Origin: Alphaproteobacteria bacterium
Lineage (GTDB): Bacteria > Pseudomonadota > Alphaproteobacteria > UBA828
DNA length: 64,000 bases
NCBI GenBank assembly: GCA_965237415.1
Contig: CBDEFM010000002.1
Location: forward strand, 3,680,001 to 3,744,000
Direction of reading: 5' to 3'
Under the pieces are notes generated by a model. That model had not been told where the DNA came from. It made no database searches and worked only from the letters and a program-made list of their open reading frames with translations. The first letter of the stretch is position 1; every line of letters starts with the position of its first letter. The position numbers and the translations under genes are program-made. This document shows, piece by piece, positions 1 to 64,000 of this stretch.

Positions 1-205
1 CAGCGAGACCGGCGCCAGGTTCACGGCCATGATGTACTCGGTGGCGGGCACGCTCGCCATGAACGGCATCGATGTTCGGCGCTGGCTCGAGGAATGGCTG
101 TCAGCGTGCGCGAAAAATGGCGGAAAACCGCCGGACGACCTGTCGCCCTGGCTGCCATGGTCGATGAGCGAGGGCCGCAGGCGTGCTCTCGCGGCGCCGG
201 GATGA
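1..205 (+). CDS. IS66-family transposase (TnpC) C-terminus, partial at window edge
   Basis: Frame from nt 2 reads SETGARFTAMMYSVAGTLAMNGIDVRRWLEEWL...DDLSPWLPWSM...APG*, matching the IS66 C-terminal S..GA...YS...T...NG.D...WL...LPW pattern. Stop TGA at 203-205 overlaps the next ATG (ATGA). Confidence 0.8.
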   Translation, partial: SETGARFTAMMYSVAGTLAMNGIDVRRWLEEWLSACAKNGGKPPDDLSPWLPWSMSEGRRRALAAPG

Positions 206-1083
206 CCGGCGAGATCGAGTGCCGCTATTACGGGCGCGAGTTCACCGCCGAAGAGATGGCGCTTCTGCGCGTCCTGGTGGCCGGTCCCGCGCGGCTCACC
301 CGCCATGCCCTGTCGAAGGAGTTTTGCCGGCACATCGGCTGGTTCAGGCCCGACGGCGGGCTCAAGGACATGATGGCCAGGGTCACCATGCTGGCCATGC
401 ACAGGGACGGCCTGATCACCCTGCCGCCGCCCAGGTGGCAGCAGGGCCAGCAAAAGCCGATTGTCTTCGGGCCTGACACCGAAACGCCGCTGTTCCCGGC
501 GCCGACAACCCTCGACGAAGTCCGCCCGCTCGAACTGCGCACCGTCGTGCGCGGCACCCGCGAGGGCAAGCTGTGGAACGAGTTCATCGCCCGCTACCAC
601 TATCTCGGCTACAAGACCCTGGTCGGCGCCCAGATGCGCTACGCCGTCCACGACCGAAACGGCTGGCCGCTCGCCATGCTCGGCTTCAGCACCGCGGCCT
701 GGAAGCTCGCGCCGCGCGACAGCTTCATCGGATGGACACAACAGAAGCGCGAGAAGAACCTCCCCCTCGTGGTCGACAACCCGAGGTTCCTGATCCTGCC
801 CTGGATCAAGATCCCCAATCTCGGCTCGCACATTCTCGCCATCGTCCGCCGCCGCCTGCCCGAGGACTGGACCGAGCGCTACAACACCACCCCCGTGCTC
901 ATCGAGACCTTCGTCCAGACCCCGCGCTTCACCGGCGCTGTCTACAAGGCCTCCGGCTGGATCCGTGTCGGAACCACCCAGGGACGCGGCCGCTACGACA
1001 GGTACAGCAAACGCGACCAGCCGAAGAAGGACATCTGGCTCCGGCCTCTCCGGAGGGATTGGAAGCGAACCCTCAATCGGTAA
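202..1083 (+). CDS. DUF4338 domain protein (Druantia DruA-like)
   Basis: Motifs WNEFIARYHYLGY, GAQMRYAV, RDSFIGW, NPRFLILPW, NLGSHIL, LIETFV, GAVYKASGW, GTTQGRGR. Start reassigned to ATG 202, which overlaps the transposase stop. Confidence 0.85.
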   Translation: MTGEIECRYYGREFTAEEMALLRVLVAGPARLTRHALSKEFCRHIGWFRPDGGLKDMMARVTMLAMHRDGLITLPPPRWQQGQQKPIVFGPDTETPLFPAPTTLDEVRPLELRTVVRGTREGKLWNEFIARYHYLGYKTLVGAQMRYAVHDRNGWPLAMLGFSTAAWKLAPRDSFIGWTQQKREKNLPLVVDNPRFLILPWIKIPNLGSHILAIVRRRLPEDWTERYNTTPVLIETFVQTPRFTGAVYKASGWIRVGTTQGRGRYDRYSKRDQPKKDIWLRPLRRDWKRTLNR

Positions 1084-1248
1084 AATCCCCCGGCCGCCGA
1101 ACGCTTACCCTCGAACCGCTGCCGCCATCTTGATTTCCCCAGCTCATGGCCGGCATACATGTGCCGACTCTGTGTTGACAGTTCGTTTTGGCATGCCAGA
1201 ATGGGAATCGAAAACTCCGAAAACTTCAATGTTTCCGGGTGGTTGAGC

Positions 1249-1288
1249 GGTTGCGGGGGCAGAGTTTTAACCTGCGACCTTCAGGTTA
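1249..1288 (-). other. Degenerate 3' half of initiator tRNA-Met (att-site scar)
   Basis: Minus strand TAACCTGAAGGTCGCAGGTTAAAACTCTGCCCCCGCAACC resembles the alphaproteobacterial tRNA-fMet 3' half (TAACCTGAAGGTCGCAGGTTCAAATCCTGCCCCCGCAACCA, recalled). No 5' half is present. Confidence 0.7.
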
Positions 1289-1351
1289 GGCATAGTACCG
1301 GCGTACCGATATCGTTCTCAGTCGACAGGTATAGGCTTACATGCGCAAGCG

Positions 1352-1484
1352 CTAGTCACCTGAATCTGAAGTTCGCCACATAAAGACAACTATATTGCAC
1401 GACCACATTCTTCGACAATAGAGCGACTTAGTGTGACGACACTGCCAATTGAAAATGATCTCAACTTCAGTGTCAGGTGACTAG
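1352..1484. mobile_element. MITE family A, copy 1 (133 bp, CTAG-bounded)
   Basis: TIR CTAGTCACCTGA..CTGAAGTT / AACTTCAG..TCAGGTGACTAG. AT-rich interior, no transposase, five copies in the window. Confidence 0.9.
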
Positions 1485-1632
1485 AACAGGCCTGTTAATG
1501 ATGTGCTCACGCCTAAGTACGTGCCACGCAAGGCACTATATTGGCCACTGAAGATTTTTATGAATTGTCAGTGGGCTGTAGGACAGCGTTGGCCACAGCT
1601 TGCGGACATCCTTTCTGTTCGGCTACACGATC

Positions 1633-3296
1633 CAGACCGTGTGAAAACTCTGGGTGGCGGGGGATTCCGTGCGGCTCATGGCGATGTTAGGGTCCGGCAT
1701 GAGACACATTCCTGGCATTGACCGCTCTCAGGTTCTGCTTCTGCCGGAAGCAGTGGACGATTACGTGGGCCGGGATAACCCGGTCCGTTTCATCGACGCC
1801 TTCGTGGATGGTTTGGACTTAGCGGCCGCTGGTTTCGAGCGCGCCGCGCCGAAGGCGACGGGTCGTCCCGGCTACGATCCGGCGGACCTGCTGAAGCTCT
1901 ACATATACGGTTATCTCAATCGGGTACGTTCGAGCCGCCGGCTGGAGGCCGAGAGCAAGCGCAATCTCGAAGTGATCTGGCTGTTGCGGCGTTTGTCGCC
2001 GGACTTCAAGACGATCGCCGATTTCCGGCGGATCAATCGGGCGGCGTTCCGCCAGGTGTTTCGGGAGTTCGTGAGGCTATGCCGCGAACTGGAGCTGTTT
2101 GGACGCGAGCTGGTGGCGGTCGATGGCACTCGGATCAAGGCAGTGAACAGCCGGGAGCGGAACTTCACCAAAGCGAAGCTGGAGAAGGCGTTGGCCGAGA
2201 GCGACGAGAGGTTGTCGCGTTATCTCGACCGGCTCGACGAGGCCGACGGGCAAGACGAGGGCGGCACCGGCGGCGGCGAGGTGGAGCATATCGAGGAGAA
2301 GATCGCTGCGATCCAAGGGCGGCGTGAGCGGTTTGAGGAACATCGAGACGCGCTGGCTGCGAGTGGCGAGGACCAGCTCTCTTTGACGGATCCGGACGGC
2401 CGGGCGATGCACGCCGCGACCCGGGTCGGTGTCGGCTACAACATCCAGATCGCGGTGGACGCCAAGCACAAACTGATCGCCGAGCAGCAGGTCCATAACA
2501 AGGTCAGCGATCTCGGTCTATTGGCCGAGACGGCGGTGGTGGCCCGTCGGAACCTGGCCGTCGATCGGATCGACGCGGTCGCCGACGCGGGCTACTTCAA
2601 GATCGAGGATATCGAGGCCTGCGAGAATGCCGGCGTCATGCCGCATGTGCCCAAGCCCCAGCGCGGATCAACGGTGAGCCAGGGGCTCTTTCCCAAGGAA
2701 CGCTTCCGCTATCACGGCGGCGAGGACATTTACATCTGCCCCGACGGCCAACGCCTGGCGCTACACAGCAAGCGCAAGCGCCGCGACATCTTCTTCGCCA
2801 GTTACGCCAATCGCGCCGCGTGCAAGGAGTGCCAACTCAAGTCGAAGTGTACGAAGAGCGCCTTCCGTCGGGTCCTGCGCTATGTCGACGAAGCGATCCT
2901 GGAGCGCATGGCAGAACGATTGGCGGCCCGCCCGGAGCTGCTCGATGCGCGCCGTGAAAGCGTCGAGCATCCCTTCGACACGATCAAACAATGGATGGGC
3001 CAGGGTGCCTTCCTGACCCGGCGGCTGGAGAGCGTGCGCGGCGAGTTCAGCATCACGGCGCTGGCTTACAACATCCGCCGCGCGATCTCTCTGGTAGGTG
3101 TTCCCGCCTTGATCGCCGCCGCGAGGGCGTGAGACGGGAGTCTGGCCCAAATCGAGCGCCGCACATCGATCCACGGAGGCCTGGAGCCCCTTCCGCGGGG
3201 CTACCGGCGCCAAACCGCCGGACTACGTGGGATCGCGGCAAATCATGGTGACCTAAACCTCCATCCCCGCCACCGCCCGAGTTTTCACACGGTCTG
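1633..3296 (+). mobile_element. IS1182-family insertion sequence
   Basis: TIR CAGACCGTGTGAAAACTC / GAGTTTTCACACGGTCTG. GATC is repeated at 1629-1632 and 3297-3300. Confidence 0.9.
1699..3132 (+). CDS. IS1182-family transposase
   Basis: GRPGYDP..LLKLYIYGY..RSSRRLE, PDFKTIADFRR, VDGTRIKA, TDPDGR, ADAGY, RRESVEHPF motifs. Confidence 0.93.
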   Translation: MRHIPGIDRSQVLLLPEAVDDYVGRDNPVRFIDAFVDGLDLAAAGFERAAPKATGRPGYDPADLLKLYIYGYLNRVRSSRRLEAESKRNLEVIWLLRRLSPDFKTIADFRRINRAAFRQVFREFVRLCRELELFGRELVAVDGTRIKAVNSRERNFTKAKLEKALAESDERLSRYLDRLDEADGQDEGGTGGGEVEHIEEKIAAIQGRRERFEEHRDALAASGEDQLSLTDPDGRAMHAATRVGVGYNIQIAVDAKHKLIAEQQVHNKVSDLGLLAETAVVARRNLAVDRIDAVADAGYFKIEDIEACENAGVMPHVPKPQRGSTVSQGLFPKERFRYHGGEDIYICPDGQRLALHSKRKRRDIFFASYANRAACKECQLKSKCTKSAFRRVLRYVDEAILERMAERLAARPELLDARRESVEHPFDTIKQWMGQGAFLTRRLESVRGEFSITALAYNIRRAISLVGVPALIAAARA

Positions 3297-3328
3297 GATC
3301 GTGTAGCCGCCAGTGAAGCCGTTGGCCA

Positions 3329-3766
3329 TCAGATATCGAGCCGCTCATCGGCGAGTTGGCGCCGTTTCTCAAGGTCGAAACGACCCTCGTAGATCGGCCG
3401 CCCTCCTGTGGTCGGACCCGGATACTGCACGTACAGAATTAGGCCGCCCTTCTCGGTGTGCAACGCCTCCTCGTAGTGCGGGTCGGGATAGAAGAACATC
3501 GTTCCGGGGCCATGGGTCTTCCCACCGATCTCGAACTCGCCTTCCAGGATGTACCAGACCTGCGCGAAGTCGTGCCGGTGATAGGGATGATGGGCGCCGG
3601 GATCGTAACGGACGAGACCCGCGTTGGGCCCTGTGGGACACTCTGCTCGCGGATGAAATACCATTTTCGCATGCTGGCCCGGGAATCGCTGCACACGCCA
3701 AGGAAGCTCGTCTGGATGCCCGATGACGCACCCACTATCCGCTTCGCCAGCCTGTTCATTTGCCAT
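3329..3766 (-). CDS. Cupin domain protein (ChrR/cupin_7-like)
   Basis: HPYHRHDFAQVWYILEGEF..G..HGPGT..PDPHYE cupin motifs. Last gene of a minus-strand run. Confidence 0.75.
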   Translation of the reverse strand: MANEQAGEADSGCVIGHPDELPWRVQRFPGQHAKMVFHPRAECPTGPNAGLVRYDPGAHHPYHRHDFAQVWYILEGEFEIGGKTHGPGTMFFYPDPHYEEALHTEKGGLILYVQYPGPTTGGRPIYEGRFDLEKRRQLADERLDI

Positions 3767-3807
3767 GGTCTTCCCTCGCTCCTTGCATTCGGCGCCCCGT
3801 CCCGGCG

Positions 3808-4497
3808 TTAGAGACGCGCCCGCAGCGCGGCGACGACGTCCTCAGCGGTCATCACGTCGCCGAATTGCTGGATAACATTCTCCAGCGTTGCGCGATGCTC
3901 GTCGTCGGAGAGCGCGGCGCAGCAATCGGACAGCATGACCACCTTGAAGTCCAATTGCATGGCATCGCGGGCGGTCGATTCGCAGCACACGTTCGTCTTG
4001 GTGCCCGCGATCAACACATTCTCAATGCCGTAACCGTGCAGCCAGCGCTCGAGATGCGACGAGCCGGGGATCAGCGCGCTATAACGTGTCTTGACTATAC
4101 GAACATCCTCAGGCTCGACGTTGAGTTCGTGCCAGATCTCCTGCCCATCGCCGGCGGGCGACATGCTTTCCATGCTGCGTTCGCGCACAGCGCCGCCAAG
4201 GATGCCGTTGTAGTAGAGGTTCCATTCGCTGCCGCCGCCGTCGTTGCGGTGGGTCATCGTGATCCAGACGATTTTGACGCCCACTCCGCGCAGCTCGCTG
4301 ATCAGACCGTTCAGTGTTTGGACGATGCTGCGTGAGGCGGGCACCTCCGCCGCCGCTCCCTCCTGGCAGAAGGTATTCTGCATATCGATCACGAGCAGCG
4401 CCGTCTTCAAAGGATCAAGCGTTTCGTAGACATGGAACTTGCCACGCTTGGCAAGCACGCGATCGACGATCTCGTCGCGTATGTCGACCCGATGCAT
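3808..4497 (-). CDS. Isochorismatase-family cysteine hydrolase (RutB-like)
   Basis: ALLVIDMQN (Asp), KTRYSAL (Lys), GTKTNVCCESTARDA (Cys) catalytic triad. Confidence 0.9.
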   Translation of the reverse strand: MHRVDIRDEIVDRVLAKRGKFHVYETLDPLKTALLVIDMQNTFCQEGAAAEVPASRSIVQTLNGLISELRGVGVKIVWITMTHRNDGGGSEWNLYYNGILGGAVRERSMESMSPAGDGQEIWHELNVEPEDVRIVKTRYSALIPGSSHLERWLHGYGIENVLIAGTKTNVCCESTARDAMQLDFKVVMLSDCCAALSDDEHRATLENVIQQFGDVMTAEDVVAALRARL

Positions 4498-4541
4498 GGT
4501 TGGTCTCCTCTTCGGCTCCCTCGCAGGTGCCCACGACGCCG

Positions 4542-4829
4542 CTATAGGAACAGGACATCGTTCAAGAACGGCTCACCCTTTGATGCGGTCTCGGTGTCCA
4601 AGAGGGTCCCGCAGCCGGGGCAAAGAAATCTTCGCAGAACGACGTCTCCCTCCGTCACGTGGAGGGGCCCCGCCACCTTTTCCATGGGCGTTTCATTAAG
4701 CAACGCTCTCGACTTCCACGGCTCTCCGGCCGGGCCCAGGCGATGACCGCACGCTTGGCAGCAGACGTACTGCTCCGCCTGAGTCGATAGGATCTCGAGC
4801 GTTTCTGACATCCGTCGGCGTGAACTCAT
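4542..4829 (-). CDS. Acetone carboxylase gamma-subunit-like zinc-ribbon protein
   Basis: CQACGH and FLCPGCGTLLDTE cysteine pairs. Lies directly after hydantoinase B. Start is 4829 or 4811. Confidence 0.8.
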   Translation of the reverse strand: MSSRRRMSETLEILSTQAEQYVCCQACGHRLGPAGEPWKSRALLNETPMEKVAGPLHVTEGDVVLRRFLCPGCGTLLDTETASKGEPFLNDVLFL

Positions 4830-4866
4830 CTGCCGGGTTCCGTCGGACCGCTTGGTGAGCGACGTC

Positions 4867-6771
4867 TTACTCGGCCGCCTGGGAAATCGGTCGGGCGCGA
4901 TCCATGCGCTCCTTACGGAGTTCGGCGCGGTGGCCGTCCGTCGCGGCGACATCCACGTTGTCCGCCTCCTCGGCGATAACGACGCCGTAGACGTCGCGCG
5001 CTGCCCCCAGCGAGACGATCCCGGTCCTATAGTCGGCGAGCACCCTTTCGGGTTCGCGCAACAGCGGATCGCCGACGCCGCCGCCGCCGCTCCAGCGCAC
5101 GTAGAGCACGTCCTCCCCTCGGAGCGGAAACAGTCCCCACCCCGTAGTTTCACGAGGACCGCCTATGTCCTCGATCCTTTGCGCGAACTGCCGATCCACG
5201 TTGCTGCGCACGAGCGCCGGTTGGTCCGATGTATTCGCGCCGTTCGACCCGGTGGGTTGCTCGGCACTGGGCTCCGCCTCGTCCCGGATCAGGAAGAAAT
5301 TGGCCGGGGCCCCGGGATAACCGCCGCCTAGGCCCTCGGCGAGCGGGAACAAGACTCCTTTACTGGAAACGTTGTAGTTCATGCTTTTCGGGGCGTCATG
5401 CGCGACCAGCGCGTACTCACCGCCGGCGCCGCCGCGGAACCGACCTGCTCCGCCGGAATCGCGCATGCGCCGGCGAAAGAGATAGCGGACCGCGAACGTT
5501 CCCTCGGTGGTCTCGACGTTGGCCATCCGGCAGATCGGATTTACCAGCTCACCGCCGAGGTCGACACCGTCGGCGAAGGTGCGCGCGCCGCCCGAACCGG
5601 AGAAGGCCTCGGTCTGGAAGCCTATCGTCTCCAGACCCTCCTGGTTGATCCCGAAAAGGAAGAGCGCGTGCAGGGTGCCATGCCAAACGCCCGTGGCCTG
5701 CTGCGCATGTTTTTCGCTCGCCAGCAGCATCTTGCTGAGCACGGTCGTCGAAGCGTTGTTGACCGACTGCACACCGCAGACCGTCGCGCAAGATGTCGGC
5801 GCCGGACGGGTCGCGTTGATCACCGTGCCCTCCGGCGCAATCATCTCGACCGGTCTGAGCAGCCCCTCGTTCCAGCTGAGGTCGTAAGCAAGCAGCGGAA
5901 ACAAGGGAGCGAACAAAGCGCCGAGAACCGCCCAGTACGAGCAATTGATCCCATAGGTCTCCGATTGCGGGCTCGATCCCGTGAAATCGTAGGTCAGACG
6001 GTCACCGCGCTTGGTCATGGCCAAGTTGATGCGATAGACCTCGTTACGCACGTCGATGTACTGGCGAGCCTCCCATCTGCCATCGGGCAATTCGCGAAGA
6101 CGTTCTCGGAGCAACTGCTCCGACTGATCGATGAGTGTCTGGCCGATCTCATCCAAGGTCTCGGCACCATACTTGTCGAGCAGGGTCACCATGCGGTCAC
6201 GCGCAACATTGCCGGCGGCGATCAAGGACGAGATGTCGAGCGCCACCATCTCGGGCACGCGGACCATGTTGAGCAGCGTCTGGCGCGCGTCTCTGCGGAT
6301 CTCGCCGCGCTCGAGAACTTTGATGCCCGGGGTGCTGAAGCCTTCCATGAACACCGAGGTCGCGTCGGGACTGAATCCACCCTCGTTCACCGCACCGATG
6401 TCGTACACGTGAACAAAACAGGCGCTCCAGGCAACGAGTTCGCCATCGTAGTGTATGGGGGTGACCATGAAGACATCCGAGGTATGCATCGCCGCGGTGT
6501 AAGGACAATTGGTCAGGAACATGTCGCCTTGGTGAATGTCCCCGTCAAACTGGCGGAGGATCACGCGGACGGCCTCGGCAGCGGGGATCAGATGGTGCAG
6601 AAACCCGACGCCGCCAAGCAGGAGATCGCCGTTGGCGCGATAGAGAGACACCATCAGGTCGTGCCCTTCGTTCGTTATGGCGCTGCCCGTCACATGTTTT
6701 AGCGTAATGATCGCCTCCTGGATGATCCGGAACATGCGATGGCGAATGATTTCGAAGGTGATTGGGTCCAC
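4867..6771 (-). CDS. Hydantoinase B/oxoprolinase family protein
   Basis: DPITFEIIRHR, GDMFLTNCPY...HTSD, HVYDIG, DSGGAGRFRGG, GGGGVGDPLLREPERV motifs. Confidence 0.92.
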   Translation of the reverse strand: MDPITFEIIRHRMFRIIQEAIITLKHVTGSAITNEGHDLMVSLYRANGDLLLGGVGFLHHLIPAAEAVRVILRQFDGDIHQGDMFLTNCPYTAAMHTSDVFMVTPIHYDGELVAWSACFVHVYDIGAVNEGGFSPDATSVFMEGFSTPGIKVLERGEIRRDARQTLLNMVRVPEMVALDISSLIAAGNVARDRMVTLLDKYGAETLDEIGQTLIDQSEQLLRERLRELPDGRWEARQYIDVRNEVYRINLAMTKRGDRLTYDFTGSSPQSETYGINCSYWAVLGALFAPLFPLLAYDLSWNEGLLRPVEMIAPEGTVINATRPAPTSCATVCGVQSVNNASTTVLSKMLLASEKHAQQATGVWHGTLHALFLFGINQEGLETIGFQTEAFSGSGGARTFADGVDLGGELVNPICRMANVETTEGTFAVRYLFRRRMRDSGGAGRFRGGAGGEYALVAHDAPKSMNYNVSSKGVLFPLAEGLGGGYPGAPANFFLIRDEAEPSAEQPTGSNGANTSDQPALVRSNVDRQFAQRIEDIGGPRETTGWGLFPLRGEDVLYVRWSGGGGVGDPLLREPERVLADYRTGIVSLGAARDVYGVVIAEEADNVDVAATDGHRAELRKERMDRARPISQAAE

Positions 6772-6780
6772 AGCGCACCT

Positions 6781-8898
6781 CTATGCAAATTCGATGATAA
6801 GGTTACGATACTCGTCCACGTGCCCGGTCTGATCTTGCTGCACCACGATGGTGGTGATCGGGGTATGGATGACCGCCGGCCCTGTGAGGACGTTGCCCGG
6901 AGCGAGCCGCGTGAAGTCGTAGATATCCGCGGGGGCAAAGCCGTCGCTCGCGTCAACAAAGACGTCGCGCGTGCCGGTCTTGGCCGCGCTCGCGTCCAGC
7001 GTCCCCTGCGGTGCCTTCTCGATCGCCGGCGGGGTGATGTAGCCCCGTGCCGTCAGGCGGATCAGCGTCATCTCGACGCCCGCCCCGCGATAGCTTGAAC
7101 CCCTGCCGAACTTGCGCTCGTAAAGCGTCTCGAAATCTCCGATGAGGCGCTCGATTGCGGAGTCGTCCAGAGGCCCGCTGTCCCGCACCGGAGTCGTTAC
7201 CTCATGTACCTGACGGGCGAAGCGCAGGTCAACCGACCTCTCAAGACGCATGCGGCGCTGGTCGATTCCCTCCAGCCGGAGCTGCTCGGTGGCCCGTGTC
7301 TCCATTCGAGCGAAGATTCCGGTCAGCTCGTCCGGATCGAACGGCGGCCGAAGTCGCACGGCGTCCGTATACTCGTGAACGATGTCCGCCGAAACCAAGC
7401 CGAATGCGCAGTTCACGGCGGCGGTATACGGGACCACGATGCGCTTTACACCGAGCTCCTCGCCGAACAATGCGCAGACCAGCGGGCAGGTTCCGCCGAA
7501 CGCGTGGAGAACGAACTCGCGTGGGTCAACTCCGCGCTCGATGGTGACCTCGCGCACGAGATCGGTGATTTGAGCGACGGCTATGCGGTAAATGCCGATC
7601 GCCGCCGCGTCCGGTTCCATGCCCATCGGCTCGGCGATGGTACGCGTGAATATGTCGCGCGTGGTGTCGACGTCGAGTGTCATGGTGCCGCCAAGGAAGA
7701 TATCCGGGTCGAGATATCCGATCAGCAACAACACGTCGGTCAGCGTCGGCTCGGTTCCGCCCCGGCCGTAGCAAATCGGCCCCGGATCGGCACCCGCGCT
7801 TCGCGGCCCGATTCGGGGCGCCCCGGTGCGCGGGTCCAACGACACGATGCTGCCTCCGCCGGCGCCTATCGACACCACCTCTATTTTCGGCGCGATGTAG
7901 TGGAAGCGGCCGAGGATCGGATTCCGCGCATATTCGAGCTGACCGTCCTCGATCACAGCGGCCTTGAAAGTCGTGCCGCCCATATCCGTCGCGATGACAT
8001 CCAGATCGCCCATGAGCTGACCCAGATATTTGCTGCCCAGTACGCCGGCTGCCGGTCCGCACTCGATCATCCCGACGCTGCGGTTGACGGCCTCCTCGGC
8101 CGGCAGCAGCCCGCCATAACCCTGCATGACCAGGAGAGGGCCGTCGTAGCCGTACCCGGCAAGCAGGCGCTTCATGTCGGTGAGATAGCCGTGGGCGATG
8201 CGGCCACCGAACGCGTTGATTACTGTAGTCGACGTGCGCTCGTACTCGCCCGGAATCGGCGCGACCGCGCTGGAGACGGTGACGAAGGTGTCATGGGCGA
8301 CCCGCTGGACGATCTCGGCGACGCGCCTTTCATGATCCGCATTCTTGAATGACCAAAGAAAACAAATAGCGATAGCTTCGACGCCCTTGTCGTTCACCAG
8401 ATACCTGACCGCCCTCTCGGCTTCCTCCTCGTCGAGTGGACGGATCACGGCGCCCTTGTAGTCGATGCGTTCGGGAACCCCGCGAATCAGGGAGTAGTCA
8501 ACCAGCGGCTCCGCCCGGTCGGTCGCGATCGGGTTCTTGATTCCTTCCTCGCTCAGGCCGGCCCAGCGCCCGTAGGGGCCACGCGTCGCGAGGAGGGTGT
8601 CCTCGAAGCCCTCGGTAGTGATGAGACCGGTCCGCGGCCCATGACGCGTCAGAATGGCGTTGTCGATGACTGTGGTTCCATGGATGAATAGCCTGGTGGC
8701 AGCGAGAAGTTCAGTTGTCGACAAATCCATGGCGTGCGCGGCCGAGGCGATCGATGCCATAACGCCGTCGGCAAAGTTCGGCGGTGTCGATAAGACCTTT
8801 CCGAGTTGGATGGGTTCCCCGACGGCGAAAACGACCGTGTCGGTGCAGGTACCTCCCACATCCGTGGCCACGACATACTTATTCGCCGCTTCGCTCAT
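6781..8898 (-). CDS. Hydantoinase A/oxoprolinase family protein (ATP-binding subunit)
   Basis: DVGGTCTD, HGTT..NA, EYERTSTTVINA, DMGGTT, IGAGGGSI, SAGADPGPICYGRGG motifs. Confidence 0.93.
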   Translation of the reverse strand: MSEAANKYVVATDVGGTCTDTVVFAVGEPIQLGKVLSTPPNFADGVMASIASAAHAMDLSTTELLAATRLFIHGTTVIDNAILTRHGPRTGLITTEGFEDTLLATRGPYGRWAGLSEEGIKNPIATDRAEPLVDYSLIRGVPERIDYKGAVIRPLDEEEAERAVRYLVNDKGVEAIAICFLWSFKNADHERRVAEIVQRVAHDTFVTVSSAVAPIPGEYERTSTTVINAFGGRIAHGYLTDMKRLLAGYGYDGPLLVMQGYGGLLPAEEAVNRSVGMIECGPAAGVLGSKYLGQLMGDLDVIATDMGGTTFKAAVIEDGQLEYARNPILGRFHYIAPKIEVVSIGAGGGSIVSLDPRTGAPRIGPRSAGADPGPICYGRGGTEPTLTDVLLLIGYLDPDIFLGGTMTLDVDTTRDIFTRTIAEPMGMEPDAAAIGIYRIAVAQITDLVREVTIERGVDPREFVLHAFGGTCPLVCALFGEELGVKRIVVPYTAAVNCAFGLVSADIVHEYTDAVRLRPPFDPDELTGIFARMETRATEQLRLEGIDQRRMRLERSVDLRFARQVHEVTTPVRDSGPLDDSAIERLIGDFETLYERKFGRGSSYRGAGVEMTLIRLTARGYITPPAIEKAPQGTLDASAAKTGTRDVFVDASDGFAPADIYDFTRLAPGNVLTGPAVIHTPITTIVVQQDQTGHVDEYRNLIIEFA

Positions 8899-9002
8899 GA
8901 GGAAACCAACGGTCCTCCCAGTTGTCGTCAGGCGGCTCCATCAATTTTGTACTGCCACTGCATTCCTATGCAGTGCGGTCGGGCAGGCGTTCGTAGCCTC
9001 CG

Positions 9003-9135
9003 CTAGTCACCTGAATCTGAAGTTCGCCACATAAAGCTAACTATGTTGAACGACTAAATTCTTCGACAATAGAGCGACTTAGTGTGGCAGCACTGCTAAT
9101 CTATAATGATCTCAACTTCAGTGCCAGATGACTAG
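9003..9135. mobile_element. MITE family A, copy 2 (diverged)
   Basis: Same length and TIRs as 1352-1484, with several substitutions. Confidence 0.88.
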
Positions 9136-9143
9136 CTTCTCCG

Positions 9144-9545
9144 TTACGTCAGTCCCAACTGTCGCAGTTGACTGGCCCGATCGAAATAGATGGTTTCGCT
9201 CTCAATCTTGTCGCCTTCGAACTGGAATATGACCACGAGGCGCACCTTGAAAGACTTCCCCGTCGGAGGCTTCCCGTTATAAGGCCCTTTACACGTCCCC
9301 GTATAGTCGGCGGTCATCGCGACTGCGACATCGTCTTCGATCAGTTGCGTCGGACTAACGTTGAAATCGGGGAACGCCTCCCACAGCTCTGCGTATCGGT
9401 TGGCGACCTCCTCGGAACCCTGATAGACCTCTCCATAAACCTCGTCGCGAACCGGCTCTTCGTCGATGAGCGTCGCCAGCATGGCCTGCATGTCATGCCG
9501 ATTCTCCGTCTCGATATGCTCGCGAACGACGTCGGACTTCGACAT
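9144..9545 (-). CDS. SnoaL-like / ester cyclase (NTF2-fold) protein
   Basis: EN.HD..AMLAT, AFPDF, YTGT.KG.Y.GKPPTGKSF, FEGDKI..E..YFD motifs. Confidence 0.85.
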   Translation of the reverse strand: MSKSDVVREHIETENRHDMQAMLATLIDEEPVRDEVYGEVYQGSEEVANRYAELWEAFPDFNVSPTQLIEDDVAVAMTADYTGTCKGPYNGKPPTGKSFKVRLVVIFQFEGDKIESETIYFDRASQLRQLGLT

Positions 9546-9650
9546 GGCGTGAACTCCCGAAATTATGCATTGGCTCCACTTTAGAGGACTCTATTAGCAC
9601 CCAATTTTGTCGTCAACGCTACGTCCGGAAGCGTTGCTTTCCCAGGCGCT

Positions 9651-9920
9651 ATGGTTCTCGCCCGAGACCAGGGTGGCCCGCTCCATCCCGTCAAGCGGTC
9701 CGATGTGCGCCACGAGCACGCAGCAGACTATCTTTGGCACAGCTTAGCTTCTCGCGCGTCGGCGCTTGGCGAGGGTTTGCCGATAATCGGGGAGCCGCTG
9801 GGACACACGCAAGTACAGACAGCTGCCCGTTACGCTCACCTCGCCTGCGGCACAGGCAGCCCGTCGACCGCCCATTTCGGAGACGGCATCGACGGAAATC
9901 CGAACGCAATCAAAGGATGA
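9651..9920 (+). pseudogene. Tyrosine recombinase/integrase C-terminal remnant
   Basis: LWHSLASRASALGEGLPIIGEPLGHTQVQTAARYAHL resembles the integrase box II with catalytic Tyr, but HxxR is degenerate and no N-terminus is present. Confidence 0.7.
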
Positions 9921-9952
9921 CGCCGGGCGGGCAATCGGTCAAGCCCGTGTCG

Positions 9953-10085
9953 CTAGTCACCTGAATCTGAAGTTCGCCACATAAAGACAACTATATTGCA
10001 CGACCACATTCTTCGACAATAGAGCGACTTAGTGTGACGACACTGCCAATTGAAAATGATCTCAACTTCAGTGTCAGGTGACTAG
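9953..10085. mobile_element. MITE family A, copy 3
   Basis: Identical by eye to copy 1. Interrupts the CTAG in the IS left end. Confidence 0.9.
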
Positions 10086-10154
10086 CACATGATGTGTCCG
10101 GTTTAGGTAGCACACGAGTTGTCCGGTTTGGTCTCTCCGTGGGGAGGGACCGCG

Positions 10155-11339
10155 ATGAGCCGGACGACGTTGCTACAGGAACGCAGGATGCAGACGTTTC
10201 AGAATGTGCTGGGGCACTGGCAGGCACGACGCCTGTCTGCGCTGGAGGCGGCGGAGATGCTGGGGATGAGCGAGCGCAGCTTCCGCCGCTACCGGCGCCG
10301 CTACGAGGACGATGGCCTCGACGGATTGTTCGACCGAAGGCTCGACAAGGCGTCCGCGCGCCGCGTGCCGGCCGACCGGATCGAATGGGTGCTCGAGCAG
10401 TACCGAACCCGCCATACGGGCTGGACGGTCAAGCACTTCCACGACCATCTCTGCGCCCACCATGGCTTCGCCTGGAGCTACACCTGGACCAAGACCACCT
10501 TGCAGCGCGCAGGCCTGGTGTCCAAGGCACCCAGGCGCGGCGCCCACCGTCGCCGGCGCCCGCGCAAGCCCTGCGTCGGCATGATGGTCCACCAGGACGG
10601 CTCACGCCATGAGTGGCTGGCCGGCCAGGCGGCGTGCGACCTGATCGTCACCATGGACGACGCCACCAGCGAGATCTATTCGGCCTTCCTGGTCGAGGAG
10701 GAAGGCACCGCGTCCACCTTCCGGGCGCTGAAGCAGGTGTTCACCGACAAGGGGATGCCCAGCAGCCTCTACACCGACCGTGGCAGCCATTACTTCCACA
10801 CCCCCGAGGCAGGCGGCAAGGTCGCCAAGGATCAACACACCCAGGTCGGCCGCGCCCTCCACCAGCTCGGCATCGAGCACATCGCTGCCTATTCGCCCGA
10901 GGCGCGCGGCCGCTCCGAGCGCGCCTTCGGCACCCTCCAGGACCGCCTCGTCAAGGAACTGGCGTTGGCGGGGATCGCGACGGTCGAAGCCGCAAACCGC
11001 TTCATCGCAGACACCTACCTGCCCGACCACAATCGCCGCTTCGCCACCCCGCCCGAGCTCGACGACAGCGCCTTCGTGCCCCTCGAACACCCCGGCCAGA
11101 TCGACGATATCCTCTGTTGCCGCACAGACCGCACGGTCGCCCGCGACAACACCGTGCGCTACGAAAGGCGCGTCCTCCAGATCCCCGCCACCCCGGCCAG
11201 ACACCACTACGTCAAGGCCAGGGTCCGGGTCCACGAGTATCCGGACGGAACCCTCGCCCTCTTCCACGGGCCCCGATGCCTCGCCCGCTACACCGCCAAC
11301 GGCGAGCCCATCGAAACCCCAACCCGGCAGGCCGCGTGA
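10155..11339 (+). CDS. ISNCY/IS1202-group DDE transposase
   Basis: N-terminal HTH (EAAEMLGMSERSFRRY), HQDGSRHEW, MDDATS, YTDRGS, SPEARGRSERAFGTLQDRL. GGGAGG RBS upstream. Confidence 0.9.
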   Translation: MSRTTLLQERRMQTFQNVLGHWQARRLSALEAAEMLGMSERSFRRYRRRYEDDGLDGLFDRRLDKASARRVPADRIEWVLEQYRTRHTGWTVKHFHDHLCAHHGFAWSYTWTKTTLQRAGLVSKAPRRGAHRRRRPRKPCVGMMVHQDGSRHEWLAGQAACDLIVTMDDATSEIYSAFLVEEEGTASTFRALKQVFTDKGMPSSLYTDRGSHYFHTPEAGGKVAKDQHTQVGRALHQLGIEHIAAYSPEARGRSERAFGTLQDRLVKELALAGIATVEAANRFIADTYLPDHNRRFATPPELDDSAFVPLEHPGQIDDILCCRTDRTVARDNTVRYERRVLQIPATPARHHYVKARVRVHEYPDGTLALFHGPRCLARYTANGEPIETPTRQAA

Positions 11340-11500
11340 GACGCTTCGACGCGACCGGCCGGCGCCCTGTGGACAAGTGGACAGCCGCTCCGCGCCTGAC
11401 CACTTGTCCACAGGGCCAACCGCAACAACAGAAGCGGACATATGATGTGCTACGAAAACCGGACAAATCCACTTGCTGGCGACAGCCCGAGAGTCGCTGG

Positions 11501-11723
11501 TGTCGCTAGTCACCTGAATCTAAAGTGCGCCACATAAAGACAACTATATTGCACGACCACATTCTTCGACAATAGAGCGACTTAGTGTGACGACACTGCC
11601 AATTGATAATGATCTCAACTTCAGATTCAGGTGACTAGCACATGATGTGTCCGGTTTAGGTAGCACACGAGTTGTCCGGTTTGGTCTCTCCGTGGGGAGG
11701 GACCGCGATGAGCCGGACGACGT
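11501..11723 (+). mobile_element. Truncated second copy of the IS1202-group left end (with MITE A copy 4 inside)
   Basis: 11639-11723 is identical to 10086-10170. Cut a few codons into the transposase by a different MITE. Confidence 0.85.
11506..11638. mobile_element. MITE family A, copy 4
   Basis: 133 bp, CTAG-bounded, about 5 substitutions relative to copy 3. Confidence 0.9.
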
Positions 11724-11815
11724 TGTTGTTAAGCGCGCTAAACTGACCCCCACGAATCAAACTAAAACAATGAGTTAGAGCGCCGATCGGCGGGGAACTG
11801 TCGCGCTTAACAACA
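11724..11815. mobile_element. MITE family B (92 bp, IS21-like ends), copy 1
   Basis: TIR TGTTGTTAAGCGCG / CGCGCTTAACAACA. Internal AAACTGACCCC resembles IS21-family end motifs. Confidence 0.75.
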
Positions 11816-11817
11816 GT

Positions 11818-12034
11818 CTAGTGTCCTGATCCAGAAGTTCGTATGCATTGAAGAGGTACCCCTGACACGTCATGGCCGGGCTTGTCCTGGCCATCCACGT
11901 GTTTGCTCGGCGCTCAGCGGATCTTGCTGAGCGAGATGCCCGGAACAAGTCCGGGCATGACAAGAGGAGTGGTGGGGCCGGGGAGACCGCACGGCCAACC
12001 CGAAATCATGCGAACTTCAGAAACTGGACACTAG
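11818..12034. mobile_element. MITE family C (217 bp, CTAG-bounded, related to family A ends)
   Basis: TIR CTAGTGTCC.G.T.C.GAAGTTCG / CGAACTTCAGAAACTGGACACTAG. Shares its right CTAG with MITE A copy 5. Confidence 0.78.
11869..11961. repeat. Alphaproteobacterial REP-like palindromic doublet
   Basis: GTCATGGCCGGGCTTGTCCTGGCCATCC ... GATGCCCGGAACAAGTCCGGGCATGAC inverted pair. Confidence 0.75.
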
Positions 12035-12163
12035 TCACCTGAATCTGAAGTTCGCCACATAAAGACAACTATATTGCACGACCACATTCTTCGACAATAG
12101 AGCGACTTAGTGTGACGACACTGCCAATTGAAAATGATCTCAACTTCAGTGTCAGGTGACTAG
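12031..12163. mobile_element. MITE family A, copy 5
   Basis: Identical by eye to copies 1 and 3. Confidence 0.9.
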
Positions 12164-12193
12164 CAGCATCGGATAGCGAAGCGCGTGGGTGGG

Positions 12194-12223
12194 TGAGGCT
12201 GAGGCTGAGGCTGAGGCTGAGGC
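12194..12223. repeat. Tandem hexamer (TGAGGC)x5
   Basis: Directly visible in the sequence. Confidence 0.95.
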
Positions 12224-12229
12224 TTACTC

Positions 12230-12716
12230 TTAGAGCAGCCCCGTCCATGCGGGTCAGATCCGGCAGCCAGGCCCGCCGCACCGCCTCCGGCGCGAATCGA
12301 TCCAGCACATAGGCGACCGCGCCGGTGAGCGTCGCCGGGCAATGGATCGAAATGTCGGACTGAGAGAGCAGACAGCCCATGGCGAAGGTCAGCGCGAAGG
12401 GGCGGGGCGCGGGGCCGTAGTTCAGCCCGACGATGCCGCGCTCGTAGATGCCGCGGTGGACCGCGGCATAGAGTGGGTTGCGGCGCACGGTCGTGCGGGG
12501 CCTCCCGTCTTCGTCCGCCGTTTCCAGGACGGGCGGCGCGAAGCGGTCCGTGTAATCCGCCTGCTCTTCGAACGTGCCCACAGTCCAGGCGCCCAGCTCG
12601 CTCAGCCGCGCGGCGTCCTCCTCCGTAAGCCACGGCGCACGCCGGCGCAGCAGCGCTTGCAGGTTCGCGTCCTCCAGAAAGACGTTCCGTTCCGCGTTTC
12701 CGGCAGAGGCCGTCAT
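12230..12716 (-). pseudogene. Truncated acyl-CoA dehydrogenase (AidB-like N-terminal part)
   Basis: NVFLEDANL, PPVL...D..G, IHCPATLTGAVA, AWLPDL. Homology ends after RMDGAAL, where repeat sequence begins. Confidence 0.7.
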
Positions 12717-12743
12717 GCCCGCCAGCATAGCGGAACCGCCCCG

Positions 12744-13430
12744 CTACCGGTTGGCGAAGGCCTCGAGCGAGGAGAGGTAGGCCAGGACCCGCTCGAGCGG
12801 TTCCACGTCGCAATACTTCATGTCGATGTCGAACAGGTTCCATTCGACCGCGGCCGGCACGCGGTCGCCGACGCACTCGCGCACCACGACGGTGCGGAAG
12901 CCCTCGCCGAGGGCGTCTTCCACCGTGTGCCTGACGCAGCCGGCCATGGTGACGCCGGTGCAGATCAGCGTGTCGATGCCGCCCGCGCGGAGGACGCCGC
13001 CGAGGTGGGTGCCGGCGAAGGCGCTCGGGCGTTTCTTGACGATCACCGTGTCCACGCCGGGCTGGGGCGGGATGCGGTCGTCGATCTCGGTCGCGGGCGC
13101 ACCGAGCATGAGGTCTTCGAACGGGGTCTTGAGCGGGAACGCGCCCATGTCGAAGCGGCTGCAGAACGCGGTGGTGGTGTAGATCACCGGCACGCACCTG
13201 GCCCGCGCCGCCTCGAGCAGGCGCTGAACGCCGGGGATGATCCGCTCGTCCATGTCCTCGCAGGAGAAGCGGTAGCCCGGACGGGTCCAGGCGTTCGCGA
13301 GATCGATATTGAGGAGCGCCGGGCGGCTCCCGAAGCCCGAGCGCTGGTTCCAGCCGCGCTTCCTGTAAAGCCCGGAATCCGACGAAAAGATGGTGTCGAG
13401 GGCCGCGCGGACCTCGTCATCGAGCGGCAT
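12744..13430 (-). CDS. Isochorismatase-family amidohydrolase (maleamate amidohydrolase / N-carbamoylsarcosine amidase-like)
   Basis: GFGSRPALLNID, KKRPSAFAGT, GVTMAGCVRHTVEDA, VGDR...NLFDIDMKY.DV. Confidence 0.9.
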   Translation of the reverse strand: MPLDDEVRAALDTIFSSDSGLYRKRGWNQRSGFGSRPALLNIDLANAWTRPGYRFSCEDMDERIIPGVQRLLEAARARCVPVIYTTTAFCSRFDMGAFPLKTPFEDLMLGAPATEIDDRIPPQPGVDTVIVKKRPSAFAGTHLGGVLRAGGIDTLICTGVTMAGCVRHTVEDALGEGFRTVVVRECVGDRVPAAVEWNLFDIDMKYCDVEPLERVLAYLSSLEAFANR

Positions 13431-13566
13431 GGCTGCCTCCCTCCCTCCGTTGTCTGCCCATGGTATGCCACGGCGGGGCCGGGGGCGACGGGCCGGGGCG
13501 ACGGGTTTGATTCGGCGCCGGCTGCTCTCTACCCTGGCCGGCGAGGTCGAACGGGAGGCACGCGCC

Positions 13567-15327
13567 ATGGCGAACGTCGACCCCATCACCGTGCAGGTGA
13601 TCGGCGGCGCCCTGCATATGATCGCGAAGGAGATGGGGCACCTGCTCTATCGCATGTCCTACTCCACGATCATCCGGGAATCGGAGGATCTCGGCGCCGG
13701 GCTCTTCGACCGCGGCTTCAACACGCTCTGCGAATCGGATTCGACGCCGATGCATATCGGCTCGATCCCCGGCTATCTGCGGGGCGCCGAGCGCACCATG
13801 CACGGCACGTGGCGGCCCGGCGATGTCGTGCTGCACAACCATCCCTATCACGGCGCGAGCCATGTGCCGGACATCTGCTGCATCGCGCCGGTGTTCTACG
13901 AGGACAAGCTGGTCGGCTTCTCGGCCAACACGGCGCATCATGTCGACCTCGGCGCCGCGACCCCGGGCATCGTCATCGACATCCCGGACGTGTTCGCCGA
14001 GGGCATGCTCTTCTCGGGCGTGAAGCTCTACGAGGAGGATAGGCTGAACCGCGCGCTCTGGCAGCACATCGAGACCAACACCCGCGTGCCGCGCGACGTG
14101 CTGGGGGATATCGAGGCGCAGGTCGCCTCCGCCCGGCTGGGAGTCCGCCGCTTCCAGGAGCTGTACGAAACCTACGGAAAGGCGACGCTTGAAGCCGCCA
14201 CGGCCGAGCTGATGGACTATTCGGAGCGGATGCTGCGCCGGCGCATCCGGGAGATTCCCGACGGGGACTATGTCGCCGAAGGCTTCCTGGACGACGACGG
14301 CGTCAACCGGGAGGTGCGCCTGCCGGTCAAGGTCACCGTGCGGATCAGGGGCGATTCGGCGGTGGTCGACACGACCGGCTCCGCGCCCCAGGTGGCGACC
14401 GCCTTCAACGTCCCCTTCGAGGGTTCGACCAAGGTGGCGTGCTATTTCGCGTTCCGCGCGCTCCTGCTCGATACGAGCACCACCACCGAATACATTCCCC
14501 AGAACCAGGGCTCGTTCCGCCCGATCGAGGTGGTCTCGCCCGAAGGCTCGATCTTCAACCCGAAGTTTCCGGCCGCCTGCCAATCGCGCTTCGCCCAGTG
14601 CCAGCGCCTGGTCGACCTCATCTGCAAGGCGCTCGCGCCGGCGATCCCGGACAAAGTGACGGCCGGTTGCGGCGCGACCCTCTCAGCCTTCGCCTATTCC
14701 GGCGTGCGGCCCAGCGGCGACTATTGGATACTGGTCGAGATCAATGAGTCCGCTTATGGCGGGCGTCCGGCGTCCGACGGTCCGGATTCGATCGACGAGT
14801 TGATGCGCAACACCCGCAACAACCCGATCGAGGATCTCGGCATGCACCTGCCTCTGATCTGCGACCGCTACGAGCTTCGAGACGACGTGGCGCCGGGCGC
14901 CGGGCGCCATCGCGGCGGGCTCGGCATCGTCAAGGTGCAGCGCTTCCTCGCGCCAGGCTACGTCGTCCACGAGGCGGACCGGCACGAGGACGCGCCCTGG
15001 GGCTTCCGGGGCGGCGCGCCCGGCACCGTCGGCAGGCTCGAGAAATGGAACGCCGCGGCGCCGGACGTGGTGGAGAGCTGGCCGGCCAAGGTGCCGGCGA
15101 CGCCGACCGAGGCCGGCGACTGCATCGCCGTCTACACGCCGGGCGGCGGCGGCTACGGCGACCCGCTCGATCGCTCGACCGCGCAGGTGCGCGACGACGT
15201 AGCCGACGGGTTCTACACGGCCGCCGAGGCGCGCGAGAGCTACGGCGTGGTCCTGGACGACTCGCTGACCGTCGACGAGACGGCGACCGTGGCGCGCCGC
15301 GCCGCACGTCGCCGCGCGAAGGCTTGA
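13567..15327 (+). CDS. Hydantoinase B/oxoprolinase family protein
   Basis: VDPITVQVI, YSTIIRESED, PGDVVLHNHPYHGASHVPD, HHVDLG, GAGRHRGG, TPGGGGYGDP. GGGAGG RBS before ATG 13567. Confidence 0.92.
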   Translation: MANVDPITVQVIGGALHMIAKEMGHLLYRMSYSTIIRESEDLGAGLFDRGFNTLCESDSTPMHIGSIPGYLRGAERTMHGTWRPGDVVLHNHPYHGASHVPDICCIAPVFYEDKLVGFSANTAHHVDLGAATPGIVIDIPDVFAEGMLFSGVKLYEEDRLNRALWQHIETNTRVPRDVLGDIEAQVASARLGVRRFQELYETYGKATLEAATAELMDYSERMLRRRIREIPDGDYVAEGFLDDDGVNREVRLPVKVTVRIRGDSAVVDTTGSAPQVATAFNVPFEGSTKVACYFAFRALLLDTSTTTEYIPQNQGSFRPIEVVSPEGSIFNPKFPAACQSRFAQCQRLVDLICKALAPAIPDKVTAGCGATLSAFAYSGVRPSGDYWILVEINESAYGGRPASDGPDSIDELMRNTRNNPIEDLGMHLPLICDRYELRDDVAPGAGRHRGGLGIVKVQRFLAPGYVVHEADRHEDAPWGFRGGAPGTVGRLEKWNAAAPDVVESWPAKVPATPTEAGDCIAVYTPGGGGYGDPLDRSTAQVRDDVADGFYTAAEARESYGVVLDDSLTVDETATVARRAARRRAKA

Positions 15328-15580
15328 GCGCGGTTGCGGCGGGCGCCTTCGGACCGCGTCCGCCGCGTTCGCCGCCTTGCGTGACACGGTTCGCTGGAGA
15401 ATACTGTCCCGCTGAAGGCGGTCGGCCCCGTATTACCCGCGAAGCGCGGGTGACGGCCGGGCGGGTAAAGGACCGGACCGGGGAGCGGCCGCGGGCGCGG
15501 CGCGGGAGAGTGCGATCACGGTTTGCAGCAGAGTCCGGGAAGACCCTCGAACGCGGCGCAATCTGGCGGGAGGAGAACCC

Positions 15581-16882
15581 ATGACACAGCGACGGTCGAA
15601 GAGACACGGCTCATCCATCACGCGGCGTTTGGTTCTCAAGGGAAGCGCAGCGGCGGGGGGTGCCGCCGCTGCCGCGGCGCTCGGCGGGTTTCCCACCGTC
15701 TGGGCGCAGGACATCAAGGACATCGAGATCAACATGCTGGGGTCTGCGGTGTCGCACATAAAGAAGCTGGAGGAGATGGCCGAGGCGGCGCTCGGATTCC
15801 AGATCCAGCAGACGGTGGTCGATTTCAACACGCTCGGCCAGCGCGGCGCCACCCAGCCGCGCTCGTTCGACACGGTCGAACCGGCCTATCAGCAGTTCAA
15901 CGGCATGTGGCCGACCGGGAACTTCCAGGGCATCGACATCACCAAGCTTGCCTATTGGGATCAGACGATCGGGCTCTACAAGAAAGAAGGCAAGATCTGG
16001 CCCGACGCCTGGTACGGCCAGGGCCAGCACCCGACCCAGGTGCAGTACACCTCCGGCATAGACACCCGCGATTTCGCCGAGCCGGAGACGCAGTGGCTCA
16101 CCGCGCTGCCGACCAACCACAATGCCGACACCCTCGGCATCCGCCCCGACCTGATCGGCCGGCCGATCGAGTCCTGGGGCGAGTTCATCAATCCCGAGTT
16201 CGAGGGCAAGACGGCGCTCCAGGGCTTCCCGCAGATCGGCCTCATGGACCTCGCCATGGCGATCGAGGCCCAGGGCATGATGACCTACGGGAACAAGGGC
16301 AACATGACCCAGGACGAAATCGACCAGACCATAGACTTCCTGATCGAGCTCAAGAAGAAAGGCCACTTCCGCGCGTTCTGGCTCACCTTCAACGAATCGG
16401 TGAACCTGATGCTCTCCGGCGAGGTCGTGATCCAGTCGATGTGGTCGCCGGCGGTGACCGCGGTCCGCTCCCAGGGGGTGCCCTGCATCTATAGCGACCT
16501 GAAGGAAGGTTATCGCTCCTGGGGCATCGGCTTCATGGTCTCGAAGTACGTGGAGGGCAAGAGGCTGGATGCGCTCTACGATTTCTTCGACTGGTACTAT
16601 TCGGGGCCGGCCGGCGCCTTCTTTGCGCGCCAGGGCTACTACATGCCGACGCCCGAGCAGACCAGGCAGCATCTGCCGGCCGACGAATGGGATTTCTGGT
16701 TCGAGGGCAAGCCGGCCGTGAACGAAGTCCAGGATCCCTTCGGCAACGTGATGGAGAAGGCGGGCAGCATCCGCGACGGCGGCTCCTGGCGGAACCGCAT
16801 GGGCCGGGTCGCCGTCTGGAACTCGACGATGGACGAGAACGCCTACGTCATCCAGCGCTGGAACGAGTTTCTGACCGCATAG
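15581..16882 (+). CDS. ABC transporter substrate-binding protein (PotD/PotF-like), Tat-exported
   Basis: TRRLVLKG twin-arginine signal. NADTLG, SGEVVIQSMWSPAV, KEGYRSW. Upstream of two permeases. Confidence 0.88.
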   Translation: MTQRRSKRHGSSITRRLVLKGSAAAGGAAAAAALGGFPTVWAQDIKDIEINMLGSAVSHIKKLEEMAEAALGFQIQQTVVDFNTLGQRGATQPRSFDTVEPAYQQFNGMWPTGNFQGIDITKLAYWDQTIGLYKKEGKIWPDAWYGQGQHPTQVQYTSGIDTRDFAEPETQWLTALPTNHNADTLGIRPDLIGRPIESWGEFINPEFEGKTALQGFPQIGLMDLAMAIEAQGMMTYGNKGNMTQDEIDQTIDFLIELKKKGHFRAFWLTFNESVNLMLSGEVVIQSMWSPAVTAVRSQGVPCIYSDLKEGYRSWGIGFMVSKYVEGKRLDALYDFFDWYYSGPAGAFFARQGYYMPTPEQTRQHLPADEWDFWFEGKPAVNEVQDPFGNVMEKAGSIRDGGSWRNRMGRVAVWNSTMDENAYVIQRWNEFLTA

Positions 16883-17055
16883 CGGCGCGGGTTCCGGCTG
16901 CGATCGTGAACATCATCGGACTCACTGCCCCAGTCATGGCGCCGGACGCGCCCATGACCGGGGCGTACGCCGGGCCTCCGGGCGGCGGGAGGCGCCGGCG
17001 CGACCGGCTCCCCCCTGCCGCCTGATCCCGACCCGTCCATCCGGCGGCTTCTGCC

Positions 17056-17922
17056 GTGACGACGCTGACCCCGATCCTCAAGCGCTACAGCTCGGCGCTG
17101 CAGGTCACGCCGCTGTGCGCGGTCCTGCTGCTGTTCCTGGTCGGTCCGGTCATCGTCATCCTGATGTTCAGCTTCTACAGGTTCAACGGGTTCTTCATGG
17201 AGCCCGACTTCGTTACCGAGAATTATCAAGGTATTTTCACATCTTTCAACACGTTGGAAGCGTATCTTGCCACGTTCAAGATAGCCGCAATCACCTGGAT
17301 TTCCACCTTGGTATTCGGCTTCGTTCTCAGCTATTATTTTGTCTTCGATATCATCGCCTTCCGTTGGAAAATCTTTCTCTTCCTGCTGAGCGTCGTGCCG
17401 TTCTGGACCTCCGGCGTCGTCCGCATGATCTCGTGGATTCCCTTCCTCGGCAAGGAGGGGCTGCTCAACCGGGCGCTGCAGGGCATCGGAGTCATCGACG
17501 AGCCGCTGGAGTTCCTGCTGTTCTCCGAGTTCGCGGTGATCGTCTCCTACGTCCACATGTACACGCTGTTCATGGTGGCGCCGCTCTTCAACGTGATGGC
17601 GAAGATCGACCGCTCCCTGATCGAGGCGGCGCGCGATTCCGGCGCCTCCAGCGTACAGATCCTGATCAACATCATCATTCCGCTGTGCAAGCCGGGCATC
17701 GCGATCGGCTCGATCTTCGTGGTCGCGCTGGTGATGGGCGATTTCGTCTCGATCCGGGTGTTGAGCGGCGGCCAGGCCGGCACGGTGCTCATGTCCATGC
17801 GCAACCAGGTGGACGTGCTGCAATATCCCTTCGCCTGCGCGAGCGCGGTGGTCCTGCTGATCGTGCTGCTCATGATCGTCGGCGGGATCATGAGCGTGGT
17901 CGATGTGAGGAAGCAGCTATGA
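17056..17922 (+). CDS. ABC transporter permease (PotB-like)
   Basis: Hydrophobic segments, PFWTS..VR..SW, EAA motif LIEAARDSGAS. Confidence 0.9.
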   Translation: MTTLTPILKRYSSALQVTPLCAVLLLFLVGPVIVILMFSFYRFNGFFMEPDFVTENYQGIFTSFNTLEAYLATFKIAAITWISTLVFGFVLSYYFVFDIIAFRWKIFLFLLSVVPFWTSGVVRMISWIPFLGKEGLLNRALQGIGVIDEPLEFLLFSEFAVIVSYVHMYTLFMVAPLFNVMAKIDRSLIEAARDSGASSVQILINIIIPLCKPGIAIGSIFVVALVMGDFVSIRVLSGGQAGTVLMSMRNQVDVLQYPFACASAVVLLIVLLMIVGGIMSVVDVRKQL

Positions 17923-18794
17923 GGCAGGCGCAGAAGGTCCGCCGCGCCCGCGGCTTCATCCCGCGCACGATCTTCTTCTGGCTGTTCATGCTCTTTCTCT
18001 ACGGCCCGATCATGGTGATCACCATTCTCTCCTTCCAGGGGCCGCAGGGCGGCCTGACCTTCCCGATGACCGGGTTCTCCCTGCATTGGTTCAGGGACGT
18101 GATCGACCCGACCTATATCGGCGACTTCCGCTGGCCCTTCGGCCGTTCGGTGATCCTGGCGCTGATCGTGATGGTGCTGACCGTTCTGGTGTCGTTCCTC
18201 GCCGGCCTCGCCTATCGCAAGGGCTTCAGGGGCGGCATGGTGCTCTTCTACCTGGTCATCACCTGCCTGGTGGCGCCGTCCTTCCTGGTCAGCCTCGGGA
18301 TCGGCCTCGGCTTCGCCAATCTGGAGATGCAGACGCAGTGGTGGTCCGGCGGGCTCGGCGCCCATCTGAGCTGGACCACGCCCATCGGCGTGCTGATCAT
18401 GCTGGCGGTGTTCGCCCGCTTCGACCGCTCGCTGGAGGAGGCGGCGCGCGACCTCGGCGCGACCGAATGGCAGAACCTGCGCAACGTCGTCATCCCGATC
18501 ATGGCACCGGGGATGATCGCCGTCGGGCTGTTCGGCTTCACCCTCTCCTATGACGAATATCCCCGCACCTCTCTGGTGACCGGCTCCGCCAACACGCTCC
18601 CGGTCGAGATGGTGGCCGTCACCGGCACCGCGGCGACGCCCGCGCTCTATGCGGTCGGCACGATGACCACGGTGTTCTCGCTCGCCGTCATCATCGTGAG
18701 CTTCGTCGCGATCTACGTGGTCCAGGCGCGCCGGGCCGGGCGCGCCCGTTCGGCGGAGGCGCGCTACGGGAAGAAACCCGGCGTGTCAGGCTGA
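17919..18794 (+). CDS. ABC transporter permease (PotC-like)
   Basis: ATGA overlap with the previous gene. FLYGP, FSLHWF, LEEAARDLGA, FTLSYDE. Confidence 0.9.
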   Translation: MRQAQKVRRARGFIPRTIFFWLFMLFLYGPIMVITILSFQGPQGGLTFPMTGFSLHWFRDVIDPTYIGDFRWPFGRSVILALIVMVLTVLVSFLAGLAYRKGFRGGMVLFYLVITCLVAPSFLVSLGIGLGFANLEMQTQWWSGGLGAHLSWTTPIGVLIMLAVFARFDRSLEEAARDLGATEWQNLRNVVIPIMAPGMIAVGLFGFTLSYDEYPRTSLVTGSANTLPVEMVAVTGTAATPALYAVGTMTTVFSLAVIIVSFVAIYVVQARRAGRARSAEARYGKKPGVSG

Positions 18795-18908
18795 CCCCAG
18801 GTTCGCCGAGATTTCACGGTCGCCCCGCTCGGCGGTCCCGAGGCTCCGGAGCGCCCGGACCCGTGAGGCCGGCGCGGCCGGTGTGCCGCGCCGGCGGGAT
18901 ATGGGTCG

Positions 18909-20201
18909 TCACGCGGTCTGGAACTCGTTCCAGCGCTTCACGACCAGGGTGTTCTCGTCCATGATCGAGTTCCACACGCCGACCCGGCCCATGCGGTTGG
19001 CGAACGAGCCGCCGTCGCGGACGTGGCCGGGCTGTTCCATGACGTTGCCGAACGGGTCCTTGACCTCGCCCTCCGCCGGCTTGCCTTCGTACCAGTAGCC
19101 CCACTCCCAGGGCTCCAGATACTTCTTCGTGTTCTCGGGCGTGCAGATGTAGTAGCCCTGCTTGGAGAAGTAGGCGCCGGCGGGGCCCGAGTGGTACCAG
19201 TTGAAGTAGTCGTAGAGCGCGCCGAGCTTCTTGCCTTCGACGTGGCGCGGGATCATCGAGCCGAGCGCCCAGGCGCGGTAGCCTTCCTTCAGGTCGAGAT
19301 AGACGCAGGGCACGCCGCGTGCGCGCACCGCCGCCACCGCCGGCGACCACATGGATTGCAGCACCACCTCACCGGAGGTCATCAGATTGACGGACTCGTT
19401 GAAGGTGCTCCAGAAGGCGCGGAAGTGCCCGTCCTTCTTGAGCTGGATGAGGCGGTCGAAGGTGTAGTTGATCTCCTCGACCGTCATGTTGCCCTTGTCG
19501 CTATAGGTGATCTCGCCGTTGGCTTCGAGCGCCATGGCCATGTCCATGATCCCGATCCCGGGGAAGTTCTGCAGCGCCGTCTTGCCGTTGAACTCGGGAT
19601 TGAGGAACTCGGCCCAGGTCTCGATGGGGCGGCCGATCTTTTCCGGCTGCGCGCCGAGGGTGTCGGCATTGAAGGTGCCGGGCACGATGGTCATCCATTG
19701 GGTGGACTCAGGCTTCACGAAATCGGTGCTTTCGATGTCCGAGGTCCAGCAGTAGCGCGAGGGGTTCATGCCCTGGCCGTACCAGGCGTCGGGCCCGATC
19801 TTGCCGGTCGCCTTGTAGATGCCGAGCAGCGAGTCGAAATGCTCGAGCTTGGTGGTGTCGATCGCCTGCATGGTGCCGAACGGGAACACCTGCGGCCACT
19901 GCTCGAGGTCCGGCTCGAAGAGGTCGGCCGAGCGCGGCTGGGTCATGGCGCGCTGGGCGATGGTGCTGAGATCGACCGCGGTCATGCTGAAGGTGAATCC
20001 CAGCGCCTCCTCGGCCATCGCCTCGTAGGTGCTGGAGATGGTCACGGCCGTGCCGACCATCCTGATCTCGATGTCCTTGATGTCCTGCGCCCAGACGGTC
20101 GGGAAGCCGACGACGCTCGCGCCCGCCGCCGCGCCGAACGCGGCCGCGCTGCCCTTCAGGACGCTCCGTCGGCTGATGCGTGTCTCTCTGGGATCCACCA
20201 T
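18909..20201 (-). CDS. ABC transporter substrate-binding protein, Tat-exported, paralog of 15581-16882
   Basis: SRRSVLKG signal. Long blocks shared with the first binding protein (GFPTVWAQDIKDIEI, GHFRAFW.TFNESVNLM). Confidence 0.88.
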   Translation of the reverse strand: MVDPRETRISRRSVLKGSAAAFGAAAGASVVGFPTVWAQDIKDIEIRMVGTAVTISSTYEAMAEEALGFTFSMTAVDLSTIAQRAMTQPRSADLFEPDLEQWPQVFPFGTMQAIDTTKLEHFDSLLGIYKATGKIGPDAWYGQGMNPSRYCWTSDIESTDFVKPESTQWMTIVPGTFNADTLGAQPEKIGRPIETWAEFLNPEFNGKTALQNFPGIGIMDMAMALEANGEITYSDKGNMTVEEINYTFDRLIQLKKDGHFRAFWSTFNESVNLMTSGEVVLQSMWSPAVAAVRARGVPCVYLDLKEGYRAWALGSMIPRHVEGKKLGALYDYFNWYHSGPAGAYFSKQGYYICTPENTKKYLEPWEWGYWYEGKPAEGEVKDPFGNVMEQPGHVRDGGSFANRMGRVGVWNSIMDENTLVVKRWNEFQTA

Positions 20202-20427
20202 GACTCTGCTCCTTGGCTGTGACCGTAGCGCCGCGCCCCGCGCGGCCTCGTCCGGGAAACTCGCCCCTGTTACCCAAGCTCGGCGAGCTTCCCACCGAAG
20301 TCCCGTGTCTCGTCCAACTATATCTTCGGTCCCGTCGCAACGATAGGCGCCACTTCCGCCGATCCGGTGGCCAAGTGACCAACCACGCCTCGCCGGCGCA
20401 CTTACGCCACCGCTTCCCGGCTTCACC

Positions 20428-20451
20428 AGGGGCGTCCACCCCATCGCTTAC
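20428..20451. repeat. IS1111 left end / IS66 terminus junction scar (24-bp repeat of 22287-22310)
   Basis: AGGGGCGTCCACCCCATCGCTTAC occurs identically at both positions. Confidence 0.85.
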
Positions 20452-20521
20452 GAACGTTCACGGTAAGTGTTCGTTCAGGCCGTGGAATCAGCGCGGGCGT
20501 TTCAATCCGCCCCGGCGGATT

Positions 20522-20765
20522 TTAACGATTGAGGGTGCGTTTCCAGTCCCGTCGCAGGGGCCGGAGCCAGACATCCTTTTTCGGCTTGTCGTACTGCCTG
20601 TCCCGGTCGTAGCGCCCGCGCCCTTGGGTGGCGCCGACATGGATCCAGCCCGATGCCCTGTAGACCGCGCCGGTATATCGCGGGGTCTCTACGAAAGTCT
20701 CGATGAGCACCGGCGTGGTGTTGTAGCGCTCGGTCCAGTCCTCGGGCAGGCGCCGGCGGATGCCC
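20522..20765 (-). pseudogene. DUF4338 C-terminal fragment
   Basis: IRRRLPEDWTERYNTTPVLIETFVETPRYTGAVYRASGW...KRTLNR is near-identical to the end of 202-1083. Confidence 0.88.
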
Positions 20766-20944
20766 TCGACCAGCGTCAGGTCGGTGCCAAAATCCTCGTC
20801 CAGAACCGCCATGCGCACGACGATAGCGCATGGCAAATTGCGTTACCAGCAGAAAGACAGCCCCTTGTGGGGCTTCGCCTCAACGTGGGAGATGCGCTTG
20901 ACGGCACCCATTCCACGGCCTGAACGAACGTGTGTGGACGCCCC

Positions 20945-21190
20945 CGTTGATGCAAGCAGTTTTTGGTCGGCTCGGTGCATGCGGTCAGGTGCTGTCGTGT
21001 GTCCGGCCTCTCTATGCGGCAGATGACACGCCGCGGGCCCGTATGGAGATGCGCGGATTGGGTCCAAATCGCTTACGCGAGCTTGAAAGCTCTCCGTTCG
21101 GATGCTGGTTTTCCCGACCCGGTCTCGTTGACCTTTGCCCTTACCTGTCCTCCGTCCTGCCCACATCCCCGACGGCTTCCCGCACTTCGC
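20945..21190 (-). ncRNA. Predicted seekRNA/bridge RNA region of the IS1111 element (boundaries approximate)
   Basis: 3' non-coding region with target-matching segments (21070-21076, 21095-21101) around a hairpin and donor-matching segments (20996-21002, 21040-21046) around a second hairpin. Confidence 0.75.
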
Positions 21191-21197
21191 CGTTCTC

Positions 21198-22220
21198 TCA
21201 GGCGGCGGCGGGAGCCCGGTAGCTCTCCTTCGTCGTCAGTAGCGCCCAGACGATGCGCGCCATCCTGTTGGCCAGCACCACCGCGACGAGCATCCTCGGC
21301 TTGCGCGCCAGCATCCCGGCCAGCCAGGGGTCCGTCGTTACGCCGCGCCGAACCGCCCAGCGGACGACAGTCATCGCGCCCGTGATCAAGAGCCGTCTCA
21401 AATCGCGCTGGCCCATCTTCGATATCTTGCCCAGCTTCGGCTTGCCGCCCGTCGTGTGCTGGCGCGGCACGAGGCCGAGCCAAGCGGAGAAGTCGCGACC
21501 GCGCCGGAAACTCTCCATCGGCGGTGCGAAGGCCTGGATCGCCATCGCGCTGATCGGCCCGATCCCCGGCACGCTCATCAGGCGCCTTGCCTCCTCATCC
21601 TGCCGTGCACTCACGTGGATCTCCCTCTCCAGGCCCGCAATCTTCGCATCGAGGCCGGCGATTTGCTCAAGCAGAAGGCCGCCCAGCTCGCGGACCGCTT
21701 CCGGCAACCCCGAAGCCGGTCCCTCAAGCGCCGAGGCCAGCCGGCCGACATGAGCCGGCGCCTGCGGGGCAACGATACCGAACTCCGCCAAATGGCCGCG
21801 CAGCGCATTAATCGTCTGGGTGCGCTGGCGCACCAGAAGATCGCGCGTCCGGAACAGCATGCCCCGAGCCTGCTGTTCCTCCGTCTTCACAGCTACAAAG
21901 CGCATGGTCGGCCGCGACGACGCCTCGCAGATCGCCTCCGCGTCCGACGCGTCGTTCTTTTGCCGCTTCACATACGCTTTGACGTAGATCGGCGGGACCA
22001 GTCGCACCGCATGACCGAGACTGCCGATCTCCCGGCCCCAATGGTGCGCGCCACCGCACGCCTCCATCGCCACCGTGCAGCGTGGCTGCGCAGCCACAAA
22101 GTCCAACAACTTCGCCCGGCTCACCTTCTTGCGGAACGCTACCGACCCGTCCGCCCGCGCACCGTGCAGCTGAAAGCTGTTCTTCGCCAGATCGATCCCG
22201 ATCATGTTAACCTGTCCCAT
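21198..22220 (-). CDS. IS110-family (IS1111) DEDD recombinase/transposase
   Basis: IGIDLAK, MEACGGAHHW, KNDASDAEAI, SVPGIGPISA, WLGLVPRQHTTGGK..LGKISKMG, ANRMAR. Confidence 0.95.
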   Translation of the reverse strand: MGQVNMIGIDLAKNSFQLHGARADGSVAFRKKVSRAKLLDFVAAQPRCTVAMEACGGAHHWGREIGSLGHAVRLVPPIYVKAYVKRQKNDASDAEAICEASSRPTMRFVAVKTEEQQARGMLFRTRDLLVRQRTQTINALRGHLAEFGIVAPQAPAHVGRLASALEGPASGLPEAVRELGGLLLEQIAGLDAKIAGLEREIHVSARQDEEARRLMSVPGIGPISAMAIQAFAPPMESFRRGRDFSAWLGLVPRQHTTGGKPKLGKISKMGQRDLRRLLITGAMTVVRWAVRRGVTTDPWLAGMLARKPRMLVAVVLANRMARIVWALLTTKESYRAPAAA

Positions 22221-22863
22221 GGACGCCCCCTTCCTCGCTTGGTGTTTAACAACACCGCCAACCTGGCACATCGCGATGCCGTCGGGAGGGGCGTCCACCC
22301 CATCGCTTACCCGTGACGCGATGGCGGAATCGCGGCTCGGTCGGGCGGCGGGACAAGTGCGGACGCGCGGGGCCGTATGTTGGATTCAATCCGGTTACGT
22401 TATGAAGACGGGATACGGGCGGGGGTAAACAGCAGAATTTTGAGAGGACTGATTAATTTTTGAATTACAATCGATTAGAATTGCAACATGCGTAGGAACC
22501 TTCAATATTGCGGCACAAGATTGGCAAACACTGAGAATCGAAGCGACGCGCGCGTCTGACGGCCCTTGGCAACGGCGTCGCCCGGAGGTGCCGGGGCGCG
22601 GAGACGAGAGCCAACGAGGGGCCTTCGTCGGCCGCCGTGCTCGTGAGCGGGGAGACGGCATAGCACGAGCAAGCGGGGTCGCGACTGTCGGCTGACTGAA
22701 CAGGTGTGAGCGGCGCGGCGAGGTCCTCCGGCCCAGCCCCCTGCGGCGAGGCCAGCGGTGCAAGTGGTCTTATCCGATCGATCTCGGACGGCCGGAGGAG
22801 CGCGCATTCGACGGAGTTTGAGAGGCGGCGGCAGTCATGAAGCCGGCGCCCTCAAGAGATAAA

Positions 22864-23154
22864 CTAGGACTTCGCACTCTCGACGATAAGCCGGCCGCGG
22901 CCGCGTCTGAGCAGATAGCCGCCGCGCGGGATCGCCAGCGTGCCCTGCTGCACGAGGGGCCAGAGAGTATCAACGATAATTGCGGCATTCTCGTCGGACT
23001 TGCCGCCGGACGCCGCTGATTGCGAGGAGAGCCAGGCGGCGAAGGCCTGCTCGCCGATGTCGTCGCCGACGGACTTGCGAAGGGCACTGAGCTTGCGACG
23101 TTGCCCCTTTGTCAGGTCGCTCTCGTCGATCCGGGTCGAGGAACTGTTCGCCAT
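22864..23154 (-). CDS. Small hypothetical protein (96 aa)
   Basis: ATG with GAAAGG RBS, normal amino-acid composition. No family recognised. Confidence 0.65.
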   Translation of the reverse strand: MANSSSTRIDESDLTKGQRRKLSALRKSVGDDIGEQAFAAWLSSQSAASGGKSDENAAIIVDTLWPLVQQGTLAIPRGGYLLRRGRGRLIVESAKS

Positions 23155-23274
23155 GAATCTGCCTTTCGTGGAGTGTGGAAGCGCTGCCTCCTGCAGGTTT
23201 TAGCAAAAAATTGTCAACGGCGGAGCAAAGATGTCCTACGCGAGGCGGCCGAACTGTCCGATCTCGCGGCCCCA

Positions 23275-24215
23275 TTGGTGGCTGCCATGGTCGATGAGCG
23301 AGGAGCGCAGGCGCGCCTTCACGGCGCCGGCATGACCGGCACAGTCGAGTGCCGCTATTACGGCCGCGACTTCACCACCGGGGAGATGGCGTTGCTGCGC
23401 GCGCTGATCGCCGGCCCTCCGCTGCTCAACCGCCATGCCCTGTCGAAGGAGTTCTGCCGGCGCATCGGCTGGTTCAAGCCCGACGGTGGGTTTAAGGACA
23501 TGATGGCCAGGGTCACACCATGCTGGCCATGCACCGGGACGGCCTGATCGCCCTGCCGGCGCCGCAGGGGTGGCAGAACCGGCCCGGGCCGATCGTCTTC
23601 GGGCCGGACACCGAAGCGCCGCTGTTCACGGCGCTGACCACCCTCGACGACGTCCGCCCGCTCGAACTGCGAACCGTTGTGCGCGGCACCCGGGAGGGCA
23701 AGCTCTGGAACGAGTTCATCGCCCGCTACCACTATCTCGGACACAAGACCCTGGTCGGCGCCCAGATGGGCTACGCCATCCACGACCAAAACGGCTGGCC
23801 GCTCGCCATGCTCGGCTTCTCAACCGCCGCGTGGAAGCACGCGCCGCGCGACAGCTTCATCGGGTGGACGCCGCAACTACGTGAGAAGAACCTTCCCCTC
23901 GTGGTCGACAACCCGAGGTTCCTCATCCTGCCCTGGATCGCCATCCCCAACCTGGGCTCGCACATTCTCTCCCTCGTCCGCCGCCAACTGCCCGACGACT
24001 GGACCGAGCGCTACAACACCGCGCCCGTGCTCATCGAGACCTTCGTCGAAACCCCGCGCTTCACCGGCGCTGTCTACAAGGCATCCGGCTGGCTCCGTGT
24101 CGGAACCACCCAGGGGCGCGGGCGCTACGACCGCGACAAGCTGTACGACAAGCCCAAGAAGGACGTCTGGCTTCGGCCCCTCAGAAAGGACTGGAGACGA
24201 ATCCTCAACCGGTGA
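23275..24215 (+). pseudogene. IS66 transposase tail plus frameshifted DUF4338 gene
   Basis: WLPWSMSEERRRAFTAPA* overlaps ATG 23332 (ATGA), as at 202. A 2-bp insertion near 23515 (GTCACACCATG vs GTCACCATG) splits the ORF. Confidence 0.85.
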
Positions 24216-24439
24216 TACGAACCCCCGTCATCACCGCACCACGGAACGTTCACGATCGCCTACCGGCCCGACCGAACCTTTGCGGACATTTGGGGACAGG
24301 CAGGGTCTGATGATGGAGTGAATCCGTTGACTATTTGATTGCGGATTGTAAGTCGTGGTGTTGAGAGGGTTTGCAGGATAGAGAAATAAATACGCTATTA
24401 CAATGGTTTATGACTTCCTTAGCCGCGAGAAAGTCAAGC

Positions 24440-25300
24440 CATGATGCACAAGTGTGACGCAGATCATGCAGGCGGACGTCCTCGATCCGGGCTTCCTTGC
24501 GCACCGAGTACCAGAGCGGCAGGCTGGGCGATTGCGGCCGCCCCGGATTGAAGGGCGAGGGGAAGACGTAGGCGCTCGCCGATCGCCGTTGACGCTCAAG
24601 GATGGCGCGGGCAGGTGCGCTCAGGAAGACCCGTCTCGGGCCGGTCTTGGCGTCGGCCAGATTGAGAGTGTCCCCGTCGATGTCCTGCCAGCGCATTGTC
24701 ACGATCTCGCTCCTCCGGCATCCCGTCAGCAGCAGCAGGCGGATGATGTCTGCCTGTCGCGTGCGTGAGGGCCGCGCGCCGGCACAGCGGTCCAGCTCGC
24801 GGTGGAGGCGACGGACCTCCTCGCGCGACAGAAAGCGCGTGAGCTTCGGCCGGGGGTTTGGCTTGATGCCCCGGGTCGGGTTCGTGTCGAGATGCCCGCA
24901 GACGACCGCGTGGTTCAGTATTCGGCGAAGCACGCTCAACACTTGGTTGGCCCCGCCTGGCGCAGTCCTGCTGTACTCGTCGAACCAGAGGGTCACACCT
25001 GCACGGGTGATCCGGTCCAGCGGCAGCGAGCCGAAGGCCGGAAGCAGGCGTGCCTTCAGGGTCCGGCTCGTGGACTTTCGCGTCGATGGTTTGCATCTGT
25101 CGAGACGCGCCCGCCCTGGACCCGCGACGAACTCTCCGAACGTCGGGACCGCGCTGCGCTGCGTCCGATCGGACCGTGCTCCGGTCTCGATGGCGAGGCA
25201 CTTGCGGCGCGCCTCCTCGACGCTCATCAACACCGCTGACCCCAGCGTGATCCGGCGCGCGCCGCCTTTGCCCTTTGGGCAGCACACGAAGCTCCGGTGC
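24440..25300 (-). pseudogene. Phage-type tyrosine integrase, truncated at both ends
   Basis: RRITLG....SVEEARR, LLLTGCRRSEI, AKTG, DVRLHDLRHTCAS. The LGH box and catalytic Tyr are missing. Confidence 0.82.
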
Positions 25301-25429
25301 CGGTGCTGCGGCGCATCGCGGTTTCGGTGCTGGTTCTGGCGGAGGTCGAGCGGCTGCGGCTGATCAAGGAGGGCTCGGAGCCGGAGTGGCATGCGTTGCA
25401 CGACGAGGCCGATCGCTGGCTCGACCGAG

Positions 25430-27479
25430 AGGCGGGTCTCGGGTGCGGTTCGACCTGGGCGAAGGACAAGTTCTGTCGCTTGCCCGCGACGATCCGCAGC
25501 TCCGCCATATCGACCATGCCTGGAGCTCGACCGTGCACGCGGCGCAGGGGATGACGCGGGACGCGGCGATCGGGGTGCTGGATACCGGGCACGGGCAGCT
25601 GAACGGCCAGGCGCGGCTCTACGTCGAGGCGAGCCGGGCACGGGACCGCTTCGTATTGGTGACGGACGACCGCGAGCGTCTCGAGGAGGTGTTGGAGGAG
25701 AACGACGGCTTCCGCATGACGGCGCTGGAGGCCGTGGGGGACGACGATGCGCCCCCCGGCGCGCCGAGTGCATCAATCGGGATGCTGCGGCGGTATCGGG
25801 ACGACTGGCGCGCGCTTGCCGCGCGGGCCGAGGCGGAGAATGCCAAGCTCAGCCGCATGGACGGCTACGGCCGGATCGTCACGGGCGTGGAGGCGCTGGC
25901 GGAGGGGATGGACTTGCCGCCGGATCTCGCGGCATTCGTGACGGAGGTACGGCGTTGGGACGCGGAGATCGTGGCCCGGCGGCGGCAGGAACTCACCTTC
26001 GTTCAAAGGGCGGAGATGCACGGCCGCCAATGGCCCCTCGTCAAGTGGGCGGCCGAGGGGCGCGGCCGCCCGCTATCGGACCTGCCGGAGCACGCGGCCT
26101 GGCTGGCCGAGGGCCGGGCGCTTGCGGAGACCGGGTGCCGGTTGAAGGAGAGCGCTGGGGAAGGCTTCGCCGGGCGGATCGCGGCCGCGCTGCGGCGCAT
26201 CCTGCAGAGCGTGGGGCGCGACGAGGCGGAAGCGCGCGCTGCGGTCATCCATCCCCGTGACATGGCGGGGGCGGAGGAGCGCGCCGAACGGGCGCAGGCC
26301 GTGAGGGATCCCGGGCTGCCCGGGAGTGTCCGCCCGAAGGTCGAGGCGTGGACGACGCAAGGAGAAACGCACGCGCCCGCCCCGGACGTGTCGCATCCAC
26401 ATCGCCCACAGCATCCGGATCTCGAGGAGGCGGGTCGCCGCATCGAGTCGTTCCTGCGGGATTGCCGGGACCATCTGGACGAGGAAACCGCGATCGCCTT
26501 ATCCGGAGACGGCCTTGCATCGGCCGGGACGCTGGAACCGGATGCCCTGATGGATCGGACGGAGGCGCTACGCCGGGAAGGGCTCCGGCTGCTCGGCGAG
26601 GGCGAGGGAGCGAAGCTCGCCGATCCGGCTCGCATCCGGCTCACGCGCGTCACGGAAAAGCGCATACGGGTGCGCGAAGCCGTGGACGCGCTGGGGGAGG
26701 AAGCGCAACGGCTGCGCGCGGACGCGTTCATGGAAGCGCGCCGGCGTGTCGAGCGGCAGCAGAGCGAGGCCGGCGCCGATCCGGTCGACCTTCCGGCATG
26801 GGAGCCTCTGCGGGCCCGTGCCGACGAACTCCGGGGAGAGCCAGGCCTCGCACCGGAGGTGAAGGAAGGCGTCGATGCGGTGCTCGCCCGCGATGCCCGC
26901 ATCGAGGTCGAGATTGCTCCCATCGAGACCTTCCTCGACGAGGGTGCCCGGCATCTGGAACGGCGGGCGAGGCTGGAAGAAGAGGCTCGCGAGCTTGGCG
27001 GCGAAGTATCCGGGCTCGACGCCATGCCGGCCTGGCGGGATCGTTCGCAGAAACTTCGCGACACTGCCCGGGTCCTGTTGGGGGAGGCGGAGGGTGACGC
27101 CGGGGAGATGCGGGCCGGGGCCCGGCTCGCCGACATGCCCCGCCTGCAGGGCCGGGTTCGGGGGGTCCTCGACCGGCTGGAGACCGTGGGGCTCGGGGAC
27201 GACGTGGCGGACTTCCATTCGGTCGCGAACGCGGTGGAGGCACGGGCCGGCCAGGAACGGACCCTGCCGCTTCAAGTCGAGGGCTACGACCGCGCGATGG
27301 CGATGGCGGAGGGGCTGGCGAAGCGGGAGATCCTGCCGGATGAGGTACGCCACCAGGTGGGCCGCTGGCTCGAGCGCGACCGCGGCTGGAAAGCGGAACT
27401 GGCCTCGGTCGGAGAGCTCACCGGTGTTGACCGGCGTCGAATGTTGACCCCTCACAGTCACGCGATATCAACGCATTAG
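25430..27479 (+). pseudogene. Conjugative relaxase/helicase (TraA/TrwC-like) C-terminal fragment
   Basis: DPQLRHIDHAWSSTVHAAQGMT and LYVEASRARD are SF1 helicase motifs V/VI. No relaxase domain. 3' end cut by a MITE at 27425. Confidence 0.75.
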
Positions 27480-27516
27480 CGCGCCGATCAGCGTCGAATC
27501 GGCGCGCCGATCAACA
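27425..27516. mobile_element. MITE family B (92 bp, IS21-like ends), copy 2
   Basis: TIR TGTTGACCGGCG / CGCCGATCAACA. Same length as and collinear with 11724-11815. Confidence 0.75.
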
Positions 27517-27554
27517 CTCTCCGCCAAGAAAAGTTCCCGCGCGTCGGACGAGGG

Positions 27555-27749
27555 GTGTCGGATGTGGGCCGGCGGGGTCGGCCGTGCTCAGACACGGGCT
27601 GGCAGGCATATCGGCTCAAGGCGCACGGGAGGCGCACCTGGTTGTCGATCGCGCGCGAGCTCGGACTGTCTGACGCGCGCAGGGGCGACGTCGCGATGCG
27701 GATGGCGAAGCGCTACGCGCAGCGCGAAGCGTTGCCGTGGCCACTTTGA
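27555..27749 (+). CDS. Small hypothetical protein, possible HTH
   Basis: TWLSIARELGLS resembles an HTH helix pair. Short, so uncertain. Confidence 0.4.
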   Translation: MSDVGRRGRPCSDTGWQAYRLKAHGRRTWLSIARELGLSDARRGDVAMRMAKRYAQREALPWPL

Positions 27750-28116
27750 AGACGCAACCAAGAGAGACAAGGTCGATGAACAGATTGATCGTGGTTGCCC
27801 TTGGCAAGCTTCCGGTGATCGGCGCGCGTGGAGACGGCGGCGATGGCTGAACAGCTCTCTCGTAGAAACTGGATCACTCAACAGGGGGCAGGCCAGACAC
27901 TTTCTCGCGACCCCCACCACAATCTCCCAGAGAGAAGATACGACAGGGGAGACGAAATGCAGATCGTCAGATTGAAGCACGTTAGGCGAATTCGCGCCGG
28001 CGGCCGGAATTACTGGTATCACCAACCGACCGAGGAGCGCCTGCCCTACTGGCCGCGGATGCTATCGGAGACCGTGCAGCCACGTATCGGCGACGCCGAC
28101 TGACACAGGCGAGACA

Positions 28117-28314
28117 ATGCCCTGCGCTAAGTCAGCCGTCACTCAGTCCGAGCTCACGCGCTGCGCGAAAGCTGCGCAGGCCGCTGGCCGCAATGGAATG
28201 GTGATCGTGAAGCCCGATGGCACCAAGGCTTTCGTGTTTACTGACAGTGCCTCTGACACAGACGCTGAGATCGATGACATCGACGCCATGATCGAGAGGA
28301 TATCCGACCCATGA
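28117..28314 (+). CDS. Putative excisionase-like small protein
   Basis: VTQSELTRCAKAAQAAG...IVKPDG. ATGA overlap with the integrase start at 28311. Confidence 0.55.
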   Translation: MPCAKSAVTQSELTRCAKAAQAAGRNGMVIVKPDGTKAFVFTDSASDTDAEIDDIDAMIERISDP

Positions 28315-29383
28315 AGCGCAGGAAGAATCCCTTTCCGGGCGTCAGCACGGTGGAGGACCGGCACGGCAGGTTCTGGCACCGGCTGCGGCGCACGATCCGG
28401 GGCCGCACCATCGAACACCTACCTGCCAGGGCCCTACGGCTCGCCTGCGTTCCGCGCTGCCTACGAGGAAGTGGTCGAGGGCACACGGGTTGCGACGCGG
28501 CGAGCGCGACCCGGCACCGTCGGCTACTTGGTCGCGACCTATCTGGAGTCGGCTGCGTTCCGCAATCTCGCCCCGACGACCCGCGCGGCGAAGCGCGGCC
28601 GGCTCGACTGGATACGGGAGGCCATCGGACAAGCCCGCTATGCGGCCTTGCAGCCGCGCCATGTCGGAGAAGAAGGGCGGACCGGAAGCGGCGAACCGCC
28701 TCAAGAAGGACATGGGGCAGCTATTCCGCTTTGCCGCGAAGCGCTACGGCTTCGCGGGCCAGAACCCCGCCGCGCTCGCTGATACCCACAAGGTGAGGTC
28801 GCAGGGCTTTCACACCTGGACCGACGATGAGGTCGAGACCTTCCGAGCCGCGCACCCGATCGGAAGCAAGGCGCGTCTGGCGCTTGAACTGTTCCTCGGC
28901 ACCGGAGCGGCCTGCCAGGATGCGGCGGCCATGACCCGCGCGAACATTCGCGGCCCCCGACTCTCCTATCGTCGGGGCAAGACAGGCCAGGAAGTAGACC
29001 TGCCGATCTTGCCTGAATTGGCGAAGGAACTGGCGCACCTTCCGCGCGACCAAATGATGCTGCTGGCGCACGGGACTCAGGGCAAGGGCTACACGGCGGG
29101 ATCTCTCAGCAACGTGTTCCGAGACATGTGCGCCGAAGCGGGGTTGAACCATTGCTCAGCTCACGGGCTCAGGAAGGCCTGCGCCCGTCGCTTGGCCGAG
29201 CATGGCGCGACCGAATGGGAGGTCATGGCCTTCCTCGCGCACCGCACCGCGAAGGAGGCGAGCCGCTACACGGCGGCTGCAAACCGGGCCAAACTCACAA
29301 CCTCGGGCATGGCGAAGCTGGGGGCGGATCACGAACAAATATTGTCCAACCTTTCCGAAAGGTTGGACAAAAGGGGGTTCTAA
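28311..29383 (+). pseudogene. Tyrosine integrase adjacent to tRNA-Glu, two frameshifts
   Basis: EDRHG N-terminus, then LPGPYGSPAFRAAY..PGTVGYLVATYLES in a second frame, then GFHTWT, SAHGLRKA, FLAH...ASRYT in a third. The catalytic Arg box reads TGAAC (degenerate). Confidence 0.85.
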
Positions 29384-29415
29384 ACTCATGAAATACAACG
29401 GAAATATGGAACGGG

Positions 29416-29490
29416 TGGTGACCCCTACGGGAATTGAACCCGTGTCTCCACCTTGAAAGAGTGGTGTCCTAACCTCTAGACGAAGGGGTC
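29416..29490 (-). tRNA. tRNA-Glu (TTC)
   Basis: GACCCCTTCGTCTAGAGGTTAGGACACCACTCTTTCAAGGTGGAGACACGGGTTCAATTCCCGTAGGGGTCACCA folds as a cloverleaf with encoded CCA. Confidence 0.95.
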
Positions 29491-29552
29491 GTCACAATAG
29501 GCGGTGCTATGTAGCGGGCCGGGTGCCCCGGAATCAAGAGCCTCGTACATGT

Positions 29553-31358
29553 CTATGGGTCGTCTCCGGCGGTGGGCGCCGGAGCACCGTCGTCGATGTG
29601 TAGCTCGACGGCGCGGGTGCCCCGGCGGCGGTCGAGGCGGAGCCGGCCCGCCAGGTGGAAGGGCTCGCCCGTACCCGCGAGCAGCGCGGTGCCCAGCGCA
29701 TTGTCGGCGACGCGGAAGGCGATGCCCTTGAGCCGCTTGCCCGAGCGGCCGGAAAGCTGGCAGCGCACGTGGCCGCGGCCCACGATATCGGCGCGGAGCA
29801 ACTGGGCGCCGGCGATGGCGAAGCGCGGCTCCGGGTTGCCGGCGCCAAAGGGGCCGGCAGCCTCCAGCATCTCCAGCAGGTCCGCCGTCGCGCCTTCCAC
29901 GCCGAGCGCGCCGTCGAGGCCGAGGCTCGGCGCGAGGTCTGCCGCGCCCCCCGCACCGGCGAGGCGGGTGTTCAGGAAATCGTTCAGGGCTTCGAACCCC
30001 GACTGCTCGACGGTGAAGCCCGCCGCCATCGGATGGCCGCCGCCATTAACCAGCAGGCCCGCCTGCCGGGCCGCGGTGATGGCGGCGCCGATATCGACGC
30101 CCGGCACCGAGCGGCAGGACGCCTTGCCGATACCATCCTCCCAGGCGACGACGACCGCCGGCCGGTTGTAGCGCTCCTTGAGCCGGCTCGCGACGATGCC
30201 GATCACCCCGGCGTGCCAGCGCTCGTCGTGAGCGAGGACCAGGGGTGCCGAAGAAAGCTCTCCGGCACTGGCTGCTGTTTCGACCTGCTCGATGGCCTCC
30301 TCCAGCACCGCCGCCTCGATGGCCTGGCGCTCGCGGTTGAGCGCGTCCAGGTGGCGCGCGATCTTGGCCGCCTCGTCCTCATCCGCCGTGATCATGAGGC
30401 GCGCCCCCAGGCTCGCTTCGCCAACCCGGCCGCCGGCATTGACCCGTGGGCCGAGGATGAAGCCCAGGTGATAGACCCCCGGCGGCTCCTCCAGCCCGGC
30501 CACGTCGCCGAGCGCCCTGAGGCCCAGATTGCGCCGCTGCCTCATCACCGTGAGGCCCTGGCGCACGAACGCGCGGTTGACACCGGTGAGCGGCACCACG
30601 TCGCAGACGGTGCCGAGCGCCACCAGGTCGAGCCATTGCAGGAGGTCGGGCTCAGCCCGGTCGCGATACCAGCCTGCCTCGCGCAGGTGCCGGTTGAGTC
30701 CGACGACGAGGAGGAAGGCGACCCCCACGGCGGCGAGCTGGCGATGCGGGCTGTCGTCGTCCAGCCGGTTGGGATCGATCACGGCGCAGGCAGGCGGCAG
30801 CCGGGCCTCGCCCAGGTGGTGGTCGACCACAATCACGTCGAGGCCTGCGTCGGCAGCCTCGGCGAGCGCGTCGAAGGCGCTGATCCCGCAGTCGACGGTG
30901 ACGACCACCCGGACATCCTGCGCCGCGAGTATTCGCATGGCGGTTCCGTTCGGGCCGTAGCCCTCGCGCAGGCGGTCGGGAATGTAGATCGTCGGCGGCC
31001 CGGCGACGGCCTCGAAGAAGCGGCTCAAGAGGGCGGCCGAGGTTGCGCCGTCCACATCGTAGTCGCCGAAGACGGCGATCTTCTCGCCTGCTTCGAGCGC
31101 GCGGGCGAGTCGCGCGATGGCCTTTTCCATGTCGCGCAGGTGAAGCGGGTCGGGCAGGAGGCGGCGGAGCGTCGGGTTGAGGTATTCGGGCGCCTCGTCT
31201 GCCGCAATGCCGCGGGCGGCGAGCACGCGCCCGATCAGCTCGGGCAACTCGATGGATTGGGCCAGGGAGAGGCCCGCCATGGAATCGGCGAGCCGCGCGC
31301 GCCAGCGCTTGCCGAGCAGCGATCGCTCGACGCCGAGCATCGCGGCTCCGTCGCTCAT
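29553..31358 (-). CDS. recJ: ssDNA exonuclease RecJ
   Basis: GDYDVDG, TVDCG, VDHH, LGTVCDVVPL, GPRVNAGGR, GGGHPMAAG, PFGAGNPEP. Confidence 0.96.
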   Translation of the reverse strand: MSDGAAMLGVERSLLGKRWRARLADSMAGLSLAQSIELPELIGRVLAARGIAADEAPEYLNPTLRRLLPDPLHLRDMEKAIARLARALEAGEKIAVFGDYDVDGATSAALLSRFFEAVAGPPTIYIPDRLREGYGPNGTAMRILAAQDVRVVVTVDCGISAFDALAEAADAGLDVIVVDHHLGEARLPPACAVIDPNRLDDDSPHRQLAAVGVAFLLVVGLNRHLREAGWYRDRAEPDLLQWLDLVALGTVCDVVPLTGVNRAFVRQGLTVMRQRRNLGLRALGDVAGLEEPPGVYHLGFILGPRVNAGGRVGEASLGARLMITADEDEAAKIARHLDALNRERQAIEAAVLEEAIEQVETAASAGELSSAPLVLAHDERWHAGVIGIVASRLKERYNRPAVVVAWEDGIGKASCRSVPGVDIGAAITAARQAGLLVNGGGHPMAAGFTVEQSGFEALNDFLNTRLAGAGGAADLAPSLGLDGALGVEGATADLLEMLEAAGPFGAGNPEPRFAIAGAQLLRADIVGRGHVRCQLSGRSGKRLKGIAFRVADNALGTALLAGTGEPFHLAGRLRLDRRRGTRAVELHIDDGAPAPTAGDDP

Positions 31359-31392
31359 CGCCCCATGCGCCTCTGCGCGTGGCGCGCATCAT

Positions 31393-31505
31393 CCCCCACC
31401 TCACCCCGGCCCTCTCCGCCCCCGGGGGCGGAGAGGGAGTGACGTGCGTCTGCGGTGCGGTTCCCTCTCCGCCCTTCAGGGGGGAGAGGGACAGGGAGAG
31501 GTGGG
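31393..31505. repeat. REP-like palindromic doublet
   Basis: CCTCACCCCGGCCCTCTCCGCCCCCGGGGGCGGAGAGGG ... CCCTCTCCGCCCTTCAGGGGGAGAGGG...GAGGTGGG. Confidence 0.7.
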
Positions 31506-31508
31506 TGG

Positions 31509-32000
31509 GCGGTCGACGACAGGCCGGGCGAGGGCGTAACGCCGAGGCGCGTCACATGCCGACCCGCGCGGGCGCGCGGGAGAAGTCGTGCTCCGCCTCG
31601 ATCATGCGCAGGGTGCCGGTCTGGGAGCGCATGACCACCGAGTTGGTCCGCGCGCCGTTGGGGAGACGCGAGACGCCGCGCAGCATCGCACCGTCGGTCA
31701 CCCCGGTCGCGCAGAACATCACGTTGCCGCTCGCGAGCTCGTGCAGGGTGTATTTGCGGCCCAAGTCGGTGACGCCCATTTCCGGTTGCACACGCGGTCG
31801 ACGACAGGCCGGGCGAGGGCGTAACGCCGAGGCGCGTCACATGCCGACCCGCGCGGGCGCGCGGGAGAAGTCGTGCTCCGCCTCGATCATGCGCAGGGTG
31901 CCGGTCTGGGAGCAAGTTGGGGAGACGCGAGACGCCGCGCAGCATCGCACCGTCGGTCACCCCGGTGGGTATTTGCGGCCCAAGTCGGTGACGCCCATTT
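31509..32000. repeat. Imperfect tandem duplication of the glpX 3' end
   Basis: 31509-31781 recurs at 31794-32000 with two internal deletions. Confidence 0.9.
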
Positions 32001-32777
32001 TGCGGCGCGCCTCTTCTCGTCGTCGCGCGCCTCTTCTCGTCGGTTGCGGAAGACGAGCCGGCCCATCATCTGGCCGCCGATGCAGCGCAGCGCAGCGGCG
32101 GCCAGCACGCCCTCGGGCGCGCCGCCGATCCCCATGTAGATGTCGACGGTGCGGTTGAGCCGGGTGGTCGCGATCACGCCGGCGACGTCGCCGTCCCGGA
32201 TCAGCTGGATGCGGGCCTGCGTCTCGCGCACCTTGGCGATCAGCTCCTCGTGCCGGGGCCGGTCCAGGATCAATACGGTGAGCTCGTTGACATCGCAGGC
32301 CTTGGCCTTGGCAAGCTTGGCGAGCGTCGTGGCGGGCGGATCGTCGAGATCGACCAACTCGTCCGGCAGCCCGTCGCCGACTGCGATCTTGTCCATGTAG
32401 GTGTCGGGCGCGGCGAGGAAGCCGCCTTTCTCCGCCATGGCGAGCACGGCGAGCGCGTTGGGGCCGCCGGTCGCGCAGATGGTGGTGCCTTCGAGCGGGT
32501 CGAGCGCGACATCGAGGCTCGGCCCCTTGCCGGTGCCGACGGTCTCGCCGATGTAGAGCATCGGCGCCTCGTCCCGCTCACCCTCGCCGATCACCACCGT
32601 GCCGGCGATGTCGAGCGCATTGAGGCCGCGTCGCATGGCGTCGACGGCGGCCTGATCGGCGGCCATCTCGTCGCCCCGGCCGATCAGCCGGGCTGCGGCG
32701 CGGGCCGCGGCCTCGGTCACGCGCACCGCATCCAGCGCCAGGTTCCGGTCGAGGGAGATGATCTCCTCTGTTGCCAT
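31552..32777 (-). pseudogene. glpX: Class II fructose-1,6-bisphosphatase, 3' end disrupted as assembled
   Basis: RVTEAAA, GTVVIGEGERDEAPMLYIGE, DPLEGT, DGDV, GAPEGVLAAAAL. The intact C-terminus sits in the distal duplicate (31552-31780). Confidence 0.85.
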
Positions 32778-32786
32778 GCGCTCCTC

Positions 32787-34094
32787 CTAGAACGCTTCGA
32801 TCCGGATCATGCGCGGCGGCTCCAGCACCGTGTCGAGCCGGTCGATCGCGTCAAGCGCGCGCACCACGGCTGCCTCATCCGACTCGTGCGTGGTGAGTAC
32901 CACCGGGACCAGCTCGCCGGGGTTCCGCCCGCGCTGCAGCATGGCTTCGACGGAGACCTGCTCGTCCCGCAGGCAGGCGGCGATGCCGGCAATGACGCCC
33001 GGCCGGTCCACCACCATCAGGCGAATGTAATAGGCGCCGACATGGTGGTCCATGGGTCTCGCCGCCGCCCGCTGCGCGCCCTCGGAGGCAGCGGGGAAGG
33101 CCGGCATGATCTGGCCGCGGGCGATATCGACGAGGTCGGCGACCACGGCCGATGCGGTCGGGCCGGCGCCGGCGCCGGGTCCCTCGAAGAGCGCGCTCCC
33201 GATCCGATCGCCTTCCGCCACCACGGCGTTGAAGACGCCATCGACGCGGGCGATGGGCGCCGCCTCGCGGATCATGCAGGGATGCACGCGCTGGGTGATG
33301 CCGTCCTCGCCGGCGCGGGCAATGCCCAAGAGCTTGACGCGGTAGCCGAGCTCGATGGCGAAGCCGATGTCCAGCGCGCTGACGTGACGAATGCCCTCGA
33401 CATGCACGGCATCGAAATCGACCGGGCATCCGAACACGACGCTGGCGAGGATCGCGAGCTTGTGGGCGGCGTCGATCCCGTCGATGTCAGTCGAGGGATC
33501 GGCCTCCGCATAACCCAGCTCCTGCGCCTCATGGAGCACGGACTCGAATTCCCGCGCCTGGCCGGCCTGCACGGACTCGTGCATCGCCGTCATGATGTAG
33601 TTGCAGGTGCCGTTCAGGATCCCGTAGACGCCGCCGAGCCGGTTGCCCGCGAGGCCCTCGCGGAGCGCCTTGACGATGGGGATGCCGCCGGCGACGGCTG
33701 CCTCGTAACCGAGATGACGATGCGCCCGCTGCGCGGCCTCTGCGAGCGCCGCGCCGTGATGGGCAAGCAGGGCCTTGTTGGCCGTCACCAGATGCTTGCC
33801 GTGGGCGAGAGCCGCCTCCGAGAGCGCCCGCGCGGTGCCCTCCGACCCGCCGATCAGCTCGACGACGACACCGACGGCGGGGTGGGTGGCGAGCGCTCGG
33901 GCGTCATCCCGCCACTCGAGCCCGTCGAGCGCGACCCCGCGATCCTTGCCCTTGTCGCGCGCCGAGACCGCGACCACCTCGATCGACCGGCCCGTCCGTT
34001 GCTCGAGCAGCGCTGCGTTGTCGCGCAGGAGCGCGAGCACGCCGCAGCCGACCGTGCCCAGTCCGGCAATGGCGATACGCAGCGGCTCAGGCAT
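32787..34094 (-). CDS. hom: Homoserine dehydrogenase
   Basis: GLGTVG, VTANKA, YEAAVAGGIP, GILNGTCNY, GYAEADP..DIDG.DAAHK, C-terminal ACT domain. Confidence 0.95.
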   Translation of the reverse strand: MPEPLRIAIAGLGTVGCGVLALLRDNAALLEQRTGRSIEVVAVSARDKGKDRGVALDGLEWRDDARALATHPAVGVVVELIGGSEGTARALSEAALAHGKHLVTANKALLAHHGAALAEAAQRAHRHLGYEAAVAGGIPIVKALREGLAGNRLGGVYGILNGTCNYIMTAMHESVQAGQAREFESVLHEAQELGYAEADPSTDIDGIDAAHKLAILASVVFGCPVDFDAVHVEGIRHVSALDIGFAIELGYRVKLLGIARAGEDGITQRVHPCMIREAAPIARVDGVFNAVVAEGDRIGSALFEGPGAGAGPTASAVVADLVDIARGQIMPAFPAASEGAQRAAARPMDHHVGAYYIRLMVVDRPGVIAGIAACLRDEQVSVEAMLQRGRNPGELVPVVLTTHESDEAAVVRALDAIDRLDTVLEPPRMIRIEAF

Positions 34095-34291
34095 GGGGGA
34101 GGGCTTCTTCCGGCATCGGTTGCGGCACGGGTGGAGGGCGCCCGGCCGATCCCTGGCCGCCCGGCGCAGCAAGGGAACAATCGGTCACGATGGGGCGGGG
34201 GTCTCAGCGAGCCGGTTGAGTGACGGGTTGCGGGGCACGCCGGCGGTGGCTGGCACGCCCTTGGTTCCGACGAGAGGGACGTCCGGCGCGA

Positions 34292-34735
34292 TCATCCGCC
34301 GTTCGCCGGAGCGGGCTCCGTTGCCTCTTCCGCCGGCTGATAGACCGCCCGAACCTGCGTCATCGGTTCTTCCGGGCCCACGCGCGCGCGAAGCGTCTCC
34401 GCCGTGTGCTGCGCGTTCTCGCGATCCGCCACCAGTCCGGCGGTCAATGCGGCGCGCTCTTCCGTGCTCGACATGGCGGGCGCTTCGCCCGGCACCTCGC
34501 TGAGCGAGCGATAAGGCTCGTCGCCGCCCGGGATAGCGTTGTCGCCGAAGATCTCGTCGTCGTCCTCGACGTAGCTGAACAGGTCGCCGATGTAATCGGT
34601 CGTATCCTCGACCGCCGTGCAACCGCCGACGAGGAGCCCGAGGGCGAGGGGCCCGATTGCGAGGAGCGTCAGCGGGCGCATGGAGCGCCGCCTTCGAGCC
34701 TGCGCAGTCGTCTGGGTGGCCTGGGGTTGGGGCAT
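34292..34735 (-). CDS. Putative lipoprotein
   Basis: Hydrophobic stretch ending LLVGGC (lipobox), then YRSLSEVP...GLVADRENA. Start is 34735 or 34681. Confidence 0.6.
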   Translation of the reverse strand: MPQPQATQTTAQARRRRSMRPLTLLAIGPLALGLLVGGCTAVEDTTDYIGDLFSYVEDDDEIFGDNAIPGGDEPYRSLSEVPGEAPAMSSTEERAALTAGLVADRENAQHTAETLRARVGPEEPMTQVRAVYQPAEEATEPAPANGG

Positions 34736-34888
34736 GGCGCATTCTCCTGGATTGTTGGCGGCGTCCGGCGTCCGCAAGTATTGAGAACGGTGCGACTCGT
34801 TAGTAGCATATACGGAATTCCCATCAATCGCATACGCGGGCACCGGCCGGCAGGCGCGCTCGCCAAACTCACATGGATCCGGCTTGCA

Positions 34889-36682
34889 ATGACCGATGAA
34901 CCGACCGCCGCGGACGGGACGGAAAGCGATATGGCTGAGCATCTCGCCGCCATTGCGGCGCAGAGCCAGCGGATGGCCGCGCGCTTGCTGAGCGGGCAGG
35001 GCGCGGCGGGCGCCGGGTCGAGCGCCGACCCGCTCAACCTGAGCGACGCCTTCATGGCGATGGCACGGAGCCTTGCCGCCGACCCCTCGCCGCTGATCGA
35101 CGCTCAGATGAAGTGGTGGGACGGCTATCTCAGGCTGTGGCAGCAGGGCGCCCAACGCCTGCAGGGCGAGGCGCCGCCGGAGCCGATCGTTGAGCCCGAG
35201 CCCGACGACCGGCGTTTTCGCGATCCGGCCTGGACCGAGAACTGGGTCTTCGATCATCTGAAGCAGTCCTACCTGCTGACCGCCGCCTGCGTTCAGTCGG
35301 CGGTGGGAGGCATTCAAGGGCTGGAGGAAAGGGACGCCGCGAAGCTCGTCTTCTACAGCCGCCAATTCGTCGACGCGCTGGCGCCCACCAATTTTCTCGC
35401 CACCAATCCGGCGGCCCTGCGGGAGACAGTCGAGACCAAGGGCGAGAACCTGCTGCGGGGCCTCCGCAACGTGCTCGACGATCTCGAGCGCAACGACGGC
35501 CGGTTCGCGCCGCGGATGTCGGACGAAGGCCATTTCACCCTGGGCGAGACCGTCGCGACGACGCCCGGAACGGTCGTCTTCCAGAACGACCTCATGCAGC
35601 TGATCCAGTATGCGCCTGGCACGGAGACGGTGTATCGCCGGCCGCTCCTCATCGTGCCGCCCTGGATCAACAAGTACTACGTGCTCGATCTGAGGCCGAA
35701 AAACTCGTTCGTCAGGTGGGCGGTGTCGAAGGGCTACACGGTCTTCATGATCTCCTGGGTCAACCCGGACGAGCGGCTCGCGGAGAAGACCTTCGAGGAC
35801 TACATGCTGGAAGGCCCGCTGGCTGCGCTCGATGCGATTGCGGAGGCCACGGGCGAGCGCGATGCGGCGCCGATCGGCTACTGCCTGGGCGGCACGCTCA
35901 CGGCGGCGACGCTGGCGTATCTCGCGGCGCGGGGTGACGAGCGCATCAAGAGCGCGACCTTCTTCGCCTCCCTCGTCGATTTTGCGGAGCCCGGCGAGAT
36001 CGGCGTCTTCATCGACGATGCCCAGATCGAGTCCCTCGACGCCATGATGGCGGAGAAGGGCTACCTCGACGGCCGCCACATGGCGACGACCTTCAACATG
36101 CTTCGCTCTAACGACCTGATCTGGTCATTCGTCGTCAACAACTACCTCCTCGGCCGGGAGCCGATGCCCTTCGACCTGCTATTCTGGAACTCGGACTCGA
36201 CCCGGATGCCGGCGGCGATGCACGGCTACTACCTGCGCAAGATGTATCGGGAGAACCTGCTCGCCCAGCCAGGGGGCCTGAGCCTCGCTGGCGTTCCCAT
36301 CGACCTCCGCCGCGTCGACATTCCGACCTATATCGTGGCGACGCGGGAGGATCACATCGCGCCGTGGCAGTCCTGCTTCGCCGCGTGCGGGCTCTATCGG
36401 GGGCAGCGCCGCTTCGTCCTCGGCGCCTCCGGCCATATCGCCGGCATCATCAATCCGCCCGCGGCCGGAAAATACGGCTACTGGACCGGGCCGATCGTGG
36501 AGTCGCAGGGTGCCGACGCCTGGCTCGCCGCCGCCGAGCGCCACGAGGGTTCCTGGTGGAACGACTGGCACGCATGGCAGCGCCGCCGTGCCGGCGGCAA
36601 CAAGGTGCCGGCGCGTGTTCCCGGCGCAGGAGCGCTCAAGCCGATCGAGGACGCGCCGGGCTCCTACGTGCTGGCCGCATGA
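34889..36682 (+). CDS. phaC: Class I polyhydroxyalkanoate synthase
   Basis: DRRF.DPAW, PTNF.ATNP, PPWINKYYVLDL, GYCLGGT lipase box, EDHIAPW, SGHIAG, GSWW. Confidence 0.95.
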   Translation: MTDEPTAADGTESDMAEHLAAIAAQSQRMAARLLSGQGAAGAGSSADPLNLSDAFMAMARSLAADPSPLIDAQMKWWDGYLRLWQQGAQRLQGEAPPEPIVEPEPDDRRFRDPAWTENWVFDHLKQSYLLTAACVQSAVGGIQGLEERDAAKLVFYSRQFVDALAPTNFLATNPAALRETVETKGENLLRGLRNVLDDLERNDGRFAPRMSDEGHFTLGETVATTPGTVVFQNDLMQLIQYAPGTETVYRRPLLIVPPWINKYYVLDLRPKNSFVRWAVSKGYTVFMISWVNPDERLAEKTFEDYMLEGPLAALDAIAEATGERDAAPIGYCLGGTLTAATLAYLAARGDERIKSATFFASLVDFAEPGEIGVFIDDAQIESLDAMMAEKGYLDGRHMATTFNMLRSNDLIWSFVVNNYLLGREPMPFDLLFWNSDSTRMPAAMHGYYLRKMYRENLLAQPGGLSLAGVPIDLRRVDIPTYIVATREDHIAPWQSCFAACGLYRGQRRFVLGASGHIAGIINPPAAGKYGYWTGPIVESQGADAWLAAAERHEGSWWNDWHAWQRRRAGGNKVPARVPGAGALKPIEDAPGSYVLAA

Positions 36683-37229
36683 TAGCGGGGGCCCGCTGCG
36701 GCGGGCCCGACGAGGCACGGTACTCGCCGGCTCTGTTCGCGTAGCGTCGGGCGATGCTCACGATGGTTTCGCGCTCAGCGTTGCTCACCATCCGCGTAGG
36801 CCGTGCCGGCCGGCCCATCCACATCTCGCCGCTCTTGACCCGCTTGCCGGGCGTCACCAGCGCACCGGCGGCGACCCAGGCGCCGGTCTCCACCACCGCG
36901 TAGTCCATCACCGTGGCGCCCATGCCGATCATGCAGCCGTCCTCCAGCACGCAGGCATGGAGCAGGCACATGTGGCCCACCACCACGTCCTCGCCGATGA
37001 GCGTGGGGCCGTCGGCGGTGGCGGTGTGGATGATCGTGCCGTCCTGGACGTTGCTGCGCGCGCCGACGCGGATGTAGTTCACGTCGCCGCGCAGGACGCA
37101 GTTGAACCAGACGCTCGACTGCGCCCCGAGCACGACATCGCCGATCACGCTGCTGCCGGCCGCGACGAAGGCGTTCGGCGCCACCTTGGGCCAGCGGTGG
37201 TGGTAGGGCAGGAGCAGGCCGGCCGACAT
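36636..37229 (-). CDS. Gamma carbonic anhydrase family protein
   Basis: VIGDV.LG..SSVWFNCVLRGD, SNVQDG, VGH...LHAC hexapeptide repeats. Confidence 0.9.
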   Translation of the reverse strand: MSAGLLLPYHHRWPKVAPNAFVAAGSSVIGDVVLGAQSSVWFNCVLRGDVNYIRVGARSNVQDGTIIHTATADGPTLIGEDVVVGHMCLLHACVLEDGCMIGMGATVMDYAVVETGAWVAAGALVTPGKRVKSGEMWMGRPARPTRMVSNAERETIVSIARRYANRAGEYRASSGPPQRAPAIMRPARRSPARPRSA

Positions 37230-37243
37230 ATGCTCCCGACCCT

Positions 37244-38302
37244 CTAAGGGAAGAGCGGCGCCTGCCCGAGCCCGGTCGTCTCCGGCAGGGCGTGCATCAG
37301 GTTCATGTTCTGGATCGCCTGGCCGGAGGCGCCCTTTACCAGATTGTCGATGGCCGAGATCAGGATGGCGCGCCCCTCGATCCGGTCGTCGAAGACCCCG
37401 ATGAGGCAGTGGTTCGAACCCCGCACGTGACGGGTCGCGGGTGCTGCGCCCGTTGGCAGGACGCGCACGAACGGCTCGTCCGCATAGCGCCGGGAGAGCG
37501 CATCGCGCAGGGCGTCGGCGCCCGCGCGGCTGCGGACGTAGATCGTCGCCAGAATGCCCCGGTTCATCGGAATCAGATGGGGCGTGAAGTTGACGCGAAT
37601 GGGCGTCCCCGCCGCCGCCGAGAGCCCCTGTTCGATCTCCGGCGCGTGGCGGTGATGGGCGATACCGTAGGCGTGCACGCCCTCGCCGACCTCGGCGAAA
37701 AGGCTCGCCTGCTTGGCCTCGCGCCCCGCGCCCGAGACTCCCGACTTGGCGTCGATGATGATGTCCTCGCTCTCGATCAGCCCGTCTTCGAGCAGCGGCG
37801 CCAGCGGCAGTTGCGACGCGGTCGGGTAGCAGCCCGGGTTCGCCACGAGGCGGGCGCTGCGCACCTCATCGCGTGCGAGCTCGGTCAGGCCGTAGACCGC
37901 CTCTGCCTGGAGCGCCACGGCGCCGTGCGCCCGCCCGTACCATTCCGCGTAGACTCCCGGGTCCGCGAGACGGAAGTCGGCCGAGAGGTCCACCACCTTG
38001 AGATGGCCCGGCAGGGCGGCAACGACCTCCTGCGTGGTGCCGTGGGGCAGGCAGCAGAAGACCGCGTCGAGGGCGTCCCAGGCGGCGTCCTCGATCTTGA
38101 CGAGGTCGGGGAAGCCGGCGCCGCCCAGATGGGGAAAGACCGCTTCCAGGCTCTGGCCCGCGCGCCGCTCGGCGGTGAGCAGGCCGACCGAGAAGCCGTC
38201 GTGGCTCGCCAGCAGGCGCAGCAACTCGCCGCCGGTATAACCGCTCGCACCGAGCACGCCGACGCGGGCGGTGTTGCCCGTGCCGGATGAGGAGGGGCTC
38301 AT
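37244..38302 (-). CDS. argC: N-acetyl-gamma-glutamyl-phosphate reductase
   Basis: GASGYTG, DLSADFRL, ANPGCYPT, SGVSGAG, DNLVKGASGQA. Confidence 0.96.
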   Translation of the reverse strand: MSPSSSGTGNTARVGVLGASGYTGGELLRLLASHDGFSVGLLTAERRAGQSLEAVFPHLGGAGFPDLVKIEDAAWDALDAVFCCLPHGTTQEVVAALPGHLKVVDLSADFRLADPGVYAEWYGRAHGAVALQAEAVYGLTELARDEVRSARLVANPGCYPTASQLPLAPLLEDGLIESEDIIIDAKSGVSGAGREAKQASLFAEVGEGVHAYGIAHHRHAPEIEQGLSAAAGTPIRVNFTPHLIPMNRGILATIYVRSRAGADALRDALSRRYADEPFVRVLPTGAAPATRHVRGSNHCLIGVFDDRIEGRAILISAIDNLVKGASGQAIQNMNLMHALPETTGLGQAPLFP

Positions 38303-38374
38303 TGTGGGTCTGCCGTGATCGCTGGAGCCGGAGCGGGGAAGCACATCAGTGCAGCCGCGCCGGCGACGCCTTGG

Positions 38375-38857
38375 TTAGCGCTTCGAGAACTGGAAGCTCC
38401 GGCGGGCCTTGCGCTTGCCGTACTTCTTGCGCTCCACGACGCGGCTGTCGCGGGTGAGGAAGCCGCCGGACTTGAGCATCTTGCGGAGCTCCGGCTCGCG
38501 CGCCACCAGCGCCCGGCTGATGCCGTGCCGAACCGCGCCGGCCTGGCCGGAGAGGCCGCCGCCCTTGACGGTGCAGATGACGTCGTACTGGGAGAGGCGC
38601 GCGACCAGCTCCGCTGGCTGGTTGATGATCATTCTGAGCGCCGGGCGGGCGAAGTAAACCTCCACCGCGCGCTTGTTGACCGTGATCGTGCCGACGCCAG
38701 GCCGCAGCCAAACGCGCGCGACCGCGTCCTTGCGTTTGCCGGTCGCGTAGGTGCGGCCCAGGCGGTCGATCTGCGGCTCGGGCTCGATTTCAACGTCGGG
38801 CAGGGCGACCTCGCCGAGCTCGGCAAGGCTGGTCAGGGTCTTCGACTCGTCAGCCAC
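38375..38857 (-). CDS. rpsI: 30S ribosomal protein S9
   Basis: [39 protein letters not shown]. Confidence 0.98.
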
Positions 38858-39323
38858 GCAGCGTGCTCCTCGCGTTCTTCGGATTCATCGCGGCGATGTC
38901 GAGGGGTTCGGGTTGCTGCGCCTCGTGCGGATGGTCCGCGCCGGCATAGACCTTGAGGTTCGCCATCTGCTGGCGGCCCAAGGGGCCTTTGGGGATCATC
39001 CGCTGCACCGCTTTGATTACCACCGTCTCCGGCCGCTTGCCGCCAAGGATGCGGGCGGCGGTGCGGGTCTTGAGCCCGCCGGGATACCCGGTGTGGTGAT
39101 GGTAGAGCTTGTCTTCCCGCTTGCGCCCGGTGAGCCGTACTTTCTCGGCATTGACGATGATGATGTTGTCGCCGCAGTCCATGTGCGGCGTGTAGCTTGG
39201 CTTGTGCTTGCCGCGCAGGCGGGTGGCGACGATGGTGGCGAGCCTGCCGAGGACGAGGTCCTCGGCATCCACCAGCATCCACTTCTTATCGATGTTGGCA
39301 GGCGTTGCCGAGAAGGTTTTCAT
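38850..39323 (-). CDS. rplM: 50S ribosomal protein L13
   Basis: [36 protein letters not shown]. Confidence 0.98.
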
Positions 39324-39487
39324 TGCGCTCACGACGGTGGGATAAGATGCAACAGCGCGCGGGCCTACCCGGCGAACGCCGGCCCGCGCGTCATGGGCAG
39401 TATGCCACAGGATCGGGCCCAGTCAACGGCGCCTTTGCAGGGCGCGTGCCTTGACCGCGACGTCCCGCCGCTCCCGACGGGCTGGCG

Positions 39488-42253
39488 TCAGTGAGCGTCG
39501 GCCCAGCTTGCGCCTGTGCCGACATCGACGGTGAGCGGCACGTCCAGATGGGCGGCGCCTTCCATCACCTGCTTGACCACCGCGCCGGTTTCGTCGACTT
39601 CGGCCTCGGGCACCTCGAACACCAGCTCGTCGTGCACCTGGAGCAACATCCGGGCGTGTAGGCCTCGCGCCTCCAGTGCGCCCTGCATGGGGATCATCGC
39701 GCGCTTGATGACGTCGGCTGCGGCCCCCTGGATCGGCGCGTTGATCGCCGCCCGCTCCTGAAACGCGCGGCGCGCCGGATTGCGGTCGTTGATGCCCGGC
39801 AGCCGGCACTTGCGGCCGAAGAGCGTGGTCACGAAGCCTTCCGCATGCGCCGCCTTCTTGGTGCGCTCCATATAGTCCTTGATGCCGGGATAGCGCGCGA
39901 AATAGGCCTCGATATAGCCCTTGGCCTCGGCCTGGGGGACGCCGATCTGGCGGGCGAGCCCGAAGGGGCTGATGCCGTAGATGATCCCGAAATTGATCGC
40001 CTTGGCCGAGCGGCGGACCATCGGGTCCATGCCCTCGAGCGGCAAGCCGAACACCTGGCTCGCGGTCAGCGCGTGGATGTCGATCCCCTCGCGGAAGGCG
40101 TCCTTGAGCGAGTCTACGTCGGCGACGTGGGCGAGGATGCGAAGCTCGATCTGCGAATAGTCGGCGGACAGCAGCACATGACCCGGAGCGGCGACGAAGG
40201 CGCGGCGGATGCGGCGGCCCTCCTCGGTGCGGATCGGGATGTTCTGCAGGTTGGGGTCGTTGGAGGAGAGCCGCCCGGTGTTCGCGGCGGTCATGGTAAA
40301 GGTCGTGTGCACGCGCCGGGTTGCGGGGTCGATGTGCCCGATCAGCGCGTCCGTGTAGGTGCTCTTGAGCTTGGTGAGCTGGCGCCAGTCGAGCACCCGC
40401 GCCGGCAGGTCGTGGCCTTGGGCCGCGAACTCCTCCAGAATGTCCGCGCCGGTGCTGTAGGCGCCCGACTTGCCCTTGCGCCCGCTCCGGAGCCCCATCT
40501 CGTCGAACAGCACCTCGCCAAGCTGCTTGGGCGAGCCGATGGTGAAGGGATGGCCGGCAAGGGCGTGGATCTCGCTCTCCAGCGTCTCGATCCGGCCGGC
40601 GAAGTCCGCCGACAGCGCGACGAGTTCGCCCTGGTCCACGAGGATGCCGGCGGCTTCCATCCGGGCCAGCACCGCGATCAGCGGGCGTTCGATCCGCTCG
40701 AACACCGTGGTGAGACGATCCGCGACGAGGCGCGGCCGAATGACGCTGTGGAGGCGGAGCGCGAGATCGGCGTGCGCCGCGGCGGTATCCCGCAGCGCCT
40801 CGGGCGAGACAGCGTCGATGGAAACCTTGTTGCGCCCGCTGCCGAGCACGGCGGCAAGCGCCGGCGCAGCGCGGTCGAGATGGAGCTGCGTCAGGTCCTC
40901 GAGGGCATGGCCGTGCAGGCTGCCGTCGAGCACCCAGGAGGCCAGCATGGGATCGTCGACCGGGGCGAGCGTTCGCCCGTGCGTGGATAGCATGCGCAGG
41001 GTCTGCTTGATGTCGAGGCCGAGCTTAAGCACGCCGGGGTCGGTCAGCACCGGATCGAGGACCGCCAGCGCCTCGGCGAGGTCGAGTTGCCGGCTCGCCT
41101 GTGCCGCCTCCATCAGGTCGGGGCTGGCGTGGCCGAGGGGGACATAGCAGGCCTCGCCCGGCGCCGTGGCGAGCGCGAGGCCCGTGAGGCCGGCGCCCTC
41201 GGGAGACCCCGCCGCCCTGAATGGCTCCAGCGCCAGCACGCCGCTCTCGCGCGCCTTCTCTACCCAGCCCGCGAGCGCGCCCGCATCCGTCACCAGCGGG
41301 TAGGCGGCGGGGAGGGGGGCCGTCTCGTCCGGCTCCGCCTCCTCCTCGGCCAGCGTTGCCTCTCCGCCATCGGTCCCGAGCCGCGCGGCGATCGACCTGA
41401 AGCCGTTCTCCTGGAAGAAGGCGCGAAGCGCGCCCGGCTCCGGCTGACGGCGCACAAGCGCCTCCAGCGGCATCGGCAAGGGCGCATCCCGCCGCAGCGT
41501 CACGAGATCGCGGGAAAGGCGCGCCATTTCGGCATGCTCGATCAGGTTCTGGCGCCGCTTGGGTTGCTTGATCTCTTCGGCACGTTCGAGCAGGCAATCG
41601 AGGTCGCCATAGTCGTTGATGAGCTGCGCTGCCGTCTTGACCCCGATGCCGGGCACGCCCGGCACGTTGTCGGTGCTGTCGCCGGCGAGCGCCTGCACGT
41701 CGATCACCCGCTCAGGCCCCACGCCGAAACGCTCATGCACCTGGTCGGGGCCGATCTCCCGATTCTTGAAGTAGTCGTACATGACCACCGAGTCGCCTTC
41801 GACGAGCTGCATCAGGTCCTTGTCGGCGGAGACGATGGTGACCCGCGCACCCCGCGCCCGCGCGGCCTCGACATAAGCCGCGATCAGGTCGTCGGCTTCG
41901 AAGCCGACGAGCTCGATCGACGCCAGGTTGAAGGCGCCGGCGGCCTCGCGGACGAGGGGGAACTGCGGAATCAGCTCCTCCGGCGTCTCGCCCCGGTTCG
42001 CCTTGTAGAGCTCGTAGATCTCATTGCGAAAGGTGAGCCGCGCCGTGTCGAAGATCACCGCGGCATGGTCCGCATCGGTTTCGCGCAGGATCTTCCACAG
42101 CATGTTGGTGAAGCCGAGCACCGCATTGACCGGGGTGCCGTCAGGGCGGGTCAGCGGCGGGAGCGCATGGAAGGCGCGGAAGACGAAGCCCGAGCCGTCG
42201 ATGAGGTAGAGGTGGCGCAGGGCGCCCGCGTCGTCGGGGGCTTCGTGGCTCAC
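39488..42253 (-). CDS. polA: DNA polymerase I
   Basis: 5'-3' exonuclease (LIDGS...FRAFHA, EADD, GDSTDNVPG). Polymerase motifs DYSQIELR, KAINFGIIYG, QVHDEL. Confidence 0.97.
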   Translation of the reverse strand: MSHEAPDDAGALRHLYLIDGSGFVFRAFHALPPLTRPDGTPVNAVLGFTNMLWKILRETDADHAAVIFDTARLTFRNEIYELYKANRGETPEELIPQFPLVREAAGAFNLASIELVGFEADDLIAAYVEAARARGARVTIVSADKDLMQLVEGDSVVMYDYFKNREIGPDQVHERFGVGPERVIDVQALAGDSTDNVPGVPGIGVKTAAQLINDYGDLDCLLERAEEIKQPKRRQNLIEHAEMARLSRDLVTLRRDAPLPMPLEALVRRQPEPGALRAFFQENGFRSIAARLGTDGGEATLAEEEAEPDETAPLPAAYPLVTDAGALAGWVEKARESGVLALEPFRAAGSPEGAGLTGLALATAPGEACYVPLGHASPDLMEAAQASRQLDLAEALAVLDPVLTDPGVLKLGLDIKQTLRMLSTHGRTLAPVDDPMLASWVLDGSLHGHALEDLTQLHLDRAAPALAAVLGSGRNKVSIDAVSPEALRDTAAAHADLALRLHSVIRPRLVADRLTTVFERIERPLIAVLARMEAAGILVDQGELVALSADFAGRIETLESEIHALAGHPFTIGSPKQLGEVLFDEMGLRSGRKGKSGAYSTGADILEEFAAQGHDLPARVLDWRQLTKLKSTYTDALIGHIDPATRRVHTTFTMTAANTGRLSSNDPNLQNIPIRTEEGRRIRRAFVAAPGHVLLSADYSQIELRILAHVADVDSLKDAFREGIDIHALTASQVFGLPLEGMDPMVRRSAKAINFGIIYGISPFGLARQIGVPQAEAKGYIEAYFARYPGIKDYMERTKKAAHAEGFVTTLFGRKCRLPGINDRNPARRAFQERAAINAPIQGAAADVIKRAMIPMQGALEARGLHARMLLQVHDELVFEVPEAEVDETGAVVKQVMEGAAHLDVPLTVDVGTGASWADAH

Positions 42254-42392
42254 GATGGGCGCTCCGGCTTCAGGGTCTCGTCGGCGGGCACTTGCTCTCG
42301 GCGATGCGCGCCACTATGCCACGCAGGCCGGCCCCCGCACAGCGGGCGCCGCGCGGCCGCCGTCAACCGTCGTCAACCGCGAGCTGCCCCCC

Positions 42393-43550
42393 GTGTCTGC
42401 CCGCAGCGCTTCCATCCCCTATGCGGCACCCCGCATCTCCGCCTTCTACGCGGCTTATTTTCTGGTGGCGGGGGTGGCGCTGCCGTTCTGGCCGCTCTTC
42501 CTGCAGGCGCGCGGCCTCTCGGTGACCGAGATCGGGCTGATGCTCGGGCTCACGCTCATGCTGCGCGCCGCCGCCGGCCCCTTCATCGGACGCTTCGCCG
42601 ATCGCCGCGACAGCACGCGGGGGCCGCTGGTCGCCTGCGCGCTCACCGTGCTTCTGATCGCCGCCGCCTTCTACTGGACCTGGGGCTTCTGGCCGATCTT
42701 CGCGGTGAGCACCGTCTTCACGCTGGTCTATGCCGGTGTGCTGCCGCTGGGCGAGACCATCGCGCTGCGCACGGTCTCGGCGGAGTCCGGCTATGGCCGC
42801 GTGCGGCTGTGGGGCTCGGTGTCTTACCTCGTCGCCGCGGCGGTGGGGGGCGCGGTGCTGGAGGCCGCCGCGGTGCCCTCCGCCGAGCTGATCCTCACCA
42901 TGATCCTCGTCTGCATCGCGCTGATGATCGCAGGCTCCTTCGCCATGCCGGACAAGCGAGGCGGCGATGCGCCGCCTTCGGCGCCGATCCTGAGCGTGCT
43001 GGGCGATCGGCAGTTCCGCCTCATGGTGATCGCGACCACGGCGATTCACGGCGCGCATGCGGTGTTCTACGGGTTCTCGACGCTCCACTGGCTCAGCGTC
43101 GGGCTCACGGAATGGGTGATCGGCATGCTCTGGGCGGGCGGTGTCGTCGCCGAGGTGATCCTCTTCGCGTGCAACGCGCCGCTGCTCCGTCGCATCGGGC
43201 CGGTCGGGCTCCTGGGGGCGGCAGCGTTAGCCGGGGTGGTGCGCTGGGCGGTGCTGGCGCTGACGACGGAGGTTTGGGCTCTGGCGCTTGCCCAATGCCT
43301 GCACGCGCTCACCTTCGGTGCGATGCATCTCGGCGCGATGGTGTTCATCGCCCGCACGGTGCCCGCCGGGTCGTCGAACACGGCGCAGGCGCTGTTCGCT
43401 GCGCTGACCAACGGCTTGGGGCTGGGCGCCGGGCTCCTGATCGCGGGCCTGCTCTATGCAGCGTGGGGCTCGGGAGCCTACTGGGTGTGTGCTGCGGTTT
43501 CGGGGCTGGGCTTCATCGCCGTGCTGGCGATGCGGACCGGCGCTCGATGA
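42393..43550 (+). CDS. MFS transporter (HcaT/MFS_1-like)
   Basis: About 12 hydrophobic segments, LPFWPLFL, YGRVRLWGS, GVVAEV, QCLHALTFG. Start approximate. Confidence 0.85.
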   Translation: MSARSASIPYAAPRISAFYAAYFLVAGVALPFWPLFLQARGLSVTEIGLMLGLTLMLRAAAGPFIGRFADRRDSTRGPLVACALTVLLIAAAFYWTWGFWPIFAVSTVFTLVYAGVLPLGETIALRTVSAESGYGRVRLWGSVSYLVAAAVGGAVLEAAAVPSAELILTMILVCIALMIAGSFAMPDKRGGDAPPSAPILSVLGDRQFRLMVIATTAIHGAHAVFYGFSTLHWLSVGLTEWVIGMLWAGGVVAEVILFACNAPLLRRIGPVGLLGAAALAGVVRWAVLALTTEVWALALAQCLHALTFGAMHLGAMVFIARTVPAGSSNTAQALFAALTNGLGLGAGLLIAGLLYAAWGSGAYWVCAAVSGLGFIAVLAMRTGAR

Positions 43551-43558
43551 GAGATGGC

Positions 43559-43744
43559 TCAGTGACCGCCGGACTTGGCGGCGCCTGCCTTCAGGACGAA
43601 GCGCCGGTCGCAATAGGGGCAGTCGATGGCGCCGCCCGTCTCCAGATTGAGGAAGACGCGCGGATGACCGAGCGCGCCGCCGCCGCCGTTGCACGCAACG
43701 ACCGTCTCGCTGACCTCGATGATCTCTGGCGGATCGATGGTCAC
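43559..43744 (-). CDS. zf-CHCC zinc-finger protein
   Basis: VACNGGGGALGHPRVFL...CPYC. Confidence 0.9.
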   Translation of the reverse strand: MTIDPPEIIEVSETVVACNGGGGALGHPRVFLNLETGGAIDCPYCDRRFVLKAGAAKSGGH

Positions 43745-43932
43745 GGGCCGTCCCTCATCCTCTCTGGTCTCTCCGCGCCGGCATTTGACCCCGGCGGCGG
43801 AGCGATGATACCCATTGCCCGCCGCCATTCAACCGGGCGCTGCCGTCCATATCGGCGCCATCCACTCCGTCACGAGCCGAGCCTGGAGGGCATTGTCCTG
43901 CACCCGACAGACGTCCACGACGGGTTCGCGCC

Positions 43933-44826
43933 ATGAGCGAGCCGCTCCCCTACGTCCGCGAGCTCGACTTCAGCTACGGCGCGGTGGCGCAGGTCTCGCC
44001 GCTGATCCGCCGCGTCATCGCGCACAACCCGAGCGTCTTCACCTTCCACGGCACCGGCACCTACATCGTGGGCCACGGCGAGGTGGCGATCATCGATGCC
44101 GGCCCCGACTTGGCCCAGCACGTCGATGCAGTCCTCGCTGCCGTGCGCGGCGAGACCGTGACTCACCTCGTCGTGACCCACACCCATATCGACCACTCGC
44201 CGGCGACCCGCCACATCAAGGCCGCAACCGGAGCTGAGACCTACGGCTTCGGCCCGCACGGGGGCGGTGAGGGGCCGGCGGTGGAGGAAGGCGCGGACCG
44301 CGACTTCGTGCCGGATCACCGGCTTGCAGACGGCGCGGTCGTCGCCGGGGACGGCTGGACGCTCGAGGCCGTGCACACCCCCGGCCACACCTCGAACCAT
44401 CTCTGCTTCGCGCTGGTGGAGGAGCGGGCGCTCTTCTCCGGCGATCACGTGATGGGCTGGTCGACCACGGTGGTCTCGCCGCCGGATGGCGACATGGGCG
44501 CCTACATGGTTTCGCTGGAGAAGCTCAAGGGGCGCGACGAGGAGACCTACTGGCCCACGCACGGGCCGCCGATTCCCAAGCCGCAACGCTTCGTCGGCAA
44601 GCTGCTCAGCCATCGGCGCCGGCGGGAGGCGGAGATCCTGTCCGCCGTGGCGGAGGGTGCTGCGACCATTCCCGAGATCGTGACCCTGCGCTACCGGGGG
44701 CTCGACCCGCGCCTCCGCCCCGCCGCCGCCCGCACCGTGCTCGCCCACCTGATCAATCTGGTCGAGAGCGGACGTGCCACCTGCCCCGGCAAGCCGGACG
44801 AGGAGGCCCACTACCGGGCGACTTGA
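43933..44826 (+). CDS. Metallo-beta-lactamase fold hydrolase (LACTB2-like)
   Basis: THTHIDHS, HTPGHTSNH, FSGDHVMGW, PTHG. Confidence 0.9.
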   Translation: MSEPLPYVRELDFSYGAVAQVSPLIRRVIAHNPSVFTFHGTGTYIVGHGEVAIIDAGPDLAQHVDAVLAAVRGETVTHLVVTHTHIDHSPATRHIKAATGAETYGFGPHGGGEGPAVEEGADRDFVPDHRLADGAVVAGDGWTLEAVHTPGHTSNHLCFALVEERALFSGDHVMGWSTTVVSPPDGDMGAYMVSLEKLKGRDEETYWPTHGPPIPKPQRFVGKLLSHRRRREAEILSAVAEGAATIPEIVTLRYRGLDPRLRPAAARTVLAHLINLVESGRATCPGKPDEEAHYRAT

Positions 44827-44845
44827 GCGAGCGCCCGGTTGAGTT

Positions 44846-45637
44846 CTAACGGGCGCGCTTCTTCGGCGGCGAGTCGCGGAACTCCTTGACCTGGGCGAGG
44901 GCGGCACCCTGGAGCAGCTTCGCGTCCTGGCCGCAGACGACCAGGTCGTAGCCGCGCTCGAAGGTCCATTTGACGGACTTGCCGGGGCGCGTGACCGTGG
45001 CGAGCAGCTTCCCCGTCGCGCGCAATTTGCGCTCCGCCTTCTGGAGCAGCTGGATCACCTTCGGCTCTTCCATGTCGAGCATGTGGCCGATGCTCGCCGA
45101 GACGTCGCTCGGCCCGAGGAACAGCATGTCGACGCCGTCGACCGCCGCGATCTCCTCGATATTGTCGATCGCTTCCTCGGTCTCGATCTGGCAGGCGACA
45201 AGGATCTCCTGCGGCATTGCCGCGAGATAGTCCTTGATCTGCGAGCCCCAGCGCGAGCAGCGTGCTGCGTGGGGCGCAACCCCGCGCACGCCCACGGTCG
45301 GATAGCGGCAGGCGGCGACCGCCGCCGCGGCCTCGGCGGCGTTCTGCACATAGGGCACGACGATGCCCATCACGCCGATGTCGAGCGCCCGCTTGATGTA
45401 GACCATGTCGTTCCACGGCACGCGCATCATCGGCGTCGCGCCGGACGAGGCCGCGGCCTGCATCAGGCCGATGGCGTTGAGCAGGTCGCCGGGTCCGTGC
45501 TCGTGATCCATGATGACCGTGTCGTAGCCGGCGTTGGCCACGATCTCGGCAGCGATGGGGCTGCCCATCGCGAGCCAGGCCCCGAGCGCGGGCTCGCCCG
45601 CGAGCATCTTTCTCTTGCAGCGGTTCTCGACGGTCAT
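44846..45637 (-). CDS. HpcH/HpaI aldolase family protein
   Basis: DHEHG, IKRALDIG, RYP..GVRG, QIET, FLGPSD. Confidence 0.9.
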   Translation of the reverse strand: MTVENRCKRKMLAGEPALGAWLAMGSPIAAEIVANAGYDTVIMDHEHGPGDLLNAIGLMQAAASSGATPMMRVPWNDMVYIKRALDIGVMGIVVPYVQNAAEAAAAVAACRYPTVGVRGVAPHAARCSRWGSQIKDYLAAMPQEILVACQIETEEAIDNIEEIAAVDGVDMLFLGPSDVSASIGHMLDMEEPKVIQLLQKAERKLRATGKLLATVTRPGKSVKWTFERGYDLVVCGQDAKLLQGAALAQVKEFRDSPPKKRAR

Positions 45638-45857
45638 GCGCGGCGCCTCCAGATGATGCGAAGATTTGTTGTGAGGGGACGCCCATCGGCCCAGGACACG
45701 CGGGCGAGGGGCGCGGCCGGTTCTAGCCCGGATTTCTCACCAATGTCACGGCCTGCGTAGCCAGCAAATGTCTCTCATCGAAAGGCGGGAACGCTTTTCC
45801 TATTCCTGCACTCTCCCTAACATGGCCGTGTCGATCACTCGATTAGCCGGAGCGCCC

Positions 45858-46742
45858 ATGCCCGAGCTTCGCCCCGACCAGTGCGCGTTCTTCCACGAAC
45901 ACGGCTATCTGATGGTCGAGAATGCGGTGGATGGCGCCCTGCTGTCGCGGTTGAAGCAGGACTTCGCCGCGTGGGTGGAGGAGAGCCGGTCTCACGACGC
46001 CGCTTGGGGCGACACCGTGGATGGCCGGCCGCGCTTCGACCTCGAGCCGGGTCACAGCGCGGAAAAGCCGAGCCTTCGCCGGGTCAATGCGCCGGTGGAG
46101 GTGTCCGAGGCCTATCTGGCGGCCACGCTGGAGAGCCGCATGGCCGACTGCGTTGCCGAGTTGATCGGACCCGACGTGAAGCTGCACCACACCAAGATCA
46201 ACTCCAAGCTCCCCGGCGGACACACCGAGGTCAAATGGCACCAGGACTTCTCGTTCACACCGCACAGCAACGACGATGTCGTCACGGCGCTGCTGATGGT
46301 GGACGAGGTCACCGAGGAGAACGGGCCGCTACAGGTTCTCGCCGGCTCGCACCGCGGCCCCATCCACAGCCTCTGGCACGAGGGCGTGTTCACGGGCGCG
46401 GTCGCAGACGCGGTGGCCGACGCGGCCGTGGCATCCGCCGAGATTTGCGTGGGGCCGGCAGGTGCGGCGTGCCTGATGCACACGCGCCTCCTGCACGGTT
46501 CCACTGCCAACCGTTCGGAGCGGCCCCGGACGCTTCACATCTCGGTGTACAGCGCTGAAGACGCGGTCGCCATTTCTCCGAATCCGGTGCCGAGCCGCTA
46601 CGAGGGGCGGCTCGTTCGTGGGCAGCGCACCGGGCGCGTGCGCTCGATGGACTACGAACTCGATCTGCCGCAGTTGCCGACCGGTGCCTCGTTTTTCGAC
46701 CAGCAGGCGCACCACGGGGCGCCGGGCGACGCAACCTCGTGA
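45858..46742 (+). CDS. Phytanoyl-CoA dioxygenase (PhyH) family Fe/2OG enzyme
   Basis: F.EHGYL, KINSK, WHQD, ENGPL..LAGSH, HGS..NRS.RPR. Confidence 0.9.
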   Translation: MPELRPDQCAFFHEHGYLMVENAVDGALLSRLKQDFAAWVEESRSHDAAWGDTVDGRPRFDLEPGHSAEKPSLRRVNAPVEVSEAYLAATLESRMADCVAELIGPDVKLHHTKINSKLPGGHTEVKWHQDFSFTPHSNDDVVTALLMVDEVTEENGPLQVLAGSHRGPIHSLWHEGVFTGAVADAVADAAVASAEICVGPAGAACLMHTRLLHGSTANRSERPRTLHISVYSAEDAVAISPNPVPSRYEGRLVRGQRTGRVRSMDYELDLPQLPTGASFFDQQAHHGAPGDATS

Positions 46743-46845
46743 GCCGATGCGGCGTTGCACCTGCCTGCTGTAGCCGCCGACGAGCCGCCGCGCCTCCTCA
46801 AGGAAGCCCGCTCGGTCCCCGGAAAGACCCTTGCCGCCTTCGACG

Positions 46846-48126
46846 TCAGTGCTGAGGCAGGTGCGAGTCCCGAGCACCCTTGTACACGATGGGCAGGAGT
46901 GACGGGTCCGTGACGCTGGAGTCATCGTGCCGATGGATCACGCTGCGGCCCTTACCGCAGTCCCCGAAGTCATCGCAGGTAAACGTGCCGATGATGCCCT
47001 GAAAGTCTGCGGTTCTATCCAACGCATCACGGAGTGCCGCGCGGTCGATGTGCAGTGTATGCAGTGTATCGCCATCGACGACCGAAACCTGCTCGATAGC
47101 CGAGAGCAACAGCGTCGTGGCGTCATACCCGTGCCCCCAGTAAGGCGACGTTGGCGGCCCCCCGAAGGCGACCTCGAACGCGGCCAGTACATCGGCAGCG
47201 CTTCTGCCCGTCGCCTGGTTCGTGTTGCCGCTGTCTCCGAGATCGGGTGCGGTGAAATAGAGGCCTTCTGACTCCGGCAACGCAAGAACCTCCGTCGTCA
47301 ATATGGCGGCACCGCCGATCATCGTCACACCTTCCAAGGCGCCGGACTGGGCTGCCAGTTGAAGCAGAGTCGTTGCCTCCGATGGGAAGAGCGGGATGAA
47401 CACGCCATCGGGGTCGGCTTCTTCGAACTGGGCAAGAACGGTGGCCATGTCAGTCTGGCCTTTTGCCACCTGAGCGACGACCGGAACCGCACCGCCATGC
47501 TCGCGGAATGCAGCAGAAAAAGCATGCGCAATGGCGTCGGTATAGGGGTCGCCATCGTGGATCGTGACCATCGTGCGCAAGCCACGTTCGTCGTAGCTGA
47601 AATGCGCAACAATGCTCGCCTCGATGAGGTCGTTATCCGTAACACGATAATAACCCTTGTGGTAGTCCGGGCCGGCATTGCCGGCGAGATCGGACGTGAG
47701 CACAGGCGAGGTGTTGGCCGGTGAAATCATGAAGAAACCCGCCTCGCTGAGGATAGGCGATGCCTCCACCGCCGCACCGGAGCACAGGGTCCCTATGACG
47801 CCGACGACCTGCGGGTCGGCAACGACGGCCTCAGCCGCCGCGCGCCCACCTGGGCCAGAGCATGTCTCGTCGAGAGTTTCGACGGAGACGTCGTGCCCGT
47901 GTATGGGGCCGAAATCCTTTATCGCTATCTCGATGGCGGCTCGGATTAGAGGGGACACAGACGGCACGACCGAATCGGACAGGAGCGCGCGGATCTCGAT
48001 CGGCTGACCACGCTTGATCTCAACCGCACCGAGTGGTCCCGCTGTGAAACCAACGCTGCAAGCGGTAATCGCCAACACCATGAAAGCGAGTACCGAGCCT
48101 TGTCCGATGAGAAGCAGGTTACGCAT
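46846..48126 (-). CDS. Branched-chain amino acid ABC substrate-binding lipoprotein (orphan)
   Basis: ITAC lipobox, DETCS, VIGTLCSGAA, ISPANTSP.LT, GYDAT, F.GIIG..TCD.FGDC. No permease nearby. Confidence 0.85.
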   Translation of the reverse strand: MRNLLLIGQGSVLAFMVLAITACSVGFTAGPLGAVEIKRGQPIEIRALLSDSVVPSVSPLIRAAIEIAIKDFGPIHGHDVSVETLDETCSGPGGRAAAEAVVADPQVVGVIGTLCSGAAVEASPILSEAGFFMISPANTSPVLTSDLAGNAGPDYHKGYYRVTDNDLIEASIVAHFSYDERGLRTMVTIHDGDPYTDAIAHAFSAAFREHGGAVPVVAQVAKGQTDMATVLAQFEEADPDGVFIPLFPSEATTLLQLAAQSGALEGVTMIGGAAILTTEVLALPESEGLYFTAPDLGDSGNTNQATGRSAADVLAAFEVAFGGPPTSPYWGHGYDATTLLLSAIEQVSVVDGDTLHTLHIDRAALRDALDRTADFQGIIGTFTCDDFGDCGKGRSVIHRHDDSSVTDPSLLPIVYKGARDSHLPQH

Positions 48127-48439
48127 TGCCAACTCCTTTCCTGCAAGTCCGTGAATGTCGTCCTGTGACAAGGATGCGACAGTTCACTGGAACAGTTGTC
48201 GCGGCACTATGGACGGAGTGCGAGAACATGGCATGGAATTGATAGCATCCGTCGCACCGCCGAGCGAAGCTGGCGAGCTGGCGTCCGGCATGGTGGGGTT
48301 GATCTTGCGATGGGCCCCGGTGATCGCTGACCGACCCCCGGTGGATGCTCCAGTCGGAATATCCGTGCATTGACGGAACATCGAGCCGCCCGACATGCCG
48401 TCGGCTTCGGATGGTGGCGGTCACGTCCAGGCTCGGGAA

Positions 48440-48640
48440 TCAAAAGACATTCAGGCACTCCGTCCTGAACGATCCGTTGAACGATTCGAAGACGGCGTTG
48501 TCCGCGGGCTTCCCCGCCGGGAGACACCCTGAGTCGCCCCGTTTAACCAGGTCTAGAGGTCGAGTTCCTTGCTGATGAACTCGGGCCCGTAGCGCATTGG
48601 GAAGGGCGTGGGGACGGAGACCGCGACCGACCGTCGAGCC
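48440..48640 (-). pseudogene. IS3-family transposase remnant
   Basis: GKPADNAVFESFNGSFRTECLN, with GPEFISKELDL in another frame. Confidence 0.75.
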
Positions 48641-48695
48641 GATCAAGAGCTCGAGCGGGCGGTCATGGCCGAAGGGCCAGAGGCCCGGACAGCGC

Positions 48696-51146
<2,451 letters not shown>

Positions 51147-51248
51147 TGTTCCTCGTGCGCCTTACGATTGCGCTTCAGAGCGGTGGCCGGCGCCGCCGCT
51201 TTCTCCCAGGCAAGGTAAGTACGGAGACGCCGCTGTTCAAGCGGCCTC

Positions 51249-52517
51249 TCAGGATGCCGACGAACTCGCGTCCTCGAGCCGGTCGGAATAAATCAGGAGA
51301 GGATGTGCCCTGCCTTCGACCACTTCACGGTTGATGACGACCTCCTCGACCGAATCGTAGCCCGGCAAATCGAACATCGGATCGAGCAGGATGTCCTCGA
51401 GAATGGAACGCAGGCCGCGTGCGCCGGTCTTCCGCAAGATGGCCTTTTGGGCGACCGCGCGGAGCGCGTCCTCGGTGAAGGCCAGCGTCACGCTCTCCAT
51501 GTCGAACAGCCTCTCGTACTGCTTCACGAGCGCGTTCTTCGGCTTGACCAGAATCTCCACCAGCGCGTCCGCATCGAGGTCGTCGAGGGTCGCGATCACC
51601 GGCAGGCGGCCGACGAACTCGGGGATGAGCCCGAAGCCGAGCAGGTCTTCCGGCTCGACCTCGCGCAGAATCTCGCCGGTCTTCCGCTCGTCCGGTGCGC
51701 GCACATCGGCGCCGAAGCCGATCGCCATGCCGCGCCCGCGCTGGGCGATGATCTTCTCCAGACCCGAGAAGGCGCCGCCGCAGATGAACAGGATGTTGGT
51801 CGTGTCGACCTGCAGGAACTCCTGCTGCGGATGCTTGCGCCCGCCCTGGGGCGGGACCGAGGCCACGGTGCCTTCCATGATCTTGAGCAGCGCTTGCTGC
51901 ACGCCCTCGCCGGAGACATCCCGCGTGATCGACGGGTTGTCCGACTTGCGGGCGATCTTGTCCACCTCGTCCAGATAGACGATGCCGCGCTGGGCCCGCT
52001 CGACATTATAGTCGGCCGACTGGAGAAGTTTCAGGATGATGTTCTCGACATCCTCGCCGACGTAGCCGGCTTCGGTCAGCGTGGTTGCGTCGGCCATCGT
52101 GAAGGGCACGTCGAGGATGCGGGCCAATGTTTGAGCGAGCAGCGTCTTGCCGCAGCCGGTCGGCCCGACCAGCAGGATGTTGGACTTGGCGAGCTCGACC
52201 TCGTTGCCCTTGCTGCCGTGGGCGAGGCGCTTGTAGTGGTTGTGCACGGCGACGGAGAGCACCCGCTTGGCGTGGTCCTGACCGATCACGTAGTCGGACA
52301 GCACCTCGCAAATCTCGGCAGGTGTGGGTACGCCATCGCGGCTCTTCACCCGCGCGCTCTTGTGCTCCTCGCGGATGATGTCCATGCAGAGCTCGACGCA
52401 CTCGTCGCAGATGAACACCGTGGGCCCCGCGATGAGCTTGCGCACTTCGTGCTGGCTCTTTCCGCAGAAAGAGCAGTACAGCGTATTCTTCGAATCGCCG
52501 CCGCTGGACTTGTTCAT
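51249..52517 (-). CDS. clpX: ATP-dependent Clp protease ATP-binding subunit
   Basis: CSFCGK..CDEC zinc finger, [22 protein letters not shown]. Confidence 0.98.
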
Positions 52518-52740
52518 GTCCGCTCCGTACCGCCGCTTGCCGGGACTCGTCTGCTAAAGCCGCCCTTAGGCCCGCGACGCTCCTCTCCAGACAACCCGAA
52601 CCCCGTGAGGTTGGCAAACACCTCGGCCCGTGTCTAGGCCCAACATTCGGTGTTTTCGAGGCCCAATATCTAGTGCTTTCCGCGCCAATCCGCAGGCTGG
52701 AGGTACCACGCCAAAAATCGACTCCGGCGGGCCGCGATCT

Positions 52741-53400
52741 CTAGCTTCCCTTCTTGGCGCCGCCCTTGTCATCCGATTCGTCGGCAGCCTCCGGCCGCTG
52801 CGAGACCACATCGTCCACGATCCCGAACTCCTTGGCTTCGTCCGGAGTCATGAATTTGTCGCGCTCGAGACTATCCTCGATGACCGCAATATCCTGGCCG
52901 GTGTGGTTCACGTAAATCTCATTGAGGCGCTGACGCAGCGAAAGGATCTCCTTGGCGTGAATCGCGATGTCGGTCGCTTGCCCCTGAAAGCCGCCGGACG
53001 GCTGGTGCAGCATGATGCGGGCGTTGGGCAACGTGAAGCGCTGCCCCGCGGCGCCGGCCGCCAACAGCAGCGAGCCCATGGAGGCCGCCTGGCCGATGCA
53101 GAGCGTGGCCACCGCCGGCCGCACGTACTGCATCGTGTCGTAAATCGCGAGGCCCGATGTCACGAGGCCGCCGGGGCTGTTGATATAGACCGAGACGTCC
53201 TTGGTCGGATTCTCGGATTCCAAGAACAAGAGCTGAGCTGTAATCAGGCTCGCGACCTCATCGCCGATGCCGCCGGTCAGAAAGATGATCCGCTCCTTGA
53301 GCAAGCGCGAGTAAATGTCGTAGGCGCGCTCGCCCCGGTTGGTCTGCTCCACGACCATGGGCACGAGGGTATTGGCGTAGGTCTCGACGATATCCGCCAT
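52741..53400 (-). CDS. clpP: Clp protease proteolytic subunit
   Basis: [30 protein letters not shown]. Confidence 0.98.
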
Positions 53401-53426
53401 GACGCTCTTCCTTCCGGCGAGGGGGC

Positions 53427-54863
53427 TCAGCCCGACTTGTCCGGCGCGGTGCTCTCGCCCTCATCGGCCGCAGCACTCTCGTCCTCACCGGCCTGGGCTG
53501 TTTCGGAGTCCGACGATTCCTCGTCCTCGTCCGGGTCGCGCAGCAACGTCTCCACATCGACCACCTGATCCGAGACCGTGGCGAGCTCGCTCAAGAAGGC
53601 GATCACCTTGTCCTCGAATACCGTGGGGCGGAATCGTTCGAGCGCCTGCGGTTGGTTCCTGTAGTAATCGAGGAGACGCTGGGGCTCGGGATGCCCGCGG
53701 GCGCTCATCATGGCGGCGCGGAGCAGATCCTCCTGCTCGACCGTGATGTCGTTGGCGCCGCCGATCTCGGCGATCAGGAGGCCGAGACGCACGCGCCGCT
53801 CGGCAATCTGGCGGAACTCTTCCCGCGCCTCCTCCTCCGTTTGATCGAGGAGCGTGGCGATTTCCGTCTCGGCTCTCTTGGCGTCGTTCTCGACCTGCTG
53901 CCAGACGGCGTCGAACTCGCGCTCGACCATGCCGGGCGGCACCTCGAATTTATAGCGCTCGTCGAGGACATCGAGAAGCGAGCGCTTGAGCCGGGCCTGC
54001 GAGACCTGCTCGTACTCCGACTGAATTTGATCGCGCACCACGCCGCGCAACTCGTCCAGGTCCTTGGCGCCGCGGCGCTCGGCAAAAGCTTCGTCGACCG
54101 TCACGGGCAGCCGCTCCCGCACCTCCTTGACCGTGATCTTGAATTGGGTGGCGGAATCGGCCGCTCCGGCCTGATCCTCCGCGCCGTCTTCGGCCTCGGG
54201 CGCTGGACGGGTGATCGTCACCTCGCGTTCCTCGCCGGCCTCCGCGCCAACGAGCTGCTCGGTCATTTCGGGCATGAGCGCTTCGGCATCGAGCTCGAGC
54301 GGTACGTCCGTGCCGCTCCGCTCGGGCGCCGGTTTGCCGTCGACTTCGACGGCGATGTCGACCAGGATTTCGTCGCCTTTCCGCGCCGGCCTCGGCTCGC
54401 CGACCGGCTCGAAACGCTTCTCGGCTTCGGCGAGGCGCGCAATCGCGTCCGCCACCGATTCGTCGCTCACCTCGGCCTTGAGCCGCGTAACAGCGAGCTC
54501 GGAGAAATCGCCGAGCTCGATGTTCGGCAAGACCTCCATCCCCATGGTGAACTCGAGATCCTTGCCTTCGTCGTAAGACGTGATCTCGATCTCGGGCTGC
54601 ATGGCCGGGCGCAGCTCACGCTCCTCGGCGACCTCGCGCCAGCTCGTCTCGATCGTCTGCTGCAGGACCTCGCCCAGCACGCGCGGCTGGTATTGACGGC
54701 GCACGATCGAGAGCGGCACCTTGCCGCGCCGGAAGCCCTTCATGGTCACGGTCTTGCGCAACTCGTCGAGCCGCCCCTCGATATCGGCTTCGAGGTCGGC
54801 GGCGGGCACCGTCACCTTGAGCTCGCGCCTCAGTCCTTCCGCGAGGGTCTCCGTCACCTGCAT
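53427..54863 (-). CDS. tig: Trigger factor
   Basis: MQVTET...[21 protein letters not shown]. Upstream of clpP. Confidence 0.95.
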
Positions 54864-54929
54864 GGTCTAGCGCTCATGTCGCACTCCGTATGTCCGGCAT
54901 GCGCCGGTTGGGGCGGGCTGCGTCGGCGA

Positions 54930-55015
54930 TGGTGCGGGCGAAGGGATTCGAACCCCCACGGCCTTAGCCACGTGGTCCTAAGCCACGCGCGTCTACCAAA
55001 TTCCGCCACGCCCGC
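54930..55015 (-). tRNA. tRNA-Leu (TAG)
   Basis: GCGGGCGTGGCGGAATTTGGTAGACGCGCGTGGCTTAGGACCACG...GGTTCGAATCCCTTCGCCCGCACCA with long variable arm. Confidence 0.95.
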
Positions 55016-55165
55016 GCGCCTGCCGCGCCCCCTCACTGGTGAGCCGCCCCGGTGCGGAGCGGCGTAGGGCGCCCTATAGCATAGAAGGGCGGCCCTAAGT
55101 CAAAAAGCCGTTGACGGGCGTTTCCGCCTTGAATGCGGGCGAGCGGGCTGATGATATCGCCGTGC

Positions 55166-55255
55166 GGATGGGTGGCCGAGCGGTTGAAGGCACCGGTCTT
55201 GAAAACCGGCAGGGGCGCGAGTCCCTCGTGGGTTCGAATCCCACCCCATCCGCCA
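55166..55255 (+). tRNA. tRNA-Ser (TGA)
   Basis: GGATGGGTGGCCGAGCGGTTGAAGGCACCGGTCTTGAAAACCGG...GGTTCGAATCCCACCCCATCCGCCA. Confidence 0.96.
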
Positions 55256-55300
55256 CCAAGTGGGCCGGTGCCTCGCCGGCCGGCCGGAGCTTGCCGGCGC

Positions 55301-55558
55301 TCAAAGGTCCATATCCAGTTGGCCGGCCGCCGCATCCGGTGACAGCCCAGCTTCGGTCAACGCCTTGTAGGACCGCGCCACGCCCGCGAAGTCCGACGCG
55401 CGGAGCGAGTCGAACGACAGCGCCAGGTCCGGCGCATCGAGCTTCACCGCAAGCTCGGCTTCCGCGATCCGGGCCAGCGGCTGCAGGGTCAGCCGCTCAA
55501 AGCGGCGGTAGGCTTCCCGCGCCAGGGTGCCGTCGCCTTTCACCAGTCCGGCCAGCAC
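55301..55558 (-). pseudogene. Phage portal protein C-terminal remnant
   Basis: REAYRRF...TLQPLARIAEAELAVKL....SFDSL.ASD..G.AR....L..AG resembles HK97-type portal C-termini. No upstream part present. Confidence 0.6.
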
Positions 55559-55765
55559 TGGATCAACACCGCCCGCGGGCAGTGCGGATGGTAGCAGCAG
55601 CCGGAGGGCGGGTCGGCGACGTCACCGCCCCAGTCGGGGGCCGCCTCGCCCCGCACGCGGTGCACCTTGTCATAGCCGGTCAGATGTGCCTGGAACCTTT
55701 GCCGGGCTTCGGCTCCGCCTCGCCTCGATTCCAGGCAATCTCCACGGCCAATCCGCTGTTTGCAC

Positions 55766-56632
55766 TCACGCGTCCTTGGCGCCGATGCGGGCGGCGATGG
55801 CCACGATCCGGTGCATCTCGCGAAGAACCGGCTTCTCGATGAGCTTGCCGTCGATGACCACCAGCCCGGTATCGGCTGCCTCGAACTCGGCGATGATGCG
55901 CCGTGCCCGGGCAATCCGGTCGGCCGAAGGTGTGAACACCGCGTTGAGCGCTTCGATTTGCTTGGGGTGCACCGCGCCCTTCCCGGAAAAGCCCAGATCC
56001 CGCGCCTGGATCGCGGCGCGCTTCATGCCGTCCAGGTCCTGAAGATCGAGATAAGGCACGTCGATCACATCCAGCCCGGCGCTGGCCGCGGCGTGGACCA
56101 CGCGCGAGCGGGCATAGAGCAGCGGCTCCCATTCGTTCCGGCAGCGCAGCTCGGCGGCCATGTCGACGCCGCCGAAGAACATCGCGTCGATGCGCGGGCT
56201 GCAATGGGCGATGTCATAGGCAGCCTCGAGCCCGGCATTGGTCTCGATGATCACGTGCAGGCGGGTGTCGTGGCCACGCTCGGTCAGCAGGTTGTCGAGC
56301 ATCGCCACCTCGTCCGGCGTGCGCACCTTGGGCATCATCAGCGCGGGCGGGGGCGTGTCCGTGGCCAGGACCGCCTGCACATCCGCAATGCCGAAGCCTT
56401 CACGCAGCGAGTTGATGCGGACGATCCGCTCGACCCCGTCATCGGCCTGCGGGCTCTCGAAGAGCTTCATCGCATTGGCCCGCGCCGCCGCTTTGTCTTT
56501 GGGCGCGATCCCGTCCTCGAGCTCGACACAGACGATATCCGCCCCGGTCGCCAGGGCTTTCGGAAACATCTCGGGCCGCAAGCCCGGCGTGAAGATGAAC
56601 GACCGGCGGGGGCGAATGCTGGGTGCAGGCAT
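55766..56632 (-). CDS. CitE/HpcH-family CoA-ester lyase (citrate lyase beta / citramalyl-CoA lyase-like)
   Basis: RRSFIFTPG, ELEDG, VRIN, PKV, IIET, FGGVD, GKGAVHPKQI, IDGKLIE.P. Confidence 0.9.
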   Translation of the reverse strand: MPAPSIRPRRSFIFTPGLRPEMFPKALATGADIVCVELEDGIAPKDKAAARANAMKLFESPQADDGVERIVRINSLREGFGIADVQAVLATDTPPPALMMPKVRTPDEVAMLDNLLTERGHDTRLHVIIETNAGLEAAYDIAHCSPRIDAMFFGGVDMAAELRCRNEWEPLLYARSRVVHAAASAGLDVIDVPYLDLQDLDGMKRAAIQARDLGFSGKGAVHPKQIEALNAVFTPSADRIARARRIIAEFEAADTGLVVIDGKLIEKPVLREMHRIVAIAARIGAKDA

Positions 56633-56854
56633 GCGGGGATCTTCTCTGTCGTGCGGTCCGATGGATCAGTCGCCTCACCGGGCGGGGTTGTCAATCGATC
56701 GCTTCAACACATGGCCATTGCTGACCATCTGGATCTCGCAGAGTCGACACGCTGCGCTAAGCCGGGGATCCGCGCGTCGCCCCCGCTGCCGAGCTCGATA
56801 CACCACTCCCGGGACACAACTACCCCAACCAAACAGGCGGCTCTCGGCGGATGG

Positions 56855-57079
56855 CTACGAACAACATCCATTGCTGGCTTGTACCGGCGGACAGGGCACG
56901 GTCGCGTATGAACAATAAACGCAGCAGTCGCCTGGTTCGGGCTTCAAGAGCATCCCGCAATGACTGCAATCGTAGAACCACTGACAGGCGTCGGTCGGCA
57001 TCGTCTCCGTCTTGGAGTGACCGCACGCGGGGCAGGTGATGGTGCTCTCGAGTATCACTGCTGCCTGTTGCGCCACCAT
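56855..57079 (-). CDS. GDCCVxC domain small cysteine-rich protein
   Basis: STITCPACGH...E.MPTDACQWFYDC..C...LKP.PGDCCVYCSY..VPCPP.Q. Confidence 0.9.
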   Translation of the reverse strand: MVAQQAAVILESTITCPACGHSKTETMPTDACQWFYDCSHCGMLLKPEPGDCCVYCSYATVPCPPVQASNGCCS

Positions 57080-57219
57080 ATCGCGCACCCCGTGATTGCA
57101 AGTTAGACCAGAAGCGTCGGGAGCAGGACCCGATCGGGATTTCCGCCATAGGCCGAAAGACCTGAGGCCGCGCGGGTCCTTCCCATGGACTACGGAGACA
57201 AGCTCACGCCGGAGGTTGA

Positions 57220-58215
57220 TCAGAGAGCGAAGGGGAGGTCCGCGCGGAAGCCGGCTGCGGCGTTCCTGGCCTGCGTCGCCGCGTCGTCGCCGTCCGGGAG
57301 AAGCGCGCAGAACGCATCGATCGCGGCATCGCCGAGCGGCACCCATTTCGCGAGCCAAGTCCGCGCCGCCTCGGCATTGGCGTCCTCGGCTGCGGCGAAG
57401 CGCGAGAGAGCCACCGACCAGCGCCTGGAGCGGTCGCTGTCGCGAAGCTGGGCGCCCATCAGAAGGCTCAGCAGGGTGTCGTCGCGACGTCGCGCGGCGG
57501 CGGCGAACTGACGGAGATAGGCCTCGTCGATCGCGGGCTTGGCGACCAGGTTGAGGGCCACGAACGCCTCCGCCCAGTCGAAGGTGACGAGGACGCGCTC
57601 CATCAGCTCGCGAAAGCCTTGCCACGCCGCATGACCCTCCCAATGGGCCCGTTCGTCACTCGCGAAACCGAGCGATGGATGACTGTTGGCGAGCTCTCGG
57701 GTGCGATAGGCGATGCGCGAAACCCAGCGGAGCGCGTCACCGGCCTGAAACATGAAGCAGTTCGCAATGGTGCTCGCCGGCGCCATGTGGACGTTGTAGG
57801 CCGAGGCCATCTGGACCGTGTGCATCAGATAGCGGCCGGGCGTGTAGAGCGTCGCGAGCGTCGGCAGCCAGTCTTCGGCAAGCCCCTCGTCATGGCGGAG
57901 CTCGTCATGCTCGTCCAAGAGCCCCTCGACATGCGCCTCCTGCCCGTCCTGCAGGATGTTGTAGGTTCGGTACACGAGTTCATCGGGATCGCGAAACGTA
58001 TCCCACGCCTCGTGCGTCCAGGGGCTCCCGGTACGATGCTTGCGGTACCAGTCGCTCATGAAGCCCTCGGGCGCGACTTCCCAAGGCATCTGGGGATGGT
58101 CCGTGCTCCACAGGAGATGGGTCGAGACGATCTCGTACTCGCTCGGCCGGCGCCGACGGTCGGCGAGATGACTCCATGTCCGCTGCGGTCCGAGTGCGTC
58201 CTGCTGATCGCTCAT
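57220..58215 (-). CDS. Aromatic/alkene monooxygenase hydroxylase beta subunit (TmoE/TouE-like)
   Basis: TWSHLA..RRRPSEYEIVS, FRDPDELVYRTYN..QDGQE, WQGFREL.E..L..FDWAEAF. Confidence 0.92.
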   Translation of the reverse strand: MSDQQDALGPQRTWSHLADRRRRPSEYEIVSTHLLWSTDHPQMPWEVAPEGFMSDWYRKHRTGSPWTHEAWDTFRDPDELVYRTYNILQDGQEAHVEGLLDEHDELRHDEGLAEDWLPTLATLYTPGRYLMHTVQMASAYNVHMAPASTIANCFMFQAGDALRWVSRIAYRTRELANSHPSLGFASDERAHWEGHAAWQGFRELMERVLVTFDWAEAFVALNLVAKPAIDEAYLRQFAAAARRRDDTLLSLLMGAQLRDSDRSRRWSVALSRFAAAEDANAEAARTWLAKWVPLGDAAIDAFCALLPDGDDAATQARNAAAGFRADLPFAL

Positions 58216-58269
58216 CCTTCGCCCTCTCCCGCTGCCCTGCGGGCGCGGCCGCGTCGCCGACTGGCGGCC

Positions 58270-58587
58270 CTATAGAATCCTCTCGCGATAGAACCTGACA
58301 TGATCGGTGCTGGTCTCGATCTGGCCGGCGAACGCGCTCATGTCGATCTCGAGCTCCTGCATCTTGAACGGTCGGCCCAGCATGTCAGCGACCGTCTCGC
58401 GCCGGATGACGCACTCGCCTTCGATCTGCACGCGCACATAGGAGGCGCGCCGCTCGATCAGCACCTCCTTGTCCGGATTGTCCTCGCGGATCGCTTCGAT
58501 CACGGCTTCGGCGAGTTCGCCGGTCTGCAGCACCGGACCGACCAGGTTGTGCCGTGCGTCCGTACGGCCAACGATTTCGGCACTCAT
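58270..58587 (-). CDS. Monooxygenase effector/coupling protein (TmoD, MmoB/DmpM family)
   Basis: NLVGPVL..GELAEAVIEA..EDNP.KE, YVR, LGRPF.MQELE...S.FAGQI. Confidence 0.92.
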   Translation of the reverse strand: MSAEIVGRTDARHNLVGPVLQTGELAEAVIEAIREDNPDKEVLIERRASYVRVQIEGECVIRRETVADMLGRPFKMQELEIDMSAFAGQIETSTDHVRFYRERIL

Positions 58588-58624
58588 GGCTATCCCCGGC
58601 TCTTCGCGGCGGCACGTCCGCCGA

Positions 58625-58879
58625 TCATTCGAAATAGACCTCGACGGAGTTCATCGGCTCGAGCCCCGCCTCGGACGCCGTCATGTCGGCCGGAAAGGGC
58701 TCGTCATTGCCATGCAGGCGCACCCGCATGGCCTTGCCTGGCTGCGCTGCGATATGGACCCCGACGCAATTCTGGGCGGCGGCTTGGGCGACCTCCGCCA
58801 TGGTGCTCTCGGTGTCGGTCATGAAGAGCTTGAGGACGAAATCGCCCTCGAAGTTCGAGATGAGAGGCAAGTCCGCCAC
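58625..58879 (-). CDS. Monooxygenase gamma subunit (TmoB-like)
   Basis: PL.SNFEGDFVL.L...D...TM.EVA...A..CVG, P.P.DMT..EAGL.P. GTG start after a GAGG RBS. Confidence 0.88.
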   Translation of the reverse strand: MADLPLISNFEGDFVLKLFMTDTESTMAEVAQAAAQNCVGVHIAAQPGKAMRVRLHGNDEPFPADMTASEAGLEPMNSVEVYFE

Positions 58880-58908
58880 GGCCGTTCCTCTCTGACGCTT
58901 TGCCCGGG

Positions 58909-60402
58909 TCACGCCGTCTTGCGTTGGTCCCGATAGTGCTCGACCCACTTATATTGATGAGCGTCGTCGCCGCCCGGGCTCACCACGCCGATGCCCATGT
59001 AGTTCAGGACGCCTTCGAGCGAGGGCGGGTCGATCAGACCGCCGAGCAGGCGGTCGACGATGGTCATGTGGCTCTTGTAGCGCGCCGGATCCTGCTCGAA
59101 GACCCATTTGTCCACATGCGAACCGAAATGGTAGGTGCGCCCGTCCAGCGTGAGCGTCGTGTCTCCAAATCCCCCAAAGGGGCGGCCGACGATCGGCAGG
59201 TTGGACAGGTTGCACAGGATCGGCAGGGTGCCCGGAACGGTCTTTTCGGGCCGTCCGTTGAGCAGGTTGTCGATAATGACGTCCCAGACCTTGCCGAAGG
59301 AATCGTTCCAGCCCGGATACTTCTCCTCGAGCCATTCGCGCTCGTCCGGGCTCACCCCTGCGGCCGGCGACCACCAGATTGTCGGCCGCCATGACCAGGT
59401 GCCGAGCTGCTGCGCATGGTGATGCACGTCGAGCTCGCTGACGAAGAAATCCCAATACCACGGCTTCTCCAGACCGAGGTCCGTCAGGGCGCGCAGGAAC
59501 TGGGTGATGATCCACTCCTCCATGAACTCCTTGAAGGAGCCCTCACGCTGATCCAGCGGCAAGTAGTAGTCCATCGGCAGCCCGGTCAGGATCGCGAACA
59601 GCTTCCACGAGCGCCAGAAGGCGATGTCGATCAGCTTCTGCGCTTCTTCCTTCTTGCCGTTCTCGACCATGATCCGGAGCAGCGGCGTGCCGATCTGCGC
59701 GTGACGCGCCTCGTCGGACTGAATGCTCTGGATCAGCTTGGCGAAGCTGTAGTCGCCGGCCTTGGCCGCATCCGCCGCGAGGCCGATGAATTGCAGGTTG
59801 GTGTAGCCGGTCTCGAAGGCGAAGTTGAGCAGGATCGAGGTGGAGACCACGTCGCGCGTCATCATGGTGTCGTCGAAGAAATGCCGCGCGGCGATGACAC
59901 CCCAGTTGTTGGTGTGGAACGCCTGAACCGCCCAGTCGAACTGCCGGTCCTTGCTGATGTATTCGTGCGGGAAGTAAAGCTGGAGCTGCGTGTGTCTGAG
60001 CTCGTCGAGCATGCCAAAGGTCGCCATGTTGCGCATGCTCGGCGCCTTCGCGAAACGTACGAAACGGGCTTCCATCAGAGCGGCCGCGTATTCGACCAGC
60101 GCTATTGCGCCGTAGTGCTCCTTCAGGGTGTTGATCCAGCCCGGGTCGCCGTTCTCGTAGAGCTGCATCCGCTCGAGCGCGGCGCGCACCGAGTAGGCGC
60201 CGGCATCCTTCTGGCGCTGGATCTCGACATACTCGCGGAACGAGACCTTGTAGGGTTCGTCATAGCCTTCCCATGCTTCGTCCGGGATCCCCTCGCCGCC
60301 GCTCAGCGCGGTCGGGTAGAGCTCCTCCTGCGTGACGAATGACGGGGTCCAGTTGGTATCGCGGGCGAGGTCGTACCACTCGGAGCGGTCGAGTAGGGCC
60401 AT
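58909..60402 (-). CDS. Soluble diiron monooxygenase alpha subunit (TmoA/TouA/TbuA1-like)
   Basis: WYDLARDTNWTPS N-terminus. Iron ligands E104, E134xxH137, E197, E231xxH234, plus T201/N202. Confidence 0.95.
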   Translation of the reverse strand: MALLDRSEWYDLARDTNWTPSFVTQEELYPTALSGGEGIPDEAWEGYDEPYKVSFREYVEIQRQKDAGAYSVRAALERMQLYENGDPGWINTLKEHYGAIALVEYAAALMEARFVRFAKAPSMRNMATFGMLDELRHTQLQLYFPHEYISKDRQFDWAVQAFHTNNWGVIAARHFFDDTMMTRDVVSTSILLNFAFETGYTNLQFIGLAADAAKAGDYSFAKLIQSIQSDEARHAQIGTPLLRIMVENGKKEEAQKLIDIAFWRSWKLFAILTGLPMDYYLPLDQREGSFKEFMEEWIITQFLRALTDLGLEKPWYWDFFVSELDVHHHAQQLGTWSWRPTIWWSPAAGVSPDEREWLEEKYPGWNDSFGKVWDVIIDNLLNGRPEKTVPGTLPILCNLSNLPIVGRPFGGFGDTTLTLDGRTYHFGSHVDKWVFEQDPARYKSHMTIVDRLLGGLIDPPSLEGVLNYMGIGVVSPGGDDAHQYKWVEHYRDQRKTA

Positions 60403-60702
60403 TCGTTCCTCCCTTCCCAGCGAAGTCGCCTTCGCTGCCTGCCGCTAGCTTCTCAATCCGATGGTGCGGTATGAGCGTGGCCCTTGCAAGCGCCAAATGG
60501 GTGCTGCTGGACCCCGGCGCCGGGCCGCGCCTCCTCGGTCGGCAACCCGAAACCGTCGCGCGCCCGCCGTGTCTTTCGATGCACTCCCCGGTTAGAGACA
60601 CCAGCAGGCGCGCAGGCCCTGCTAGGCAAGCCACGCGGATCCGGGGCGGAAGTCCGTGCCGTCGCGCCCTTTGATTGCGAGCAATGTTGGTCTCAGTGGT
60701 TG

Positions 60703-60755
60703 CCTGCCCCCGCAACCGATCAAGTCCCTGGAAATGACGGTATTTCCGGGGGCTT
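60703..60755 (+). other. tRNA-fMet 3'-end-like 15-mer followed by a terminator-like hairpin (possible att scar)
   Basis: CCTGCCCCCGCAACC, then AAGTCCCTGGAAAT-loop-ATTTCCGGGGGCTT. Confidence 0.5.
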
Positions 60756-61037
60756 TCGAATTTGGGTCCGAATCTCAATCCGAGAAACGTAAGCGCTCCG
60801 TAAGCGGATTCAATCCAAGCCGTGCGCAGTTCCGCGTGGCTTTGTCGGTAGTGACCTGCCCCCATGGGGTGGTCCGCTTTGAATGTTAGTTGAGCGCTGT
60901 CGATCCGATGTCCGCGCCGCAGCGCCCAACGTCAGTCAGGCTTTGTATGTGAAACTCCTGCCGCAAGCTGGTGCCGGCCTTGGGTTGGAGATTTCAGGCG
61001 GCTAGGACCGGAGCCTCGTTTCCGCCAGGCAGTTTCG

Positions 61038-62198
61038 TCACTTCATCCACGAGAGCCCGCCGGCACGCCGATAGGGCCTGCCTCCGATCTGCGTGCCTGC
61101 GCCAACAGGGCCTGGTCGCTCGCGCCCGTCATCGGGTGCATCCGCCGCCAACCGGTTCGCACGAACGAAGGTCGCAAGCGAGGTCTCGAGCTCGCCGCGC
61201 GTCATGTCCCGTGCGATGAAGACGATGCGCGAACGCCGGTCATCGTCCGGCCACCGCTCGAGGTGAATTGGGGGGTGGATGATGTGCTGGACCCCGTTTA
61301 TGACGACCGGGCCATCGAGCCCCGGCACGTCGACGATCCCCTTCACGCGCAGTACGTCCTCGCCGCGACCGTGTAGCAGCATGGTGAGCCATACGCAGAA
61401 CGCCGCCCAGTCGATCGGCTCGTCGAACACCAGGCACGAGGCGGCGATATGCTCGTCGTGCCGGTTGACGTCGAGAGGGCGGTGATGGAGATGGGACGCC
61501 GAGTCCGCCGCGTCGTATGCCTCCTCATCCAGCCACGCACGGATATCTTTCGGCCTCTCGTCGGGGCTGTCGTCCTCACCGCCGAGCAACGCGTCGGGCC
61601 GAAACGCCGGCGACGGCGCGGTGACGATCGGGGCGGAGGGGTTGATGCGTCGGAGCCGCTCGGTCAGCCGGCTAACCGCAGCGGATGGCGCGAGATCGCA
61701 CTTGGTAATGACGATGCAGTCGGCCACGGCCGCCTGCTTGGCCGCTTCCGGCTGGCGGGCCAAGTGCGTCTCGCCGTTTACGGCGTCCATAGTGGTAATG
61801 ATCCGGACCAACCTGAACGCATTGTCGACGACGGGCTCCGTCATCAGCGTGTGGAGAATGGGAACCGGATCCGCAAGGCCCGTCGTCTCGATGAACAGGC
61901 GCGCAAAGGGCGGAATTGTGCCACCTGCTCGCCGATCCAGTAGATCGCGCATGGCCTTTCCGAGGTCGTCGCGAATGGTGCAACAGATGCATCCGTTCGC
62001 CAGCATGACGAGATCCTCGTCGGCGTATTCAACGAGATGGTGATCGATCCCGATCTCGCCGAACTCGTTAACGAGAACCGCGGCGTCGGAAAGCTCGGGG
62101 AAGGTGAGGAGCCGCTGAAGGAGCGTGGTCTTCCCGCTGCCGAGAAAGCCGGTGAGCACGACCACCGGAATTGGGCCTGGCAGGGGGCGGCCGCTCAT
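61038..62198 (-). CDS. CobW/COG0523-family G3E GTPase metallochaperone
   Basis: TGFLGSGKTT, VNEFGEIGIDH, NGCICC, ETTGLADP, TKCD, His-rich linker, LRVKG. Confidence 0.93.
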   Translation of the reverse strand: MSGRPLPGPIPVVVLTGFLGSGKTTLLQRLLTFPELSDAAVLVNEFGEIGIDHHLVEYADEDLVMLANGCICCTIRDDLGKAMRDLLDRRAGGTIPPFARLFIETTGLADPVPILHTLMTEPVVDNAFRLVRIITTMDAVNGETHLARQPEAAKQAAVADCIVITKCDLAPSAAVSRLTERLRRINPSAPIVTAPSPAFRPDALLGGEDDSPDERPKDIRAWLDEEAYDAADSASHLHHRPLDVNRHDEHIAASCLVFDEPIDWAAFCVWLTMLLHGRGEDVLRVKGIVDVPGLDGPVVINGVQHIIHPPIHLERWPDDDRRSRIVFIARDMTRGELETSLATFVRANRLAADAPDDGRERPGPVGAGTQIGGRPYRRAGGLSWMK

Positions 62199-62494
62199 GG
62201 TGCAGCGAGCTCGGCCAGCAGTGCTCGATCCAACGGGGTGCAGCGCGCACCACGCGCCTCCTCGACCTTCGCCCAGAGCGCAGAAAGGTTCTCGGCCAGT
62301 AGCGACGGCATGCCCTTTCCGGTGAGTAGGTAACCGTCGCTACCCCAGGCCCTCACTTCCATCTCGTAGTGGCGCAGGACTCTGTTGAGCAACCTGATCC
62401 GGGCGCCGCGCTCGCGCTGCCCGGATCGGGTGGCGTCCCCGCCAGTGTCAGCCCAATGCCGTCCGCCAATCAGGCCGCCGCACAACGCGCACAT
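62195..62494 (-). CDS. Small CxxC protein (MCALCG...HWAD) coupled to the CobW-like gene
   Basis: ATG with GGGAG RBS. ATGA overlap with the GTPase start. Confidence 0.75.
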   Translation of the reverse strand: MCALCGGLIGGRHWADTGGDATRSGQRERGARIRLLNRVLRHYEMEVRAWGSDGYLLTGKGMPSLLAENLSALWAKVEEARGARCTPLDRALLAELAAP

Positions 62495-62560
62495 GGCTTC
62501 TCCCTACCGGTACCGCGCAAGCCGGGCCTCACGATAACCGCTCGGCGCGCAGGTAGACAG

Positions 62561-63496
62561 CTAGTCGGCTGCACCGGGCACCGGAATATCCGGGATGCGG
62601 CCGTCCTTGATTGGCAAGGTGTGCACCCGCGGCGCATAGGAGTCCTCGTCGATCAGCTTGCGGGTGTGAGTGGCGACCTCTTCCAGTGTCGCGAACCACA
62701 CCTCGCCCTTGTCCTGCATGTCCTCGATGATGGTCGCGATCGAGTCCAGGCGTGCGATGCGGCCCGAGACGAAGGGATGCCAAATGCACTGCCAGAAGGC
62801 CTTGTACTTCCACGCCGCCTCGAACTCGGACATGAAGACTTCCTTGGCCCGGTGGGGCGCCGAGATCGGCATCATGTAGTCGAGATCGCCACTGTGTTCG
62901 TAGTGCGGCCAATCGTCGAGCGACCACTTGACGGGAATCTCGATCAGCTCGCGCCCCGAGCGGTCCTTGATGACGTAAGGCACGTCGTCGCCGAGGAGCG
63001 AGGAATCGTAGAGGAAGCCGGCTTCCGTCAGGATATCGGTGGTGTGCTTCGAATAGGCTCCCCAAGGTGCCCGATAGCCGGCCGGCTTCTTGCCCGTCGC
63101 GCGCTCGATGATGTCGGTGGAGCGCTGGGTCCAATAAGTTTCCCGCTCCTTCGTGAACGTGTTCGGCAGTTCGTGCATGTAGCCGTGATGGGCGATCTCG
63201 TGCCCTCCTTCGAGCATCCGCTCGACCGCAGCGGGATGTTCCTCGATGCACCAGGCCGGGACGAAGAAGGAGACCTTGAGGCCATAGCTTTCGAAGACCC
63301 GGCAGATCCGCGGCATGGCGACCTCGGCGCCGAACCTGAGATCGGTCATTGTCGCCACGCGGGTGTCCGCATCGTCGGGGTGGGCCAGGTGCAGGATGCT
63401 GTCGGCATCCATGTCCCACGTGAAGCTCACTGCGCAGCGCGCGCCGTTGGGCCAGGGGACGGGGTTTTCGACCATCGTAAAGTTGCCACGTGCCAT
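62561..63496 (-). CDS. Polysaccharide deacetylase family protein (CE4, PuuE/HpPgdA-like)
   Basis: PWPNGARCAVSFTWDMDAD, FFVP, GHEIAHHGYMHE, GYRAP, YDSS, WHP..SGR. Confidence 0.92.
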   Translation of the reverse strand: MARGNFTMVENPVPWPNGARCAVSFTWDMDADSILHLAHPDDADTRVATMTDLRFGAEVAMPRICRVFESYGLKVSFFVPAWCIEEHPAAVERMLEGGHEIAHHGYMHELPNTFTKERETYWTQRSTDIIERATGKKPAGYRAPWGAYSKHTTDILTEAGFLYDSSLLGDDVPYVIKDRSGRELIEIPVKWSLDDWPHYEHSGDLDYMMPISAPHRAKEVFMSEFEAAWKYKAFWQCIWHPFVSGRIARLDSIATIIEDMQDKGEVWFATLEEVATHTRKLIDEDSYAPRVHTLPIKDGRIPDIPVPGAAD

Positions 63497-63529
63497 CGTT
63501 GGATCCTCCCTTCGTATTCTTGACTTGCC

Positions 63530-64000
63530 CTACCCGCGGTAGCGGGATGCGCGGAACGCGATCAGGCTTGCGCCGATCGTCATCGTGATAAGGACGATCG
63601 CCGCGACGTTGATCTGCGGATTGACTCCCTTGCGCATGAGCCCCCACATATAAACCGGCAACGTGCTGCCGCCGCCGATGGTGAAGAAGGTGAGCACGAA
63701 GTCGTCGATCGAGAGCGCCATAGCGACCAGCGCACCACCGATGATGGACGGGCGCACGATCGGAAGCGTCACGGTGAGGAACGCCTTTAGCGGCGAGGCG
63801 CCGAGGTCGCGCGCACTGTCTACGGCCGAATGGTCGAAGGCTGCCATGCGTGCGTGCACGATGAGGATCACGAACGGCTGGGTGAAGACCAGGTGGCCTG
63901 CGGTCACAGTCGGCAGGCCGAACTTGAGACCCAGCATCGAGTAGTAGTTCGCGAGCGCGATCGCGAGCACCAGCGGTGGCAGCATCACTGGGAGCGTCAG
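63530..64000 (-). CDS. ABC transporter permease (PotC-like), partial at window edge
   Basis: DSARDLGAS..KAF..VTLP, LSIDDF, TLPV. Confidence 0.88.
   Translation of the reverse strand: MTLPVMLPPLVLAIALANYYSMLGLKFGLPTVTAGHLVFTQPFVILIVHARMAAFDHSAVDSARDLGASPLKAFLTVTLPIVRPSIIGGALVAMALSIDDFVLTFFTIGGGSTLPVYMWGLMRKGVNPQINVAAIVLITMTIGASLIAFRASRYRG

What the first reader, a model, noticed from the sequence alone, without database searches (positions are those of the whole stretch)
20910..22310. IS1111 element whose seek/bridge RNA guides appear programmed against the IS66 terminal inverted repeat
Seen: removing 20931-22303 and one CG restores TGAACGAA-CG-CTTAC, a complete IS66-type end, so the IS sits inside the TIR at a CG core. 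Its 3' non-coding region reads on the element strand CCGAACG-[GAGAGC UUUCAA GCUCGC hairpin]-GUAAGCG (21101-21070). These are the left target half on the top strand and the right half on the bottom strand, each ending in the CG core. A second loop carries CGTGTGT (20996-21002) and CGtATGG (21040-21046), matching the predicted circle junction CCCCAT-CG-TGTGT (the second with a 1-nt bulge). Known: IS110/IS1111 elements use bridge/seekRNAs with target and donor guides, and IS4321/IS5075 target Tn21-type TIRs. Inference: this is a natural RNA-guided recombinase with a CG core that parasitises and probably immobilises an IS66 subfamily. I cannot tell whether this pairing has been described.
Basis: partly seen in the sequence, partly recalled or inferred. 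Interest (0 to 1): 0.9.

Follow-up and report, generated by a model that had tools for sequence, protein, structure and literature searches.

The report
IS1111 element inside an IS66 end
An intact RNA-guided insertion sequence of the IS1111 group sits inside the terminal repeat of a small IS66-family remnant, and its guide RNA segments match that repeat; this is a new target for a mechanism already described in 2024, not a new mechanism.

Summary
Window 20931-22303 (minus strand) is a complete IS1111-group element. It has a 340-aa DEDD transposase, 11-bp subterminal inverted repeats with 7/3-bp extensions, and a 267-bp non-coding region downstream of the gene. It lies between two CG dinucleotides, 5 bp inside the terminal repeat of a 475-bp internally deleted IS66 derivative, not a full IS66.

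Across 40 related elements with distinct guide pairs, both segments change with the flanking DNA (mean runs 6.5 and 6.6 nt; shuffled pairings 2.9 and 3.2). The 3' donor guide holds the element's last 4 nt plus core in 34 of 36 elements.

The junction of IS66 tip and IS1111 end recurs in 6 of 49 genomes of the order. IS66-targeting elements sit at several separate places on the transposase tree.

In this genome, seven other matching IS66 ends are empty. Transcription, current activity and immobilisation of IS66 are not shown.

The mechanism (seekRNA/bridge RNA) and targeting of transposon terminal repeats (IS4321/IS5075) are both known. Verdict: a new member of a known kind, of moderate interest.

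The parts
20931..22303 (-). IS1111-group insertion sequence, 1373 bp without the flanking CG cores. By the Partridge/Hall convention, one CG belongs to the element.
   Evidence: Ends were defined by the subterminal repeats and by comparison with 67 anchored relatives. It is the only full copy of this species in the genome.
21198..22220 (-). Transposase gene, 340 aa, with no internal stop codon
   Evidence: Pfam PF01548 (DEDD_Tnp_IS110, E 1e-15) and PF02371 (E 4.5e-22). Translation. Homologous to the solved ISCro4 (9t56) and IS621 (8wt6) transposases; the GID, MEA, DASDA and SVPGIG motifs are visible in the alignment. 95% identical proteins occur in three other genomes.
22288..22298 (.). Left subterminal inverted repeat (GGGGCGTCCAC on the + strand). 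The terminal extension runs 22299-22303, then the CG core.
20934..20944 (.). Right subterminal inverted repeat (GTGGACGCCCC on the + strand), preceded by a 3-bp extension at 20931-20933
22304..22305 (.). CG core at the left junction (element orientation)
   Evidence: The same dinucleotide flanks both ends in nearly all of the 67 relatives with both ends anchored; most are CG, a minority TG.
20929..20930 (.). CG core at the right junction
20983..21120 (-). Predicted seekRNA/bridge RNA region: the conserved scaffold carrying four variable guide blocks. Its ends are approximate and were not measured.
   Evidence: Alignment of 36 relatives. The consensus fold has 23 pairs, 12 of them with compensatory changes. 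There is no Rfam match.
21095..21101 (-). 5' target guide CCGAACG (RTG-like). [quoted passage not shown]
21077..21094 (-). Apical hairpin between the two target guides. The 4-bp stem is GAGC/GCUC.
   Evidence: Pair 43/59 of alignment A1 is AU in 14, GC in 11 and UA in 7 of 36 sequences.
21070..21076 (-). 3' target guide GUAAGCG (LTG-like). It is identical to the top strand of the left target half, so it pairs with the bottom strand.
21055..21062 (-). 3' strand of the base stem that closes the target loop. It pairs with 21113-21120.
   Evidence: columns 14-21 with 78-85. Copy A has one C.A mismatch in this stem.
21043..21048 (-). 5' donor guide CUCCAU (RDG-like). It pairs with the left end ATGGGG, using one G.U pair.
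   Evidence: CCAU is invariant; the covariation is partial.
21005..21039 (-). Conserved stem-loop (GGCC/GGCC plus GCGGC/GCCGC) lying between the two donor guides
20995..21002 (-). 3' donor guide ACACACGA (LDG-like). It equals the last 5 nt of the element, the CG core and the first nt of the left end, which is the predicted circle junction.
   Evidence: The block holds the last 4 nt of the right end plus the core in 34 of 36 relatives, covering 10 different right-end-plus-core types.
20463..20930 (.). Body of the internally deleted IS66-family derivative. With 22304-22310 it makes 475 bp. Its terminal repeats agree at 26 of 27 positions.
   Evidence: Positions 62-311 and 312-399 of the blast query (window 20452-20930) match the two ends of full IS66 copies at 80-88% identity. 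Those copies carry PF03050. Terminal repeats.
22306..22310 (.). The 5-bp tip (CTTAC, which is GTAAG on the other strand) of the IS66 terminal repeat, cut off from the rest by the insertion
20429..20451 (-). Remnant of a second insertion of the same kind: 16 bp of the IS1111 left end joined to another GTAAGCG tip

Best explanation
This is an intact IS1111-group (IS110-family) insertion sequence. Its DEDD/serine recombinase is directed by an RNA made from the 267-bp non-coding region downstream of the gene.

Target recognition. One loop of that RNA carries two short guides on either side of a small hairpin.
[quoted passage not shown] - The two overlap at a CG core.
Together they spell the first 12 nt of an IS66-family terminal inverted repeat. 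The circular form of the element therefore recombines into that repeat 5 bp from its tip, always pointing inward.

Donor recognition. Two further blocks flank a second stem-loop and recognise the element's own joined ends. These are CUCCAU and ACACACGA.

What is shown and what is inferred. Shown by sequence comparison: the position of the insertion, the guide-target and guide-donor matches, and their covariation. Inferred from the published family mechanism: that the RNA is made, binds the recombinase, and still drives transposition of this copy. Inferred only: that the insertion disables that end of the IS66 element.
For: Family membership.
- Pfam PF01548 and PF02371, and homology to the ISCro4 and IS621 transposases.
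- 11-bp subterminal repeats with 7/3-bp extensions, and the non-coding region downstream of the gene. These are the features named in the introduction of PMC11187229 (passage).

Guides within this genome. Three sibling species have different guides that match their different flanks.
- A: GUAAGCG and CCGAACG, with flanks GTAAGCG|CGTTCG.
- B: AUAAGCG and GCGCG, with flanks TTAAGCG|CGCGC.
- C: AGACUCG and CCGUCCU, with flanks AGACTCG|CG-AGGGCGG.

Guides across the family.
- 40 distinct guide pairs give mean longest runs of 6.47 and 6.60 nt, against 2.93 and 3.16 for shuffled pairings. No shuffle out of 1000 exceeded 3.64.
- Runs of 6 nt or more occur in 31 of 40 (3' guide) and 28 of 40 (5' guide).

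A single-base compensation. L015 is 95% identical in protein. It has guide GUAACCG at a GTAACCG site.

Reprogramming on the same protein. L013, also 95% identical, carries guides GCAAACG and UUUUGACCG and sits at GGGCAAA-CG-GTCAA. Specificity therefore follows the RNA region, not the protein.

Donor guide. It contains the last 4 nt of the right end plus the core in 34 of 36 elements.

Structure. The variable blocks lie in a loop closed by stems. 12 of 23 pairs show compensatory changes.

Order of the guides. The top-strand match is 5' of the bottom-strand match and they overlap in the target, as reported for IS1111 seekRNAs (PMC11187229 section 9). The strand rules match those of the bridge RNA paper (PMC11208160 passages).

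The target is an IS66 end.
- The interior is homologous to elements that carry PF03050.
- IS66-like proteins lie next to L018 and L025.
- The same junction occurs in 6 of 49 genomes of the order, with 0 hits for the reversed-pattern control.
- In those relatives the 5' guide differs and follows the local repeat.
Against: - No direct evidence of the RNA. Contigs from RNA libraries cover the non-coding region, but such libraries can contain DNA, and contigs show neither ends nor strand.
- In the four runs laid, no contig joined the empty site or the circle junction.
- There is only one full copy in the genome.
- Six terminal repeats match both guides perfectly (7+7) and one repeat is identical to the occupied site. 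All seven are empty.
- The 5' guide has a mismatch to the occupied site at its outermost position.
- The single-sequence fold of this copy is no more stable than shuffled sequence (z 0.16). The structure rests on the alignment.
- No closing stem for the donor guides was found.
- No 8-bp target duplication flanks the IS66 derivative: CGTTCACG on one side, CCGTGACG on the other.
- Occupancy counts depend on a correct assembly of repeats.
Confidence: 0.85

Rival explanations
1. The copy is a fossil. It inserted by the RNA-guided route in the past and no longer moves, so the guide match records history rather than present function.
For: - A single full copy plus one 16-bp remnant.
- Seven matching IS66 ends are unoccupied.
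- No empty-site or circle joints in the four runs laid.
- One C.A mismatch in the base stem of the target loop in this copy.
Against: - The reading frame is open over 340 aa and both Pfam domains and conserved motifs are present.
- Both subterminal repeats are perfect.
- All four guide blocks are intact and fit the site.
- L015 has the same donor guide and right end, and its target guides differ by one base.
- Low copy number is common for these elements, according to the survey in PMC11187229 section 13.
Confidence: 0.3
2. The site is chosen by the recombinase protein recognising the IS66 repeat. The matching RNA-strand segments are not what selects it.
For: No RNA was observed here. The published systems are distant relatives: phmmer E 3e-12 and 2e-9, matching mainly the C-terminal half.
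Against: - Proteins 95% identical to this one (L013, L015) sit at different sites, and their guide blocks differ in step with those sites.
- Guide-flank covariation across 40 guide pairs.
- Experiments in the family showed the RNA is essential and reprogrammable (PMC11187229 abstract).
Confidence: 0.05
3. The short matches between the non-coding region and the flanks arose by chance in a GC-rich sequence.
For: Each match is only 6-8 nt long.
Against: - Shuffled pairings never approach the observed values (0 of 1000).
- The matches lie in the same alignment columns in all relatives.
- The exact 12-mer is expected 0.56 times in the genome. It occurs 6 times, and all 6 are IS66 terminal repeats.
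Confidence: 0.02

Closest known systems
[quoted passage not shown]
   Same: Same group. Both have subterminal inverted repeats with asymmetric extensions and insert in one orientation at a fixed position inside another transposon's terminal repeat. The known case was seen only as the title of Partridge and Hall 2003, cited; that paper itself is not held.
   Different: The host element here is an IS66-family insertion sequence, not a Tn3/Tn21-family transposon. The target sequence and guides differ. No experimental data exist for this element.
ISEc11, ISKpn4, ISPa11, ISPst6 seekRNAs (Siddiquee et al. 2024, PMC11187229)
   Same: The non-coding region lies downstream of the transposase gene. Two short matches, the top-strand match 5' of the bottom-strand match, overlap in the target (section 9).
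   Different: Those RNAs were purified with the transposase and reprogrammed experimentally. Here the RNA is inferred. Their targets, as I recall them, are attC sites, REP elements and others; no IS66 target is mentioned in the main text ('IS66' occurs 0 times).
IS621 bridge RNA (Durrant et al. 2024, PMC11208160) and the solved IS621 and ISCro4 complexes (8wt6, 9t56)
   Same: Same protein domains. Each guide set has a left part pairing with the bottom strand and a right part pairing with the top strand, and a core dinucleotide is shared by target and donor. The protein is homologous.
   Different: - The RNA is encoded in the right end rather than the left end, and the order of the guides is reversed.
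- The core is CG (TG in some relatives). IS621's core is CT as I recall; I did not check this.
- The donor guides flank a stem-loop instead of lying in a simple internal loop. The paper notes this for many IS1111 members.
- The right donor guide does not appear to pair with the core.

Membership tests
IS1111 group of the IS110 family | DEDD (RuvC-like) N-terminal domain plus C-terminal Tnp domain | tested here: met
   PF01548 at 58.3 bits (cut-off 29) and PF02371 at 78.7 bits (cut-off 21.3). The alignment to ISCro4 shows the GID, MEA, DASDA and SVPGIG motifs. Which residues are catalytic is recalled, not tested.
IS1111 group of the IS110 family | Subterminal inverted repeats of about 11-13 bp, with extensions of 7 bp (left) and 3 bp (right) | tested here: met
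   GTGGACGCCCC/GGGGCGTCCAC is a perfect 11-bp repeat. The extensions are CGATGGG on the left and ACA on the right. The rule is quoted from the PMC11187229 introduction.
IS1111 group of the IS110 family | The long non-coding region lies downstream of the transposase gene | tested here: met
   267 bp after the stop codon (21197-20931) against 83 bp before the start codon (22221-22303).
IS1111 group of the IS110 family | Site-specific insertion with no target duplication beyond the shared core | tested here: met
   Only CG is repeated at the two junctions. An uninterrupted copy of the same repeat lies at C1:647213.
seekRNA / bridge RNA-guided recombination | Target guides that covary with the flanking DNA | tested here: met
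seekRNA / bridge RNA-guided recombination | Donor guides that covary with the element's ends | tested here: met
   The 3' donor block matches in 34 of 36 elements. The 5' block covaries only partly.
seekRNA / bridge RNA-guided recombination | Guides presented in loops of a conserved RNA fold | tested here: inconclusive
   The target loop is well supported: base and apical stems show compensatory changes. The donor guides flank a conserved stem-loop, but no closing helix was found. Copy A folded alone gives z 0.16. There is no Rfam family.
seekRNA / bridge RNA-guided recombination | The RNA is expressed, binds the recombinase and is required for transposition | not testable with these tools
   Only contigs from RNA libraries cover the region. 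They prove neither transcription nor its ends.
IS66 family (the host element) | Homology to elements that encode a DDE_Tnp_IS66 transposase | tested here: met
   The interior matches the ends of full copies at 80-88% identity. Those copies carry PF03050 (189.8 bits). The derivative itself has no transposase gene.
IS66 family (the host element) | Terminal inverted repeats beginning GTAAGCG (this motif is recalled from ISfinder descriptions) | tested here: met
   The two ends read GTAAG[T/C]GTTCGTTCAGGCCGTGGAAT. Full IS66 copies in this genome begin GTAAGCG or GTAAAGG.
IS66 family (the host element) | 8-bp target-site duplication (recalled) | tested here: not met
   The flanks are CGTTCACG and CCGTGACG. 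Two full copies of another IS66 species do show 8-bp duplications. The derivative has probably been rearranged.

The most novel reading that the evidence does not exclude
A set of IS1111 elements has repeatedly become specialised, through guide mutation or exchange of the non-coding module, to home into the conserved GTAAGCG tip of IS66-family terminal repeats. The left guide stays fixed, and the right guide follows the repeat variant of each IS66 subfamily. A sibling with a 95% identical recombinase instead homes into the non-coding region of other IS1111 elements. On this reading the locus is one instance of RNA-guided conflict between transposons, in which the insertion disables an end of the host element.
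Probability: 0.4. Interest if true: 0.55.

Novelty: new member of a known kind. Interest (0 to 1): 0.38.

Why it matters
The locus gives a clean natural example of how RNA-guided recombinases of the IS1111 group are retargeted.
- Recombinases 95% identical to each other are found with three guide sets at three kinds of site.
- One of those pairs differs by a single compensated base.
- The alignment of about 40 guide sets with their sites could help define guide length, register, the tolerated G.U pairs and core choice (CG, TG) for this subfamily. That is useful to people engineering these enzymes.

Biologically, it adds IS66-family ends to the list of mobile-element ends used as safe landing sites. 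That list already holds Tn21-family repeats, attC sites and REP elements. It also raises a testable idea: one insertion sequence can cripple another.

It does not reveal a new mechanism.

Tried and rejected
Rfam. A scan of 20500-22700 at E up to 1 found no family.

Neighbouring ORFs. Pfam shows the 511-aa ORF is a solute-binding protein, and the 109-aa ORF has no hit. The host is a deletion derivative.

Finding ends. A generic inverted-repeat finder gave inconsistent registers. I replaced it with motif anchors. Of the 80 loci, 13 had no anchor on one side and were left out.

Rows dropped before the counts.
- After a length filter (1340-1425 bp) and removal of duplicates, 58 rows were aligned.
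- For one search I also dropped L019, L027 and L050 (mis-anchored) and three loci without 12 nt of flank. That left 52 elements and 40 distinct guide pairs.
- A fixed-register score for the 5' guide failed for many rows, because the spacer to the hairpin varies by 1 nt. I replaced it with a register-free longest-run score, using the same procedure for the shuffles.

Do the sibling elements also target insertion-sequence ends? Not in general.
- B lies 307 bp from an IS630-type element, inside a repeat of about 100 bp.
- C lies 140 bp inside the end of an IS21-family element.

Sequencing runs. 24 runs were listed, none holding half of the sampled words. Contigs of three RNA libraries (two studies) and one other run were laid.
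- They cover the non-coding region. Records run 20983-21270, 20983-21134 and 21013-21124, with 2-4 differences each.
- They also cover the left junction (22276-22437, 0 differences).
- No joint across the empty site or the circle junction was listed.
- Two RNA-library contigs of one study stop at 20983, where conservation among relatives ends. Contig breaks at conserved/variable boundaries are expected in mixed samples, so I draw no conclusion about an RNA end.
- Parts without cover mean nothing.

Literature. Searches for IS1111 with IS66; IS110, IS66 and terminal inverted repeat; IS110 family, IS66 and 'inserted into'; and bridge RNA with IS66 listed no paper whose title or abstract start describes an IS1111 element in an IS66 repeat. 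I read only those listings. The seekRNA paper's main text has 0 occurrences of 'IS66'. ISfinder and the supplementary tables of PMC11187229 and PMC11208160 may already hold such a target. Partridge and Hall 2003 is not held.
Full report
What is there. Window 20931-22303 holds a 1373-bp element with its gene on the minus strand. The gene (22220 to 21198, 340 aa, open) has both domains of IS110-family transposases: PF01548 at 58.3 bits and PF02371 at 78.7 bits. It is homologous to the solved ISCro4 and IS621 transposases, and the GID, MEA, DASDA and SVPGIG motifs are visible. In element orientation the ends read CG|ATGGG-GTGGACGCCCC ... GGGGCGTCCAC-ACA|CG. That is a perfect 11-bp subterminal inverted repeat with a 7-bp left extension (counting one CG) and a 3-bp right extension. 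There are 267 non-coding bp after the gene and 83 bp before it. These are the features that separate the IS1111 group from the IS110 group (PMC11187229 introduction passage; PMC11208160 passages).

Where it sits. The flanks are GTAAG-CG on the left and CG-TTCGTTCAGGCCGTGGAAT on the right. With the element and one CG removed, the sequence equals an uninterrupted terminal repeat at C1:647213. It is also the inverted partner, at 26 of 27 positions, of GTAAGTGTTCGTTCAGGCCGTGGAAT at window 20463. The two repeats enclose only 475 bp. That interior matches the two ends of full-length elements elsewhere in the genome at 80-88% identity. Those elements encode a 796-aa protein with the IS66 DDE domain (189.8 bits). 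So the host is an internally deleted IS66 derivative. The neighbouring 511-aa ORF, which might be taken for an IS66 transposase, is a solute-binding protein. No 8-bp duplication flanks the derivative. Eleven bp to its left lies a second GTAAGCG tip joined to the first 16 bp of the same IS1111 left end, after which the sequence is unrelated (window 20429-20451). This is the remnant of a second insertion of the same kind.

The guides. GUAAGCG is identical to the top strand of the left half-site. [quoted passage not shown] The two overlap at CG. The order (top-strand match 5' of bottom-strand match, overlapping in the target) is the one reported for IS1111 seekRNAs (PMC11187229 section 9). The strand rules are those of the bridge RNA target loop (PMC11208160).

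Test by natural variation. The genome holds two sibling species: B at 84% DNA identity and C at 79% in three full copies. Their blocks at the same positions differ and match their own flanks.

I then fetched 80 loci encoding relatives of the transposase (57-95% identity). Both ends could be anchored in 67 of them. After a length filter and removal of duplicates, 58 non-coding regions were aligned. The alignment shows a conserved scaffold with variable blocks exactly at the two sides of the hairpin.

For 40 distinct guide pairs, the longest exact run between the 3' block and the left flank averages 6.47 nt. The run between the reverse complement of the 5' block and the right flank averages 6.60 nt. 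Randomly re-paired guides and flanks give 2.93 and 3.16, and never more than 3.50 and 3.64 in 1000 shuffles. Runs of at least 6 nt occur in 31 of 40 and 28 of 40. The misses include elements whose flanks differ from the guide by one or two bases and some with unclear ends.

Two cases are especially telling. L015 has a protein 95% identical to this one, carries GUAACCG, and sits at GTAACCG. L013 is also 95% identical. It carries GCAAACG and UUUUGACCG and sits at GGGCAAA-CG-GTCAA, a conserved segment of the non-coding region of other IS1111 elements. Site choice therefore follows the RNA-coding region and not the protein.

Donor side. The block ACACACGA (21002 to 20995) equals the last 5 nt of the element, the core and the first nt of the left end. 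That is the expected circle junction. In 34 of 36 aligned relatives this block contains the last 4 nt of the right end plus the core, over 10 different such 6-mers, including TG-core elements. The two exceptions have CA at the right-hand core position while the guide says CG. The other donor block is CUCCAU (21048 to 21043). CCAU is invariant and matches the left end ATGG. I read this guide as pairing with ATGGRG only.

Structure. RNAalifold on 36 sequences places both target blocks in a loop. The loop is closed below by an 8-bp stem plus a CC/GG pair and above by a 4-bp stem. 12 of 23 predicted pairs show compensatory changes; for example one apical pair is AU in 14, GC in 11 and UA in 7 sequences. 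The donor blocks flank a conserved two-part stem-loop, and no closing helix was predicted. [quoted passage not shown] The single sequence of this copy folds no better than shuffles (z 0.16), and no Rfam family matches.

Is IS66 really the target class? Elements with GUAAGCG or GUAACCG as the 3' guide and a GTAA(G/C)CG left flank are A, L015, L017-L018 and L024-L025. L020 has the guide with a 6-of-7 flank. IS66-like proteins lie just inside the right flank of L018 and L025. None was found within about 2.2 kb for L015, L017 or L024.

A pattern scan of all 49 genomes held for the order found the junction of GTAA(G/C)CG with the IS1111 left end in 6 genomes, counting this one. There were 10 junctions in all and 0 for the reversed-pattern control. 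In three of those loci the full element is present. Their right flanks read CGTCCGG, CATCCGG and CGTTCCG, and their 5' guide is CCGGAUG or UCGGAUG rather than CCGAACG.

On a transposase tree of 41 rows, the IS66-targeting elements fall in at least three separate well-supported places: A with L015; L017 with L097, L099 and L103; and L024. L013 is sister to A and L015. The rows are representatives I chose and near-duplicates were left out, so the tree does not say whether guides were exchanged or evolved in place.

What argues for caution. In this genome the exact 12-mer specified by both guides occurs six times against 0.56 expected. All six are the ends of three tandem IS66 copies just upstream of the window, and all are empty. 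So is the one repeat identical to the occupied site. There is one full copy only. Contigs of three RNA libraries (two studies) cover the non-coding region with 2-4 differences, and one covers the left junction without a difference. Such contigs do not prove transcription, and no contig joined the empty site or the circle junction. That the insertion stops the IS66 derivative from moving is plausible, because it separates the 5-bp tip from the rest of the repeat. It is untested, and this derivative has no transposase of its own anyway.

Comparison and verdict. The element is a member of the IS1111 group by every sequence feature I could test. It works, as far as sequence can show, like the published seekRNA/bridge RNA systems. 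Insertion into another transposon's terminal repeat is known for IS4321/IS5075. What may be new is the host family (IS66), the CG core with a TG variant in relatives, and the natural series of retargeted siblings. Four literature searches found no report of an IS1111 element in an IS66 repeat. However, ISfinder, Partridge and Hall 2003 and the supplementary target tables of the two 2024 papers could not be consulted. I file it as a new member of a known kind, of moderate interest.

Noticed in passing
window 20429-20451: A solo remnant: 16 bp of the same IS1111 left end joined to a second GTAAGCG tip, 11 bp from the IS66 derivative. After it the sequence is unrelated. The first ATG of the listed solute-binding-protein ORF (18909-20444) lies inside this remnant, so that start codon is probably wrong.
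   Followed up: partly
G000:C2:3670935-3681108 (last part = window 1-1108); locus L093: Three tandem copies of a 3.4-kb IS66-family element, separated by 17 bp. Each encodes a 796-aa protein with the IS66 DDE domain and a 329-aa protein with a DruA (Druantia) domain, PF14236, E 6e-41. The 250-bp interior of the small derivative in the window corresponds to the end of that DruA-like gene.
   Followed up: partly
L013:2400-3800: An IS1111 element whose transposase is 95% identical to the window's. It has different guides and is inserted in the non-coding region of another IS1111 element, at GGGCAAA-CG-GTCAA. This is one insertion sequence homing into a sibling.
   Followed up: partly
L024, L025, L063 right junctions; L099: At the right junction the core reads CA, while the left junction and the guides read CG. 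In L097/L099-type elements the 5' guide ends in UG, which could pair with either CA or CG. This may reflect tolerated G.U pairing at the core.
   Followed up: no
G000:C2:1800799-1802175, 98765-100141, 2245608-2246984, and a truncated copy at 3418334-3419089; locus L095: Sibling species C lies 140 bp inside one end of an IS21-family element (IstA-like and IstB genes). Its flanks are identical in all copies for at least 1423 bp on one side and 139-140 bp on the other. Its copy number may therefore come from movement of the IS21 element rather than its own.
   Followed up: partly
G000:C2:3660211-3661591; locus L094: Sibling species B sits at the start of a repeat of about 100 bp, which has five uninterrupted copies elsewhere in the genome. 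It is 307 bp from an IS630-type element (DDE_3).
   Followed up: partly
window about 1352-1484, 9003-9135, 9950-10085, 11503-11638, 12031-12169: A repeat of about 134 bp with more than 40 copies in the genome (84-100% identity). It turned up as blast hits while I was studying copy B's flank.
   Followed up: no
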